Source: Mizuhopecten yessoensis
Lineage: Eukaryota
Reading direction: 5' to 3'
DNA: 64,000 bases
Assembly (NCBI RefSeq): GCF_002113885.1
Contig: NW_018404300.1
Location: 330,652 to 394,651 of the forward strand
Shown: one piece after another, positions 1 to 64,000 of the stretch
Layout of the letters: the number at the start of each line of letters is the position of its first letter
Position numbering within the stretch: the first letter of the stretch is position 1
Notes under the pieces: model-generated
Database searches by the model: none
What the model saw: only the letters and a program-made list of their open reading frames with translations
What the model was told of the DNA's origin: nothing
Program-made: the position numbers and the translations under genes

Positions 1-1836
1 TTCGTTGTTATTGAAAACAAGCTTTATATATCGAAGTTAGGTATCTCTCTATTATAAAACTGTACAACCCATGCAAAATCGTCCAGATGCAATATTCTCC
101 AAATTGATTCATAATTGGCACACATGTTGCTTATGGTAAAACAACCTCTCATGCGAAAAAAAAAATCAAAAATATTGAGCCACTTGGATTTTATGCTACA
201 AAATCTAAAAATAGAATATTGCATAGAAAAATGACTAATTTTCAAGACAAATTAAGGTATTTTGAACGGATTTTTTTCAAAAACTCGAGAGATTAACATA
301 GTTGTGACACTCCATTGGATGAGCTTAACATTGATATCGTATCACTGATATTAATCAATGTAATACCCTGAGATTGGTGAGTGAGACCGGAGTCTTGGTT
401 TAATTAAATTAATTCCACGTAATCTTTATTGCGTCTGTATATTAAAGTACCTTCATGTACAGACATTTGTTACCCTACGGAACACAAAGGGAGAGTAAAT
501 ATTTTGTTAATCAGCGTCCTCACTCCACTATAAAATATGTTAACAACATCAAAGCTACCCATTGGACGCAAAAGAAAAAAGATACCAAAAATTCAGAGTT
601 TGTAAAATGGTGATGAAGCAGAGAACGAAGTAAAGACCCTCATTAAAAAACAAGAATATGTCACTTGGTACCGATTGATTTGACTGCAGATAGTATGCAC
701 TTGATATTTGAATCTTCCTTATTCATTAAACTATTGGTTTTGGAAAGGTCTTTATTACATAATGAAATATTCCGAAATAAATAGAAACCATACACTTATG
801 ACTTGTCTGTGTCCATTGACGAGTTTAATTGTATTCTACCTTCAAACCACTTAAAAGAATAATTGAGTTAATGAAGTTTTGAATTGAACAAAACAAATAA
901 GTGTCTATGCTTCAAGTTACCACATCTGTACGAATACCAATTAACAACACTTGTACCCTACAGCGATATTCCTCAACAAGTGTTATATACATTCGATCAT
1001 ATCTTCGTAGGTTTTCAATATTCATTTTCAGTAGATAAGCATGGTATATGGCATGGATATATTCCATAATGGAGCTTGTAGACATCTCCGAACGAAAAGG
1101 CTCACTAACAGTGGCACTCCGGCTTTCACATTATAATACACACATTCTTTTATTAATAAATGATATGTCCAGTAATGATAAACTTAATTATGTCTAACCA
1201 TAAAACAAAAACAGCGAAATAAATATCAATTAAAATCGTTTAAACTTGAGTAAATACAAAATATAGATAAAACATCTCTAATGCTGGTATCTCAATAACA
1301 TTAATTCAATACTTAAAAAAAGTAGAAAAAAATAAACTAGATTTTAATAATTAACATTTTTATCGTGAATAAGTATAAAGTCATGTTATAAACTAAAATC
1401 AATACGGCCCGGACAGTTGCCAGAAGTATCTGCCAGAGAAGATTAAATCTGTAAACTTTTTACGAAATCGGAGTCGGAGTGGGACAGATTTTAAATGTCT
1501 GATATCTTTTATTTAGACGATCACCACAGCTATATTTACCTATACAAACCACCTTTACTCTGATTTTATATAGAAACCTTATCAGACGAGCGAATCACTC
1601 TGTTTTCCCAACAGATTGTCAGAAGTAAGCGTCAAAGCCGTGTGTGTATATCACAAAGCCACTGACCCGTATAAACCCTCCCTCAATGTTCGGTGTCAAC
1701 AGTCAAAAGCGGTTCAGCGGACTCCGTAACTTAAACTGCTTCATGTTAAGATCCTAAATTCATGAAAATGAACAGGATTGTAATTTATAATCGCTACGAA
1801 GGAGAGTAAGAATGAAAATAGGATGTTTTAGCTTAC

Positions 1837-1945
1837 CTCTGTACAAGCCGAGCTAAGGAATCACTCGTGTTGGTTCTTGGTCCGCCATGTTTGGTAACGG
1901 GAGAAGCTAGTGTTGGTATCTAGGAAGTGACATTGTGACGTCACA
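1837..1945 (-). promoter_or_regulatory. Probable promoter and first exon of a minus-strand gene running off the left edge
   Basis: On - strand: aaacATGGCG at 1888 then consensus donor CAGAG|gtaag (exon end 1837); upstream ETS-like GGAAGTG (1923) and palindrome TGTGACGTCACA (1934-1945, CRE). Confidence 0.5.
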
Positions 1946-3931
1946 GAACAAAGTCAAAGAGGTCCAACGACGGGATTTTCTCAGTGCCGTGGCCTGCTCT
2001 TGGTCGATCAGTTAAATCACCAGGCTATGGCAGAAGGGTGGTGATCGAGTGTGTTTGTTGGCTAACGAGTAACGCCCGAGACTTAATCGATTTGTATATG
2101 AATTATTGAAAGATGAAGGAGTAATTCTGGTGTTTGTAGTTACCCCGTGGGACCTCGTTAAGATTATGAGTGACAAGTCTGTTGGCTATCTTGTCAACTC
2201 CGTTATCACAGGCAAGAAATAAAGTTATCAATACACGGATGGGTCAAGGACGACGGTGTATCATACAAAGACATGATTCGGGGAGTTTCGCCCCTTCTTG
2301 GTGTATTTCAATTCAGTTCAATTCTGTGCAAGTAGGTCTAGATAAAAAAAAGTTTATGACTATGCAAATTATATAAAGTTTAGTAAATATTTTATACAAA
2401 GATTGTCAACAAAACCTATAATAAGTTGCAAGCTTTGTATGAAGGCGTTTTTTATGTTTTGATAAAACAAAAAGGACCATCTCATTCACAAATATTTCGG
2501 CTTTCTCTTCTGTTTTATAAATTGAAAGGTTTTTTTTCTTCCCCTCAATATAATGTTTGGGTATTAAGCAGATGCTTTACTATTAAACCCGATAAAACAA
2601 GCCATTTTATGTAGAAAAAAACATGAAAAGTTTTTTTTTATTCGCCGTGTATGCAGTTTTGGAAGAAAAATAAATGATATAAAAGCACATGAAAACTATG
2701 TAATTTATATGATCGGTCACAGATACTAAGAGATTACAGTATACAGAAGAGATTCATACAATATCATCCAAAGTTGTTATCAGAAATCTATGAATGTTTG
2801 CAAAATTGATCAAAATGGCGTTTTCCTCTCAACAGTGGAAGTGAAATTATCTTATCTAATTATACTGTCATCTCAGAAAATATAGTCAGGTTTCTTACTT
2901 TTTAAGCATATATTTAAATTAAGTTTTCACCTTTATTGTAGCTTTAACACTTGATATGAAATGTTCTGCAATTAAACTTTTCAAACGTTTATCGGATCAA
3001 AAGAAAATATCTTTTTCTTCATAAAACAGCCGAATAAACAGAGATATAGTGCCTCATTTTGTTTACCATATTATTTTTGTGTGATGAAAAAAAATCGGGA
3101 TAAAAAATGAGACGCGCTTCAGATGAACTAAACAATTTTCATTTTGTTGCACAATGTTTTCGTGATATTGACACAGCATTAATCAACTTGCTCGGCTGTT
3201 AAACATGGCGATAGAATGACGTTTTAGTGATATCGATCTTATGTCAAAAAAGGTAAACCTTTAACATTGCATAAAATACACATTTTCGAAAAATTCAAAT
3301 GTCTGCAAAGTGGTCAATTTTATGACTTGTGAGTAGCGTCAATTCCAGGCTTAAATATATATGTAAAAAAACCCACAAACAAGTCTTCAAAAGAAAAGCG
3401 TGGCCCTATGATAAGACATAATATTAAAAAGATGTTTTTACAGATGTGAACAAATTCCTCTCAAAAAGTTTATATTAAAATGTGCAATATTCAACGTTTC
3501 TGTTTCACGTTGAATCAAAAATTTCACTCGTAAAGACAAATTAATTTAGTTTATAACCTTTTATCGAGCTGGTACACTGGAGACAATAAATGGCAGAGCT
3601 TTCTGAATGAGGTTTTAATCTGTACCTATAGCACTGTTTAAAACATATAAATAGATGGTCATTAAAGAAATCAATAAATCGAACAAAAAGATAGCTCTCA
3701 TGTAAAAATAAATACCATGCTTATCGTTTAACGGGAAGTAACTCGAAAGTTTCAAAAGTATGCGAGTTTTACAAACCATTTCGTGTGACTTATGCCGCTA
3801 CCTCAAGTTATAAGTTGCGAAAACCTCAACTCGTGTTAGTATGGTGATATCACCTGTTCAGTTTCGATAGGTGATATTGCCGATTCATTCCGTGAGATCA
3901 CCCTAATATATATTGGCGATATCGTTAAAAT

Positions 3932-4600
3932 AAAAGAGGCCCATGGGCCTTAACGGTCACCTGACTTATGTAAAAACTGAGGTTATCGATGTTGCCAAAT
4001 GAAAAAAATATCATTTTGTAACAAAGGTAACTTGAACTACATGCAATGCAAAAGTAGTGTGAAAGATCTGGGTAGTATATGTACTATGTACAAATAGTGG
4101 TTCTGTCAGTCAGCTGAGTTATGGTAAAGAACCTTAAGACCCTTCCGTCTATGAAGAGTATTTGATTCTACCATATTTGGATCTTGAGAAAAAGGTTTTT
4201 GAAATTTTAGTCAATTCGACCCTTTTTGGCCCCGCCTCTCAGGCTCCTGGGGGCTGGGGACCATATAATTCACAATTAAACTATGGTAATGTTTATCCCT
4301 TTCCCAGGGGGAAACGTGAGACCCCATGGTCATGAAATTCACTATTTTGGTAAAACAACTCAAGACCCTTCCATCTATGAAGAGTATTTGATTCTACCAT
4401 ATCTGGATCTTGAGAAGATTTTTGAAATTTTAGTCAATTCGGCCCTTTTTGGCCCCGCCCCTCAGGCCCCTTGGGACTGGAGACCATATAATTCACAATT
4501 TTGGTTGAACTTTGGCAATGCAAGGACGCACGACGCACGACGCCGGACAAAAGGCGATCGCAATAGCTCATTTGAGACTTTGTCTCAGGTGACCTAAAAA
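3932..4600 (-). mobile_element. Non-autonomous Helentron/HINE-like element
   Basis: Ends aagaggcccatgggcc-ggtcacctga and tcaggtgacctaaaaa (reverse of the + copies); internal ~230-bp-spaced direct repeat; gacgcac microsatellite. Confidence 0.75.
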
Positions 4601-5219
4601 GTTTATCACTTTTTTATGAACGCTTGAATTGTAACTGCAGTGTGTAAAAGATTAAAGGGAAACTAATCTTCTTACAGTCAAACGACAAAGTTATAAACGG
4701 TATGAAAAAGTGGATATAAACGACGCATTGGTGCAATATCTAGTCACTTGTTTCATGTGGAGCTTTTTAAGAAGTAGTCAAAGTATACATGTGCGTGTAA
4801 TATAACGAGGGTGAGAAAATGTTAGAAAAAAATCAACCCAGGCCGCTGTAACCACTGTTCCCCCCCCCCCCCCCCCCCGTTAACGGAGGTTATATTTTAA
4901 ATCTTCTAACACAAGTGGAGATAGCAGAGCTGTTACAAAGTTAAGTGGGAACTTATTTTGAATTATGAAAAAAAAAGTTCTTTTCTCCTAGATCTTCTCT
5001 TAGATAAGGGTTTTGAATCTACTTTCGGAGTACAAAGATTCTCTACTAGAATAAGAGTTTACTTCCGTTATTATCCCTACTGGCTCAAGTTAAAGTTTAT
5101 CAAGTTTTTCTGTGAGAGTATGATATAAATTAGTGCACAATATAGTGGTTAGGTGAACCCGAACGTTTTTTTTTTCATCCAGCAATATTTCCAGAACCTT
5201 ATATGAGACTAGCATCACA

Positions 5220-6788
5220 GTGATTCTTCGACAGCTGGTTCTACATTTTTGTTCCCTCTTCGTTTGCAGATTGGTTACAGAGCCTCGTGTTTTAAGTAGA
5301 GAGCATTCATAAAAGCTGGTATATCTGCTAAACGTGTCCTGTGTGTATGCAAGCTGGATCTGGTGATTTTCTTGTGTTCTGTCATGTCATGCCAAATTCG
5401 ATCTCTTCCAATGAGAATGGATGCGTCCTTCGGTGGTATGACGTTGCATATAATATTCCTGAACTAACCCCACGCCACACTGCAGTGGAGCCTTCACATC
5501 CTGATGGAAATATTGATATTGCTAGTTTACTGAAATGTTTCTTCCATTAATTGCTGAGGTCTTACCCCGAGTACACCAAATTACTCACACGAACCCCCTT
5601 ACATAATTGAAGTCAAACTTCAACAACTTTCTAAAAGAGAAAAGTCTGAATATATTCGTCTGACATTAATTGTTTTATTCCTTGCCTTCCATGGTTTCAC
5701 TTATTTAAACCTATGTCAGCAATCGTGAATGGATGGGCAGCATCCATCAGTTTCCCTGCAGTCTAAATGCATACTTCCATTTTACGGTAACTGTGTAGGG
5801 TGTGACTGATTCGGAAGCTTTGGTGGTTTTGGCGCCAATCATATCACTTGCACGCTTCGAAGGGAGATCTACCTGTGCTAGGAGTGAAAGTGTAGCATCA
5901 CTCGGTACACAATTAGGTGATTGGATTTCAGCGGTGGCCCTGATCATGCAAAGTAGGAAATCAGCTTCCTGCATGGAATACCGCAAAATTTCTGTGTTGT
6001 CTTTCATTAAAGGCATTAATTCTCCAACATTTAGTCAACTGGAGGTTGATGTGTTTGTATATTTCTTGAAAGTTGTTAATCTTTTGCTTTGTTTGAAGAG
6101 ATGCAGTCTGTGAAACGTTTAATGTTTCCTCGAACGTTTACAAGGTATTGGAGTCAGAATATATGTCATAGCATGCCTAGCATCAACCACTCAGCCATCT
6201 TTATTCCTTTGGTCCTTTGGCGTTTCGATGCTAAAAATCCTGCAACATATGTATGATACATCCAGTGTCACGTGAGGTATAGTCTCGTGAGGTGAATGTT
6301 ACAGCTTGTCACTGTACTCATTCAAGAGTACAACATCCTCAATGTTGTTCTAGCCTTCATATTTATTGTGTGGGACGAAAGTGAGGTTTTCGAATAGTAT
6401 GTTCCCAATGTACGCGGTTTTCTCAAACTTCTATTAAGGACGCTTTTGTCGCTTTTGTAGAAGTGTGGAAGAAATATTCAGTTGATGCTCGAACTGATGT
6501 CAATTTGGTCATTTTGGAGCTATGGTCGACTATGCTTCTTTCATACATGAAGGGGCAATCGTCGGCGAAATGATGAAAAGCGGATTTCACAGAAGTACGA
6601 TCGGCCCTATTACCGTACCTTAATGAACTACAAACCATCACCTGCATGCTCAAGTCAGATAATAACATCCACTTCATGTGAGAGCATTGTATAGAAGTGT
6701 TCAACTCCCTTCCAAACAGAGGCGATATAAAACGTCCAGATAAGAGCCACTGAATTAATACCGAGAATGACAGACCTGTCCTGTGCAT
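5220..6788 (-). pseudogene. Decayed coding-like sequence, unidentified
   Basis: Higher complexity and GC than flanks; patchwork of minus-strand frames (5747-6016, 6423-6788) broken by stops; no family recognised. Confidence 0.3.
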
Positions 6789-6789
6789 A

Positions 6790-7090
6790 TGATAGAACTT
6801 TTAAAAATCATAACAGGAAAATATGATCCTGAGGTGACCAATTTCATTACATGCAATAAGAACAATACTGCTACTTGTAAGGGTGTATAATACAAACTAT
6901 ACAGAGAGAGAACGCGCCTAAATATAAGAAAAAAACTCCTTCCGTCACAGAACTGTTGATATTTGGAACAGTCTACCAGTTGAGTGTATCACGAAGAACT
7001 GTTAAATCATTTGAAACTTGCCTCGTCCACCACTGGAAAAAAAACAACCGATACGCTATAATTATAGGGAACCAATTCTAATCCACCTGT
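6790..7090 (+). mobile_element. CR1-type LINE 3' fragment
   Basis: Broken frame reads approximately KLYRERTRLNIRK..SFRHRTVDIWNSLP, typical of the CR1/L2 ORF2 C-terminus. Confidence 0.6.
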
Positions 7091-8309
7091 TATTTAAAAT
7101 TGATTGAAAACTAAGAACACATGTAATAACTTCAATTGGCAATACTTAATCTGCCATTTATAACCACTTTGAGGAGATATGTGCATGATGATGTCATACT
7201 TATTACATAATAATTTATTTATTTTTAATTGTACACAGCTGACAGTAGAGGATTTTCAAGTCCTATAGTCAGAATCAAACCTGTGTATCTGTGTTATATC
7301 ACGGACTAAATCCGTGGTTATATCAAATTACTCCCAGGAACCGGCGATGTAGTGATCTAAATTATATCTATTATTTTTAGGCCTAAGTAAAGCATTGCAT
7401 TAGAAGATGGAAGAAATGATGTAGCGATTTTTCACGACACTTCTTTGTATCCATCTTGAAATGCAGTTTCTTATACGAAAATGAAATATAAATGATTTGA
7501 TATATCAATCTTCGTTGTGTGCTACCTTAGATAATATATGCTCTACATGAGTTACTGCCCTTGTTGACGTGATAAACAAAAGGTACCGTTAATATTAGAA
7601 ATTCCGCGGGAATAGCTGGCACGGTAAATGCATTGTCTCTGACTCTCATGTTGCTGCCAGTAACTGCCTTGCTCGTCTTATTCTTGGTGAGTATTTCACT
7701 TATGATGGCGAGTTTCGTCGGTACATTCTGAGATGGAAACTCTTTGTAATAATTCAACTTTCACTTCACGTTGAGTGTTCGATACGCATGAGTGCATTAG
7801 GCTTACGTGTCGATTTTTCCTGCGAACTTGATTTTAGTGGACTTGACGGTTATTTTTCGTACCGAAGCCTCTCAGTTGGCCTTGTATGTTTGTCTACCGC
7901 AATGTGAAGGTATGACTAAAGTAACGTCATATATAAGAAAAAAATATAAATAGTGATTATAGATTTAAGATTAGATTACACGGTAGGTAGTGACCTTACT
8001 TATATTATGAACTGATGTTATTTCACGAATCAAGTAGACTGTCAGTTCTTTTTCTTATTGAAATGCAGTAGACTGCTACAAAATGTATGATGTCTGGGGA
8101 TATTTTTGAATATGCACTAACTTACAGTGCAATATGGACAAAGGGGAGCAACTCTTCCGACCTTATAAAATTCATCATTAGAATTTTAACCTATTATCAA
8201 CAGTCAGGAGATGTACAGCGAGTCTGTTAAAGTGTAGCTTTCATAGTAGCGACAGTCTGGTCTGGGTACTTGTGACAGCTGTTTAGCAGGTAGCTAAATT
8301 GGCGTTACT

Positions 8310-8469
8310 TAAGGAATGATTTTTATTTTTTCAGCATTTATGAGGTCATAACAACAATGGGTTTATGGACATATTGAATGAATCGCGTTAGCGATTCATG
8401 TAAAATATGTCCAAAAACCCATTGTTGTTATGACCTCATAAATGTTGAAAAAATAAATATCATTCCTTA
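8310..8469. mobile_element. Palindromic MITE (160-bp foldback)
   Basis: taaggaatgat...gaatcgc-gtta-gcgattcat...atcattcctta; near-perfect inverted arms with TA at both ends. Confidence 0.75.
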
Positions 8470-8540
8470 TATTTACATTGACGAATCCTTTCAGTGGATC
8501 GATATAACAACGAATAAAACAAATAAACAGGGTTTGTTCC

Positions 8541-9924
8541 TGCTTATACACGGGTGCAACGCAGTGGCGAGAACAGTGTTTTTTCGCGGGGAAATGTGAC
8601 ACTATCGTGAGAGATCTTAGCAACCGTCAACAACAATAACACAACAAAATGTAGTTCCATATTCAATGTTTATTTGTAGCACAGGACACGTGAATACGTG
8701 GATATTTCACAAAGCACAGTTCAATAATATTTTAAGATGTAAGAATTAAGCATCTAGGTCGGTCGTTCCGAGTGAGTAGTTTTTGTAGTGTATTACTACG
8801 CAGTGTGATCAGGTTACTATCAGTTCCCACGTGCTGAGATTCTATGAACACCTGTGTTATGCATTTATGAATGTAATTTTTGTCAATGGGTCTAAGCATA
8901 CAGAATGTAAATATATATATATATATATATTGTTATACACATAGAATTTCAAATTTCTGTGGTTAAAGTGTACTTTTTGAGTTTGTAGCACTGTATGCCA
9001 CACAGGTTTGGATCCCAATCTGTCCATCAAAATCAATTTCTTCCAACATCTGTGACGCTGAACAGAATCTCCTCAAACGAAAACATTTCATTAAATTGGT
9101 GGGGATTCAAAATTGGAAAAATGGAGGAATCTTAACGGTGTAGGGGGTGGATTAAAGAAAAATATATGGCCATACTTCTTAGTGACTTCTTCTTTAGAAA
9201 TGTGAGATGGATGTCAACCATTTTTGTTCAAAGTGCTTATACACGGGTGCAACGCAGTAGCGAGAACAGTGTTTTTTTGCGGGGAAATGTGACACTATCG
9301 TGAGAGATCTTAGCAACCGTCAACAACAATAACACAACAAAATGTAGTTCCATATTCAATGTTTATTTGTAGCACAGGACACGTGAATACGTGGATATGT
9401 CACAAAGCACAGTTCAATAATATTTTAAGATGTAAGAATTAAGCATCTAGGTCGGTCGTTCCGAGTGAGTAGTTTTTGTAGTGTATTACTACGCAGTGTG
9501 ATCAGGTTACTACCAGTTCCCACGTGCTGAGATTCTATGAACACCTGTGTTATGCATTTATGAATGTAATTTTTGTCAATGGGTCTAAGCATACAGAATG
9601 TAAATATATATATATATATTGTTATACACATAGAATTTCAAATTTCTGTGGTTAAAGTGTACTTTTTGAGTTTGTAGCACTGTATGCCACCCAGGTGTGG
9701 AGCCCAATCTGTCCATCAAAATCAATTTCTTCCAACATCTGTGACGCTGAACAGAATCTCCCCAAACGAAAACATTTCATTAAATTGGTGGGGATTCAAA
9801 ATTGGAAAAATGGAGGAATCTTAACGGTGTAGGGGGTGGATTAAAGAAAAATATATGGCCATACTTCTTAGTGACTTCTTCTTTAGACATGTGAGATGGA
9901 TGTCAACCATTTTTGTTCAAAGTG
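8541..9924. repeat. Direct tandem duplication, 2 x ~693 bp
   Basis: 8541-9233 repeated at 9234-9924 with a few substitutions and one (TA) unit difference. Confidence 0.95.
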
Positions 9925-10159
9925 TTCTCAAGTGTTGAGGATTCAAAATTCTACAAATAAAGCCCCTAGGGACTGAATGTGGGGCTACTAGATATGTTAT
10001 TGCTCTGGAAGATGAAAATATATATGTCAGCTGTATTGGACTGAAAACATTTTCAGGTGGTGGGGATTTACAATTTTGCAAATGGAGTGGCTGGCCTGTA
10101 AGGTTGAGGGACTGCAAAAAGGGGGTTATAACTTGATGCAAAGCCTCTTAATCAATTAA

Positions 10160-10242
10160 CTCATTCACCCCTGAAATTTCAAAATGAACTCTTCCAACCT
10201 TTAAACTTGAAGAGTTCAAATGTGTCTTCAGGGGTGCATGAG
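10160..10242. mobile_element. Small TIR MITE
   Basis: ctcattcacccctgaa ... ttcaggggtgcatgag, flanked by ttaa / ttta. Confidence 0.5.
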
Positions 10243-11945
10243 TTTAGAGACGAATGTAAGGAGACAGTATCCAAATCAGATCAGTACCCAAATCAGATTA
10301 CTTTTTGCAAAAATACTTATTAATCAATTAACATGTCAACAAATCAGTTAGAACAATGATGTAGCTTTAGAATAGATACCCATGCATTTATTGTCTACAG
10401 ATGATTAGTTTTTAAGTTCAAATAGCAAAAGAAAACGTAATTCAAACTTCAATGTCAGTGTTTTGATCACGTTTAAAAAAAATGGCGGGTGTGACGACTG
10501 TATGCATTCTATTTTAGACTATAGGAATAAAATCACACTAAAGAAATATTTCATTGTTAAATATAAATTCTTAATGCCTAAAGGTCATGATAAAATGTTA
10601 ATATGCTGACAAAAAAATATTCATTTGAAGTGTAAGATACTGCAAAATTCAAACCTTGATCCGATTTGGGTCATGACATTCGCTAAAAACCAGAAATGCT
10701 GATTGGTGACTTTAGAGCGTTCTATGAATATATCAAGAGAGCCCTGTGTGCTAATTTCGTTGGTAAGAACACCCATCGATATTCATCCTTTGATACAACA
10801 ATAAATGAATATAATTCCTTCTCAGATTTTTTAGTGAATGAATAAAATGATGGTTTGGTGATCCGATTTGGGTACTGCCATCTTATCCTACCAGAAATGC
10901 CGTTTAGAAATGGTTGAGATCCCCATACTATAATCATATATACAATTGCTTTGTATAAAGAGGAGATAAATAAAAATATGCTTTCAGGTTTGGTCCAGGG
11001 TCTGGTTGTAACCCTGAAGACTTGGTCCCTGCATGCGACATAATTTTGTAAACCATTGAGATCCTCATTCGATAACCTTATAAACAAAATCATGCTGTCA
11101 GAATTACATGACTCCTGGTCCATTGTCTGGCACTGCCTATAGGGTCTTCAAAGATGGGTCGCATCATTGAAGCAGTTGAGATCCCCTGCTGGGCCACAAT
11201 GTGGAAACAGTTCAAATCACGACCCTAGTGTAATCATAGTCATTTGTTTGGCATGGAATGACAATTTATAGATATGCTGTACCAAAATTGGCCTCCAGTT
11301 TTACCCTTCCCATATAGACTTTGTCTCTGGATGATAACAAAGTCACGATCTCTACCAGGTAACCAAACTACAAATATATATGATTGCTGAGTACGAAGAG
11401 AAAAATAATCTGTTAGTGTTACCAGGATTGCCTGCATTTTCCATCCCCACTATTTACAACTTTAGAAACCTATTGATTGAGATCATTATAATGGAATTGC
11501 TGCATTTGCCAACTGGGGATACAAAAATATGACATTAAAATTTAAGTTAAGTTAGAATTGTTTTTTTGAAAAATCCATCCCACTACCACCAACACCCCAA
11601 AGATATAAATTGTTGTAACTATTCCTTTCAATAACTGGTCTGTTGTTGTCTATAATAAGAAAGAAAGATGCTTTTCATTATTTCTTGAACAGTTTCCCAG
11701 GGTGGTGAATAAATATCTTATCTCACTTTCTATGTTATACTCAGTCCTTTGGATTCAAGACAATTTTTTTTGCACCTGACAAAATTTTGACTGGACATAC
11801 CTGTAATATCATTACGATATGGAGAGTACCATCTGTCCGACATACATCTCATACAAGGGAGAATGAGATCCAACATCTGCTACTGGTTTGTTCAGTGAAG
11901 TTCAGCGTTCCTCAGTTGATGGTTTCCGAAATGGAATTCACTAGT

Positions 11946-12024
11946 CTGGCCATAACAGCAGTCGGAATTCACCTGGCCATAACAGCAGTCGGAATTCACC
12001 TGGCCATAACAGCAGTCGAAATTC
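11946..12024. repeat. 27-bp tandem repeat x3
   Basis: Unit ctggccataacagcagtcggaattcac. Confidence 0.9.
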
Positions 12025-12178
12025 AAAATAAGAGATGACCAGACAACATCAAAAGGGGTGTTTCAGCAACTTAAAAATAGTTTACATGTTTCGGCCAACT
12101 ACCGGTAGGTTAGTTGTCATCAGAACCAAACTCATGGGCCAAAACATGTAAACGGGATTAAAATTACAGAGACTCCCA

Positions 12179-12986
12179 TTTTTAGCTTACCTGGCCTGAA
12201 GGTGCGGCGTCTGTCGTTTGTCCGTCGCCTGTCCGTCGCCCGGCATCAATATTTTACTTTAAACAACTTCTTCTTAATAACCACAAGTCCTAGGGTGAAG
12301 ATATTCAGCCAGAAGCAAATTGGGATGAAGGGCTACCAAGTTTGTTAAAATAAATTACCTTCACCCATATTCAAGGTCACAGGGGTCAAATACGTTAAAA
12401 ACTTTAAACAACTTCTTCTGAATAACCAAATGGACCAGGATGATGATATTTGGTCATGAGCATGCTGGGATGAAGGGCTACCAAGTTTGTTCAAATGAAT
12501 AACCTTGACTTATTTATATTCAAGTCACAGGGGTCAACTAAGTTTAAAAATTTAAACGACTTCTGAATAACCATAAGGCCTAGAATGTTGATATTTGGTA
12601 AAAAGCGTGCTTGGATGAAGGGCTATCAAGCTTTTTTCATTTGAATGACCTTGACTCACTTTCAAGGTCACATTTAGTCAAATATGTATAAACATTTAAA
12701 TTACCTAATCTCAATAAACAAAAGGTCTAGGGTGGTGATATTTTGCAAGTTGCATGCTGAGATGAAGGGCTATACAGTTTGTTTAACGTAATGACCTTCT
12801 TCGACTTTCAAGGTCACAGGGGTCAAATGTTTGAAAATCTTTTAACAGGTTCTTTTGAATGACTTACATACACAGTAGTTGTAAATACTGATATTTTGCC
12901 CTTAGCTTTATTTTAGGTTAATTTTATAGGCTACAAGTGTGAGATTAATACCAGGTGAGCAATGCAGGCCCATTGGGCTTCTTGTT
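12179..12986 (+). mobile_element. HINE/Helentron-like element with ~146-bp internal repeats
   Basis: 5' ttttagcttacctgg, gtcc/gtcg microsatellite, four aagggcta-containing units, 3' caggtgagc..ggcccattgggcttcttgtt. Confidence 0.75.
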
Positions 12987-14182
12987 ATGTTGTCTTGTCA
13001 TCTCATTTTGTGAAATCTGTCAATATGTCTGTTCATCAATCATAGCATTTCCCACTAGTCAACTTATTTAAAAAAAAAGTATTTTATGAAAATTAGTAAA
13101 CATAAGTGTGGTATTTGTCTTATCACGAAGAATTGCTCTAAAAGTTGACATTTAGTGTGCACTGTTCATCATATGATTATCATATATATATGCATATTGT
13201 ATATAAATTGTACATGCAGCTTTCTATAAACAGATCAGAGCACTGTCAACTTGTTTACATAATACATGTGTGTACTAATTACAAAGGTCTTTTCTTTGCC
13301 TTTCAGTTTAACCACACACTGTGTACTTGTATAACAGGAATGTCAGTTACGCACTACGACCTTGGATAAGATGCTGGCATGAGTGTTCGCTGATGTGGAA
13401 CCGTCAACACTAGAGTGACTGACAGTCTTGTTATAGACTAAAATTTAACAAGTAGGAAAGCACACACAGGTACGTGGAGTTTTTACCTGTACAGTTCCTC
13501 GTCGCTCGTTCAAATGTTGGCTTAATTAACAGGATTCACCTTTTTATTTCCTCATCACTCGACACGGAAAAGGTAAACAATGTTCACCTGTTAACGAGTT
13601 GTTAATACATTTTATCATCACATGTGTTTACAGGTTTTTCTATCTTCTTAGTGAATTAATTCAACCATGTCTATCTCCCGATTTAAGTAGGTTATTTTAT
13701 GGGGCAGTGGGGATTTATCGCTGGTGGCCAGGCAATCTGTAGACATTTAATTCATTGTGTTTACGGAGGTGGTGTGTTAGAATCAGATATATACACTTGT
13801 AAACATCTACCAGATTAATACAGTGTTGTCGGTCTTATTGATAAGAAATTGTATAATGACAATCCAGAGACGTTGAAAAGGAAAATTAAATGGCACGCCT
13901 TTTACTGAGTTCAACACGAATCAAAATGTATATTGGAGCTGGCACTGCTATTGGAAAGTCGGCATGATATATAACTTCCCCATTGCAATTGAAGGTTTTT
14001 TTCCACATTGATATTAAGTTTCAAAAATAAAACAGCAATGGAAAGAAATTTAAATGTTACTTAAGACCCTGATCTGTGAATGAAGATTACTGTAATCATT
14101 CTTCTTTGAAGGATAGGAAAATGATGGTATGATAAACATTTTAATTATTCCTTTTTTTATGGTGATCCATCTTAAATGTCGA

Positions 14183-15475
14183 TGTACCTGTGTAGTTCAC
14201 TGACTCAGATAGCTGTGAGGATAGTGTACCTGTGTATTCACTGACTCCGATAGCTGTGAGGATAGTGTCCCTGTTTAGTCACTGACTCCGATAGCTGTGA
14301 GGATAGTGTTCCTGTGTAGTTCACTGACTCCGATAGCTGTGAGGATAGTGTTCCTGTGTAGTTCACTGACTCCGATAGCTGTGAGGATAGTGTCCCTGTT
14401 TAGTCACTGACTCCGATAGCTGTGAGGATAGTGTTCCTGTGTAGTTCACTGACTCCGATAGCTGTCAGGATAGTGTACCTGTGTAGTCACTGACTCCGCT
14501 AGCTGTGAGGATAGTGTACCTGTGTAGTCACTGGCTCAGATAGCTGTGAGGATAGTGTACCTGTGTATTCACTGACTCCGATAGCTGTGAGGATAGTGTT
14601 CCTGTGTAGTTCACTGACTCCGATAGCTGTGAGGATGGTGTACCTGTGTAGTCACTGACTCCGATAGCTCTGAGGATAGTCTACCTGTGTAGTTCACTGA
14701 CTCCGATAGCTCTGAGGATAGTGTACCTGTGTAGTTCACTGACTCCGATAGCTGTGAGGAAAGTGTACCTGTGTAGTTCACTGACTCAGATAGCTGTGAG
14801 GATAGTGTCCCTGTGTAGTTCACTGACTCTGATAGCTGTGAGGATAGTGTACCTGTGTAGTCTCTGACTCCGATAGCTCTGAGGATAGTGTACCTGTGTA
14901 GTTCACTGACTCTGATAGCTGTGATGATAGTGTACCTGTGTAGTTCACTGACTCCGATTGCTCTGAGGATAGTGTACCTGTGTAGTTCACTGACTCTGAT
15001 AGCTGTGATGATAGTGTACCTGTGTAGTTCACTGACTCCGATTGCTCTGAGGATAGTGTACCTGTGTAGTTCACTGACTTCGATAGCTGTGAGGAAAGTG
15101 TACCTGTGTAGTTCACTGACTCGGATAGCTGTGAGGATAGTGTACCTGTGTAGTCACTGGCTCAGATAGCTGTGAGGATAGTGTACCTGTGTAGTCTCTG
15201 ACTCAGATAGCTGTGAGGATAGTGTACCTGTGTAGTCTCTGACTCCGATAGCTCTGAGGATAGTGTACCTGTGTAGTCACTGACTCCGCTAGCTGTGAGG
15301 ATAGTGTACCTGTGTAGTCACTGGCTCAGATAGCTGTGAGGATAGTGTACCTGTGTAGTCTCTGACTCCGATAGCTCTGAGGATAGTGTACCTGTGTAGT
15401 TCACTGACTCCGATAGCTGTGAGGAAAGTGTACCTGTGTAGTTCACTGATTCTGATAGCTGTGAGGATAGTGTAC
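14183..15475. repeat. 41/42-bp minisatellite, ~31 copies
   Basis: Unit tgtacctgtgtagttcactgactccgatagctgtgaggatag. Confidence 0.97.
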
Positions 15476-18400
15476 GTGGCAGTAGAAATTAATTTGACTC
15501 CAGCATTAGGATTGAAGAGCAGTTAACTTGTTAGTGTTGGACCTCTGAAGTGGTCTCATAAATACATCTTTTCCATGTTTTGATAAAAATTCTTGTGAAA
15601 AATATCAAAGTTAGAATTAAAATGAGGAACCATTTAATCAATGAAATATTGATAGGTTTTCATCTACCAATGAAAGTCAAGGTGTAACTGGTATGTAGAT
15701 GTAATGTTGAGACTGTCGCAATTTGAACGAATGACAAAGAAATTTAGAACAAAATGCCATTACCAGTGAAAAATTGTCACCTGTTTTATAACATGTATAT
15801 ATATCTTACACAATCTAGTGTACAAAAAATCTCCATTCTTATAGGTATCTAATATACAATCTTATCAAGCATGTACAATTACTCACATATACTGAATATA
15901 GAGTATACAAATTAACCTGGAGGTATGTCTTGAAGAGTTTTACTAGTAGCCTGTGACCTGACCGATATTTTCAAAGTAAAAGTATTGAAAATTTTCACTA
16001 GAACTGACATAAAATCTACTAACTAGCTTCCCGCTCGTTTTACTCGGATGTGCTGTCGTGTTGTTGGGATGATCAAATACCGGTTTAAGAGTTAGTTACC
16101 CACCTTGTCAACTGATAGAAATTTGCAAAATCATCTTACTTTCTAATAATTAAGATTATCAAAGCGTAAGTTGTCAAATGTTTCATCTTTAGGTAACCAC
16201 TCTAAATTTCTGCACAGTTAAAGTATGGATAACTTTGGTAACTTACTGCCCTATTGCCAATATACAGACATATGTTTGATAAAGATAACCAGTATTTGTA
16301 CTGTAGTAGGGGTTCGTAATGACATTAATGCATGTTGAATGTTTTTACTTTCCCTGTACATCAGTGATTGTACCTTATACACATGTACAAGTACCAACTC
16401 TCATTTCTGTAACGGAGAGAAAAACTTTCATCTCGACAAGAGTTCAGAAAACCTGCCATTAAGCATATAGCCACTTTGAACTGTGATTGTTGAATGCCAA
16501 TGGAAATAACTTGCTCACAAAAAGGAATTTAGATTGGTGAGGTATTCCTCTTGAACTTCTTTTACAAAACACAAAAGACACTTCAGATTGCACTGACAAA
16601 TTTGACATTACAAGGGAACTTTGTTAGCTTTTTTAACTTTAAACAAATGACAGTTTATCAAAATTCATCATCAGTAGTGGGTTGAGACAAAATGTTCATT
16701 ATGCAGACTTTTATGTTGTCATGTGCCATATCTAACACTTTTCATTGCTAATTTTAAGGTAGTAATTTGTGGAGCATTTATCCAGTTATCGGGACGTGAT
16801 ATACACATGATACAGGATTTCCTATGTGATACATGTGTCACCAAAATACCATCATACCAATACATACCATTTTGGTATTACAGCCCTTCTCTATATGAAG
16901 TGTACTTGATTATGAAGTGTAAGGTTGTGTACTTGTTTATGAGGTGTGAGGTTGTGTATTAATTGCCAACCGGATCGCAGGCTTAGCTACAATCTAGCGA
17001 TAATGTCAAGTGCAAATTTAAACCATGAACCAGAGTGCTTTTTGTTAAGTATATGCTTAAAGTGTGTTTAGCTTGGTACAGAGATTTAAATAAGTTTGTA
17101 AGAACTTGTACTGTTAACTTCCTATTGTTCTGGGGTATATTTAAAGAAAAAAATGAAGATAGAGTTTTCATTGCTAATAATTCAGTATAAAATTTCTGAT
17201 ATATTCTTTTGAATTCAAGCCAAACGATTGTGAAATTAAAGAATTTGAGATGTATTGACTTACCATTTTGTATAAAGGTGTAGAATACTAGTGATTAGCT
17301 GACTCGATCGCTCTGAAGGTTTGCTGGTTTGTAAAACCAATATATTGATTTGGAAATTCAAGCTAACAACGTTTTCAATTGAAAAAACTTCTGAGAGATC
17401 GATCCTGGTACACAGATTTAACAGAACAATTTAGTTGGTGCTGTGTATCGGTGCCGGTGTGTAGGAGAAGAGAGGTGTATGAGGGTATATGAATACTTCG
17501 TGGTGTAGGTGACATACTTGGTGTTGGAGGGTAAACAGTAGGACCAGGGTACAGTTCCACCCGAGTTGACTGACCATTGAGGAGATATGGGTGAGTCGAG
17601 TGTCTGTACGCTGTCAGACGGGTAGTGTGTGTGTCTGTCCAAGTGTATACTTTTGTTGTGGTGACATAAACGTGTGTATAAACAGATCATAAATCAATCT
17701 ATTTGTCACCAAATACCACACAAGTGTCTCTCAAATCATCTGATAAGTCAGATCCTTCTATCTAAGTGAACTTGGTACTCTATAAAGCTAGCAGCCAAAC
17801 AATGGTTTAAGATTCCACTCAGCACTTAAACCATGTGGACAGTTTAAAGTAGTAGACATTTGTTCAGCATGTCCGACATACTGTAGAGCCTACAGGTCTG
17901 GGTGTTATTTTTCGCAGTGAATCTTAATAAAGACACTTGTATGTTGCTGAAGAAAATTATGAGGCCTTTAGAATAATTTTGTTGTTACAGAGCCAAAAAT
18001 GTTGCTCCTTTTAATTATGAAGAAAAAGTATACCTGCACTTGTTTTGAATTTTATCTTTATGATAAATATAACTTAGGGCAGATAATGAGGTACTGCAGT
18101 GAAACAGAATGGTGAAGGGACGGGACTGTTGTAGTCTGACACCTGAAGTAAAATAGTTATCCTCTTATAACCATAAGTGTCCCATTGTGTAACACACAAT
18201 AGAGAAAACACAATGTTTAATATCACACTGGTCATACAGAAGATTTATCAGGATTTGAGGGAGGTTGCCAGTCATTGTGAAGCTATAGCTTCAATGTTAA
18301 AAAAGGGTGTAGAAAGGTTTTACAAATGCAATTATTTAGGACACAACTTTTCAATATGTTTCCTCTTAGTTTTTGTTTATCTCAATTGCTGTGAATCAGA

Positions 18401-19671
18401 AATAATGAATATGACAAAATTAAAAAAATAAATATTTTTTGTCCCTAAATCTAACAAGGCCTTGATCAGCTTTACAAGCACTGTAAGCTCCATAGTGTAT
18501 GTGTAGACACGCTGTGTATGTCAACAGTAGTACCGTTCTCATACCTGGTCGGGACTGTTTACATACACCTGTGTTGACAGGTAGCTAAACGTGTAATCAC
18601 CTGGACAGGTAAGTGAGATACTCTAAATAACTATTTACGAACTCTCTGTCCTAATGGGTCACTTTGGTTGATGGTCAGTCAGTTCACTTAGTGACTGATT
18701 GACCGTACAGTTGAAGGCAGTGACCTGACGTAAATGATCTGATTACTGTACAGTAAGTATGAGTATAACAGGATGCTGTACATGAGAAATTTCAATAGAT
18801 TTTGTTAACACAATATTATACTTTGAATATATTTGTATACTGCTAAATTTCTCAATGAATTATTCATTGAATGACAAAATCTATTTATTGAGTGCAATCT
18901 GTCCTTAGATATTTAAACACAAGACAGTTTGATTTAATCTCCCAATAGAAATCAAATGTATAATATAATAGTTTACGCAGATTTGAATAGACAGGTAAAA
19001 TAACTTTAGAGCTGTGTTTGGATATATCAACATTATTAGTTGAATTAAAAAATAAATTGATTACTTTATTACTTTAAATCTTATTATTAAATCAATTTAA
19101 CTGTATATTGTATTTTTTGTCTGTTTCCATTAAAATTCCTAGTAAGAATTTCCGAACAACTTTGATTGAAATTTTATTTAGATAGCTATTGGTATGATTG
19201 TACTGATTATCATTCACTGATAATTTGTTTAGTTCAAGAAAAAAACTGGTTTTGGTGGTCATATTATGCCTGAGCACTGATAGGCTCACTTTGAATTTAG
19301 ATTAATTATTACGATTCCTACAGACGTATGGTCGTAACAGTCCAGACATGTATACGTGTACCTTACAATGGCACCGCAGTACTTAGGTATTCTGATTTAA
19401 ATCTGGAATGATTGATCTGTTGTAAATCCACCTGGGTATGTACAGGTGTAAACAAGAACATGTACCTACACATTATCATATGTAACGCTAGTGTTGCAGC
19501 ACATTTTGTTTTCACATAACCTATATCTTTGATGTTTCCTTAACTTCAGCCATTATAAAGCTTGCCAGTCGCTCCTTAAAAGCCAGTGCTGTGTTCAAAC
19601 TTCAGTGTAAGCATTTTGTTTCATGTTCTGAAACTGTTCCAGTTGAAGCTTTATTTGTGGTGCTGCTTATA

Positions 19672-19918
19672 TTTAGTTTGTTTGTGCTTTATGTCCTATT
19701 GACAGCTATGGTAATTGAAGGACGTGTCAGGTTTTGGTGGTGGAGGAAAACCGGAGTACCTGGATTAAACCCAGAGTAAATCACCGACCTGCCGTCAGTA
19801 CATGTACTTAGTAACTGCCCCCTGTACTGATGTAGGCCTGAAAAACACAACCCAGTGGTTGAGGGCTATTGATCATAGATCTGGTCAGACACCTGAAGCA
19901 CTTGGCCACCACTGCCCC
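19672..19918 (-). mobile_element. tRNA-derived V-domain SINE (degraded)
   Basis: ggaggaaaaccggagtacc is the reverse complement of the V-SINE core; head reads ggggcagtggtggcc on - strand. Confidence 0.6.
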
Positions 19919-20721
19919 TTGAGTGTTGCTGAGCCTGACAGAAATGTCTTACGACTAAATATTACCATGTTTGTAGTAGGTAGGACAACACCTTGGTATT
20001 ATCGAATGTTTCCTTTCCTGGTTCAATCACCTGTGCAAAATTTACAGAGGAAAAATCAATGTTCTCTGCTCTAGCAACAGCTTGAACAGTTTATCACTGC
20101 CAGGCGTGATTCACACTTGAGACTATAAATTCCCTGCTTTCACAGAAATCAAGTGTGTAAATCACTTTGCTATGATTCTAACTATGGACTGTAATCCCAT
20201 GCATTGAAACCGTTTTGGATTGTGTCTGGTATTGTGTTTGAGGAATCCTGTTTACTTGTGGTAATGTAATCCTAGAATTTTTTGTTTCAATTCAGTCAAT
20301 AGTAGTATTATATTTTCTTTGCATGTCTTTGCTTAATATAACTTTTCCAAATATATCCAAATAACCAATTCCCCCCCAGACTTTGTTGCCAGTCCATTTT
20401 GATATTTATATTGGAGGCTTAGAGAAGGAGATTTTTTACAGTATGTTTTAAAACTTGTGCATTAGAAGTCCAAGGAAAGGTTTGTCTTGATATCAAAGTG
20501 TACAATTCTTCTTGCTGTTCACCCTATTTGTCACCAAATTTCCAAAATGAAAGAGCAGCACCACCTATTGGTATTTCAGTGTTGTCAGACCAATCTATAC
20601 CAACTTCCTACACGGTAGTCTCACAATGCCAACTAGGGACTGGTTTAATGTTAAATGTGAGTTTGTGTGTAATGTTTCAACTGTAATTATCTCCCTGGTT
20701 TCTGTTGTGTTACAGAGGTCA

Positions 20722-21054
20722 ATGGGTAATGCTAATAGTTCTGGAGGAGGTTTGGTTGTCGGAGAAGATCAGGATCTTCCTGAAATTTATGAAGTTTTGA
20801 CATACGAGGATGATGGTTTTGGTGTAGAGGAAGATGAAGACAGTCTAGAGGAAGAATACAAAGAATGTGACGACGAGGGAGACTCCGACGGAGAGGAGAG
20901 AGAGTCTAAAGGAGAAGAGAGAGAGGGAGAGGAAAAAGAAGGGGATACACAGGCTGATCAGGGAGAAAAACAGCTCCTAGAGGATCAGCAAGGAGCGAAA
21001 CAGAAACAACAGCTCACCAAGGAACAGCAAGATGTCAACAGCAGAAAGGATAAG
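20722..21054 (+). CDS. BIVM: BIVM-family protein, coding exon 1 (MGNANSS..., acidic)
   Basis: Acceptor ttacag|20716, ATG 20722, donor AAG|gtatgt, phase 0; joins the next exon in frame. Confidence 0.75.
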
Positions 21055-22437
21055 GTATGTTACTGTAGATAATACAGAGGCTGACGTTTCTTTCAGAGCT
21101 GAGTTCAGTAGTCTTTCAATGTAAACACAGATTATATATGAAGTCCAACCATTCATATACATATAACCTTGTCTGGACAATTACTAAAAATATGTAAATG
21201 TTAGATTCCAATGACAAGAAGGACATAAATAAACTGACAAATTGAGGATGGTGTACTGGAATCCCCAGTTTGGCGGATTGCAAATTTATGTTACATTTGT
21301 GAAGCTTCATTGTCACATTTACCTAAATAAATGGCAAACTTTCCAAATTTTTGAAATTTCCATGGGAGAGATTCTACATGCTCAAAATTAAAACATTAAT
21401 GAAATGTATATGCCCCCTAGGGACAAAATAACCCTTTATAAAGACATAATTTAAGTTGTTATTTCGGATGAACTCATTAGATCTTAGAAAATAGGAGCAG
21501 TTTAGCAAATTCACTGGTTGAAAATACTACATTTAAGAGTCAAATATCGGGAGACTCCCACCTAAAAAGGGAGGGTTGGCAAGTATGAAATGGAAAGAAG
21601 CCTTTTCATGTTGGGCTTAAAATGTAAAATTAAAGTTCATGGTAATTTAGTACTCAAAATTTCATTCAGGGATATTTATTTTGCAAGTTAAGCTCACCTG
21701 GAATGAAATAGGTTTATGTCATAGTGCCATGTCACAGCAGTCAAGTTTGTTTAAAACTTTTCATGACAACCTCAATAGAACTAGAAATCCAATAGTCATG
21801 ATATTTGGTTTTAAGCTTTCAGATGTAAGCCCTAGAATGGTGACATTTACTTTATACTTTATAGCTTGGTTTGGTGAGGGGTTCTCAACAGTATTTAAAT
21901 CAATTTACTTGACTTAAGGTCAAATGAATCAAAATGTAGCTAAATTGTCTGGATAAAAGGCTGTAAAATTTGTTCAAATAGCTGACCCTGACTTGTTTCA
22001 AGGTCATGGAATTAGACGTATTGACAATTCAAAATAACTTGTTCCGAAGTCATTGATTTGTTGTGGTGAAGAGGTGTCGGGATGATTTTGACTGATATCA
22101 AGACTATATATTTAAAAGGTGTTAAAAATTCAAACAACTTGTCAGGACCTTCAGAATTAAAGTTGATACAGGCCACTGGGGCCTATTGTCTACACCCAAC
22201 TTAATCTGATTTCTCACAGATATTACTCAATAATAGTAAACTACCTTAAGTCGATTGTAAGTAAGCAGGATTGCTTCTGATTTGTCTGACTGCACACTTA
22301 TTGGCAGGGAATGTTTTGTCCTATTGTAGTACACTTAGTGGCAAGGATTTGACAGAGGCTTTTGTTTCTTGTAATTCCTCATCACTACTGAGGTGTATGT
22401 CTGACATCTGTTACACCAGCTTTGTATGTATTTACAG

Positions 22438-22585
22438 GCTGTCAGTGGCTACATCTATTCTGGGATAGACCCCACCATTGTGTCACGTCTGATTCGTGAG
22501 GTGGAGGAACTACTCACACATGTGACTAACGAAAACTTCGAAGCGGCCCAGAATGCAGCACTCATATTGAAGGAGACCAATTTAG
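22438..22585 (+). CDS. BIVM: BIVM-family protein, coding exon 2
   Basis: tttacag|AVSGYIYSGIDPTIVSRLIREVEELL...KETNL, TAG|gtaggt; phase 0/1 matches exon 3. Confidence 0.75.
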
Positions 22586-22880
22586 GTAGGTACAACAGAC
22601 CAGCCTCGTTCTGGATAGACCACATACTAAAGGAGGCATGCATGAGGTAAGTATAACAGGCAGCCTCATTCTGGATAGACCAGGTACTGAAGGAGGCATG
22701 CATGAGGTAAGTATTACAGGTTACAGGTAGCCTCATTCTGGATAGACCAGGTACTAAAGGACACATCTATAGGTAGGTAAACAATGTCACTATTCTGGAT
22801 AGGACACACATTTTACTAATGGATGCAAATTTACATAGAGAAACAAGGTCAGCCTCGTTCTGGATAGGACTCATATCGCA
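22586..22880 (+). repeat. Degenerate ~60-bp repeat copying the exon end and donor site
   Basis: gcctc(g/a)ttctggatagac...aaggag...ag|gta(a/g)gt units, about 4-5 copies. Confidence 0.75.
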
Positions 22881-25132
22881 CTAATGCAAGTAAGTTTATA
22901 TTCACCTACAATCTATATTGGCACATAGCATTACAACAATGTTAAAAACAACAGTAGATTTTCTCAGAATTGGGAACCTTTTTTATTTTTAAATATGTCT
23001 GTTGTGACAATCTATGGCTTCATTTTTAGCTAACTTGGCCTTTGATTGGCTGAGACTTTTTTGATTTTATTCAAATATTCCTCTTCTGGCCCTGATCAAG
23101 TGTTTTTGTGTTTTGGACCAATTCATAATCAAAGATAGTCACCTGTCCTCTGATTGGAAGAGACTTATGTGACTAATTTTCAAATTTCATCACGTAAATG
23201 TTTAGTTTATTATATTGTACAGGTGTCCTTGTCATTTCCATAACCAGGTGTTTGTTTAATGTAAATTGCGTTGGTTGTGTCGTGCCACCAACAAGAAATT
23301 TGAAATGGCCACCATGGTCAAACAGTTGAATGATACAGGCCTGATGGGCCTCTTGTCGGTAAACAGGTCGTACAGGTTAACAGAAATACCTACATACCAC
23401 ATGTTTTGTGTATTGATCCCTTTGTATGGATTAATAGAATCTATCGCTACTGGTTGTGTAAGATAGAGAAATCTCAACCCGAGGACTAAGATTTTTTGTC
23501 CAGAACGAGGCTTGAAATAAAGGTAAACATGGACCCAAAACACATACAGGCAATTTGTTGATGGATTGTTGACGTGACGTCGTTGTATTGTTGAAGTGAC
23601 GTCATGCCATTGTTATGAATAGGGGAATCCCCCCGTCTCAACCCTAGGGCGGAGACAGATAAATCTAGCACCGGCAAAACGGGAGATAAATCTGTCAGGT
23701 GTGGGAGAAAAGTAAATAAACACTTGTTTTTGAAAGCTGATCAGAGATGGTTGCCAGTCGGACTACGTTTGTCATTGAGAATGACATCAAAGAGTAACTA
23801 TATTTAAATAATAGGATGTTGGCCAGGTGACAGTGAGTATTCTTCAAATGTTGGCCAGGTGAGAATCAACCACATTTTGGCAAAAAAGTATTAATTTTCC
23901 AGCTTCATGCAATTTGAAGACGACTTTTTCGGACATGTGGATATATTTGCCTGTCAAACTCCTTGTTACAGTCAAATACTACTGATTTGGTGAGTAGAGG
24001 AATACAAAGCTATAATAGTTGTAGCAGACAAAGGTGAAGTAACATGTTTTTGAGGAACTCTAATCAGAAACAAGCTTTATACTCTAGGCCACAAATGTAA
24101 GCACACCTTCAGGTTGTCACAGTTGCTGTGTATCAAGAGAATAGCTAAATGAATGAGCGTTTAAATGCTATTTAAAATACAGACATGAATTAGTAGGTAC
24201 ATTGTATGTGAACTGATGTGTGATACGATCCGATTATTTTTATAGAGTGATTGAACATCATTGTCTACAAATATAGTCTCTATACAAGCAGATAAAATCT
24301 GACATTTTGTTCAGCATTGTCAGCTTAACGAAATATGAATAAAATAATTCAGGGTATTAATTTCTCAAAATAATTTACTGATAATTACATTTCCTACTTT
24401 TGGTTGAAAGAGTTTGAATTTAACAAAGATATTTCTGTTTATTACTAATTGGACTCTTTTTGAAAGTAAGAATTAGAGACATAATATTTCATATTTATGG
24501 TAATGTTAGGCCTACCAAGTTTTGTTTGAATGGGACAGGAATCTTCTGGTAATTCTATCTGTTACCCCATACATTATAATAGGTTGATCTAAACCAAAGA
24601 TGGAACAATTCATTGTTAATTAATGGGGGTGGGTTAAATACGGATCCGGATGTTCAAATGGAGTTGTGTCTGTAGTCCATAGAAACAATGATAGGAGAAG
24701 CTATTTAATGCATGTTTTATTTAGATCACAAAAATTCAATTAAGAAATTTGATATCAAATATTTTAGGTATGATATATTTTTAGCAGATATTGAATTACA
24801 ATTTTATTAAATGAATTACTAAATATTGAAATAAGAGAATTGAATTCTTCAGAGTTTGAAAAATGTTTTGTAAAATGTTTTGTGCGGAAACAATATACGT
24901 ATTCAGATAGTTGATATATATTGTTTGAGAAGAACAATGTATTGCTATATATAAGTACCTGAATTGTACACCCCAAGTACACGTAGATATTGTTGGTTGG
25001 TCCTAGGAAGTCCCTTGTTGTCCACAGTTATAACATTGGGACCGGTGGACAACTGTCTGCTCGATAGTGGATGTTGTAAAACAAATGCAGGTTTCTGAAA
25101 AGATTTGGCGACAAAGCAGTTTACATAGAATG

Positions 25133-25496
25133 ATAGATGTACCAACACCCCATTGTGATGTTAGGACAGTAGTTCCCATAGATGTACCAGCAACCTCAGT
25201 GTGATGTTAGGACAGTAGTTCCCATAGATGTACCAACACCCCATTGTGATGTTAGGAAAGTAGTTCCCATAGATGTACCAGCAACCTCAGTGTGATGTTA
25301 GGACAGTAGTTCCCATAAATGTACCAACACCCCATTGTGATGTTAGGCAAGTAGTTCCCATAGATGTACCAACTCCCCATTGTGATGTTAGGAAAGTAGT
25401 TCCCATAGATGTACCAACCCCCCATTGTGATGTTAGGACAGAAGTTCCCACAGATGTACCAGCAACCTCAGTGTGATGTTAGGACAGTAGTTCCCA
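25133..25496. repeat. 45/46-bp minisatellite, ~8 copies
   Basis: Unit atagatgtaccaacaccccattgtgatgttaggacagtagttccc, with a 46-bp variant. Confidence 0.95.
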
Positions 25497-26416
25497 ACAT
25501 GTGGAAACACATTCTGTGGTTTTATACTGGTGTTGAAAACCTGACCTTCATCTCTGAAAGTGTTAGCGACTGCACAGGATTGTAAAACTACGTGGATGTC
25601 ACATGGAATATGTGGACGGATCGTTACTTTGTATCAATTTACTTGCAGTATATGGAACTGATCTCAGTATTAGTTTCGACCAGAATGAGGCCAGATAGCT
25701 CCAGCGTATGGTATCGGAGAGAGTGTGACAGCTGTCTGCTGTAGGGTGCTGAATCACAGAATGGAAGCGCATAATATGGATGTTTCTTTGGCAGTAGGTC
25801 TGCAAAGGAAAATAGTCTATTTCACTGAATTTCAGAATAAATGCTCATAAAAAATTATATGAATTTAAACTGTCTTAGCCTGAAATGAATAGGACAGCAG
25901 GAAGAATGTTTTGATATAAGGTGAAAAAACTAAAATCTGACTACAACCAGGTTGAATGGTTTTGTGTTCACGCAAAGAATAGAAATGGCTGGATTTCAAC
26001 TTCGTGGACGCCACAAAGGAGTCGGTAAATATGCAGGAAACATTGTCCTGGTCAGAATATTTCCTGTCCCAACTCTTTTCAAACTCATCATTTATCTAGT
26101 AAATATAGTCTTATCATTTACTGCATTAATAGCAATGGTTAGTGATTAACATTTTAAAGAATCCACTTAATCTCAGGAATACACATCAAAATAGATCTGC
26201 TTTTTATCCTGTTCCCCTCCTTTGGTCTTCATACACATGGTACTTACTCCATATCTATAACAGATCTACTAATATTAACCTGGAGGTTTATCTATAGGAG
26301 CCACCAGTATAGTTGTATCACCTCAGCTGTAATATAGACATTGATCATCACCACATACATGTAGGATGATTTGTGTAGTTTTGTGTAGTTTTTCATTAGG
26401 ACTTGTCTACTTACAG

Positions 26417-27319
26417 GGTCTTTAGCAGAAGGAATGAGCAAATCAATAGAGCGACAACAGAGATCCTACTACGATGGAAATATCCCTTCAAACAGGAAGT
26501 CAGGTTCTCGTCTTCAGGGTCCTAGAATTGATGTTGGGTCAAGAAAACAAGCTTATCGTCAGGGAAACACACCAAATAGGTCATCAGCTGATCTCACCAA
26601 ACTTCCACCAATCAATGGTTTCCGCAACGAAAAACCAGACAGTCGGGAGACGGGATCAACTGTTGTGTTTACAGATGGTGGCGGAGATACATCCCCCAGC
26701 AAAGGTCAGCATGGAGGTCATGTATCACGCCCTCCGTATAGTCCGACAAAAATGTCTGTTTCCAAGGACAAATCCCCTGCCAAGGATCAAAGGTCAGGGG
26801 TCACATGTAATGACATTGTGGCCATGACCTCAAACTATGTTCCAAGTGATGACAAGTCCACCATCAGAGATCAAAGGTCAAATATTGCATCATTGGTCAA
26901 TTCTGTCCAGCTTGAAGACAAGCCACAAGATGATGAAAGGTCAAAGTTCATCAGGGATCAAAGGTCAAGTATACCATCAATGATTCCTTCATTTCAAATG
27001 GATGCCAAAACAAAAGAGGAAAGGTCAAAGGTGAAGGAACAAAGGAAAAGTTTGATTCCATCATTCTCCAGTGAGGATAGGTCAAGGTCAAAGGATTCCA
27101 AATATAGCTCAAGTAACAATCATGGCGAGGAGGGATCGAAGGTTGAGGCGGTGAAGGCAGAGGTGGGAAAACCTGAACCAACAAAGACAGAGCCTAAAAC
27201 CTTGTCACCAAAGAAAACAGTTGAAGGGGTGGAACCAGAAGTTGGGGAGTTCAAGTCAGAAATAGCATGGGACGTTGATGTATCTGACATCACCCCTAGC
27301 AGGAAAATCAGGAAACCAG
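26417..27319 (+). CDS. BIVM: BIVM-family protein, coding exon 3 (disordered S/K/R-rich, ending EIAWDVD)
   Basis: ttacag|...CCAG|gtaatt; long ORF 26434-; phase 1/1. Confidence 0.88.
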
Positions 27320-27725
27320 GTAATTTATGGCAAAGTGACCAAGTTGTATGTGCATCTGTGCATGTAATTCAGGTGATAATATTAGCATAGCAAGTTGTTA
27401 CTATTTAGAAATATCTACATGCTAAAGCTTTTGGAAACTGTTTGGGTATTTCCATCTTATTCAATGTTTGAATAATCTGGGACGACCAATCGTGACATGA
27501 TGTCAAATTAACTATTGGCAGAATCCTAATATTTTCCGATTAATGTTCAGTGCCAAATAAGAAGTAAAATGATGTAGATTTAACGTTTTCCAGCTTTAGT
27601 CCTGTTTTAAGTAACTAGGTGCAGCAAACATTCTTTGTCTTGTGAAACAGTTATGTCTTCTTCTTCTTGACAAATGTAACATGTGTAAACTAATATGACT
27701 TCAATCAACATGTTTTGTTTTAAAG

Positions 27726-27837
27726 TGTTAACAAGTTCTCAAACGAAGGTAGACGACTCTAGCCCTTACATCCCTTCAAGTGTGAAAGTGACTGAGGAGC
27801 AGATCTGTGCTAGGAAAGTTTTTGATATGAAACGATG
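27726..27837 (+). CDS. BIVM: BIVM-family protein, coding exon 4
   Basis: ...EEQICARKVFDMKRW, similar to vertebrate BIVM RKVLDLRRW; phase 1/2. Confidence 0.9.
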
Positions 27838-28060
27838 GTATGTGTATTCATAAACTGATGGTGTATATATATCTATGGGTAATTAAATACAATTATTGAT
27901 ATCTGATGAGGTTACCATATTTTACTGCAAATAAGCCCCCACCCCTAGTGGAAAAAATAGACCAAATAGAGGAAGGGGGCTTAATTTTGAACATTAACTA
28001 AATATTGAAACATAAACACTGCACAGTAGCTAGACAGCAGTGTAAATAGCCTAACAAATG

Positions 28061-29503
28061 TGTCAGACCCGATTGTTTTGATTCAGACTGACTTGTAGGT
28101 TTTGGACATGAACAGTTTGTCAGTCCCAATTGTTTTGATTCAGACTGACTTGTAGGTTTTGGACATGAACAGTTGTCAGTCCCAATTGTTTTGATTCAGA
28201 CTGACTTGTAGGTTTTGGACATGAACAGTTGTCAGTCCCAATTGTTTTGATTCAGACTGACTTGTAGGTTTTGGACATGAACAGTTGTCAGTCCCAATTG
28301 TTTTGATTCAGACTGACTTGTAGGTTTTGGACATGAACAGTTGTCAGTCCCAATTGTTTTGATTCAGACTGACTTGTAGGTTTTGGACATGAACAGTTGT
28401 CAGTCCCAATTGTTTTGATTCAGACTGACTTGTAGGTTTTGGACATGAACAGTTGTCAGTCCCAATTGTTTTGATTCAGACTGACTTGTAGGTTTTGGAC
28501 ATGAACAGTTGTCAGTCCCAATTGTTTTGATTCAGACTGACTTGTAGGTTTTGGACATGAACAGTTGTCAGTCCCAATTGTTTTGATTCAGACTGACTTG
28601 TAGGTTTTGGACATGAACAGTTGTCAGTCCCAATTGTTTTGATTCAGACTGACTTGTAGGTTTTGGACATGAACAGTTGTCAGTCCCAATTGTTTTGATT
28701 CAGACTGACTTGTAGGTTTTGGACATGAACAGTTGTCAGTCCCAATTGTTTTGATTCAGACTGACTTGTAGGTTTTGGACATGAACAGTTGTCAGTCCCA
28801 ATTGTTTTGATTCAGACTGACTTGTAGGTTTTGGACATGAACAGTTGTCAGTCCCAATTGTTTTGATTCAGACTGACTTGTAGGTTTTGGACATGAACAG
28901 TTGTCAGTCCCAATTGTTTTGATTCAGACTGACTTGTAGGTTTTGGACATGAACAGTTGTCAGTCCCAATTGTTTTGATTCAGACTGACTTGTAGGTTTT
29001 GGACATGAACAGTTGTCAGTCCCAATTGTTTTGATTCAGACTGACTTGTAGGTTTTGGACATGAACAGTTGTCAGTCCCAATTGTTTTGATTCAGACTGA
29101 CTTGTAGGTTTTGGACATGAACAGTTGTCAGTCCCAATTGTTTTGATTCAGACTGACTTGTAGGTTTTGGACATGAACAGTTGTCAGTCCCAATTGTTTT
29201 GATTCAGACTGACTTGTAGGTTTTGGACATGAACAGTTGTCAGTCCCAATTGTTTTGATTCAGACTGACTTGTAGGTTTTGGACATGAACAGTTGTCAGT
29301 CCCAATTGTTTTGATTCAGACTGACTTGTAGGTTTTGGACATGAACAGTTGTCAGTCCCAATTGTTTTGATTCAGACTGACTTGTAGGTTTTGGACATGA
29401 ACAGTTGTCAGTCCCAATTGTTTTGATTCAGACTGACTTGTAGGTTTTGGACATGAACAGTTGTCAGTCCCAATTGTTTTGATTCAGACTGACTTGTAGG
29501 TTT
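28061..29503. repeat. 56-bp minisatellite, ~26 near-identical copies
   Basis: Unit gtcagtcccaattgttttgattcagactgacttgtaggttttggacatgaacagtt. Confidence 0.98.
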
Positions 29504-29647
29504 AATCGCTGCAGATCGGGGTCTTTTACTCACACTGCAGCAGCTTAATCTTATCAATTTTTAGAACTACTGTAACAAAAGCTTTACCATAAACAAAGCA
29601 CCAATCTGCATTGTTTCCAGTTTCAAAATTATTTTGGTTGTTTGTAG

Positions 29648-29743
29648 GGTGTGCGTGAGTCGACCACAGTACAGCAAGTCATGTGGAATTACCTCCCTTG
29701 TCTCCTGTTGGAACTTCCTATTTAGTTTACTGGGTAACGGAAG
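29648..29743 (+). CDS. BIVM: BIVM-family protein, coding exon 5
   Basis: [31 protein letters not shown], the BIVM signature; phase 2/2. Confidence 0.95.
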
Positions 29744-29768
29744 GTAAGGTGGTTATCTTTTGTATATT

Positions 29769-30598
29769 TGTAGCCGGGTTCCAATGCGAGGGTCATTAAA
29801 TATTACTCAACACCGGCGTTAGGGTTCACTTAGGTAGTTCATTACGGGTAACCCCGATAAACACATATCTACAAATGACAAATACAAACCATAAATACAC
29901 ATTCGTACGTACCTGCGCTCACAAATATAACATTCATTCATTTTAATATTAACTCAATTTAATAATAGTATTAAATTGCTATAGGCCTAGAAGAAAATAA
30001 TGGAATAGCTACTAATTATTTAGCAGTTACTTAGACAAGAATATATATATACGTTTTCTGGACATAGTGAAACTAAACTAGCGACTAAAATAGAGTCTCC
30101 AAAACCATGTGTTATCTAAAAGTTAATAATTTATGTTACAATTGTGTTAATTATAAATTGTACATAATATATAATATTTAAAACCTACATACAAACAATA
30201 CTCTCTCACTTATAACACTTACCGCTGTGTAACAGCAAAATGCAACTGTCTTGCTAATACCAGAGGGCTCAAGTAGACACGGCATATACATCCTTCTCCG
30301 TCGATGTATTTGGCCGGAGATGCCCAAATACGATACCCGACCCCAACTCTCTGGGACATGAATATAAGACACCACGTGACAAACACGACAGGTACACAGG
30401 TAACGCGCGTGAATAGGACATTAACACGGGTAACACGCATAACTCGCACAAATTGGACACGGAAGTATACGAAGTAAATGAATAGAGTAAATGATATACA
30501 AGATAAAGAATGTAAAAGATATACAGAAGAAGAATGAAAAGGAGAATTTATATACTTAAAACTTTAATTGGCCAAGCACTTAATAGGTGCCTGCCACA
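29769..30598. mobile_element. Solo LTR (Gypsy-like), 830 bp
   Basis: TGTAGCCGG...CCTGCCACA termini (TG..CA, imperfect IR) flanked by 4-bp TSD TATT. Confidence 0.75.
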
Positions 30599-30819
30599 TA
30601 TTATTCTCTATATAGGTTTCTTGATGAATAATGGTTTCATGAGTGCATTGTGCAGTAATTTAATATTTTCAAAAATATTCTGCCATTCATAGTGCATAGA
30701 GTGTATGTATGCATAAATTTGATGATATGTTTGTTTGTATTTCACTGACGTTACATATGTTTCAGAAAGTTTTAAGTTCTAATTTAGTGACGAGACATGT
30801 TTGTATGGTTGTGTTTCAG

Positions 30820-30924
30820 TCTAGCACCTATCACCCAGGAAGAGGCTCTCACCATTCTTGGGTTCAAACCACCATTTGACGAGATCAGATTTGGGCCGTT
30901 CACTGGAAACGCAACCTTAATGAC
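30820..30924 (+). CDS. BIVM: BIVM-family protein, coding exon 6
   Basis: [34 protein letters not shown]; phase 2/2. Confidence 0.95.
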
Positions 30925-31190
30925 GTAAGTTAACTGAAAAGAATCGTACTACATATTGTATCTTTTCTCTTTATTCAATATGAAAATAGTTGCTCTTGTA
31001 GTTATCTCCCCTGGCTCTGTAGTACTTGCTGGTACTTGGGTGATCCGATAGATTCACAATTTATAGTCATATGACACTGACTGGTAAAATATGGGGTTAT
31101 TTAACAGATTCACATAATTTCTCCATTTCAATGCTCTATTAAATAATAAGTATTATATAAGAAATGTTATGTGCTGTAGGTGTTAAATAG

Positions 31191-31322
31191 AGAGTAAGAA
31201 CCATTTAACTGGCTGGTTGTGCTGATGTGTAGGGAGAGTAAGAACCATTTAACAGGCTGGTTGTGCTGATGTGTAGGGAGAGTAAGAACCATTTAACTGG
31301 CTGGTTGTGCTGATGTGTAGGG
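31191..31322. repeat. 44-bp tandem repeat x3
   Basis: Unit agagtaagaaccatttaactggctggttgtgctgatgtgtaggg. Confidence 0.9.
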
Positions 31323-31572
31323 GCATAATATAATAAGGGATCCTTGTTTCTAATCATAACTTAATCATGGTTGGCTCTGTCTTTTGCTTACCTTCCCCAC
31401 TCACCCAGTATCTTCATGTCGTGTGAATTTCAGAGAACCTGATTGGAAAAATATATGCCAATGTCATGAAATTCCCCTTTCTGCTATGAATGATACATGA
31501 GCATTCAATATGTTGTTTTATCACAACAAAATGCAGAAGAGCTTTGCAATAAGATTTTATAGAAAATAGCAC

Positions 31573-31737
31573 CTGATCACGTGTAAGGCAGTCAGCTGAT
31601 CACGTGTAAGCCAGTCAGCTGATCACGTGTAAGGCAGTCAGCTGATCACGTGTAAACCAGTCAGCTGATCACGTGTAAGGCAGTCAGCTGATCACGTGTA
31701 AGCCAGTCAGCTGATCACGTGTAAGCCAGTCAGCTGA
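31573..31737. repeat. 23-bp tandem repeat x7 containing CACGTG and CAGCTG
   Basis: Unit ctgatcacgtgtaaggcagtcag. Confidence 0.95.
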
Positions 31738-32078
31738 AGGGGTATACTTGTGGGATGACAGTGTTGAGGATGATGCAGGTGGATAGGATATGATTGATAA
31801 TCTCTATAAATGTAATTCAGCTCAGAAATAACTGTTATATCATTTTATAAACTAAAAGATCTCCAGATTTGTTGGTTTATGCTTATAAGACCTGTTTGAA
31901 TGTATTTAAACTGCACAACCACTGGAGTTTTTTTTCTATATTTTTGTTTTTGTGTTAAAATGAATGACAACAACAAACTTCAAGATCCCTGGTTCATACA
32001 TTGGTCAAAATCTCTGCAGAGCTTACATCATTTTTCTCAAAATAAAATGTATTATATTGAACATGTATATTTTGTCAG

Positions 32079-32306
32079 ATGGTTCAAGAAGCTAAACGAC
32101 CACTTTAAAGTGCGTGGGCAGAGCTACTTTACATACAAACCTCACGGTAAGGACAAGACCTTTGGGATGACATCAGACATGGCCCTCCAGGCAATTAAAA
32201 AAGGACTGCAGGACCCCAACACAAGCTACATCTACCACTGCCAGAATCATTACTTCTGTCCAATCGGATTTGAGGATACACCCCTAAAAGCTGAGGAGGC
32301 TTACAG
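32079..32306 (+). CDS. BIVM: BIVM-family protein, coding exon 7
   Basis: [13 protein letters not shown]...YKPHGKDKT...[17 protein letters not shown]; phase 2/2. Confidence 0.95.
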
Positions 32307-33029
32307 GTAATGAACACTTTTGTACCCTAGGTATATACAGTATATACCACTACTGATACTTTGTCCCAAGGATTTTAAGGATACACCCCTCAATGCTGTG
32401 GAGGCTTACAGGTAATGAACACTTTTGTACCCTAGGTATATATATACCACTCCCAATACTTTGTCCCAAGGATTTTAAGGATACACCCCTCAATGCTGAG
32501 GAGGCTTACAGGTAATGAACACTTTTGTACCCTAGGTATATACAGTATATACCACTCCCGATACTTTGTCCCAAGGATTTTAAGGATACACCCCTCAAAG
32601 CTGAGGAGGCTTACAGGTAATGAACACTTTTGTACCCTAGGTATATATACCACTCCCGATACTTTGTCCCAAGGATTTTTAAGGATACACCCCTCAAAGC
32701 TGAGGAGGCTTACAGGTAATGAACACTTTTGTACCCTAGGCACATGTATATATATACCACTCCCAATACTTTTGTCCCAAGGATTTTAAGGATACACCCC
32801 TCAATGCTGAGGAGGCTTACAGGTAATGAACACTTTTGTACCCTAGCTATATATATACCACTCCTGATACTTTTGTCCCAAGGATTTTAAGGATACACCC
32901 CTCAAAGCTGAGGAGGCTTACAGGTAATGAACACTTTTGTACCCTAGGTATATATATATACCACTACTGATACTTTTGTCCCAAGGATTTTAAGGATACA
33001 CCCCTCAATGCTGAGGAGGCTTACAGGTA
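32266..33029 (+). repeat. ~100-bp tandem repeat spanning the exon 7 end and donor site (8 copies of gcttacag|gta)
   Basis: aggatacacccct..gctgaggaggcttacaggtaatgaacacttttgtaccctag repeated. Confidence 0.95.
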
Positions 33030-33682
33030 TGGTACATCGGTACTCCAGTTATACCTGTATATAGCTATCACCACAATCAGTTCTGAGGGGTTCGAGGGTA
33101 CAACTGTTACAGCTTTGATATATGTGGCAGTTGGTTATGAGGCATTCCGTTTTACTTATGTCAAATATGGTTTGAGGATATGCACCCAAGTCTAAGGAGG
33201 CAACTATTAATAGGTCACTGTCAGAACCAGTGCCACATCAGTTATCTGATTGTACTAAATATACCATATTCATTTACCAGAGTTTGATCTCCAGTTTTCC
33301 TAAACTGGGAATGATCCAGAAAGTGTCAGAGATTAATGCTATCTTCTCACACAATCCGACCTCAAACGTTGGTTCTAGTTAACCAGTGGTTAGGAAAACA
33401 TTTAAAATATGAATATAACTAAATAAAGACGTCCAGAAAGATATCATTTCCTTGCTGTAGATCAGTTGCGACAAATCAGATCAATGTGTTATTGTGTTTT
33501 GAGGATTAATTTTGCTTTGTTTAGCATTTGTTTCTTCAACAATTAAATTTTTTCACTAACCACTGGTTAAAGTTAACCAACTTTGAACAACTGGAGTCTG
33601 ATGTCCTGAAAAACACAGAAGGATGATAATGTTACGTGTCTTGTGATATTGGTATTTATGTTGGCTGTGTTAACTATTTCAG

Positions 33683-33766
33683 TGGACCCCTTGCCCAGGA
33701 GGACGTAGAAACACATATTCTGATTGGAGACTGTGCAATCAAACACCCAAGTATACACTGCAAAAA
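33683..33766 (+). CDS. BIVM: BIVM-family protein, coding exon 8
   Basis: GPLAQEDVETHILIGDCAIKHPSIHCK; phase 2/2. Confidence 0.93.
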
Positions 33767-34386
33767 GTAAGTTTGTAAATGAGTTACAAAATGATAAAAG
33801 GAATACTGATTGACTGATTATTCTTTGTCTGACAAAGGTGTACCTCACACCTAGTCATTGAAATGTGAGTACAGTGGATTAAAATGTATTAAAAACCTCT
33901 TACCTATTTAATGAAATGACATGCAAAGTCACATTGGAATCACACTTGTTATTTGAATATTTGTGAGCTATAATTATGCTTCCCCCACCAAAGTTAGTGA
34001 GGTACTGGATTCAGGTTGTCTGTGTGTCTGTTCGTCCTTAGATGGAATCTTTTCTGGACAGCTCCTAACTTTTCATTGATATTTCTTGAAACTTTTGTGG
34101 AAGCTATATGCCCCCTTAGAAAACTGATAGCCAAGTCTTCTTTATTCTGATCTACATCTACATTATGGCCAGAACAATGGTCCTGAAGCTTCTTTACATA
34201 CTTTTACGGAATTGCTACATATTGTCAACATTTGGTATAACTACATTTCTGTTGACCTTGCTTTGGCAATTTTATGGGGGAGCTTTTATATTTATAGTTG
34301 CGTGTAGTTGTGTGTTGAATTCACAGTTAGTCAATGGTAAATAATTATGTAGAAGTGGTCACAATATTGTAATTATTTTGTTGTAG

Positions 34387-34849
34387 ATGGGAGGATATTT
34401 CCATCGACCTGAATTGTGTCAATCCTGAGTACCTTAACATTCGTCGCCTGCAAGAAGGACTGCAGAAACGCAAGGCCAAAAAGCCTGGTGGTAATCTTCA
34501 TTGCATCATGGCATTTCGCAAAAACAATTTTCAGTCTATTCACAGAACTCATATCCCTGTGTTTGGGGGTGGGGCTAAAACAAGAACACGATCAACATCA
34601 AACCAAGCACTAAATGTTTCACCGGGCACACACGTTTCTACAACAGGGACCCCCATTATGCCAATGTCTGCTGACACAACTGCCAAACTTGGTAATAATA
34701 ATGAAATCTCAATGGGAGTGAATCATCATTCTGAAGTGTTGCCTAGCAACGGATTTGGTGACGGTGAGCATCCACAGGTAGGAGATGTAAAGCAGACAGA
34801 GGAGGAGGAGGAGAATATGTGTTCAGAGGATGAAGAGGATGATGAATAA
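34387..34849 (+). CDS. BIVM: BIVM-family protein, last coding exon
   Basis: WEDISIDLNCVNPEYLNIRRL...GGNLHCIMAF...EDEEDDE*; total spliced CDS 2472 nt. Confidence 0.93.
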
Positions 34850-37549
34850 GTCGTGAATTTTTGGGAACATTTGTTTTATAAATGTGTATTATACAATTCT
34901 GTTATTGGTTTACAAGACAGTATGATCTGCTGATTTTCCAAACTCATTAGCTCCTACATCTCTGGTAAATGTATTTTGAAATATATTTGTTTGAATAGCG
35001 AGCTATCTTAATGTAAATTATTATGGTTTAACCAAAAGTAAATTTTGGGTTTCTTAAGAGACAATGTTTACAATACCTGGTATTTACTACAAAAACTTAA
35101 AGATTGGTAATTTATAGTCCTGTTATATTTTTGATACATGTTGAGTTGTACAGTTGTCTGGTGACAAATGGTAACTATTGTGGTCATATCACAATGAACC
35201 GGGGATGTTTTCATTGATCGCATTCTAAACAGTTTGACCGATTGAACCAGTTGTTTGTTTATGAAATAGGGATGGACTTGGTTATCTGATGTTGCGTTCT
35301 GATGAGCCTTGATGAAGACTTCTAAGGCCTGTATCTGCATTTATCCCAGAAATATCACATATAGAAAAAATGGCCTTCTTGTTTGTTGGCAAAAAGAAAC
35401 AGGCCCATTGTCTTTAAAGTAGATAATTTTTATTTTAAAAGTTGCCAGTTCAACTTGAAAGCCGATACACTGTATAGAATGAAAAAGTGGATATTAAATT
35501 CAACATATATTGGATGTTTCAAAAGGGAATGGAAAATTTAATTCAGTGAAATGAAGATAGTTATGTGTGTGAATACATTTCTTACATAGAATTTTGCTAC
35601 AGTGCTGCATATTGATCTGTTAGATATTTACAAGTGATTTGAGGTGAATTATAAGTGTGCTAAAAGTGATATCTTAAAGATCCCTGTACCACTGCCAAAG
35701 TCTATCTAAACACTGGTTACTGGTTTTTCTGGCATGATATAGCTATTATAAATCATTTCTGGAACGAAAACTATGCCTTATGATAAAGTTGAAATAAACG
35801 AAATACAATCAGTGTACTGTGTAAAAACAATAATAGCAGACCTAGACCAGGATTCAAACAGCCTAGATCTCTGTTGTTCTACTATCGCTCTAACTGACTG
35901 AGCTACCTGGTCAACAGAAGTGTCCTTCCCAACTGTGCTACAGTTAAATCCAGAACGAAATTAAGGGGAGACAACTGTATATACGAAAAGCCAGAGTGCA
36001 GTGGGACAGGGACCCTTAACACAGTGAAGATATCACAAATGCGATGATATTCAGAAAAATATTGAATCTCAAATATATGCAAAATTAAGGGAATATAATG
36101 AAGGAGAACAAGTGTGACATGTTTTCATTGATTGATATTTCTTGAATTTTTTTTTTTTACATGAATAAGGACAAAAACTTACTAAAGGCCAAGTTGTAAA
36201 TTTTTTGCTGCCTGAATATTTTTACAATTAACTGTGATAAAATGTACAGCTAGTGTAGTGTTTTGTCTGTAATATTGTTTTTCTGATTGTAAGCCTCATT
36301 GATACTCGAGCTCTAACCCACTAGGTTCACCAGTTGTTGACCTTTAGATGATGAAACACCATCTACAGTCACTCCAAAATCTCAGTTCGTCTCATTACAC
36401 AGTGGAATCTGTGTAAACAATCTGTTAAAACTGACACTAGGAAATTGTTGTCAACGAGTCAGGTATCATTGAGTAAAGTTTTTACTGCGATGTAATTAAC
36501 AAGGGAGGCAACTGGAACAATTTGCAGGTACAAAATTTTACCACTGCTTAACATGTGTTGTCAATATTAGACACAAAGGAATACGTGTAATGAAAATCAT
36601 CATTCTGGTGAAATTTTATAATCTGTATAAAACATAAATCTACAAATTCTAAGTTCCCGGTAATATGTGTTCACCTGATCACACATTTTGTTTATGATTT
36701 ACTGAAATGCACACCTTGCTTTACAATCTACATACAAATAAACATAGGAAACATACACTGTACATATACATCTGTAATAATATTAAGCATTAATTGAAAA
36801 TATGAATGTTTTAACAAATAGGTCGAACCTAGTATTTCATTTTTGTTATTATATGTTTATATTTTTGTTTATGTGTTATATAAGATCTCACAGTGACAGC
36901 TATGCTTGATGAATTGCTGTCAAGGTCTGAGAAAGTTTAACGGACCTGTCTCGGGCACAGCATCAATCATCAGGAGAAATCTGTCTTCCCGACTGGAACC
37001 CAGGACTTTAGATTATAATTAAGAGTTACTCAATGACTGAAAAGTTAAATAAAAAACAAATACTAATTGAAAACTTTCACCTTAAGTATAATCGGTAAAA
37101 AATATATCAATCAATCATCAATTAAGGAAAGAATTCTGTTTTGTCAATCAATTTTCTGACAGAATGCTACTTCAAGAATGAATAAATGATATATTCTAAA
37201 ATAGATGAAAAAGAGCTGATAATTTGGGGCACTGCATCTTTGATGGGGCCCTAATTACAGAATTAGGAGAATTTTAAAGTAGAACCTGAAGCGGAAGAAG
37301 TGGGGTCCAGCCTGATCTGTTTATTGATTTTGAACATGGAATCAAGCAGCTTGATACCAAATGTGTCTCCTTGTTTGATCACTATATTTAATTCCTATTC
37401 TACAAATTCTCTACATAGAGATGTTACACAACAGTTATATATCTATATACATTGTATTTCACATTATCATTTACATAGCTCATTCATATATAGTAAAGTC
37501 TTGTCTTGTTTATGTAAGTTAACATAAAATGGTTTCAAAAGTGATGTGT

Positions 37550-38108
37550 GCTTTTAGTTGTATTTGAGCGAGATATATCATGATCACTAGACCGCCACGG
37601 CCGCCATTTTGAAAAAAAAAATCAGACTTGAGTTCTACTGGGTCGATTAAACTGAAACTTGGTAGGAATGATCGACTCATGGTCCTGACAAAGTGTTGTT
37701 ATTTTTCGGGTTGATCAGAAATCCAATATGGCCACCACGGCCACCATTTTGAAAAACTATTTCAAACTCTTCAAGCTCTTCTGAGCCGATTAGCTGAAAC
37801 TTGGTAGGAATGAATGACTCATGGTCCTTGCAAAGTGTTCTTTTTATCCGGGCCGATCGAAAATCAAATATGGCCACCACGACCGCCATTTCGGAAAAAT
37901 ATATTTCAAACTTAAATAGGCCGATTAACTGAAACTTGGTCTAGGAATGATCAACTCATGGTCCTGACAAACTTAACTTGACGTTATACTTAACTATTTT
38001 TTACTCAAATTGGTAGGGAAGATTGACATCATTATCTCCACTTCATATTTCAACAAAAAATTTTTTTGTAGGACTCGGGTGACCATTAAGGCCCATGGGC
38101 CTCTTGTT
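37550..38108 (+). mobile_element. HINE-like element (5'-degraded), same family as 58398-58798
   Basis: aaacttggtaggaatga..catggtcctgacaaag repeats; 3' end ggtgaccattaaggcccatgggcctcttgtt. Confidence 0.7.
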
Positions 38109-39959
38109 ACCAGAGTTATGGCCCTTTTAAACTTGGAGTTTTATACACATGTCAAAAATGTTGACGGGAAGTATTATGATAAGAGGAACATTTGTCTGTC
38201 CTATCAATTCTTTCACACTTTGGTCTGCAAGATAGCTTGCTAAAATATCGTTCAGTTTTGATGAAACTTGGAATGCATTTACATTTTACGAAGACTGAGA
38301 CTAAGTTTAAACTTGAGCAATCTCAGTACGTACTGTGCTGTGATTGGTCAACGTTTTGAGCACAATAACTTTGTAAGTATGACTGGATTCTCTTGCTACT
38401 TGGTTAATATTTGTTTTATACAATGACAAAAGCTGCACAACATTAGCATGCTGCTATCTGACTGTTCGATGGTTTCCGCACAATAACTTTGTCAAATATG
38501 ACTGGATTCTGATAAAACTTTGTCAATATTTACACATCGCAAAATCTGCCAGTAAGTAATGAATACAGTGTAAATGTTGTTTCATTCTCCTTCCATCTCC
38601 ATATTTTCAGATACAATAATGCATCAGGGGATTTTAATTTGTCACATTGGCATGGGATGCGCTCTGCTATACTTCAAGTTCTTGTGAAAACAGCTTGTTC
38701 CCCAGTTTTCAAACAAATGTTAGGAAATTTTGTACATTTCACAAGTATCATATCTGTATGAAGAATTGCATATCATGTAAGTTAGACCCTGTATCAATCG
38801 GGTTTTACAAGAGTTATTGCCCTTTGAAACTTTTTCTTGTGAGTTCAACTAGTCCTTATTTTTCAACCGGTTGTTACAAAATTTTGAATGTGTCATGGTT
38901 ATTATATGAAGATTCCAAGATCATAAAAACAGATTCTGCCTCAATATTACAGGAGTTATTGCCCTTTGAAACTTAATCTTTCTTGTGAGCATAACTAGTC
39001 CTAGTTTTCACACATTTGTTCCTGAATGTTGTACGTTTTACAGATGTGATATATGCTTAAACTTATTAACAACTCCCAAATGATCACAAGTCCTACTGTC
39101 ATAATATTTTGGCTAAAACATGCTTGGAAAAAGGGATATCAAGGTTGTTTAAATGCACGACCTTGACCCATTTTGAAGGTTACAAGGGTAATTGTTTAAA
39201 ACCTTTGAACAACTAAACTGAATAACCAAGAGGCTGAGGCTCTGAATATTTGACCAATAGCTTGCTGGAATAACAGGTTGTAAAATGTCAAATAACAAGA
39301 TCACTGGGGGAAAATGTGTTAAATATTTATGGTAATTACTTACTCCAAATAAGCAAGATGTGTTTGGGCCAGTGAGTGAGTATTTGACTGGTTGCATGCT
39401 GGGATCATGGAATATAAGCTGTTTATTTTCTTCAAATTAAAACCATTGACCCCCTTTCAAGGTCACATGTGTCAGGGGTGTTAAAGCATTTAAATAACCT
39501 CTGAATAACTAAGGGGACTTGTGTTGTGATATTTAGCTTTATCTGCTTATAACATGTTAGGATGAATGGTTATCAAGTTTGTTCAAATAAATGGCCTTGA
39601 CCTACTTAAAAGATACAAGATACAAATAAAAACTTTCAAATGAGTTCCTCTCAAGGAGTCTCATGAGTACCAAGAGGCCAAAGCTCGTGTTGTACTTGTA
39701 GAATGTGGAGGTGATATGCTATTATGTTTACATCATAAATGACCTGGATCCACTTTCAGAAAGTGCTAGAGTTAAAATGGGCTACAAATTGAAAAAAAAG
39801 ATTGTTCTGATGAAAGACCTTTACCTCATTTGCAAGTCACATGGGTGAAATGTGTTTGAATAACCAAGAGCCATAAGATGCATGGTTATGCAGTACAAAC
39901 TGGAAAGTGCCATTTTATACACAAAGGGAATTTATAGAGATAGAGGTATCATCTATAAA

Positions 39960-41200
39960 AAGATGGCCTTTATAGACAGGTATTTGCAACATATGGTTGG
40001 TCATATAGACAGGCATTCTATACAAAGGGGTGTCCTTTACAGACGTATTTATTTATACAGGGGTGGTCTTTATAGACAGATATTAACTACACCGGGTGGC
40101 CTTTATAGACAGGTATTTTCTATGCAGGGGACCTCATTATTAGCAGATATTTTCTATACAGTGGTGGCTTTTATAGACATTGTTTTATACAGGGTTGGCC
40201 TTTGTTTGCAGGTTTTGCTATACAGGGGTGGTATTTATAGACAGTTTTTAGCTCACCTGGTCCGAAGGACCATGGTGAGCTTATGCCATACAGCAGCATC
40301 CGTCGTCCCATCAACTTTTCCTTTAAAACACTATTAGTAATGAATGACTGAGCAGATTTTGACCAAATGTGGTCAGAAGCATCCTTGGGGGAAGGGGAAC
40401 AAATTTATTTAAAATCCTTCTTCTGTAGGAATGAAAGGATTTGGTCCATATCTGGTGTGGAGCATCCTTGGGTAAAGGGGAACCAATTTTGTATAAACCG
40501 TGGGTCTGGCCCCCCAGGGGCCTGAAGGGCAGGGCCTAATAGGGGAAACATAGCAAATTCTTCAATGGAAGGATTTTGTCAAAATTTGGTATGAAGCACC
40601 CTTGGGTGAAGGGGAACCAATCTTGTATAAATGGTGTGTCTGATCCCCCTAGAGACAGGGCCCAATAGGGGAAATAGAGGTAAATCTTTTAAAATCTTTC
40701 TTCTACCATAGGGATTAAGGGATTGTATCCTAATTTAGTCCGAAACATCCTCGGGTCAGGGGGGCTCAATTTTGTATAATTGGTGGGTATGACCCCCTTA
40801 GGGCATAGGGGTGGGGCTCTGTTTAAAGTTTGTCTTGCTATATTTCAAGTACGGAATACAAGTATGGATCTTTCTGAAATTTCATATGTACTTACAGCAC
40901 CTACCATGGAGTGCTATATCTTTACTTCATACCAATTATTTTAAACATATTCAGGTGAGCGATACAGGCTCTCTGGCCCTCTTGTTTTGGTATATAATGG
41001 TGGTCTTTATATGCAGGTTTTCTATACCTTATACATGCTTATCATGTATAAGCAGGTATTTTTTTGTATGTAGATGGCCTTTATAGACAGGTTTTTGTAT
41101 ATATTGGTGGTCTTTATATGCTGGTTTTCTTTACAGGGGTATCCTATATAGGCAGGTATTTTCTGTACAGTGGTGGCCTTTATAGACAGGTTTTTACTAT
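39960..41200. repeat. Degenerate ~33-35-bp satellite (ggtggcctttatagacagg), interrupted by a HINE
   Basis: Motif recurs at 39963-40244 and resumes at 40998-41199. Confidence 0.75.
40245..40986 (+). mobile_element. HINE/Helentron-like element
   Basis: tttttagctcacctgg...caggtgagcgatacaggctctctggccctcttgtt; internal aaggggaac repeats; inserted in a T-run. Confidence 0.8.
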
Positions 41201-41407
41201 AGAGGTCACAATTGAGTGTTTTGGATGTACATGCAGATATATAGAGAATCTGAATAACAGAATAATCATCTAAACTTGAGGTAAAGGTATCAAAAGAAAA
41301 CTCAATAGAGGTTCTTTCTCCTGTTATTTTTATTTCTCTGTTCACAAGAAAATTTCAATCATCAACATTCATGAAGTTTCACAATATAAATATAATATAA
41401 TACAAGC

Positions 41408-42967
41408 CTACTGTTGCTTCTTTTGACTGTCACCTTTGAAGAAACACAAACAAATTGTTAATATGAGAGAACCACAAGCAAGCACTGCCACCAAGCCTAT
41501 CAACATGTAATACTCCATCAAAGACTGACCAAGAGTGATGACATCCACACAGTTATGGTCTAAGGACGTAACCTGTACACTTTTCAGACAAACAAGATAT
41601 GCTGTGTCCGGGTGTAAATCATGTATAGTGTAAACACCGACATTACCAGTGACTGACATCTCCCTCCAAACATTCTGCCCACCAAATGTTCGGTATGCTA
41701 AAACCATCTCCCTTGATTTAGAATTAACTTCTCCTTGCGGTGGTATCCAGCCTACTTTGATATATGTCTGTCCTACAAAACTTACATGCAGTTCAGGAGA
41801 CCATGAATGATCTTTCTCTGGTGTCTTATCATCCTTTACCGGTTTCCTTATATCGGAACATACAAACTGATCCGAGTCAAGCATGTCCCATGATTTTCCA
41901 GCTAGGTGAACGGGTGTTGCACAAACTGGGATGTATTTTTCCAAATTTACATCAATGTATTTCAGTAAGTATAGACGTAAATCATACAAGTCTTTTACCC
42001 ATTGTAGGTGGCAGTCACAGTGAAATGGATTACCCCCTAACAGAAACACATCATGAGGGTAAAGCTCATTCTCATCAACTTCCTCACTCAAATGTGTAAT
42101 ATTGTTGAATGACATGTCCAACCATTCAAGTGTTGGTAAATAGCTCGGCAGATTTACAAAGCTATTAAATGCTAACGACAAATATCGCAGATTATGCAAA
42201 TTTTTAAGACTTCTTTGATTAAATCCTGAAATAGAATTATTGCTTAAATCTAGAACTTCAACTACGTTCAATTCCTTTACAAAAGACACATTTGATACTC
42301 TGTTGTTTGAAAGAGATATGTGTTTCAGTTTTGGAAATCTTTTGAAAGTATTATCATCTATATTTCTAATCCGATTCCCAGAAAGGTCTAAAATTTCAAG
42401 ATTTAAAAATTCAAAAGTGGTGTTTGACCTTTTTCTTTGCTCACAATGAAGACCCCCATTGCTGAGATCAATGTAATTATCCCTTAAATAAAGTTCTCGC
42501 AAATGACTTCCACTCAGATGACATAGACTTGTAATCATATTAATGCTTAGATGTAATACTACTAATTTTTCAGGAAGAAAATTTGGAATTTCTGTCAATT
42601 TGTTTTGTTTGAAATACAAGTATTCCAAATTAGAAAATGCTTTCAAGAAAGTTGAATGAAGATCAACAACAGCATTGTTACTTAAATCCAATATTGTGAC
42701 ATTTATAAATAAAACATTTTCTCCTTCAAGTCTGTTTAAGTGTGTAATCCAGTTCCCACTAATGTTTAGCTTTGTTGCAATGAGTGGTATTGATTCGGGG
42801 AAAGTTGTGAGTTCTCGGTTTGTACAGTCCACACTGAAGACTCCAGAAGCATCTATTCCACACCGACATGAACTAGGACAGTCTACTGATGATGCCTGTT
42901 GAATTGTCAACCCTGTCAGAGTAATCAACGCAATTAGCCACCATCCATCACAGGGTTTCTTTTTCAT
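41408..42967 (-). CDS. LRR and fibronectin type III domain type I transmembrane protein (519 aa)
   Basis: Signal peptide, LRRNT (CPSSCRC..VDC), about 9 LxxLxLxxN repeats, LRRCT (NPFHCDC..C), FN3-like (VGW..YTIHDLHPDTAYLVCL), TM helix, 9-aa tail; acceptor ttcag directly before the ATG; AATAAA at 41329-41334. Confidence 0.93.
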   Translation of the reverse strand: MKKKPCDGWWLIALITLTGLTIQQASSVDCPSSCRCGIDASGVFSVDCTNRELTTFPESIPLIATKLNISGNWITHLNRLEGENVLFINVTILDLSNNAVVDLHSTFLKAFSNLEYLYFKQNKLTEIPNFLPEKLVVLHLSINMITSLCHLSGSHLRELYLRDNYIDLSNGGLHCEQRKRSNTTFEFLNLEILDLSGNRIRNIDDNTFKRFPKLKHISLSNNRVSNVSFVKELNVVEVLDLSNNSISGFNQRSLKNLHNLRYLSLAFNSFVNLPSYLPTLEWLDMSFNNITHLSEEVDENELYPHDVFLLGGNPFHCDCHLQWVKDLYDLRLYLLKYIDVNLEKYIPVCATPVHLAGKSWDMLDSDQFVCSDIRKPVKDDKTPEKDHSWSPELHVSFVGQTYIKVGWIPPQGEVNSKSREMVLAYRTFGGQNVWREMSVTGNVGVYTIHDLHPDTAYLVCLKSVQVTSLDHNCVDVITLGQSLMEYYMLIGLVAVLACGSLILTICLCFFKGDSQKKQQ

Positions 42968-44059
42968 CTGAATAGAATAGAAACGATTGATTATATCCTT
43001 TATTAACTGTTTGGAGGAATTCCTGTTAAATTTGCAAATATCAATCTTGGTGATATGAGAGTGCTGTTTTATTTTTTCAATTGAATGAAGAAGGTAAATG
43101 TAATTTTCAACATAGGTTGTCTTACAACTTTTTGCTTAATATGACGAACACCATCAATGCAAAGTAGAGTAACTGCAAGTATAAAGACTATAGATGCTCA
43201 CGGAAATGTAATTTCTCGTCTAATTGAATATATTTTTTGATTAACTTACCATTTAACAGTTTATAGTGGGTTAATTGAATTAACAGATTAAACTGGGATA
43301 TCTGTATATATTTCAAGCATGAGGCTTGCCTATTATATCATGAAGGCAGGTCTAATGGTTCACAAGATATAAATGAAAACGTTGATGAACAATGCCATAA
43401 ATTACGTTCACAAGCACTTCAAAAGTAACAATTAAATCCATTAAAAAATCTCAACATCATAACGGGACAGGAATCTTTCTAACGTTTAAAAACTTTACAA
43501 AGGACAAACCCTTTTGCTGGTAAAAATAATAAACAATAACTGAGGGATAGGCTCCAGTTTATCGCTGACAGCATGTTGATATCAAACACGTGCTTTATAT
43601 AAACAATAAACAACAAACCACGTGGTAGAATTATTTTGGGAGTTCAATCATCCGGGCATTTCAATTCGACACAAAAGGGGTTTTGTGACGTCTGTAAAAG
43701 GAGAATTAATGTTACTGTATCGAATCTGAGTGTATATGATTTTTTTTCAACTAAACCTTGCATTTACAAGATGATTGATGAATCATCCTACCTTTCTAGA
43801 GCCCAGTGTAGTCTGTCAACAATACATGTAGGACATCAGATTGGAAAGGGATATTTTGGGAGAAATTATATTTTCAATTTCAGTAAATGAAATTACAGTA
43901 AAATGGCCATTTCAATTATTGTAGTGTATTTTTGATCTGTTTTAATAATAAAATTGTTCTCTCAAACAAAATTTCAGATTTATTAGACAAAATCAATATT
44001 TTCAATGATATTGTATTCTAATGAATAAAAATACCAATGATTACTCCCTCATATCCCCT

Positions 44060-44250
44060 TGGCTGGCCAATGAAATCGTTAATGGCGAGAAAGTCACGTG
44101 ACAAGTTATCGTGGCGTGCTAGCTGCTTCGAAAGGCAGCACTCTGCGGTGCGTCTTTGTCGGAAGCGGACGTTGTGATGGCCGTACGACCGTTAGTACGA
44201 GTCGTTTGTCAACGAAAACATCTCGAATGATTCCTTGTTAACCATTCTTG
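44060..44250. promoter_or_regulatory. INTS6 core promoter / 5'UTR, head-to-head with the LRR gene
   Basis: CCAAT (44067), aatggcg, GTCACGTGAC (44093-44102), CGGAAG; CpG-rich relative to flanks. Confidence 0.6.
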
Positions 44251-44253
44251 AAA

Positions 44254-44364
44254 ATGACGATAATTCTCTTTCTAGTCGACACGAGTGCGTCGATGAATCA
44301 GCGTACATATTTGGGGACATCTTTGATTGACATTTCGAAAGCTTCCGTAGAGTCTTTCATGAAG
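44254..44364 (+). CDS. INTS6: Integrator complex subunit 6, exon 1 (vWA start)
   Basis: MTIILFLVDTSASMNQRTYLGTSLIDISKASVESFMK|gtaaat. Confidence 0.96.
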
Positions 44365-44461
44365 GTAAATTGCGCAGATAAGGTCGGTTTTGTTTTCATT
44401 TATCTATTTAGATGCAACAATCGCGCATACTTTATTTTAATTGCCGCAATTTTTTGTTTAG

Positions 44462-44539
44462 ATCAGGTCTAGAGATGCGAACAGCAGATGGGATAGATAC
44501 ATGCTGCTGACGTTAGAGGACCCGCCGTCTAATATAAAG
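44462..44539 (+). CDS. INTS6: INTS6 exon 2
   Basis: IRSRDANSRWDRYMLLTLEDPPSNIK; phase 0/0. Confidence 0.95.
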
Positions 44540-46252
44540 GTAAATGGAAGATAATCCGGTGTATGGTACCAACGGTTCGTGTCGTTTAGGTGGAGCGAAC
44601 TTCAACAAAACGAGGTGCCGTTGATAGAATCGCCCTAACTTTAGTTTCGCTGAATAAAACAAGAGGTTTGAAGAGCTGTACACTTCCTTCCATACACCGC
44701 CATTTTCTCCTTGATCTGAGGTTTATGTTGCATTGTGGGTAAATACCAGGCAACCTGGAGCTAATTTACATAAATAATGGGGGAACGTGAAGGGTAATCC
44801 AGAGCAGGAATATGAATGAAGGGTGTTGAGTGGTAAATAATGATATTTTAATCAGATTAATTCTAACATTTCATTCACATTAGAACTTCCATGCAGCAAA
44901 GAAAATTGTTTACTATCAAATGGAAATTAATAGAATGATATTGTGGATTATTATGTAATGATAAAATGCAATTGCAAAATGCATTTGACAAAATAATTAG
45001 CAGGGATGAAAGGGGATTAAAATGATAATTCTGATCACGATTCAACCAAGTTATTAAAAAATGTGACAACACCTCAACTAATTATTGTTTTATTATTTAT
45101 TGTAAGTCATACTTGCTATATACACTTTCGATTTCTGTACAGTGTACTTAAAAAGATATATTTGCTTTGGGCAAAACATTGAAATATCAAGCGATGGACA
45201 ATAACTCGCCACTATTTTGCCTTTTGAATCGGTCAATCTTTAGGTCACAGTTTAATTAAATACTTTCTCATATATATATATATATATGCAGTTTCACTGT
45301 TTGATCAGGAATTTTGTGAAAGGTATTGCCAATCAATTTGAATAATGAATAGTGTGAAGTATTTATCAAAGGATGGTTATTGTTTTTTCTGCTCGTGAGT
45401 GAAGTTAACGTTTTTATAATAGTGCAATTATTTATCATCTAAAGCTACCCTGACATACAAGAGAAACTCTGTCATATATTAAGAAATGTTAAATTTTACC
45501 TCAATTCTATATATATATAAAACAATTAACATCCTCATCAAATAAAACCTGAGACATATTTCCTAATCGTCTTAACTGATGATACTGACATCTATCTGTT
45601 AGTCATTAAATTTTAGTTAAAAATGCTAAAACAGAGGGAGAGTAGGTCCCAAGATCAGGAAATGAACTTAAGTCTAAACTTGTCTGAAGTTTTGACTTTG
45701 TCAATCACAAATAAGGTAGTGAAAAGTGACGTCATATGTGATTATAGCCAAACAAAAACTTAAGTCTTAGATTGTTTCCTGATCCGGGGGCCAGATCACT
45801 GCATAATAAATCAATAACTACTATAACTACAACTATACCGATAGTTACTCGGTGATAAATCTTCATGCAAGTCCTGGGTTCTGTACCCATAGAATTTTGA
45901 TTTGACCGACAGAATTTCTGAAAATACTGAAATTTAACATGGTGGGACCCATATCGATCTTTTAACCATACAGTGGAAAAAGACCCCTACAAACTAATAG
46001 TAGATTTATCACTGGACTACAAAATAGGATATATTCTAATAAAGCCGACAGTTTCCATAATAATACCTGATCCTTTTCAAATTATTGACGAATTCCATGA
46101 CCAAGAGATTTATACTATGGGTTCTAAAAATGTGGATGGGTCTCGCAAGATGGCATCATGAGTCCTGGACTCTTTATAATTTAAAATGAGACATGGAAAT
46201 GTCCGTGTTTTTCAGTTATTTTGCTACTTTATGGTTGTCCTAGGTCATAACA

Positions 46253-47574
46253 TTTTTAGGTCACCTGAGCATATTCTAATCGCTTTCCGTCCGTCGTGCC
46301 GAAACTTTTTACATTTTCAACTTCTTCTCAAGAACCAGTGGATGGATTTTTTTTCAAACTTGGTCAGAATCATCCTTTTTGGATGAGGCTACAAAATTGT
46401 AAAATTGGGATTCCCACCCCAACCCCTGGGGCCAGGGCGGGGCCCCAAAGGGAAAATTAACCAATATTTCAAAAATCTTCTTCTCCAGACTCGGACACTC
46501 ATTTTCTCTGCATGGAAAGAAAGATCATCAGGGGCTTTACTTAAATTGTAAATTTCAGGACACCCGAGCTATCCGTTCTCCCTTGGGGAGGGGGGAAAGT
46601 TTACTATAGTTTATATAGGGAAATAACACTTTTGGGTATATTTTGACAACCTTTTGTAGGAAATTAATTTTACTTGGTGAAAATTATCCTTCGAGGTAGA
46701 TGGTTTCAAATTGTAAAATTGAGATTCCTACCCCGACCCCTGGGGCCAGGGCGGGGCCCCAAAGGGAAAATTAATCAATATTTCAAAAATCTTCTTCTCC
46801 AGACTCAGAGGTACTACAGTGATTTTCTCTACGTGGAAAGAAAGATCATCAGGGGCTTTACTTAAATTGTAAATTTCAGGACCCCCGAGCTATCCGTTCT
46901 CCCTTGGGGAGGGGGTAAAGTTTACTATAGTTTATATAGGGAAATAACACTTTTGGGTATATTTTGACAACTTTCTGTAGGAAATTATTTTTACTTGGTG
47001 AGAATTATCCTTTGAGGAAGATGGTTTCAAATTGTAAAATTGAGATTCCTACCCCAACCCCTGGGGCCAGGGCGGGGCCCCAAAGGGAAAATTAACCAAT
47101 ATTTCCAAATTTTTCTCCTCCAGACTCAGAGGTACTACATTCATTTTCTCTGCATGGAAAGAAAATCATCAGGGGCTTTATTTAAATCGTAAATTTCAGA
47201 ACCCCCGAGCTATCCATTCTCCCTTGGGGAGGGAGTAAAGTTAACTACAGTTTATATAGGGAAATAACACTTTCGGGTATACATTTTATCCATTTTCAGC
47301 AGAAAATTACTCAAACTTAGTCAGAATCATCTTTGGTGAATGAGAGTATTACTTAGTAAAATTGGGATTCCTGCCCCATCCCCAGGGGCTAGGGCGGGGA
47401 CCCCCAGGGAACATTTACCAATATTTTCAAATTCTTTTCCTTTGATGACATGAGAAGTATTGTATTTCACTTAGTTTACATGCTGATTTCCACATCACAT
47501 CTAAACAATAAAATAAAGCTACCAGTACCTATGATATAACTCAGGTGACCGCTAAGGCCCTTGGGCCTCTTGTT
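46253..47574 (+). mobile_element. HINE/Helentron-like element with ~320-bp internal tandem repeats
   Basis: tttttaggtcacctgag...ctcaggtgaccgctaaggcccttgggcctcttgtt; ggggccagggcggggcccc-type unit about 4 times. Confidence 0.85.
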
Positions 47575-47823
47575 GGAATTTTTCAGCCGATGCATTTAAA
47601 GTCAGGAGATCTAATTTGTATTGGAACATAGTCATTTAATGGGAAAAAAACCCCACATTTACATGCCTATCCAGAGATTCCTGGGAGCAGTTTTGTGCTT
47701 AAATAGTAATTGATATATTTATTTTGAAAGAAAAACATCTTAAACAAACAACAAGATTCATAAATTGAATTTCAAATAACCCGACTCTGTTGTGTTTTTG
47801 CTATAAAACCTTTTCTGTTCTAG

Positions 47824-47973
47824 GCGGGATGGAAAGAAAGTCATGCAACATTTATTAATGAGCTGAAGAATCTCACTGCCATAGGTCTTTCATCACTTGG
47901 CCCCTCTCTGAAGCATGCCTTTGATCTACTCAACATCAACCGCATGCAAAGCGGCATTGATACATATGGTCAG
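47824..47973 (+). CDS. INTS6: INTS6 exon 3
   Basis: AGWKESHATFINELKNL...NINRMQSGIDTYGQ. Confidence 0.96.
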
Positions 47974-48603
47974 GTAAGCATAGTCACATGACCCATGATA
48001 ATGATCTTTTGATCAAGGGCCAATATGATACGTTGTCTTGGACAATTTGCACCCAAATGTAATCAGTGAATCAATTCAATGTCTGTAAACTGGTTCGATC
48101 ATCTTAAAACTCCTAACCTGTTAAAGATCTGTTGCATTACTAACCATAAAAATACACAAACCAATTAATATACAACTTATATTATAAAGTGCTGTATCTG
48201 AAAAGTGAAATTATTATAATGATGAGTTCATCTGATGGGCCAATCATTTCAGATCAGATGATCTGTGTCTAGGAGGTAGTGGTATGCTGATGATCAAAAA
48301 CATCAATTTTATCATGTTTGACATGGGGCGGATAGGATCAATGCTGATTAAGGATCAGTTTTCTATTTTTTTTTGCGACGAATCAAAGTTCAAAACTACA
48401 TGTCACTGTTGTGTATAATAATCTTGAGTAGAAGTATCAAAGTGAAGCAAAGTAATTGTAGGAAAACTTCAAGATTTTTAGACTATAGCAATATTATTGC
48501 TGGGTCAGTAACATGTGTTTATAATGGCTAAAGTTACATTTTTAACTTACCCAGTATTTACCAGAATACCAGGTGAATTATTTAATTTGTGTGTTTATTA
48601 TAG

Positions 48604-48693
48604 GGACGCTGTCCATTTTACCTGGAGCCAGCGGTCATCATTGTGATAACAGATGGTGGTAAATTGACCACCACAAATGGGGTGCAGCCTGAG
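48604..48693 (+). CDS. INTS6: INTS6 exon 4
   Basis: GRCPFYLEPAVIIVITDGGKLTTTNGVQPE. Confidence 0.96.
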
Positions 48694-48995
48694 GTAATTA
48701 AAAGGACAGAGTGAAACACAAATATTGTGTACAAGCCTCATTAGTTGACCAACATATATAAATGGTCTTTTTTATTGTTGGTACTTTATGAATGATAAAA
48801 GATGTAAATACCTTAAATCTGTAAATTTCCTTTAAATATTTAGATGAAAATGCATTTGCAAGCTCCAATTGGCTCCAACTTCTGGAGGAATACCGATTTT
48901 GAACTGTTTAGGGTAAATGATTCTTGTCTTTTCAAAATAAACATGAATTTATTAAATAATTTGATATTTTTATTTATTTTTATTTCAATTATCAG

Positions 48996-49182
48996 CTCAA
49001 TCTTCCAATGCTGTCTACTGTTCCTGGGTCGGAGCTGACAAAAGAACCTTTCCGATGGGACCAGCGTATCTTTGGTTTGGTGCTAAAGATTCCGGGAAGT
49101 GTTCCAATGGACATGACAGGAAATATGTACATCCCCTCTGCAGACAGTCATCCCCTAGATGCGATGTGTGAGGTTACAGGAG
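48996..49182 (+). CDS. INTS6: INTS6 exon 5
   Basis: LNLPMLSTVPGSELTKEPFRWDQRIF...MCEVTG; phase 0/1. Confidence 0.96.
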
Positions 49183-49383
49183 GTGAGATTTGATAGGTCT
49201 ATTTAAACGGCCTATCAACATTAGACACAACGTCAACACTAGGGAATCGGTTAACATTGATTTCATGATTGGTTGTTTAATATCAGTGACAACTGCTTAA
49301 GTTTCAATTTTCAATCTGTTGGTAAATATGTCAAACACGAAGAATTAAAGATGTTAATCGTTTCTATTGTTCAGTCGTCATTA

Positions 49384-50463
49384 GGCCAAGTAAAAATATA
49401 CCTGTGTTTCCTGTGTCCGACCGACCCTGTTTTTTCATGCTGACCTTAATACATTTTATTGGTTTTTCCGGTCACTGTTATATGCATTTATAAGCCGTTT
49501 ATTTTATTTGAAGATAGTAGCTAATATAAGTAGCCGTAGATAATTGTTGTTATGATATAGGTTGGGATCTGTAGATTAGTGTGACCATCTGTAGTCTAGG
49601 AGGGGGAGTCCAGTCTGTGATGTCAGTGTAAGCTGATACTGAACCCCCCCCCCCCCCCAGTCAAATCAAACAGGATAAATGTAAATTTTGTTAAATGTAC
49701 TGATATGGATATAGAGGCCTGTAGTCTGTGTCCATAATGCATCGTATTAAATAAAGTCATGGCGATTTGAACCTAGTCGTTTAGGGGTCTCATCAACAAT
49801 TTAAATGTAGCAGGATTTTGCTAAGGGACAGATAGTAAGGAAGTTAAGCTTGGGAGTCAAAGGAGGAGAAGAGAGAGTTGGGTTGGGGAGTTGAGTTAAA
49901 GAGTCCTGGGGAAGGAGGTTGAGCTAGGGAGACAAGAGTCGAGAGATATAAAGGAGAGCTAGAAAATTAGAGTTCAAGTGAGAATTAGGAAGTTATTAAT
50001 AATAGTAGTTTTAGTTGAAGTTTATAAATCTGTGTAATTTTACAGTTTATAGTTGGACATAAGTTTGGAGTGGATAGATTGAGTTCAGAATAGAGAAGTC
50101 TTGTATATTTTATGACAGATTAAAAAGAAATTGTGTTGTAAATAGTGCAAATACAAATGTACTTTTTTGTTGTCCAATTAATTTGAACTGGTGGCAGTGG
50201 AAATTGAGAACAGAAACCATCAGTAATACAAAAGAGAATGTAACACTGGTGACCATCAGTGGAGTTTGGATTACTAAAAACTAGTGTCCAGCAGTAGGGG
50301 AAATACATATTTTTAACATTCACAGAGGTAATAGGGAGATTTCCTTCACCAGAAAACAAAATAAAATAAAAAGATAAAATAAAATGTTTTTCTACCTACC
50401 TACCATATTTTGTTTGGAGCCGAAACAGGAAACTTTCACACATAAATACATTTTTATTTGACC
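49384..50463. mobile_element. Non-autonomous TIR DNA transposon (Zator- or PIF/Harbinger-like)
   Basis: tta|GGCCAAGTAAAAAT ... ATTTTTATTTGACC|tta; 3-bp TTA TSD, GG termini. Confidence 0.6.
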
Positions 50464-51110
50464 TTATCAATGATATATAAAACCTTAGTTTATTCTTATG
50501 GTCTGTTTTAATCAAATCTGCACATGCTTCCTGTGCTTTCAAAATCTTACATGATGTGCATTATGACAAGATGTGTGAAAGTTTGCCAATAAATGTAATT
50601 TATTCTTTTGCAAGTTCAAAATAGTTGTTTCACTGGTATTGGCTCTAATAGGTTAAAAATTAAAAAAAATGTGTTTCCCAATACATATTTAAAACAGATT
50701 TTAGATGTTAATTTTGTAGGAAAATTGTCTTTGTCAGACCCTGTAGACAATTAATTTAGACAGTTGAAGCTCTCATTTGTAAACATTTTAGACAGTCATT
50801 TTAGACACGTTCATGTTGTGTTACCCCTAACGCTACCTACCCTAGATTTCTGTGCCTACCCTTAGTTTTTATTGGCATTTAGTGATGGGCACTATTCAAA
50901 TCAGAGCTTGTCGGCGTCGTAATAAAAGCTTTACAGAGCTATGTTTGTTGTTGATAATTGTACAAGACATTAAATAAAGCATAAGCATAGTAAAATATTT
51001 TGCAAAATAAAAAAATGTGCATCCTACCTACCCTATATTTTCTGAGGATGATGAAGAACATACAAGTAATTCTTTTGAACAGTTTTTGTGATTATAATTG
51101 TTATGTTTAG

Positions 51111-51242
51111 GACGGTCGTATGCTGTGTTCACTCAGAAGATGTTGAATGCAACGCTAGACAGTCTAGTACAGAAGGTCCAGAGCGGGGTGGTTATCAACT
51201 TTGAGAAAATTGGACCTGAACCTACACCAGTACTTATTGAAG
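51111..51242 (+). CDS. INTS6: INTS6 exon 6
   Basis: RSYAVFTQKMLNATLDSLVQKVQSGVVINFEKIGPEP; phase 1/1. Confidence 0.96.
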
Positions 51243-51252
51243 GTTAGTACTT

Positions 51253-51730
51253 CATGGGCGAATTGGTCGAGTTGTTAACACTCCGGCCTTCCACGCAGGC
51301 GACTGGGGTCCGATCCTCGAAGTCGTTGTATGCATGGATAATCAGAGAAAGTGTTTTCTCCTGCCCAAACAACTCTAACAACCCAGGTGGAGTATAAATT
51401 GGTCTAGGTGGATATTGCAGTATCTGTGCTGTAACATTCAAGTGAGGTGGCGCTTTAAATGATGCCGTTGGAAGCAGGGTCCCATTACAAACAGAACACA
51501 TTACATCCAGGACGCACGCAGGCATACCCACATAGGGAGATATTTACCAGGTGGCATAGGCCTAGTAGTTAGCGCCTGATAGGCAACTCTTGAGAATTTC
51601 CATTGATTTATGTGTATGCTAATTGTAATATTAATTGTATATCTATGTACTGTAAAGTGCTTTAGAGTGGCTTATATGTTAGCTAGATAGGGCACTATAT
51701 CAAATGTTGTATATTATTATTATTACTACA
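51253..51730 (+). mobile_element. Full-length tRNA-derived SINE with 9-bp TSD
   Basis: A-box-like TGGTCGAGTTG, B-box-like GGTCCGATCC, L2-like 3' tail (tgtaaagtgcttt..gcactatat), (TAT)n end, TSD ttagtactt at 51244 and 51731. Confidence 0.85.
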
Positions 51731-51904
51731 TTAGTACTTATATTTCTTAACATTTTTCAAAGTTTAATATCACTGTTTTATTAGTTTTTAGTTGAGTCTG
51801 GAGTTGAACTTTATGTATCATTCAGCAATATTGAAATGGCCCTGGCTGATTGTTTATATTTTATGTTCTTAATAAGAAAAACCTATTGTTTATTTTCTAT
51901 GCAG

Positions 51905-51943
51905 GAAAAATGGAAAATGTTGACAACAATGGAAACTCGAAAG
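51905..51943 (+). CDS. INTS6: INTS6 39-nt exon 7
   Basis: ttctatgcag|GAAAAATG...AAAG|gtaggt; phase 1/1, open frame KMENVDNNGNSK. Confidence 0.65.
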
Positions 51944-52308
51944 GTAGGTGTTCAACCTTAGTCCTAGTGTAACAACATTTCGCATATGGCTTGCTGGTTT
52001 GAAGTGCTGTCAAATTTGTTGAAATGAATGAACTTTTGGCCATGGTCACATAAGGTCACATGGATGAAACATTTCAAATTGTTAAGAGCTTTGCAAAATA
52101 ACCTTGATGCATAGAGGAATATTTCTCCTGTTACTTGTCTGGATGGAATGATTTGACCAATTGTTTTCTTTAGTAATAATTTTGGTGAGTCCAATTTTAG
52201 CACCAAATAGTATTTTGATCAAGAGAATCAAGTTATATTGATGACATGCAAAATTCCAATGTAAGATATGAGAAAGACAAAAATATTGTCATCATTATGT
52301 ATATACAG

Positions 52309-52520
52309 AGAACCAGGATGTCAACAAACCAATACAACAGGAAATGGAGGATGACAAGAAGGCAGTCCTGCAGCAAATCCAGCAACAGTTGCCAGGCAAT
52401 AACCAATGGCAGAACTGTAGGAAGTTGATTTATGTCCCCAGGTCCGCACAAAAGGGTTACTCTGTGGGTCACTGGCCGATTCCTGAGGCCTACTGGCCAG
52501 ACATTGGAAGTGCTACACTG
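52309..52520 (+). CDS. INTS6: INTS6 exon 8
   Basis: ...WQNCRKLIYVPRSAQKGYSVGHWPIPEAYWPD; phase 1/0. Confidence 0.93.
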
Positions 52521-52916
52521 GTAGGCTTAGAAATATTTGTCAACGATTTGCCTTTTCTAGAAATTATTTTGAAACTCTTTTGTATTACCTCCCAAACTTA
52601 ATTAAAACCTGCATGATCCCATTTTTGAAAAATCTTTACATAAAAATAAGGACTTGATCATTTAAAAAAGAAAGTAAATTTTGTGATGTCTTTGTATACT
52701 GTAATTTTTTCCCAACTTACAGGAGGAAATTCCAAATGTACATAGAGGGAGGCTGTGTTTGTTTGAAAAAAATCAAACATCAACCCTGTAAAGCCTAAAC
52801 CATTAAACCTTGGATTTATTTTCGTTTGACACCAACAATTGTATATAGTGTGTTTTTGTTTCAACAAGAATATGAAATTTTAGTCGATGAATGTTGTGAT
52901 GGATGTTTTGTTGCAG

Positions 52917-53069
52917 CCTCCGCGGTCAGCCCAGCCTGTGTTGAAATTCTGCTGTACTGACTGTGAACCAATGGTGATAGAAAACCTCCCGTTTGATAAG
53001 TACGAGCTGGAACCTTCTCCACTGACCCAATTTATCCTTGAGCGCAGACTCCCAAACTCGTGTTGGCAG
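52917..53069 (+). CDS. INTS6: INTS6 exon 9
   Basis: PPRSAQP...LPFDKYELEPSPLTQFILERR...CWQ. Confidence 0.96.
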
Positions 53070-53969
53070 GTGAGGGCTCTTTTAGATATGTGATAGACTC
53101 CAATTGTTCTAAGTTTGATATTACTGTAAACCACGGTAGCTGAAAATATTTCCATGTTACACTGTAGGTAAGGGATCATTTCAGGTCAACCTTTTCACCA
53201 CTGTAGACCATAATGGACTTACCCAGATATATGTGTGGTAGAGTCTACTGAAGTTATTTAGGGTAAAAGGGTTAAACTTTGGTAGGGCGATTGGATAAAA
53301 TTTAATACCTGTGACAACATGTTCATTGATATTAGCCACTTAATTGTAATTGTACAATGTCACCTGTAGTGATGGCAATCAGATTAAAATCATAATTGAT
53401 AATCAGATTTTAAACGAAAGCTGTAATCTGATTGATGATCAACTGCACCATAGTGTTAATATTTGATCGTACTGAATACCCGAATAAAGTGAGAACACTT
53501 CTATAACATCAATAGACAGATTATCACCTATACATTACGTTTCAGTCTTTTACTGTAAATGGATTTAAAGCAATGTTTATGTAGTTTTTGTCCAATCATA
53601 GAGTAAATCTTAAGAATATAACTGTTTATTGAATTTATCTAACGCTTTGATTTCAGTAATGAACCGATTATACCGACTATAGAATTAGTATTTGAATCGA
53701 TAATCGGAAATGGAAAGGGCAAACTGGATGATTTTAGATTAAAATCGATCACTAGTCACGAGACACTTAACATTCAAAGAGATTATAAACTTGCTTTAGT
53801 ACTGAACAGAAATATGACATTGTGTTAAAAGAGTCATGTTCACACAAACTTGATGAACAAATGGTTAATGTTGAACCATGAAAAAATTGTACCACATTAG
53901 TTTGTTATATTGTGTACAGTGTCTGACTTTTACCCGGTTAACATGTGTTGGACATTTTGATTTTTGTAG

Positions 53970-54102
53970 GTGTTCATCAGTAATAGTGCTAAGTACAGTG
54001 ACACAGGACATCCATTTGGTTACCTTAAGGCCAGTAGTGCTCTCTCCTGTGTCAACCTCTTCATCATGCCATACAACTACCCCGTACTGCTGCCTCTCCT
54101 TG
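53970..54102 (+). CDS. INTS6: INTS6 exon 10
   Basis: VFISNSAKYSDTGHPFGYLKASSALSCVNLFIMPYNYPVLLPLL; phase 0/1. Confidence 0.96.
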
Positions 54103-54401
54103 GTAAGTCTGAGTAGGGCAACAGGCGAAACAGGTAGGAATGGGGCCTAGAATTAGGGAATAAAGTTAAATATAACCTGGTACAGACGCCTCCCTCTCCT
54201 TGGTAAGTCTGAGGAGGGTGACAGGCAAAACAGGTAGGAATGGGGCCTTGAAGTGCAGTATAAAGTTAAAGCAAGATTACTCAATGATGCAGTTGCTGAT
54301 AAGTCTGAACGGGGCTAAAATTGAAGGAATAGAGCCTAGAAGAAGGGGATGAAGCTTAACCAACATTTCCTGGTTAATATTCTTCTCATTGGTAAGTCTG
54401 A

Positions 54402-54959
54402 CAGTGCTCCAGATAGCTTGCGTGAATGCATATTTATGCACGATAATTCACAAATTATGCAAAAGAAAAAGATAAAACTTGCTTAATTCATGCAAGCAAA
54501 ATCCAGAACATTGCGTCAGTCTCCGGGTCCAGTTTAGCAGATTATAATACGCTTACAGTGAGTCACTGAGACGCTTGCATAGTACGCAAATCAATGCATC
54601 CTGTTACAAACACTAACATGAGCGAGAATATTTCAAACAATTGAATCATGGTGCTTTCAAAACAACAATGGCTATTTAAAATGGGGTTTGCAAGATGTTC
54701 TGATCCTACCGAACCTAGTAATGCAGATTTCATGAAAGAGATTTTGGAAAAAAGAGGTGTGGCAAAAAGCATCATAAATCATTATCGAAGCGGGCGACCG
54801 TTGATGGGTGGAAAATCCATTTCCCATTTGAACTTCTTTCAACATTTTCTGGTAACGTTGCTTTTACAGCATTTCATGGTTCAAAGTTTTAGTTTTCACC
54901 CCTCCACTTTGGAGAGGTAGGGGGAAAAAAAAAATGTTCAAAAATAATCTGGAGCACTG
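54402..54959. mobile_element. TIR DNA transposon (hAT-like ends) with 6-bp TSD
   Basis: CAGTGCTCCAGAT...ATCTGGAGCACTG perfect 13-bp TIR; GTCTGA on both sides. Confidence 0.8.
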
Positions 54960-57900
54960 GTCTGAGCAAGGCCACAGGGCAAAGCAGGTAGGACCAGGGC
55001 CTAGATGTAGGGAGTCCATTACTTTGCCTCTTCTTCATAAGTCTTAAAGGAAAAACTGTACTGGTGTCAGTGTGAGAAGAGTTACAGATATTTTGGGTAG
55101 TAAAACAGGCAGGATTCTAGAGTTCAAACAAAATGAAATACCTTATTGGTAAATGACAAGGTTTAGGGTACATAGCAAAACTACACTTTAAAGTACCACA
55201 GCTAGAGGGATTCTGGGTAAAGTGTATAAGTGATGATTTAGATCTGGATGCAGTGGGTTGGCAGGTGCAGTTGTGGTAGGTACACTGTAGATGTATAGTA
55301 AGGGGAGACAATCCAGACTTGGTTTATGGAAGATATAATATATTAAGAAGGGAATATAGAAGTGAGGAAACGGGTTCTTCTCATTATGAAGTGGTTCAAG
55401 CAGGGGTTTAACAGTTGTATTCGTAATATCAGGGTTTGGTAGGAAGATAATCAGAGTTTGAGAGGTAGGATTATGGTCTTCATGGTGAGTTAGGAAGGGT
55501 GTGGTGCAGGGCTATATCAATCTTGTGATTAGATAGGGAGTGGGACTTAATATCCCACAGTGGGGGCACGCTTACTTCAACAGTGTTAGAGGTTTACACG
55601 GCGAGATACTGTTAACAGGCGCCGTGTCGCAGTCGGGAAAAATCATATCCGATAGAAAAAAGGTCGACAAGCAGCCTCTTATGTTATAGGAGAAGGGGCA
55701 GGCTATAAACTAAGTGTTAGTATGTAAAGGAGTGGCTTGGATTGGGGGTGTTGCTGTAGACCACAGATTGATTTTGAGTGAGTAAGGGACATATCCAGGT
55801 GAAATATGTGTCAAGTTTACTATCTCGGCATTGGTGAACTGAGTGCAGGAATCCAAAATATGCTTACCATGTAGAACAGTGTCTGCAAATTATCTTGACA
55901 CCACTGATATTTGGGTGTCTGATCTGTTTTGTTCTATTTCATAGGTGATTTACTTGTGCTATATATTGGTACTATTTATTTCCATTATATATTTGTATTT
56001 TCATGATTATAGCAAACTGTATACACCAATGAAAATTTCCTGCAACCATTACTTTGGCTGTTGGCTGTTGTTGGCTAAATATTGCAAAACACTTTTAACA
56101 TTAAGATAGGGCTAGGGGAAAATAACTAAATAACTAAAGCCATGGCTTTGTCTTCTCGATGCAGCCTCGATCAGACTTTACGGGGGAGACACTTCCTCCG
56201 ACACCTTGCTTATCATGTGACGGCAGGAAGCCATCTCATGGAACAGTCGGCGGGAGACATCCACCAATCAAGTGAGGCCGTTCAGTCTCATTATGAATAT
56301 TCAAATTTATATTTATAACGCAAAGAATATTGAAACGACACTCGTAGATTGTCTGTTAGTTTTACATTAAACACAATGTCCTGTTTGACATTAACTGTTA
56401 AATGTAAAAAAATATCTGCTGTTGTTTGCTGATAAAATGTCAACTTTTCTCTTTAGTTTTAAGTGAATGTTAACAATGGTAACTGTTTTCTTTTTTGATA
56501 TTAAATCTTAATAATAAGAATTTTTAAAACATTCTGATGACACTGTTTCTGGGGGCCTCGGTAAACTAGTACAGAAACAGTTAATGTTGAAGTGTTCTCA
56601 CAGGCCATTGTAGCCCAGCAGACTATTTTGCTTGAAACCTCCCCAATAAAAAGCAAGTTAACATTACAACCTGCAAGGACTGGATGTGTTTATTTTGTTC
56701 TAAATTTGTTGCAAGATGTTTTGAAAGGTTAACTAGAGTCAGCTGGGCCAGCATCTCATTGTGGGCTTTGTTATTTTCTGAAAGCTATTTGTGTTAAGAA
56801 ATCTGTACCCTGTCCCTGTTGGTTATATGCTGTGGAGAACACTGCAACATTGCTTGGATTACAAATCAAAGAATTGATTCCTGAAGGCAAAAAACATTTT
56901 GATGCATATTGCATTGTAAGAAATGTACATGACACATGTCTGGACACACGAGACAAGGCTAGTCTAAGGATCATTGTATAACTAATAGGTTAATTCAAAG
57001 CAGGCCTATATGTCTGATTGATGTTTTTTAGAATTTAAATTTAAGGCAATTTAACTTACCTATTTTCCTCTGGACAGAGATAATGTCAGTGGCTTCATTT
57101 GTCGAATAGTCAGAGTGAAAATGATTGTAGTTCAAGATTTGTTGCACCTGAAGAGATTTTTTTTAAATTAACCTGTAATTGGTACCAACCATAAGGAATG
57201 AGTAGAATTTGATTAATAATGCCAAGTTGAATGAAGGTCTATAGTTACTCTTTGACCCCTGTACTTGCACAAACTCTCGTGTGACTGGCTCCTGTGGTGT
57301 AACATAATGTGTCATAAAAATGAAGGTGAGGCTTTTATCATGAATTTGGTGTTTAGTCCCATCCCTGAATTAAACCCAGGTTTTCAAGAGACCTTGTAAG
57401 CCATACCCTTATGTTCAGTAAAGAAGTGACAAATTCTACTTCAATTTTGAAGAGAGAACTTTTAAAGTGTCAACATCATCAACAATGTCCGATAAATTAA
57501 GTAATTACATGTATTTTTTTGGTTAAATTTCATTTATAATCATTGTTTAGTATTTCCTAGTGAATGTCCTCTGTGAAATATATTATTTTGGGTCAATTTG
57601 TAATACAAATTTCACATTCTAATTTACCATAATAATGTATCTTTTCTAAGGAAAATGAAGTTTTTGTAAATAAACTGGTCCAAATTCCAATAAAACATAC
57701 TAAAGGACTGTTAAGATTTCTTAATCATTTAGGGTTCAGTTTACAGATTATACAAAATACATTGCTTAATGAAGTGAATTAGTAGATCTAAGTGGTTTGA
57801 AAATGTTAAGTGAACTTTCACTTTTTAAACAGTGATAACTTGCAATTCAAATTATAAGCGTTTATATATCGGTGAGTTTTTGTTGTGATTTTTGTACCAT

Positions 57901-58017
57901 CTATCCTTAAATTGTAGCTGCAGTACCCAGTGTTGACTTGAAATATCTTCATCAGTACCATATCTAGCAGTCGTCTTTCATTGATCTGAAATATTGTATT
58001 TATTTTTGTCTTTCCAG

Positions 58018-58112
58018 ATGAACTGTTTAAAGTCCACAAGCTGAAGATATGCCCCAAATGGCGACAGCAGTTTGAGGGGTATATTAAGACAATGCCACCG
58101 TATTATGCAGGG
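58018..58112 (+). CDS. INTS6: INTS6 exon 11
   Basis: ELFKVHKLKICPKWRQQFEGYIKTMPPYYAG; phase 1/0. Confidence 0.96.
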
Positions 58113-58397
58113 GTAAGTTCAACACTGAATTTTTATAACCCCCTGCAAAGGAAGTTTAGGGGTATATAGGGGATCACCCTATCTGTCCATCTGTCTGTCT
58201 GAACCTTTTAAGCACATCTCCAGCTAAACTGTTTCTTGACTTTTTTTTGGTCACTTGACACAGTGAAAATACATGTGTAAATGTGCATGAAGGAATGTAT
58301 TTGCGATTCAACTTTTTCTCCTGGAGTTATGGCCCAGGAAACTTTTATTTTCTGCTCCAGAAATCTTGTAGGTGCAGCTCCTCCTTAACTGTTGGAC

Positions 58398-58798
58398 TTT
58401 TTAGGTCACCTGAGCTTTAGCTCAAGTGACCTATTGCTATCCGTTTTTCGTCCGTCGTCGTCCGTCGTCCGTTAACATTTTACATTTCAAACTTAAAGTC
58501 AAGTTCTGCTGGGTCGATTGAACTGAAAGTTGGTAGGAATGATCGCCTCATGGTCCTGACAAAGTGTTGTTATTTTTCGGGTCAATCAGAAATACAATTT
58601 GGCTGCCATGGCCGCTATTTTGCTACTAAGTTCTAATAGGCCGATCTCACTTAAAATTGGTCTAGGAATGATCAGCTCATGGTCCTGACAAAGTTAAGTT
58701 AACATTATACTATTTTTTACTCAAATTGGTACATATTTCAACAACAAAAATAAATACTGTAGACTCAGGTGACCGTTAAGGCCCATGGGCCTCTTGTT
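58398..58798 (+). mobile_element. HINE/Helentron-like element
   Basis: tttttaggtcacctgag, (cgtc)n, 3' caggtgaccgttaaggcccatgggcctcttgtt. Confidence 0.85.
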
Positions 58799-59209
58799 TG
58801 TTTTTATTTGCACGGTGAATCACACAAACAGAGTTTATAATGATTAAAGAACTCTCAGTAAAATATTTCAATATATCATTTTCTAGGATTGCAGTATTAA
58901 TACAAACTGAAATGAAAATGGTAAACATATACATGAGAGGACATCAATAAGGTATAAACAACCAATTTAGTAATATTTAGTCGGTACTTCATCAAAACTT
59001 AACGTTTTTGGGGATGCACCAAGGAATACCTAGATAAGATGGGGGGGATTTTAACTGGACGTGATGGTTCCCCCACTTTAATGGTAGATTTCTGTGTTTT
59101 TTCTAAAAACGAATATTTGTCGACAGCATTTTGTCTGTCCTCTCCATGAACATGCCTTATATGTTAGGAACAAACGATAAAATTATTGAATTGTGAATTT
59201 CATCAGTTC

Positions 59210-59376
59210 TGTGTTTGATAAACCAGTGTACCATGTGTTTGATAATACCATGTGTTTGATAATACCATGTGTTTGATAATACCATGTGTTTGATAATACC
59301 ATGTGTTTGATACCGTGTGTTTGATAATATCGTGTGTTTGATAATACCATGTGTTTGATAATACCTTGTGTTTGAT
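59210..59376. repeat. 17-bp tandem repeat (~9-10 copies) abutting an acceptor site
   Basis: Unit taccatgtgtttgataa. Confidence 0.92.
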
Positions 59377-59386
59377 TTTGTGGCAG

Positions 59387-59497
59387 CCTTTGCGACGTGC
59401 GTTGGCTCGGATGGGAGCTCCCAACCTAGTGCCTGATACCATGGACAATAACCTCAGCTACACAGTCATTACCTACCTGAAAAAACTCAAAAACCAG
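59387..59497 (+). CDS. INTS6: INTS6 exon 12 (gene continues beyond the window)
   Basis: PLRRALARMGAPNLVPDTMDNNLSYTVITYLKKLKNQ|gtaaat. Confidence 0.95.
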
Positions 59498-59675
59498 GTA
59501 AATATAGCTCCAACAGTATTGATATCTCAATCTGTTGTTATACATCTATTGACAAGCAAGGCTATATACACCTGAGAATGTTTTCAACCACGATGCATGG
59601 GAGTGCAGGTAGGATTTTTAGGTAGATCTGAGTCATTAAAACACAATATGATATGTACATGGAATATATGAATTG

Positions 59676-62600
59676 CCCCTGCGAAATGATTATGAATAAT
59701 TCATGAAACTTCATGAACAGTTCATGAAATATTCATGAATAATATTCATGAATGTTCTTGATTTGTTCATGAATATTTTCATGAAATTCATGAACTTAAA
59801 ACTTCATGAATAATCTTGAGCAAAATATTTCATGAAAATTCATGAATATAAATTCATGAATATTCATGAATATAAATTCATGAATATTCATGAATATTCA
59901 TGAATGTAAAATCATGAACTTTCATGAATATAAAATCATGAATATTCATGAATATATGAATTCATGAACATTCATGAAAAATGGCAACAATTCATGAATG
60001 TTCATGAATGTTCATGAAGAAAACGTCCCATTTTAAGTTCATGAATTGAAAATGCTTGAAATATTCATGAACATTCATGAACATGTACAAATTACCACAT
60101 TTCATGAACTTTCATGAAAGTTCATGAAAGTCTAATACCATATGAAAATAAACAATGGAATTCCACTTGGATACCAGAGGAAATACCACTGGATTCCACC
60201 AGCAATTTGACCTGGAATTTGTGGCCAAATTGCCCAGTGGATTCCAGTGGTATTTCCACTGAAATACCTAGCCAGTGGTCACTGAAATTCAAATTGGAAT
60301 CACTTATATGAAGATAACAATAATAATGGACATTCAATAGATTCTGAATTTACAGTTATGACGGTATATATAATCATTCATGCTGTGTTTAAAGTTAGAA
60401 ATAATGCAAGTAACGTCACAAATATCTTTTAAACATGAAAAAATGACAGTTGAATAACATATATATTTGCAAAAGTTTTTACTGCTACATATTTAGCATT
60501 GTTAAATATGAAATATGGATGCATGGTTCACATATGGTCTGTGTGGTTTCAAGAATATGATACAGCTGACATTATTAGGTTAGAGTTGTAGAATACAGGT
60601 TTCCCAAAACTCTTGAAATTTATCTGTATTGTATATGCAAATACATGCTGGTTTCCTCGTTGTAGAACTTGCACACTTTTTACCCGGTCTACTTATTGCG
60701 AGTCTATCCATTCTCCATGTAACAATTGATGGTGTTTGAAGTTCGAAATGTTCGTCTTCTATTTCGTCTAAATCACTGAGTTTGTTCAAAGCTTTTTAAA
60801 CAAATTTGGAATTAGGATCGGAAATAATAATTCCTTCACCATTAAGTTTTTGTTTTGTCAGTAACAAACACTTTATTTCCAATTGCAAGCTCCACACTGT
60901 ACGTTCCAATTATTACTGTTGTCATTTTTCTTGGTAGAACTTCTTTTGCCTAAACTTTTATCTAAAAGATATTCTCTTTTGTTTTGCAAAATTATTCCTA
61001 GTATTTGCCATACCTCTTTGTATGTCTGCTTAATTGAGGTGTCACTGATAATACATTTTTAAAAAACCGTTGTTATTTTCCAAGAATATTTGGTGCAAGG
61101 GGAGATCTTTTTTTAAAATATTGCCAGTACGTGTCTGCCGCATCTTGCATGAGATTGCTGAAAAACTGTTGTGGTGCTTTAGGTATTCCTCTTTTATCCT
61201 TTTTCAATAGCAAATCTTTCGCTGTATATCTTGGGACATTTTACACATCACTGTCATCCTGCAGGCTGGTGTTATCTTCTTAGCTTGTACACATATGCTT
61301 TAATTATCATTTGAAGATCTTGCACTAAAGCTTACATCTTCAGGTTCTGGCTGCTAATAATACTGCCTGTTTGTGTCGATGTCAGCAAAGCATGACGACT
61401 CTGTATCTGGCACACTTCAAAACGATCCATCAAGCAATCGAATGCATCTCTGATGTCCGCGTCAGTAAATTTTAGGAGTAATCCCATTTTCTGAATAAGA
61501 AAAAAGTTAATAATTTTTCATTTATCTTATAAAATACTGTAGAAATTAGTATATAGGCCTACCTGTATTTTCAAGCCCCTGTACATCAACCTTATTTTTT
61601 TTGGGGGGGGGGCTTTGATATCACACAAGTGGGACAGTAATTTTTATTGAAATTATATATTATCTATCTGCAAATTTCATACAAGTTAAGAACTATCTCA
61701 AGAGGTGCATTCATACTGTAAACTTCAAATTCGGCAGGGTGGGATTGGGTGCACACGCACACACGTTTGGTAATTTGGACGCAGTAACCATTAGCACTCA
61801 GTAATATATTCAATTCTGTTTTCTAACGTATAATTTTCAGTATCGATATCATTGCTAAACCCGCACGGTAAATATGACCACGGAATTAGATTAGATTATA
61901 TAAGTCCGTAATATGACGAATCAGATGAGTTGTTGCCAATGTAAACCGTTGTAACATCATGATCACAGACTGGTTTCACATAATTACACATAGTTTTAAC
62001 ATTTCATACAAGTATTTCATAAAATCCCAATCAGATTCTTACCTTCGGCTTCGATAACCTTCCTGCCGTCTTTCGAAAATTTCTCCATCTCCACTTTCTT
62101 CTGAAGCGTATTTGGCGCGGGATTAATTTCGTCCAATCAGAATAATTCCTCTATTCGCTCCGATCCTACCGGAAGTCAATTTATAAAAATATGGCATGGA
62201 ATGACTTCGGTGCGAAAAAAGACCATGTAACTTTGTCTGTCGATAAACAGGCACACCAATCGATGAAAGGAAGATTAAAACACATATAAAAAGATACGGG
62301 CTTCATCTCAATGACGGCGATGCAAACAATGGATAGGAATTGGAGTTTGAACATTCGCCCGACAGCATGTCAACAACTCCAGTTTCCCCTGGATTTTCGC
62401 ACACTAGGTAAGACTAAGGCCATCATACGTTGATTAAATTAACTTAAGGAGCAATGCCATGTTGTTTCCGTAGTTATTTCAATTAAAAGTTTTTGTAAAA
62501 AGTCCAGAGGTGTAGGCGTGTCGCTGTTTTGTGCCACTAAGTCACCGAATATTTCACAGGCGTTCGAAATTCTGACAGTAAATTGACAGACCTAACGTTA

Positions 62601-64000
62601 AATCTTATAAAGGAATATGGACGATTAAGTCAATTACTATCGATAGTAATACTGTTATCTTGAAATGATAAATATCTCAATTTACTGTCAGAATTTTAAA
62701 TGCTTGTGATTATTTTCACCGCATGGCGACGGTAAAATCCTGGGTATAATCGAAGTCAAGTATCTCTTCGTTTTTGAGGATTATGTTGTATAATATTGTA
62801 CCAATTGTGAACTAATACTTGTACTTTACATAACGAAAATATTAAAAAAAAATCCCTGTTCATGATCTATGATCTAAATAAAATGTTTAGATTATTATTT
62901 TTACTGCAACTGGCAGTTGGAATTATTCTGAGCAATGTTGACTGAAAATGTTTATGTCCAATGTTAATTACCAGTAAATATACTGTCAACTTACCAGCCA
63001 TGCCAGTATTTACTGGTAAACATTGGACAACAATTTCTTTAGTAAATATTAATTGCGGCCCTGAGATAATTAGCTATCTTGTCAATTACCTCATATAGAA
63101 CTCCCTGATCTCAAAGATCTCATCTCGCTTTCAGTTTATAAAAGTGTGAAGGTTCATGATCTTTCCTGTTCAGGTGTCCCGCTTTGTCGGTGACTAACTG
63201 ATGTCATTAAACAAACTTCAAAATACACTAGTCTCAAATTTAGAAATGGCTTGACATCCTTGAACTACCCGACTATTTACTAAGGATGTTAAACATTGTA
63301 AACCAAGCTGGAAACAATTCTGAATTTGGTCTTCAATAAACAATAGTTCCATCCGCAATAAGCCCATGCCTGCAGGTAATAACACCCTCCCCCCAATATC
63401 ATTATGAATTTCATTATTTTTTAATTCATTTCCCTATATATACATGTAGCGTGTAATATATATATGTCTGCAATTAGACCACCCAATATTTTACACTTGC
63501 TCCCTGGGCTTATTGAAGGATAAATATGGTAGATGATAATTAATTGGTAATTGGCGTGTTCAGTATATCATACAAATTATATATTTCAGATCAGATTCAG
63601 AGACAAGCTCTGATGATAAATTAAACCAAGATCTAGAGGATATGGCCAATTGGCATGAAGACCAGGGTTCAATATACTCAGAATCTGATCAGGAGATGAC
63701 AGATCCTGAACAGGATGATTCAGAGGCCAACAGTGATTCCGAAGATGAGAACCAAAAGGAAATGAATTGTGACTGGTGTAGTTCTTATGACTTCACTGTA
63801 TTCAACTCAGAATTAGCAGTCAACAAAATTCCTAATTCTGATACTATGACTAAACTTGAATGGCTGTGCTATCAGTTTCATAGGTTTGTGTCCCATCCAT
63901 CAATGAGCAAAGCAGCGTTTACACAAAATCTTCAGGTGCAGAAAATAATACACAATGACAAAGACAATATACAAAACAATAATGAAAATAATGAACTGCC
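59676..64000 (+). mobile_element. Left part of a decayed CACTA/EnSpm (CMC)-like transposon inside an INTS6 intron
   Basis: Dense subterminal TTCATGAA repeats (59690-60130); spliced transposase-like frame 62215-62407 plus 63590-end. The left boundary is approximate. Confidence 0.6.
63590..64000 (+). pseudogene. CACTA/EnSpm-like transposase exon 2 (open to the window end)
   Basis: tttcag| acidic stretch, then TKLEWLCYQFHRFVSHPSMSKAAFTQNLQVQK...NNEL, resembling the H-x-x-S-x-x-x-F...N-x-LP region N-terminal to the CACTA transposase core. Confidence 0.55.

Follow-up and report, generated by a model that had tools for sequence, protein, structure and literature searches.

The 64-kb stretch of scallop DNA analysed here (the window, which contains no N) carries an intact scallop-type (bivalve) orthologue of BIVM, and structural modelling of a close orthologue suggests that the conserved core of the encoded protein, about 240 residues specified by exons between 27726 and 34849, is probably a papain-like cysteine enzyme domain. 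We likewise think it probable that this core is a catalytically active, putative papain-type cysteine enzyme. The papain-like nature of BIVM has been known since 2023, when Ozhelvaci and Steczkiewicz (J Biol Chem 2023; PMC10318531) listed human BIVM (Q86UB2) as papain-like, in cluster I, group 2, marked 'NEW', and recorded in the paper and its supplement that the catalytic triad and oxyanion-hole residue are retained and that the function is unknown. An earlier note on this DNA, which read a papain-type catalytic motif set from the sequence, had surmised that the fold link might already be on record, and for the human protein it is.

The gene comprises nine coding exons on the forward strand (20722-34849; 823 codons, 2472 nt; Table 1), with AG/GT at every splice border, compatible phases at all junctions and no internal stop. 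Positions 29648 and 33766, between which the earlier note had placed the motif set, are genuine exon borders, and the Gln/Cys, His and Asp motifs that it had reported lie in that order on three forward-strand exons with canonical AG/GT borders; the codons that it had assigned to Gln (29667), Cys (29682), His (32248) and Asp (33729) are all correctly located. The junction between the His and Asp exons is formed by a split Ser codon (ag/t). A tandem array begins within the final 38 nt of the His exon, whose end and GT donor it repeats onward into the intron, such that the 20-nt junction occurs in seven exact copies where chance would give none; six repeated decoy donor sites lie at 32401-32932. 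Rfam returned no match over the whole window.

The closest relative found is a protein of another scallop, Ylistrum balloti (XP_060083156, here P0002), whose record does not carry the BIVM name. Aligned by tblastn, the two follow the same order exon by exon, and identity to the Ylistrum protein is 93-97% in each of the five core exons that run from the Cys exon through to the Asp exon. Matches that do carry the name come from Haliotis, Crassostrea, Patella, Lingula, Antedon and Acanthaster, and the gene is, on this sequence comparison, a member of the BIVM family. Searching a word-index protein resource with the last exon gave a single match, P0001, a 182-aa fragment of the last exon, from a tool that works within a length window. 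Human BIVM belongs to the same family but is shorter, at 503 residues (PMC10318531 table), the difference arising from the N-terminal low-complexity region of the scallop protein.

Table 1. Features of the BIVM gene in the window, with window coordinates; P0002 is the Ylistrum balloti protein and counts refer to 58 representative homologues.
Feature	Position	Strand	Basis and remarks
Coding exon 1	20722..21054	+	tblastn with P0002; GT donor, phase 0; 62% identity to P0002; starts Met-Gly-Asn-Ala-Asn-Ser, then an acidic low-complexity stretch
Coding exon 2	22438..22585	+	81% identity to P0002; AG/GT
Coding exon 3	26417..27319	+	77% identity to P0002; borders per tblastn with P0002; product N-terminal, long, of low complexity, poorly conserved, without Pfam match
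Coding exon 4	27726..27837	+	Start of conserved core, RKVFDMKR-W; conserved Arg and Trp alignment columns
Gln/Cys-motif core exon	29648..29743	+	94% identity to P0002
Gln codon (CAG)	29667..29669	+	Putative oxyanion-hole residue, five residues upstream of Cys; Gln 58/58
Cys codon (TGT)	29682..29684	+	Putative nucleophile; Cys 57/58, Ser 1/58
Core exon between Cys exon and His exon	30820..30924	+	97% identity to P0002
His-motif core exon	32079..32306	+	NHYFCPIGF; 97% identity to P0002
His codon (CAT)	32248..32250	+	Putative general base, within Asn-His-Tyr; His 58/58
Tandem array	32269..33029	+	Period about 105, 7.4 copies
Core exon with HILIGDC	33683..33766	+	THILIGDCAIKHPSIHCK; 93% identity to P0002
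Asp codon (GAC)	33729..33731	+	Putative third triad residue; column acidic 58/58
Last coding exon	34387..34849	+	79% identity to P0002; TAA stop; core end (WEDISIDLN...GGNLHCIMAF), then disordered tail with acidic end
Second invariant Asp, W-x-D-I-x-x-D-L	34406..34408	+	58/58; in helix 191-199 of the model

To gauge conservation we used 58 representatives of the eukaryotic homologues, one per cluster at 50% identity, 20 of which were looked up by name and proved to come from molluscs, a brachiopod, echinoderms, amphioxus, a fish, a trypanosomatid and a heterolobosean. The order Gln, Cys, His, acidic residue is kept across them. Conservation among orthologues, which the earlier note had put forward as a check, is close to complete for the three leading residues (Gln 58/58, Cys 57/58, His 58/58), the one departure being a Ser in place of Cys in the homologue P0090. 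Their surroundings are equally constrained: Gly directly follows the Cys position in all 58 representatives, and in the Asn-His-Tyr triplet only Asn varies (57/58, against 58/58 for both His and Tyr). Because the same residues are retained in 58 representatives, the pattern is not a matter of chance. The claim of an intact Cys-His-Asp triad holds, at the level of residues, for the near-invariant Cys and His and for this gene, which has Asp at the third position, 35 residues C-terminal of the His, but not for the family as a whole, where that column is Asp in 31 representatives and Glu in 27. Glu is found in the named fish and trypanosomatid sequences, so that the scallop protein differs here from the one fish representative checked by name.

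All queries taken from the window were single exons, and the first AlphaFold2 model was made from the core of a natural orthologue, P0002:490-745, and not from the window's own protein. It is confidently predicted (pLDDT 93.1, pTM 0.88), with pLDDT falling beyond about residue 240, and in it a helix (31-44) opens with the Cys, a strand (143-154) opens with the His, and the Asp lies just past the end of the next strand (170-177). A second model, of the core of a trypanosomatid homologue with Glu at the third triad position, reached pLDDT 91.6 and gave the same leading Foldseek neighbours with weaker scores. The 50 PDB matches listed for the P0002 core are nearly all named proteins of the papain fold; they include Nostoc phytochelatin synthase, UfSP1/2, staphopain, ZUP1, the C39 domain of ComA, calpain, falcipain and IdeS. 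Scores are those of remote relatives: the best E-value is 1.1e-3 for the P0002 core and 0.067 for the trypanosomatid core, with none below 0.001, and for both models the TM-scores are 0.4-0.6 at about 10% identity. The top PDB match of the P0002 core is annotated 'P210 CD lyase', a term for which a literature search found nothing. In a viral library, the best matches were AvrRpt2-like papain proteases and mycobacteriophage Lysin A. On the strength of these models the BIVM core is almost certainly a papain-like alpha/beta domain.

The earlier note had likened the core to phytochelatin synthase and C39 peptidases, and both appear among the PDB neighbours of the papain-like P0002 model. Profile searches did not carry the likeness further. 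No Pfam family scored above threshold on any BIVM exon or any of the 58 cores. Phytochelatin gave no match to single exons at E up to 10, nor, at E up to 1, did its profile (PF05023) match a single one of the 58 cores; none of these cores reached the curated score of the C39 and C39-like families (PF03412, PF13529), and BtrH_N was likewise without a match among exons and cores. Four of the 58 cores, all of trypanosomatid type, matched Peptidase_C39_2 with scores of 13.1-15.5 bits, where the cut-off is 24, and these sub-threshold matches span profile positions 11-38, which is exactly the Gln/Cys motif. Sequence searches of the PDB, run with a family profile as well as with the His and last exons, yielded chance-level matches to antibody light chains and unrelated proteins only. 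Since there is no Pfam Phytochelatin match and Peptidase_C39_2 matches only below threshold, the resemblance to these families, as modelled, is at the level of fold only: the fold neighbours that the earlier note had anticipated are there, whereas the Pfam thresholds of both families are missed.

The Nostoc phytochelatin synthase Alr0975 (PDB 6th5, 2bu3, 2btw; family C83) is among the closest solved structures for both models, ranking first for the trypanosomatid core and second for the P0002 core, there at the E-value of the top match (TM 0.50 by query and 0.59 by target, probability 1.0). Across both models its matches have TM-scores of 0.40-0.60, rmsd of 5.4-8.6 Å and E-values from 1e-3 to 0.8, values that speak for a shared fold without demonstrating a common family. 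Alr0975 has the papain fold and forms a thioacyl intermediate on its Cys; it differs from BIVM in that identity is about 10-15%, the third residue of BIVM is Asp or Glu, BIVM has additional helices that separate its Cys helix from the sheet, and nothing links BIVM to glutathione. The Gln-Cys and His-acid spacings of phytochelatin synthase also differ from those of BIVM, the latter being shorter than in BIVM. The neighbours ranked next after the top group in both models, UfSP1/UfSP2 (PDB 2z84, 3oqc, 5ejj, 5xda), are eukaryotic cytosolic papain-fold proteases that cleave after the C-terminal Gly of a ubiquitin-like modifier; they align with a TM-score by query of 0.36-0.39 and show no sequence similarity to BIVM. 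The PDB matches also include the peptidase domain of ComA (C39, bacteriocin leader peptidases), with a TM-score by target of 0.54-0.57, and AvrRpt2-like phage proteins (C70) lead the viral list, but BIVM, unlike the C39/C70/BtrH_N group, is eukaryotic and has no transporter or carrier-protein context. When 185,579 bacterial and archaeal genomes were scanned for patterns taken from the family alignment, 32 pattern matches came up, none of which was confirmed as a relative, at a sensitivity limited by the two peptide patterns used.

In the mechanism we propose, the thiolate of the Cys, which opens the central helix, would attack a carbonyl, with the His on the facing beta-sheet acting as base, the Asp (Glu in many lineages) orienting the His, and the Gln five residues ahead of the Cys contributing the oxyanion hole. 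A thioacyl-enzyme intermediate would form in the course of the reaction, whose most likely outcome would be hydrolysis of a specific amide bond by a peptidase, isopeptidase or amidase, although we put the chances that BIVM is specifically a hydrolase at about even. We infer catalytic competence, hydrolase over transferase chemistry and the kind of substrate. As to the last, an acidic substrate would fit the published positive charge of the BIVM pocket.

The same fold and triad could serve a transferase, in which an amine or some other acceptor would take over the acyl group of the thioacyl intermediate, and we consider this unlikely, if still worth weighing. Phytochelatin synthase, which heads the named solved neighbours of both models, is a gamma-Glu-Cys transpeptidase, and BtrH is an acyl-carrier-protein-dependent acyltransferase. 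In the 2023 survey, the butirosin acyltransferase domain BtrH_N is the closest sequence-profile relative of BIVM (PMC10318531). Yet the neighbours ranked next (UfSP, staphopain, ZUP1, C39, calpain, falcipain) are hydrolases, the Pfam Phytochelatin and BtrH_N matches that might have tied BIVM to either transferase are absent from the exons and the 58 cores, and BIVM yielded no recognisable features for binding a donor or an acceptor. Moreover, a TM-score of 0.5-0.6 is too remote for reaction specificity to be transferred from one protein to the other.

It is improbable, in our estimate, that BIVM is instead a pseudoenzyme, a papain-fold binding or scaffold module at the centriole or cilium that keeps these residues for structure or ligand recognition. 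Known papain-fold pseudo-members typically lack the Cys or the His. BIVM retains Gln, Cys, His and an acidic residue across the 58 representatives, which is the pattern of a working active site, and the representatives named span animals, a trypanosomatid and a heterolobosean; the Ser of P0090 is the exception that would suit a pseudoenzyme. That reading also draws on several papain-fold proteins of the cilium and centriole that are inactive, CC2D2A/B among them (PMC10318531), and on the literature searched, which holds no report of enzymatic activity for any BIVM and in which the 2023 survey is the sole paper to touch the point.

Last, the notion that the motif is an immunoglobulin-variable-like element, with an Ig-type fold or as its relic, is vanishingly improbable: the only PDB sequence matches to the His-motif stretch are V regions of antibody light chains, over their YYCQQHY..P.TF segment (E 0.024 with the His exon, 0.2-0.5 with the family profile), but they cover only some 30 residues at chance-level E-values, no Ig domain occurs among the 50 PDB matches listed for either model, no Ig Pfam family matches, and the model is an alpha/beta papain fold in which the named stretch is the strand bearing the catalytic His. 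Identity as an Ig variable domain is refuted at the level of fold by this confident alpha/beta model, in which the 'immunoglobulin-like variable motif' behind the name BIVM is the predicted catalytic His strand.

Outside the core, the Met-Gly-Asn start is a point of difference from human BIVM. It recurs in 16 of 50 Met-initiated homologues of at least 400 residues and, being conserved in invertebrates, is on sequence grounds likely an N-myristoylation signal. Among nine long homologues the sole domain fusion is a BIVM-ERCC5 read-through protein (XPG_N plus XPG_I); ERCC5 is a DNA-repair gene that adjoins BIVM and is sometimes joined with it in a read-through transcript. BIVM is widespread among cilium-building eukaryotes. 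Its published phylogenetic profile is ciliary, which suggests a cilium or basal-body setting, and localisation to basal bodies has been published for one mouse cell line only.

Taken together these features allow a more specific proposal, which we regard as a long shot, namely that BIVM, N-myristoylated in many invertebrates, is a cysteine (iso)peptidase or transpeptidase of ancient origin and associated with the cilium, which would trim or remodel the acidic tail of some axonemal or centriolar protein. The proposal is motivated by an active site kept alike in animals, a trypanosomatid and a heterolobosean, by the positively charged pocket and the ciliary profile, and by the fact that one of the nearest solved folds is that of an enzyme that removes a C-terminal glycine in its first step. 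Myristoylation would then provide a membrane anchor or routing to the cilium, and the substrate might be, for example, the tubulin C-terminal tail or its amino-acid side-chain modification. A specific role as a tubulin deglycylase is weakened by a mismatch in distribution since trypanosomatids have BIVM but reportedly lack tubulin glycylation, whereas flies glycylate tubulin and are not known to have BIVM.

What the window adds is modest: an intact mollusc orthologue, residue-level conservation counts across distant eukaryotes, the alternation of Asp and Glu at the third triad residue, the equation of the Ig-like motif with the predicted His strand, and a likely myristoylation signal in invertebrates. 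A useful precedent is ACTMAP (C19orf54), an orphan eukaryotic papain-like protein of cluster I, like BIVM, that was subsequently proven to be a highly specific actin maturation protease (PMC10318531), although no ACTMAP structure is among the 50 PDB matches listed for either model. It indicates that an orphan of this kind can turn out to be a protease with a single substrate and an important role in the cell, and a probably active papain-type core makes BIVM a tractable orphan too, as its putative nucleophile is known and can be mutated and activity-based probes exist for this chemistry.

With only the His exon as query (window:32080-32304:+), an exhaustive protein search returned 218 relatives, the top one being P0002, an uncharacterised protein of 830 aa from the scallop Ylistrum balloti that is 97% identical across the exon. 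Matches named BIVM came from Haliotis, Crassostrea, Patella, Lingula, Antedon, Acanthaster, Saccoglossus and one fish, and Novymonas, a trypanosomatid, and Pharyngomonas, a heterolobosean, also have homologues; judging by sequence, the window gene is a BIVM orthologue. Its nine coding exons (table) amount to 2472 nt with a single, terminal stop, AG/GT at all borders and compatible phases, in a window free of N. Exons were used singly in the window searches, and across junctions only phase arithmetic and individual split codons were computed. Identity to P0002 is 93-97% in the five core exons, which run from the Cys exon to the Asp exon, and 62-83% in the N-terminal part and tail. The DNA accordingly comes from a bivalve related closely to scallops and not from human.

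Coding exons of BIVM in the window, each supported by tblastn with P0002, splice sites and phase
Feature	Position	Strand	Content
Coding exon 1	20722-21054	+	
Coding exon 2	22438-22585	+	
Coding exon 3	26417-27319	+	
Coding exon 4	27726-27837	+	
Exon 5	29648-29743	+	Gln/Cys motif
Exon 6	30820-30924	+	
Exon 7	32079-32306	+	His motif
Exon 8	33683-33766	+	encodes ...THILIGDCAIKHPSIHCK (Asp motif)
Exon 9	34387-34849	+	

The three catalytic motifs of the earlier note lie where it described them, on three plus strand exons, with all four codons correctly read: CAG for Gln at 29667, TGT for Cys at 29682, CAT for His at 32248 and GAC for Asp at 33729. Conservation was counted in an alignment of 58 core domains (A1), one representative per 50%-identity cluster. 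Gln and the Gly following Cys are each found in 58/58, Cys in 57/58, and Asn-His-Tyr in 57, 58 and 58, respectively. Gln, Cys and His are thus near-invariant. The third triad position, following ILIG, is always acidic, with Asp in 31 representatives and Glu in 27; among sequences looked up by name, those of molluscs, a brachiopod, echinoderms and amphioxus have Asp, and those of the fish and the trypanosomatid have Glu. A second Asp (W-x-D-I-x-x-D-L; window codon 34406) is invariant in A1. The only representative in which Ser replaces the catalytic Cys is P0090:295-551 (QYPSSSGIST); this variant might use Ser as nucleophile, might have lost activity, or might reflect an error in the sequence.

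The fold was modelled with AlphaFold2 on A1, using the natural sequence of the orthologue's core (P0002:490-745) as target, which gave a mean pLDDT of 93.1 and a pTM of 0.88. In this model Cys opens helix 31-44, His opens strand 143-154 and Asp follows strand 170-177, a predicted placement that is the classical papain arrangement. The AlphaFold and Foldseek check proposed earlier came out in favour of a papain fold: a Foldseek search against the PDB gave nothing with E < 0.001, and the best 50 matches are nearly all named papain-fold proteins. Rank 1 is PDB 22oc, 'P210 CD lyase', at E 1.1e-3, the same E as the first phytochelatin synthase chain; next is Nostoc phytochelatin synthase Alr0975, with probability 1.0 and a TM-score of 0.50 by query and 0.59 by target, followed by UfSP1/2, staphopain, ZUP1, the ComA C39 domain, calpains, falcipains and IdeS. 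Among viral predicted structures the best matches are AvrRpt2-like papain proteases and mycobacteriophage Lysin A. For robustness, a Glu-bearing trypanosomatid-type core (P0113:404-666) was modelled on its own alignment, A2 (pLDDT 91.6), and its leading neighbours are phytochelatin synthase, 22oc, UfSP and falcipain, though weaker (E >= 0.067). At the level of the predicted fold, the BIVM core is papain-like. Entry 22oc, released in March 2026, ranks first or second in both Foldseek runs, and our literature search found no paper on 'P210 CD lyase'; if it is truly a lyase, a broader chemistry would have to be considered for this branch of the papain fold.

Pfam scans of single exons and the 58 cores, in a Pfam version that excludes PF28452.1, gave no model above threshold, Phytochelatin included; the sequence therefore does not demonstrate that BIVM belongs to the phytochelatin synthase family or to C39. 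The sole sequence-level support is four sub-threshold matches to Peptidase_C39_2, located exactly over the Gln/Cys motif. P0001, a fragment of the BIVM last exon, carries the precomputed label PF28452.1, and a Pfam family over part of BIVM may now exist.

The stretch at 32230-32275 (+) has as its sole PDB sequence matches antibody light-chain V regions (YYCQQHY..P.TF; E 0.024) and is evidently the 'immunoglobulin-like variable motif' behind the gene's name. We rejected an immunoglobulin-like reading, as the match is local and at chance level and the motif coincides in the model with the strand bearing the predicted catalytic His. The His exon also contains the start of a tandem array (32269-33029, +; period ~105, 7.4 copies, 91% match) whose repeat unit includes the terminal 38 nt of the exon and the GT donor. 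The 20-nt junction GAGGCTTACAG/GTAATGAAC occurs in seven exact copies, the genuine one at 32296 and six intronic decoys at 32401-32932 that are possible alternative donor sites.

At its start (20722-20739, +) the window gene encodes Met-Gly-Asn-Ala-Asn-Ser. In a set of 50 Met-initiated homologues of at least 400 aa, the N-terminus is Met-Gly in 18 and Met-Gly-Asn in 16 (including P0002, P0003, P0005, P0016, P0018, P0022, P0025 and P0056), the named taxa being molluscs, a brachiopod, echinoderms and amphioxus; this start is absent in the named fish sequence and the trypanosomatid-type sequences. Such a start fits the usual N-myristoylation consensus and looks like a conserved putative myristoylation signal.

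In the vertebrate-type P0034 (1676 aa) the BIVM core (residues 190-445) is fused to XPG_N and XPG_I, making this protein a BIVM-ERCC5 read-through product. Neither of two scanned ORFs downstream of BIVM (41411-43135, 44242-44469) has an XPG domain, so BIVM and ERCC5 may not be linked in this bivalve. The first, on the minus strand, is unbroken for 575 codons with LRR_8 (E 1e-26) and fibronectin type III domains, and has the appearance of an intronless gene lying between BIVM and the plus strand gene that comes next. The second (+), beginning MTIILFLVDTSASMNQ..., has a sub-threshold VWA_2 match at its start (E 2.9e-5), is similar to the N-terminal end of Integrator subunit 6 and probably represents exon 1 of the gene downstream. 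Two short-repeat arrays, at 14614-15523 upstream of BIVM and at 25030-25580 in its second intron, can be read as repeated peptides in several frames (minus-strand ...LHRYTILTAIRVSE... and plus-strand ...VPIDVPTPHCDVR...) and are probably minisatellites.

Ozhelvaci and Steczkiewicz (J Biol Chem 2023, PMC10318531) recognised seven human proteins as papain-like for the first time, and human BIVM is one of them. The papain-like proposal of the earlier note, which had itself suspected a prior report, is thus correct but already published. We found no report on BIVM enzymatic activity in the literature. The best-supported reading of sequence and model is an active Cys-His-Asp/Glu enzyme, in which the Gln five residues ahead of Cys would be the oxyanion-hole residue and the reaction would pass through a thioacyl intermediate on Cys. 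Hydrolysis of a specific amide bond is favoured, because most structural neighbours are hydrolases and because ACTMAP, a relative that was formerly an orphan and belongs to the same cluster of the 2023 survey, proved to be a single-substrate protease (PMC10318531). A transferase reaction of the kind catalysed by phytochelatin synthase or BtrH must be taken seriously as an alternative. Conservation of the residues makes a pseudoenzyme unlikely.

What the first reader, a model, noticed from the sequence alone, without database searches (positions are those of the whole stretch)
32266..33029. Tandem array made from an exon end plus its donor creates seven exon/mini-intron units; one is in frame
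Seen: the last ~40 nt of BIVM exon 7 and its donor (GCTTACAG|gtaatg) are copied seven more times. Each copy is preceded by tactttgtcccaag, so the array reads as ~55-65-nt GT..AG mini-introns alternating with 41-nt pseudo-exons. One copy (32674-32715) has an extra T, making it 42 nt, phase 2/2, and encoding [13 protein letters not shown] in frame, between the putative catalytic His and Asp. Inference: a route to exon/intron birth or decoy-donor regulation; the 41-nt units would shift the frame and trigger NMD.
Basis: partly seen in the sequence, partly recalled or inferred. Interest (0 to 1): 0.7.

Follow-up and report, generated by a model that had tools for sequence, protein, structure and literature searches.

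The report
Silent splice-donor minisatellite in scallop BIVM
An intron of a scallop gene begins with seven extra tandem copies of the preceding exon's end and its splice signal; this is a known kind of repeat ("mirage"), and the RNA data show only the first, authentic signal in use.

Summary
A ~105-nt tandem array (32269-33029, 7.4 copies) starts inside a BIVM exon (32079-32306). It places seven more copies of the exon end plus donor in the intron: six read CAG|GTAATGAA as the authentic site does, the last CAG|GTATGG. The AG-to-GT stretches are 41 nt except one of 42 nt (32674-32715), which is in frame ([13 protein letters not shown]).

One correction. The copied exon part is about 74-81 nt, not ~40.

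The functional reading is not supported. In two raw RNA-seq runs the only joint leaving the exon is 32306->33683 (11 and 13 reads, level with neighbouring joints). Depth is zero across 32352-33665. mRNA contigs of two further runs carry the same joint. NMD-sensitive or rare isoforms below about 10-15% remain possible.

The unit occurs nowhere else in the 988-Mb genome. It shows three age layers: an old relic at 33152-33201, a diverged progenitor, and a recent amplification. The architecture matches amphioxus "mirages" and the human F7 intron-7 VNTR. Earlier notes of this scan report the same kind many times elsewhere in this genome. Verdict: real, a new member of a known kind, most likely neutral.

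The parts
32079..32306 (+). Its last ~74-81 nt (from ~32227/32233) are the exon half of repeat unit 0.
   Evidence: Joints 30924->32079 and 32306->33683 appear in four RNA runs. Translation is WFKK...[25 protein letters not shown]. Homologues carry PF28452 BIVM.
32307..32344 (+). Authentic donor (GTAATG) and the first ~38 nt of the intron, which form the intron half of unit 0. It is identical to the intron half of young unit I2 and matches the other young units except at two substitutions (I4, I5) and in the TA-rich tail.
   Evidence: The donor is used in all junction reads.
32345..33026 (+). Seven young repeat units. Each holds a ~67-68-nt exon relic (YIYH..YFCPKDFKDTPL[N/K]AEEAYR), then CAG|GT, then a 31-39-nt intron half. 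The units are 96.5% identical to each other in the exon-derived part and 82% identical to the real exon.
   Evidence: TRF; alignments; tblastn with heterologous BIVM proteins hits units at 32642-32716, 32746-32823, 32850-32924 and 32953-33027.
32674..32715 (+). The single 42-nt AG..GT unit (one extra T). It is in frame with the exon phase and would insert [14 protein letters not shown]. No RNA read supports its inclusion.
   Evidence: zero RNA depth and no joints.
33027..33090 (+). Diverged intron half of the last unit, with donor GTATGG. This edge unit is not homogenised with the others.
   Evidence: An alignment anchored at the donor beats 99.3-99.9% of shuffles; alignment A1.
33152..33201 (+). 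Old decayed copy of the exon end (TTACTTATGTCAAATATGGTTTGAGGATATGCACCC..GGAGGC). Its donor is destroyed. It resembles the real exon more than it resembles the young units.
   Evidence: Local score 41 against shuffle mean 17.9, sd 2.3, max 31. 44/68 identical to the exon copy, 59% to the young units.
33683..33766 (+). Next exon (GPLAQEDVETHILIGDCAIKHPSIHCKK). It is the acceptor for the authentic donor.
   Evidence: Joints 32306->33683 and 33766->34387; translation; tblastn.

Best explanation
This is a donor-spanning minisatellite of the 'mirage' type. A tandem duplication of about 110 nt covered the last ~80 nt of a BIVM exon and the first ~35 nt of the following intron. One copy drifted to about 82% identity with the exon, with a net 6-nt loss, and was later amplified to seven units by slippage or unequal exchange. 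The units stay homogenised (96.5% identity). An older relic decays further downstream. The duplicated part lies 3' of the first donor, so the whole array is intronic as long as the first donor is chosen. The RNA data show that it is. The seven downstream donors and the AG..GT pseudo-exons are silent by-products, not a regulatory device. Shown here: the anatomy, descent from the exon, uniqueness in the genome, and exclusive use of the first donor at the available depth. Inferred: the duplication and homogenisation mechanism, near-neutrality, and the reason the first donor wins (exon definition or 5'-to-3' selection, as demonstrated for human F7).
For: The array and its register are established. 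Each unit still encodes a relic of the conserved BIVM peptide: tblastn E about 1e-4 per unit with frog, turkey, shark and snail proteins, and anchored nucleotide alignments beat 99-100% of shuffles. Identity layers are 96.5%, 82% and 65%, and the old relic stands about 10 sd above shuffles. The unit occurs only at this locus in the 988-Mb assembly, so it is not a transposon. For RNA, the only joint from this exon is 32306->33683, with 11 and 13 raw reads against 14/13 and 16/13 for the flanking joints. Depth is zero at 32352-33665 in both raw runs. mRNA contigs of 1981 and 1878 nt in two further runs carry the same joint. Independent contigs longer than one unit (32498-32643 and 32796-32926) show the tandem arrangement in other samples. 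The window carries 14 or more minisatellites and two more donor-spanning arrays. In the literature, mirages (PMC3087553, PMC3902484) and the F7 IVS7 pseudo-sites (PMC1557585) are likewise silent.
Against: RNA depth is modest (~24 canonical junction reads), and the tool lists a joint only from 3 reads. Use of a downstream site in up to roughly 10-15% of steady-state mRNA would be missed, as would isoforms removed by NMD or confined to unsampled tissues. The pseudo-acceptors have pyrimidine content as good as the real ones (12-13 of 17 against 9-11 of 17). Six pseudo-donors are identical to the real donor, so nothing in the sequence forbids their use. Copy number in the assembly was not verified with long genomic reads.
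Confidence: 0.8

Rival explanations
1. Some transcripts use a downstream donor or include 41-nt units. These shift the frame, or stop at once at AGG TAA if the exon is simply extended, and are removed by NMD. The array would then tune BIVM output.
For: On paper the signals are good: identical donors, AG preceded by a pyrimidine-rich stretch, and a CTGAT branch-like motif in some units. NMD would hide such products from steady-state RNA-seq. F7 pseudo-sites are functional when the first site is disabled (PMC1557585).
Against: No joint and no read depth in the array in two raw RNA-seq runs, and none in two contig sets. Junction counts equal those of the neighbouring introns, so there is no visible loss of product. 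Mini-introns are only 57-66 nt and their AG is AAG. The 'acceptor' is decayed coding sequence. The same architecture is silent in amphioxus and human.
Confidence: 0.12
2. Nascent alternative exon. The 42-nt unit 32674-32715 is occasionally included and adds 14 residues ([14 protein letters not shown]) between the conserved HCQNH and ILIGD motifs.
For: It is exactly in frame. The intron position is an insertion-tolerant spot in at least one predicted isoform: turkey X1 has 24 extra residues here. Ebner et al. proposed this route for mirages.
Against: Zero RNA support. Inclusion requires skipping three identical upstream pseudo-donors. The extra T is a single slippage in a T run, and one in-frame unit among seven units is close to chance expectation.
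Confidence: 0.04
3. Assembly artefact: the array, or its copy number, was created by mis-assembly.
For: Ebner et al. report a mirage that appears aberrantly assembled in a draft genome. This is a fragmented assembly of 82,659 contigs. All DNA runs hold only ~0.75-0.78 of the sampled words.
Against: The units differ by unit-specific substitutions and indels, unlike collapsed or duplicated reads. Contigs from independent samples span more than one unit. 14 DNA runs from five studies (P1-P5) hold most of the stretch.
Confidence: 0.03

Closest known systems
Amphioxus 'mirages': minisatellite-like tandem duplications of exon-intron boundaries (Adh3, globins BflGb6/BflGb9, TnC, PGBD5). See PMC3087553 and PMC3902484, which cite Canestro et al. 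2002.
   Same: The tandem units span an exon-intron boundary. Unit sizes are similar (10-160 bp there, ~105 bp here). The authentic copy sits at the array edge and is excluded from homogenisation. The inner units evolve in concert. Regular splicing is undisturbed. AG/GT signals are present in the copies.
   Different: The host is a bivalve mollusc, not a cephalochordate. Length polymorphism and somatic instability were not tested here. This array shows three age layers and one in-frame unit.
Human F7 intron 7 37-bp VNTR with 5' pseudo-sites (Borensztajn et al. 2006, PMC1557585)
   Same: The first element spans the exon-intron boundary. The authentic donor is followed by several donors identical in sequence, and these stay silent. 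Only the most upstream site is used.
   Different: The unit here is about three times longer and carries ~70-80 nt of decayed coding sequence. Scanning-type selection was shown by mutagenesis in F7 and is only inferred here.
Intron gain by tandem duplication across an AGGT proto-splice site (Rogers model; Hellsten et al. 2011, PMC3265369; potato RdRp, PMC4974935). These are listed and only their abstracts were seen.
   Same: A tandem duplication provides a ready-made donor and acceptor pair.
   Different: In those cases the duplicate lies within an exon and the new intron is actually spliced. Here the duplicates lie inside an existing intron and no new splicing event is seen.

Membership tests
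Mirage (exon-intron boundary minisatellite) | Tandem repeat whose unit spans an exon-intron boundary, with the authentic boundary as one edge unit | tested here: met
   The boundary is verified by RNA joints.
Mirage (exon-intron boundary minisatellite) | Regular splicing is not disturbed and the copies are absent from mRNA | tested here: met
   only 32306->33683 (24 raw reads and 2 mRNA contigs), with zero depth on the array. The detection limit is about 10-15%.
Mirage (exon-intron boundary minisatellite) | Concerted evolution of inner units, with edge units excluded | tested here: met
   Young units are 96.5% identical to each other and 82% to the exon copy. The intron half of the last unit is diverged.
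Mirage (exon-intron boundary minisatellite) | Length instability or copy-number polymorphism | tested here: inconclusive
   Contigs from other samples carry variants inside the array (A>T at 32599, +TA behind 32641) but cannot count units. The neighbouring 23-bp array does show a 6-unit deletion allele.
F7 IVS7-type 5' pseudo-site VNTR | Downstream donors identical in sequence to the authentic donor | tested here: met
   Six of seven are identical, CAG|GTAATGAA, with identical flanks; the seventh is CAG|GTATGGTA.
F7 IVS7-type 5' pseudo-site VNTR | Pseudo-sites are functional but outcompeted by 5'-to-3' selection of the first site | not testable with these tools
   This needs minigene mutagenesis of the first donor.
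New intron or exon by tandem duplication (Rogers model) | The duplicated donor/acceptor pair is actually spliced in mature RNA | tested here: not met
   No joints between units and no pseudo-exon coverage.
NMD-coupled poison exon or decoy splice site | A detectable unproductive isoform, usually conserved across species | tested here: inconclusive
   No isoform was seen in steady-state RNA.
BIVM protein family (PF28452) | Sequence match of the host exon to BIVM proteins | tested here: met
   12 of 12 hits carry PF28452, E down to 3.6e-32. The [14 protein letters not shown] motif is invariant. The local Pfam copy gave no hit.

The most novel reading that the evidence does not exclude
Scallop genes may acquire donor-anchored minisatellites far more often than random tandem duplication predicts. 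That would point to a mutational process coupled to 5' splice sites or to transcription. Arrays such as this one, with an in-frame 42-nt unit flanked by usable signals, would then be the standing stock from which new exons or unproductive-splicing switches are drawn. The evidence here does not exclude low-level, NMD-masked or tissue-specific use.
Probability: 0.08. Interest if true: 0.6.

Novelty: new member of a known kind. Interest (0 to 1): 0.3.

Why it matters
This locus alone matters little. It is one more silent donor-spanning minisatellite, and the idea that such arrays could seed introns or exons is already published for amphioxus.

Two points give it some value. First, it is a clean natural test of 5' splice-site choice in a mollusc: eight donors, seven of them identical, about 100 nt apart, and only the first is seen in use. 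That agrees with the F7 result in mammals. Second, I found no paper in the held library that describes mirages in molluscs. This window carries three such arrays, and earlier notes of this scan report many more in the same genome. A genome-wide, annotation-based test of enrichment at donors would therefore be worth doing.

There is also a practical point. Gene predictors may place spurious exons, or the wrong donor, in such arrays.

Tried and rejected
1. Transposon or dispersed-repeat origin. The 105-nt unit matches only this array in the whole assembly.

2. A further decayed unit at 33091-33151. The local score is no better than shuffles, so it is not claimed.

3. Further relics at 33202-33682, or upstream of the exon at 31900-32078. 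Not significant.

4. The large upstream ORF 26434-27387 as a handle on full-length BIVM proteins. It gave no hits and no Pfam family.

5. The local Pfam-A copy on exon translations. Nothing useful came back. The family was identified through the word search instead, and the protein atlas gave leads to BIVM and Peptidase_C78 at scores 0.87-0.92.

6. Orthologous loci in other molluscs through the look-up of encoding contigs.

7. The big protein search (search of protein representatives). I left it unused, because the word search settled the family.

Exons were handled one by one, by reference.

9. Recursive splicing at CTTACAG|GTAATG. I considered it, but the tract upstream of each CAG is purine-rich and the intron is only 1.4 kb. 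It is unlikely and cannot be tested with steady-state reads.

10. Enrichment of arrays at donors within this window. My rough estimate sums the unit lengths of the TRF arrays (about 1150 nt) and multiplies by an assumed donor density of at most 1 per kb. That gives about one donor-spanning array expected, against three observed. This is suggestive but not significant from one window without annotation.

Full report
**Observation**

Tandem Repeats Finder reports one array at 32269-33029 with period 105, 7.4 copies, 91% matches and score 1220. An alternative period-205 description scores 1320. The repeat finder places eight copies 99-107 nt apart.

The motif GCTTACAG|GTA occurs eight times. The last exon-like bases are at 32306, 32411, 32511, 32616, 32715, 32822, 32923 and 33026. 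Six downstream donors read CAG|GTAATGAA exactly as the authentic one does. The last reads CAG|GTATGGTA.

Each copy is preceded by ..GTCCCAAG|G. The AG-to-GT stretches are 41, 41, 41, 42, 41, 41 and 41 nt. The intervening GT..AG stretches are 64, 59, 64, 57, 66, 60 and 62 nt.

The exon is read from 32080 as WFKK...EEAY and ends with two bases of a split codon. The next exon supplies the third base and continues GPLAQED. The 42-nt unit 32674-32715 therefore reads AG+G, then [13 protein letters not shown], then AG+T, which is in frame. A 41-nt unit shifts the frame. Plain extension of the exon past the donor reads AGG TAA, an immediate stop (direct reading).

**Host gene and genome**

All 12 hits of the word search with the ORF that contains the exon carry Pfam PF28452 (BIVM). 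Several are named basic immunoglobulin-like variable motif-containing protein. [14 protein letters not shown] is invariant among them, and the intron falls after ..AY in the ORF-type hits as well. The protein atlas adds leads to BIVM and Peptidase_C78 clusters.

The assembly has 987,588,634 bases in 82,659 contigs. Earlier notes of this scan call it a scallop. From memory, those figures fit the Yesso scallop draft assembly. That is a recollection, not a test.

I built no joined exon model, so the label "exon 7" is unverified. RNA joints do fix these exons..-29741 (approximately, from a loose end), 30818-30924, 32079-32306, 33683-33766 and 34387 onwards.

**What the unit really is**

An alignment anchored at the pseudo-acceptor shows that the 38 nt before each CCCAAG align to exon bases ~32227-32267. 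This beats 99-100% of shuffles (0-20 of 2000).

Independent support comes from tblastn. BIVM proteins of frog, turkey, shark and a snail hit the real exons and also four to five array units, over 25-28 codons each, with E about 1e-4. The units read YIYH(SQ/S*/Y*)YFCPKDFKDTPL(N/K)AEEAYR. The exon reads [27 protein letters not shown].

Each unit consists of 67-68 nt of exon relic (74 nt in the authentic copy, counted from TACCAC, plus a few more codons upstream) and 31-39 nt of intron start. Its length varies in a TA run that itself descends from tac-atc-tac.

**History**

- The seven copies are 96.5% identical to one another in the exon-derived part, but only 82% identical to the real exon. They share the same indels, a net loss of 6 nt. 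They descend from one copy that had already drifted, and were amplified later.
- The intron half behind the authentic donor matches the young units: identical to unit I2, and differing from the others only at two substitutions and in the TA tail. Homogenisation therefore reaches the donor and the last ~20 nt of the exon. The coding part upstream is kept intact, presumably by selection.
- The intron half of the last unit (33027-33090) is a diverged version of the same sequence. An alignment anchored at the donor beats 99.3-99.9% of shuffles.
- Further downstream, 33152-33201 is an old relic of the exon end. It scores 41 against shuffles of 17.9 +/- 2.3 (max 31). It is closer to the real exon (44/68) than to the young units (59%), and its donor is destroyed.
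- The stretch between them (33091-33151) is not significantly similar.
- The unit occurs nowhere else in the genome, so this is local duplication, not a mobile element.

**Is it used?**

Twenty public runs of the same organism label hold the stretch. Fourteen of them, guessed to be DNA runs (listed as DNA? or ?), hold at least 0.75 of the sampled words and come from five studies.

I laid two raw RNA-seq runs and the contigs of two further RNA runs on 30600-34950.

| Joint | X23 reads | X24 reads |
|---|---|---|
| 30924->32079 | 14 | 13 |
| 32306->33683 | 11 | 13 |
| 33766->34387 | 16 | 13 |

- The only joint leaving the exon is 32306->33683. The tool lists it as 32303->33680, with the cut movable by 3.
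- Its read counts are level with those of the flanking joints.
- Depth is exactly zero in every bin from 32352 to 33665 in both raw runs.
- No variant letters appear at the positions that distinguish the exon end from its copies.
- mRNA contigs of 1981 and 1878 nt in the other two runs carry the same three joints.
- Nearly all reads that lie only partly on the stretch are accounted for by the upstream exon junction at 30818.

Three caveats apply. There are only ~24 junction reads. The tool lists a joint only from three reads. NMD was not blocked. Use below roughly 10-15%, or use confined to other tissues, stays open.

**Is the array real DNA?**

The units carry unit-specific substitutions and indels. 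Low-depth intronic contigs from independent samples cover 32498-32643 and 32796-32926. Each is longer than one unit, and the second spans two successive pseudo-exons. Their k-mer depth (10.6 and 15.1) exceeds that of the single-copy intron around them (about 2-5), as expected for collapsed repeats.

**Mechanism**

A tandem duplication that spans a donor leaves the upstream exon joined to the first donor and puts everything else into the intron. It is harmless if the first donor is chosen. Duplications inside exons are removed by selection, so minisatellite-prone genomes should accumulate exactly this geometry.

This window holds 14 or more minisatellites. Two further donor-spanning arrays are present: 22584-22761 (60-nt units ending GAG|GTAAGT behind the exon ending at 22585) and 54090-54270 (100-nt units containing TTG|GTAAGT).

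My rough estimate expects about one such array in the window against three observed. That is suggestive, not significant. It is an inference without annotation.

Why the first donor wins is inferred, not shown. Exon definition across the 228-nt exon is one candidate. The 5'-to-3' selection demonstrated for F7 is the other (PMC1557585).

**Comparison with what is known**

Tandem duplications of exon-intron boundaries were named "mirages" in amphioxus Adh3. They were later found in amphioxus globin, TnC and PGBD5 genes. They do not disturb splicing, they show concerted evolution with the edge units excluded, and they were already proposed as a source of new introns or exons (PMC3087553; PMC3902484).

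The human F7 intron-7 37-bp VNTR has its first element across the exon-intron boundary and silent identical pseudo-donors.

This array meets every feature of these kinds that could be tested here. Searches of the held library found no report of mirages in scallops or other molluscs. That is a statement about this library only.

Earlier notes of this scan describe the same kind at many other places in this genome, and pointed me to the mirage and F7 literature. I checked that literature myself.

**Verdict**

It is a new member of a known kind, most likely a near-neutral by-product of minisatellite turnover.

Noticed in passing
window 22438-22761: A second donor-spanning array in an upstream gene. 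The exon 22438-22585 (AVSGYIYSGIDPTIVSRLIREVEELLTHVTNENFEAAQNAALILKETNL by direct reading) ends TTTAG|GTAGGT. It is followed by 2.8 units of 60 nt, each ending GCATGAG|GTAAGTAT. The exon has no Pfam match, and its use in RNA was not checked.
   Followed up: partly
window 54090-54270 (decayed copies to ~55013): A third donor-type array. Two 100-nt units are 86% identical, each with CTCCTTG|GTAAGTCTGAG. Weaker copies lie at 54304 and 54969, the latter 665 nt away as if an insertion separated it. TRF does not score the array.
   Followed up: partly
window 31573-31737: A 23-bp minisatellite (7.2 copies) in the upstream intron is polymorphic in copy number. A contig of run X15 skips 31573-31710, which is 138 nt or 6 units.
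   Followed up: partly
window 33365-33584: A MITE-like element in the same intron, with 42-nt inverted arms at 33365-33406 and 33543-33584, 76% complementary. Many different contigs of X15 and X17 break at 33547-33584 into unrelated flanks, as expected for a dispersed repeat.
   Followed up: partly
window 28061-29503 and 14183-15475: Two large, very homogeneous minisatellites: 56 nt x 25.8 copies at 99% identity, probably inside a BIVM intron, and 42 nt x 31 copies at 92%. Neither was examined for exon-boundary origin.
   Followed up: no
window 32153 and 32196: Expressed polymorphisms in the BIVM exon. A>G at 32153 is at the second codon position, Asp to Gly by direct reading. T>C at 32196 is at the third position. 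Both are at intermediate frequency in the raw RNA runs and fixed in the contigs of X15 and X17.
   Followed up: no
P0012 versus P0011 (turkey BIVM isoforms), alignment A2 columns ~158-181: The predicted turkey isoform X1 carries a 24-residue insertion exactly at the intron position after ..KAY, where the scallop array sits. It is only a database prediction.
   Followed up: no
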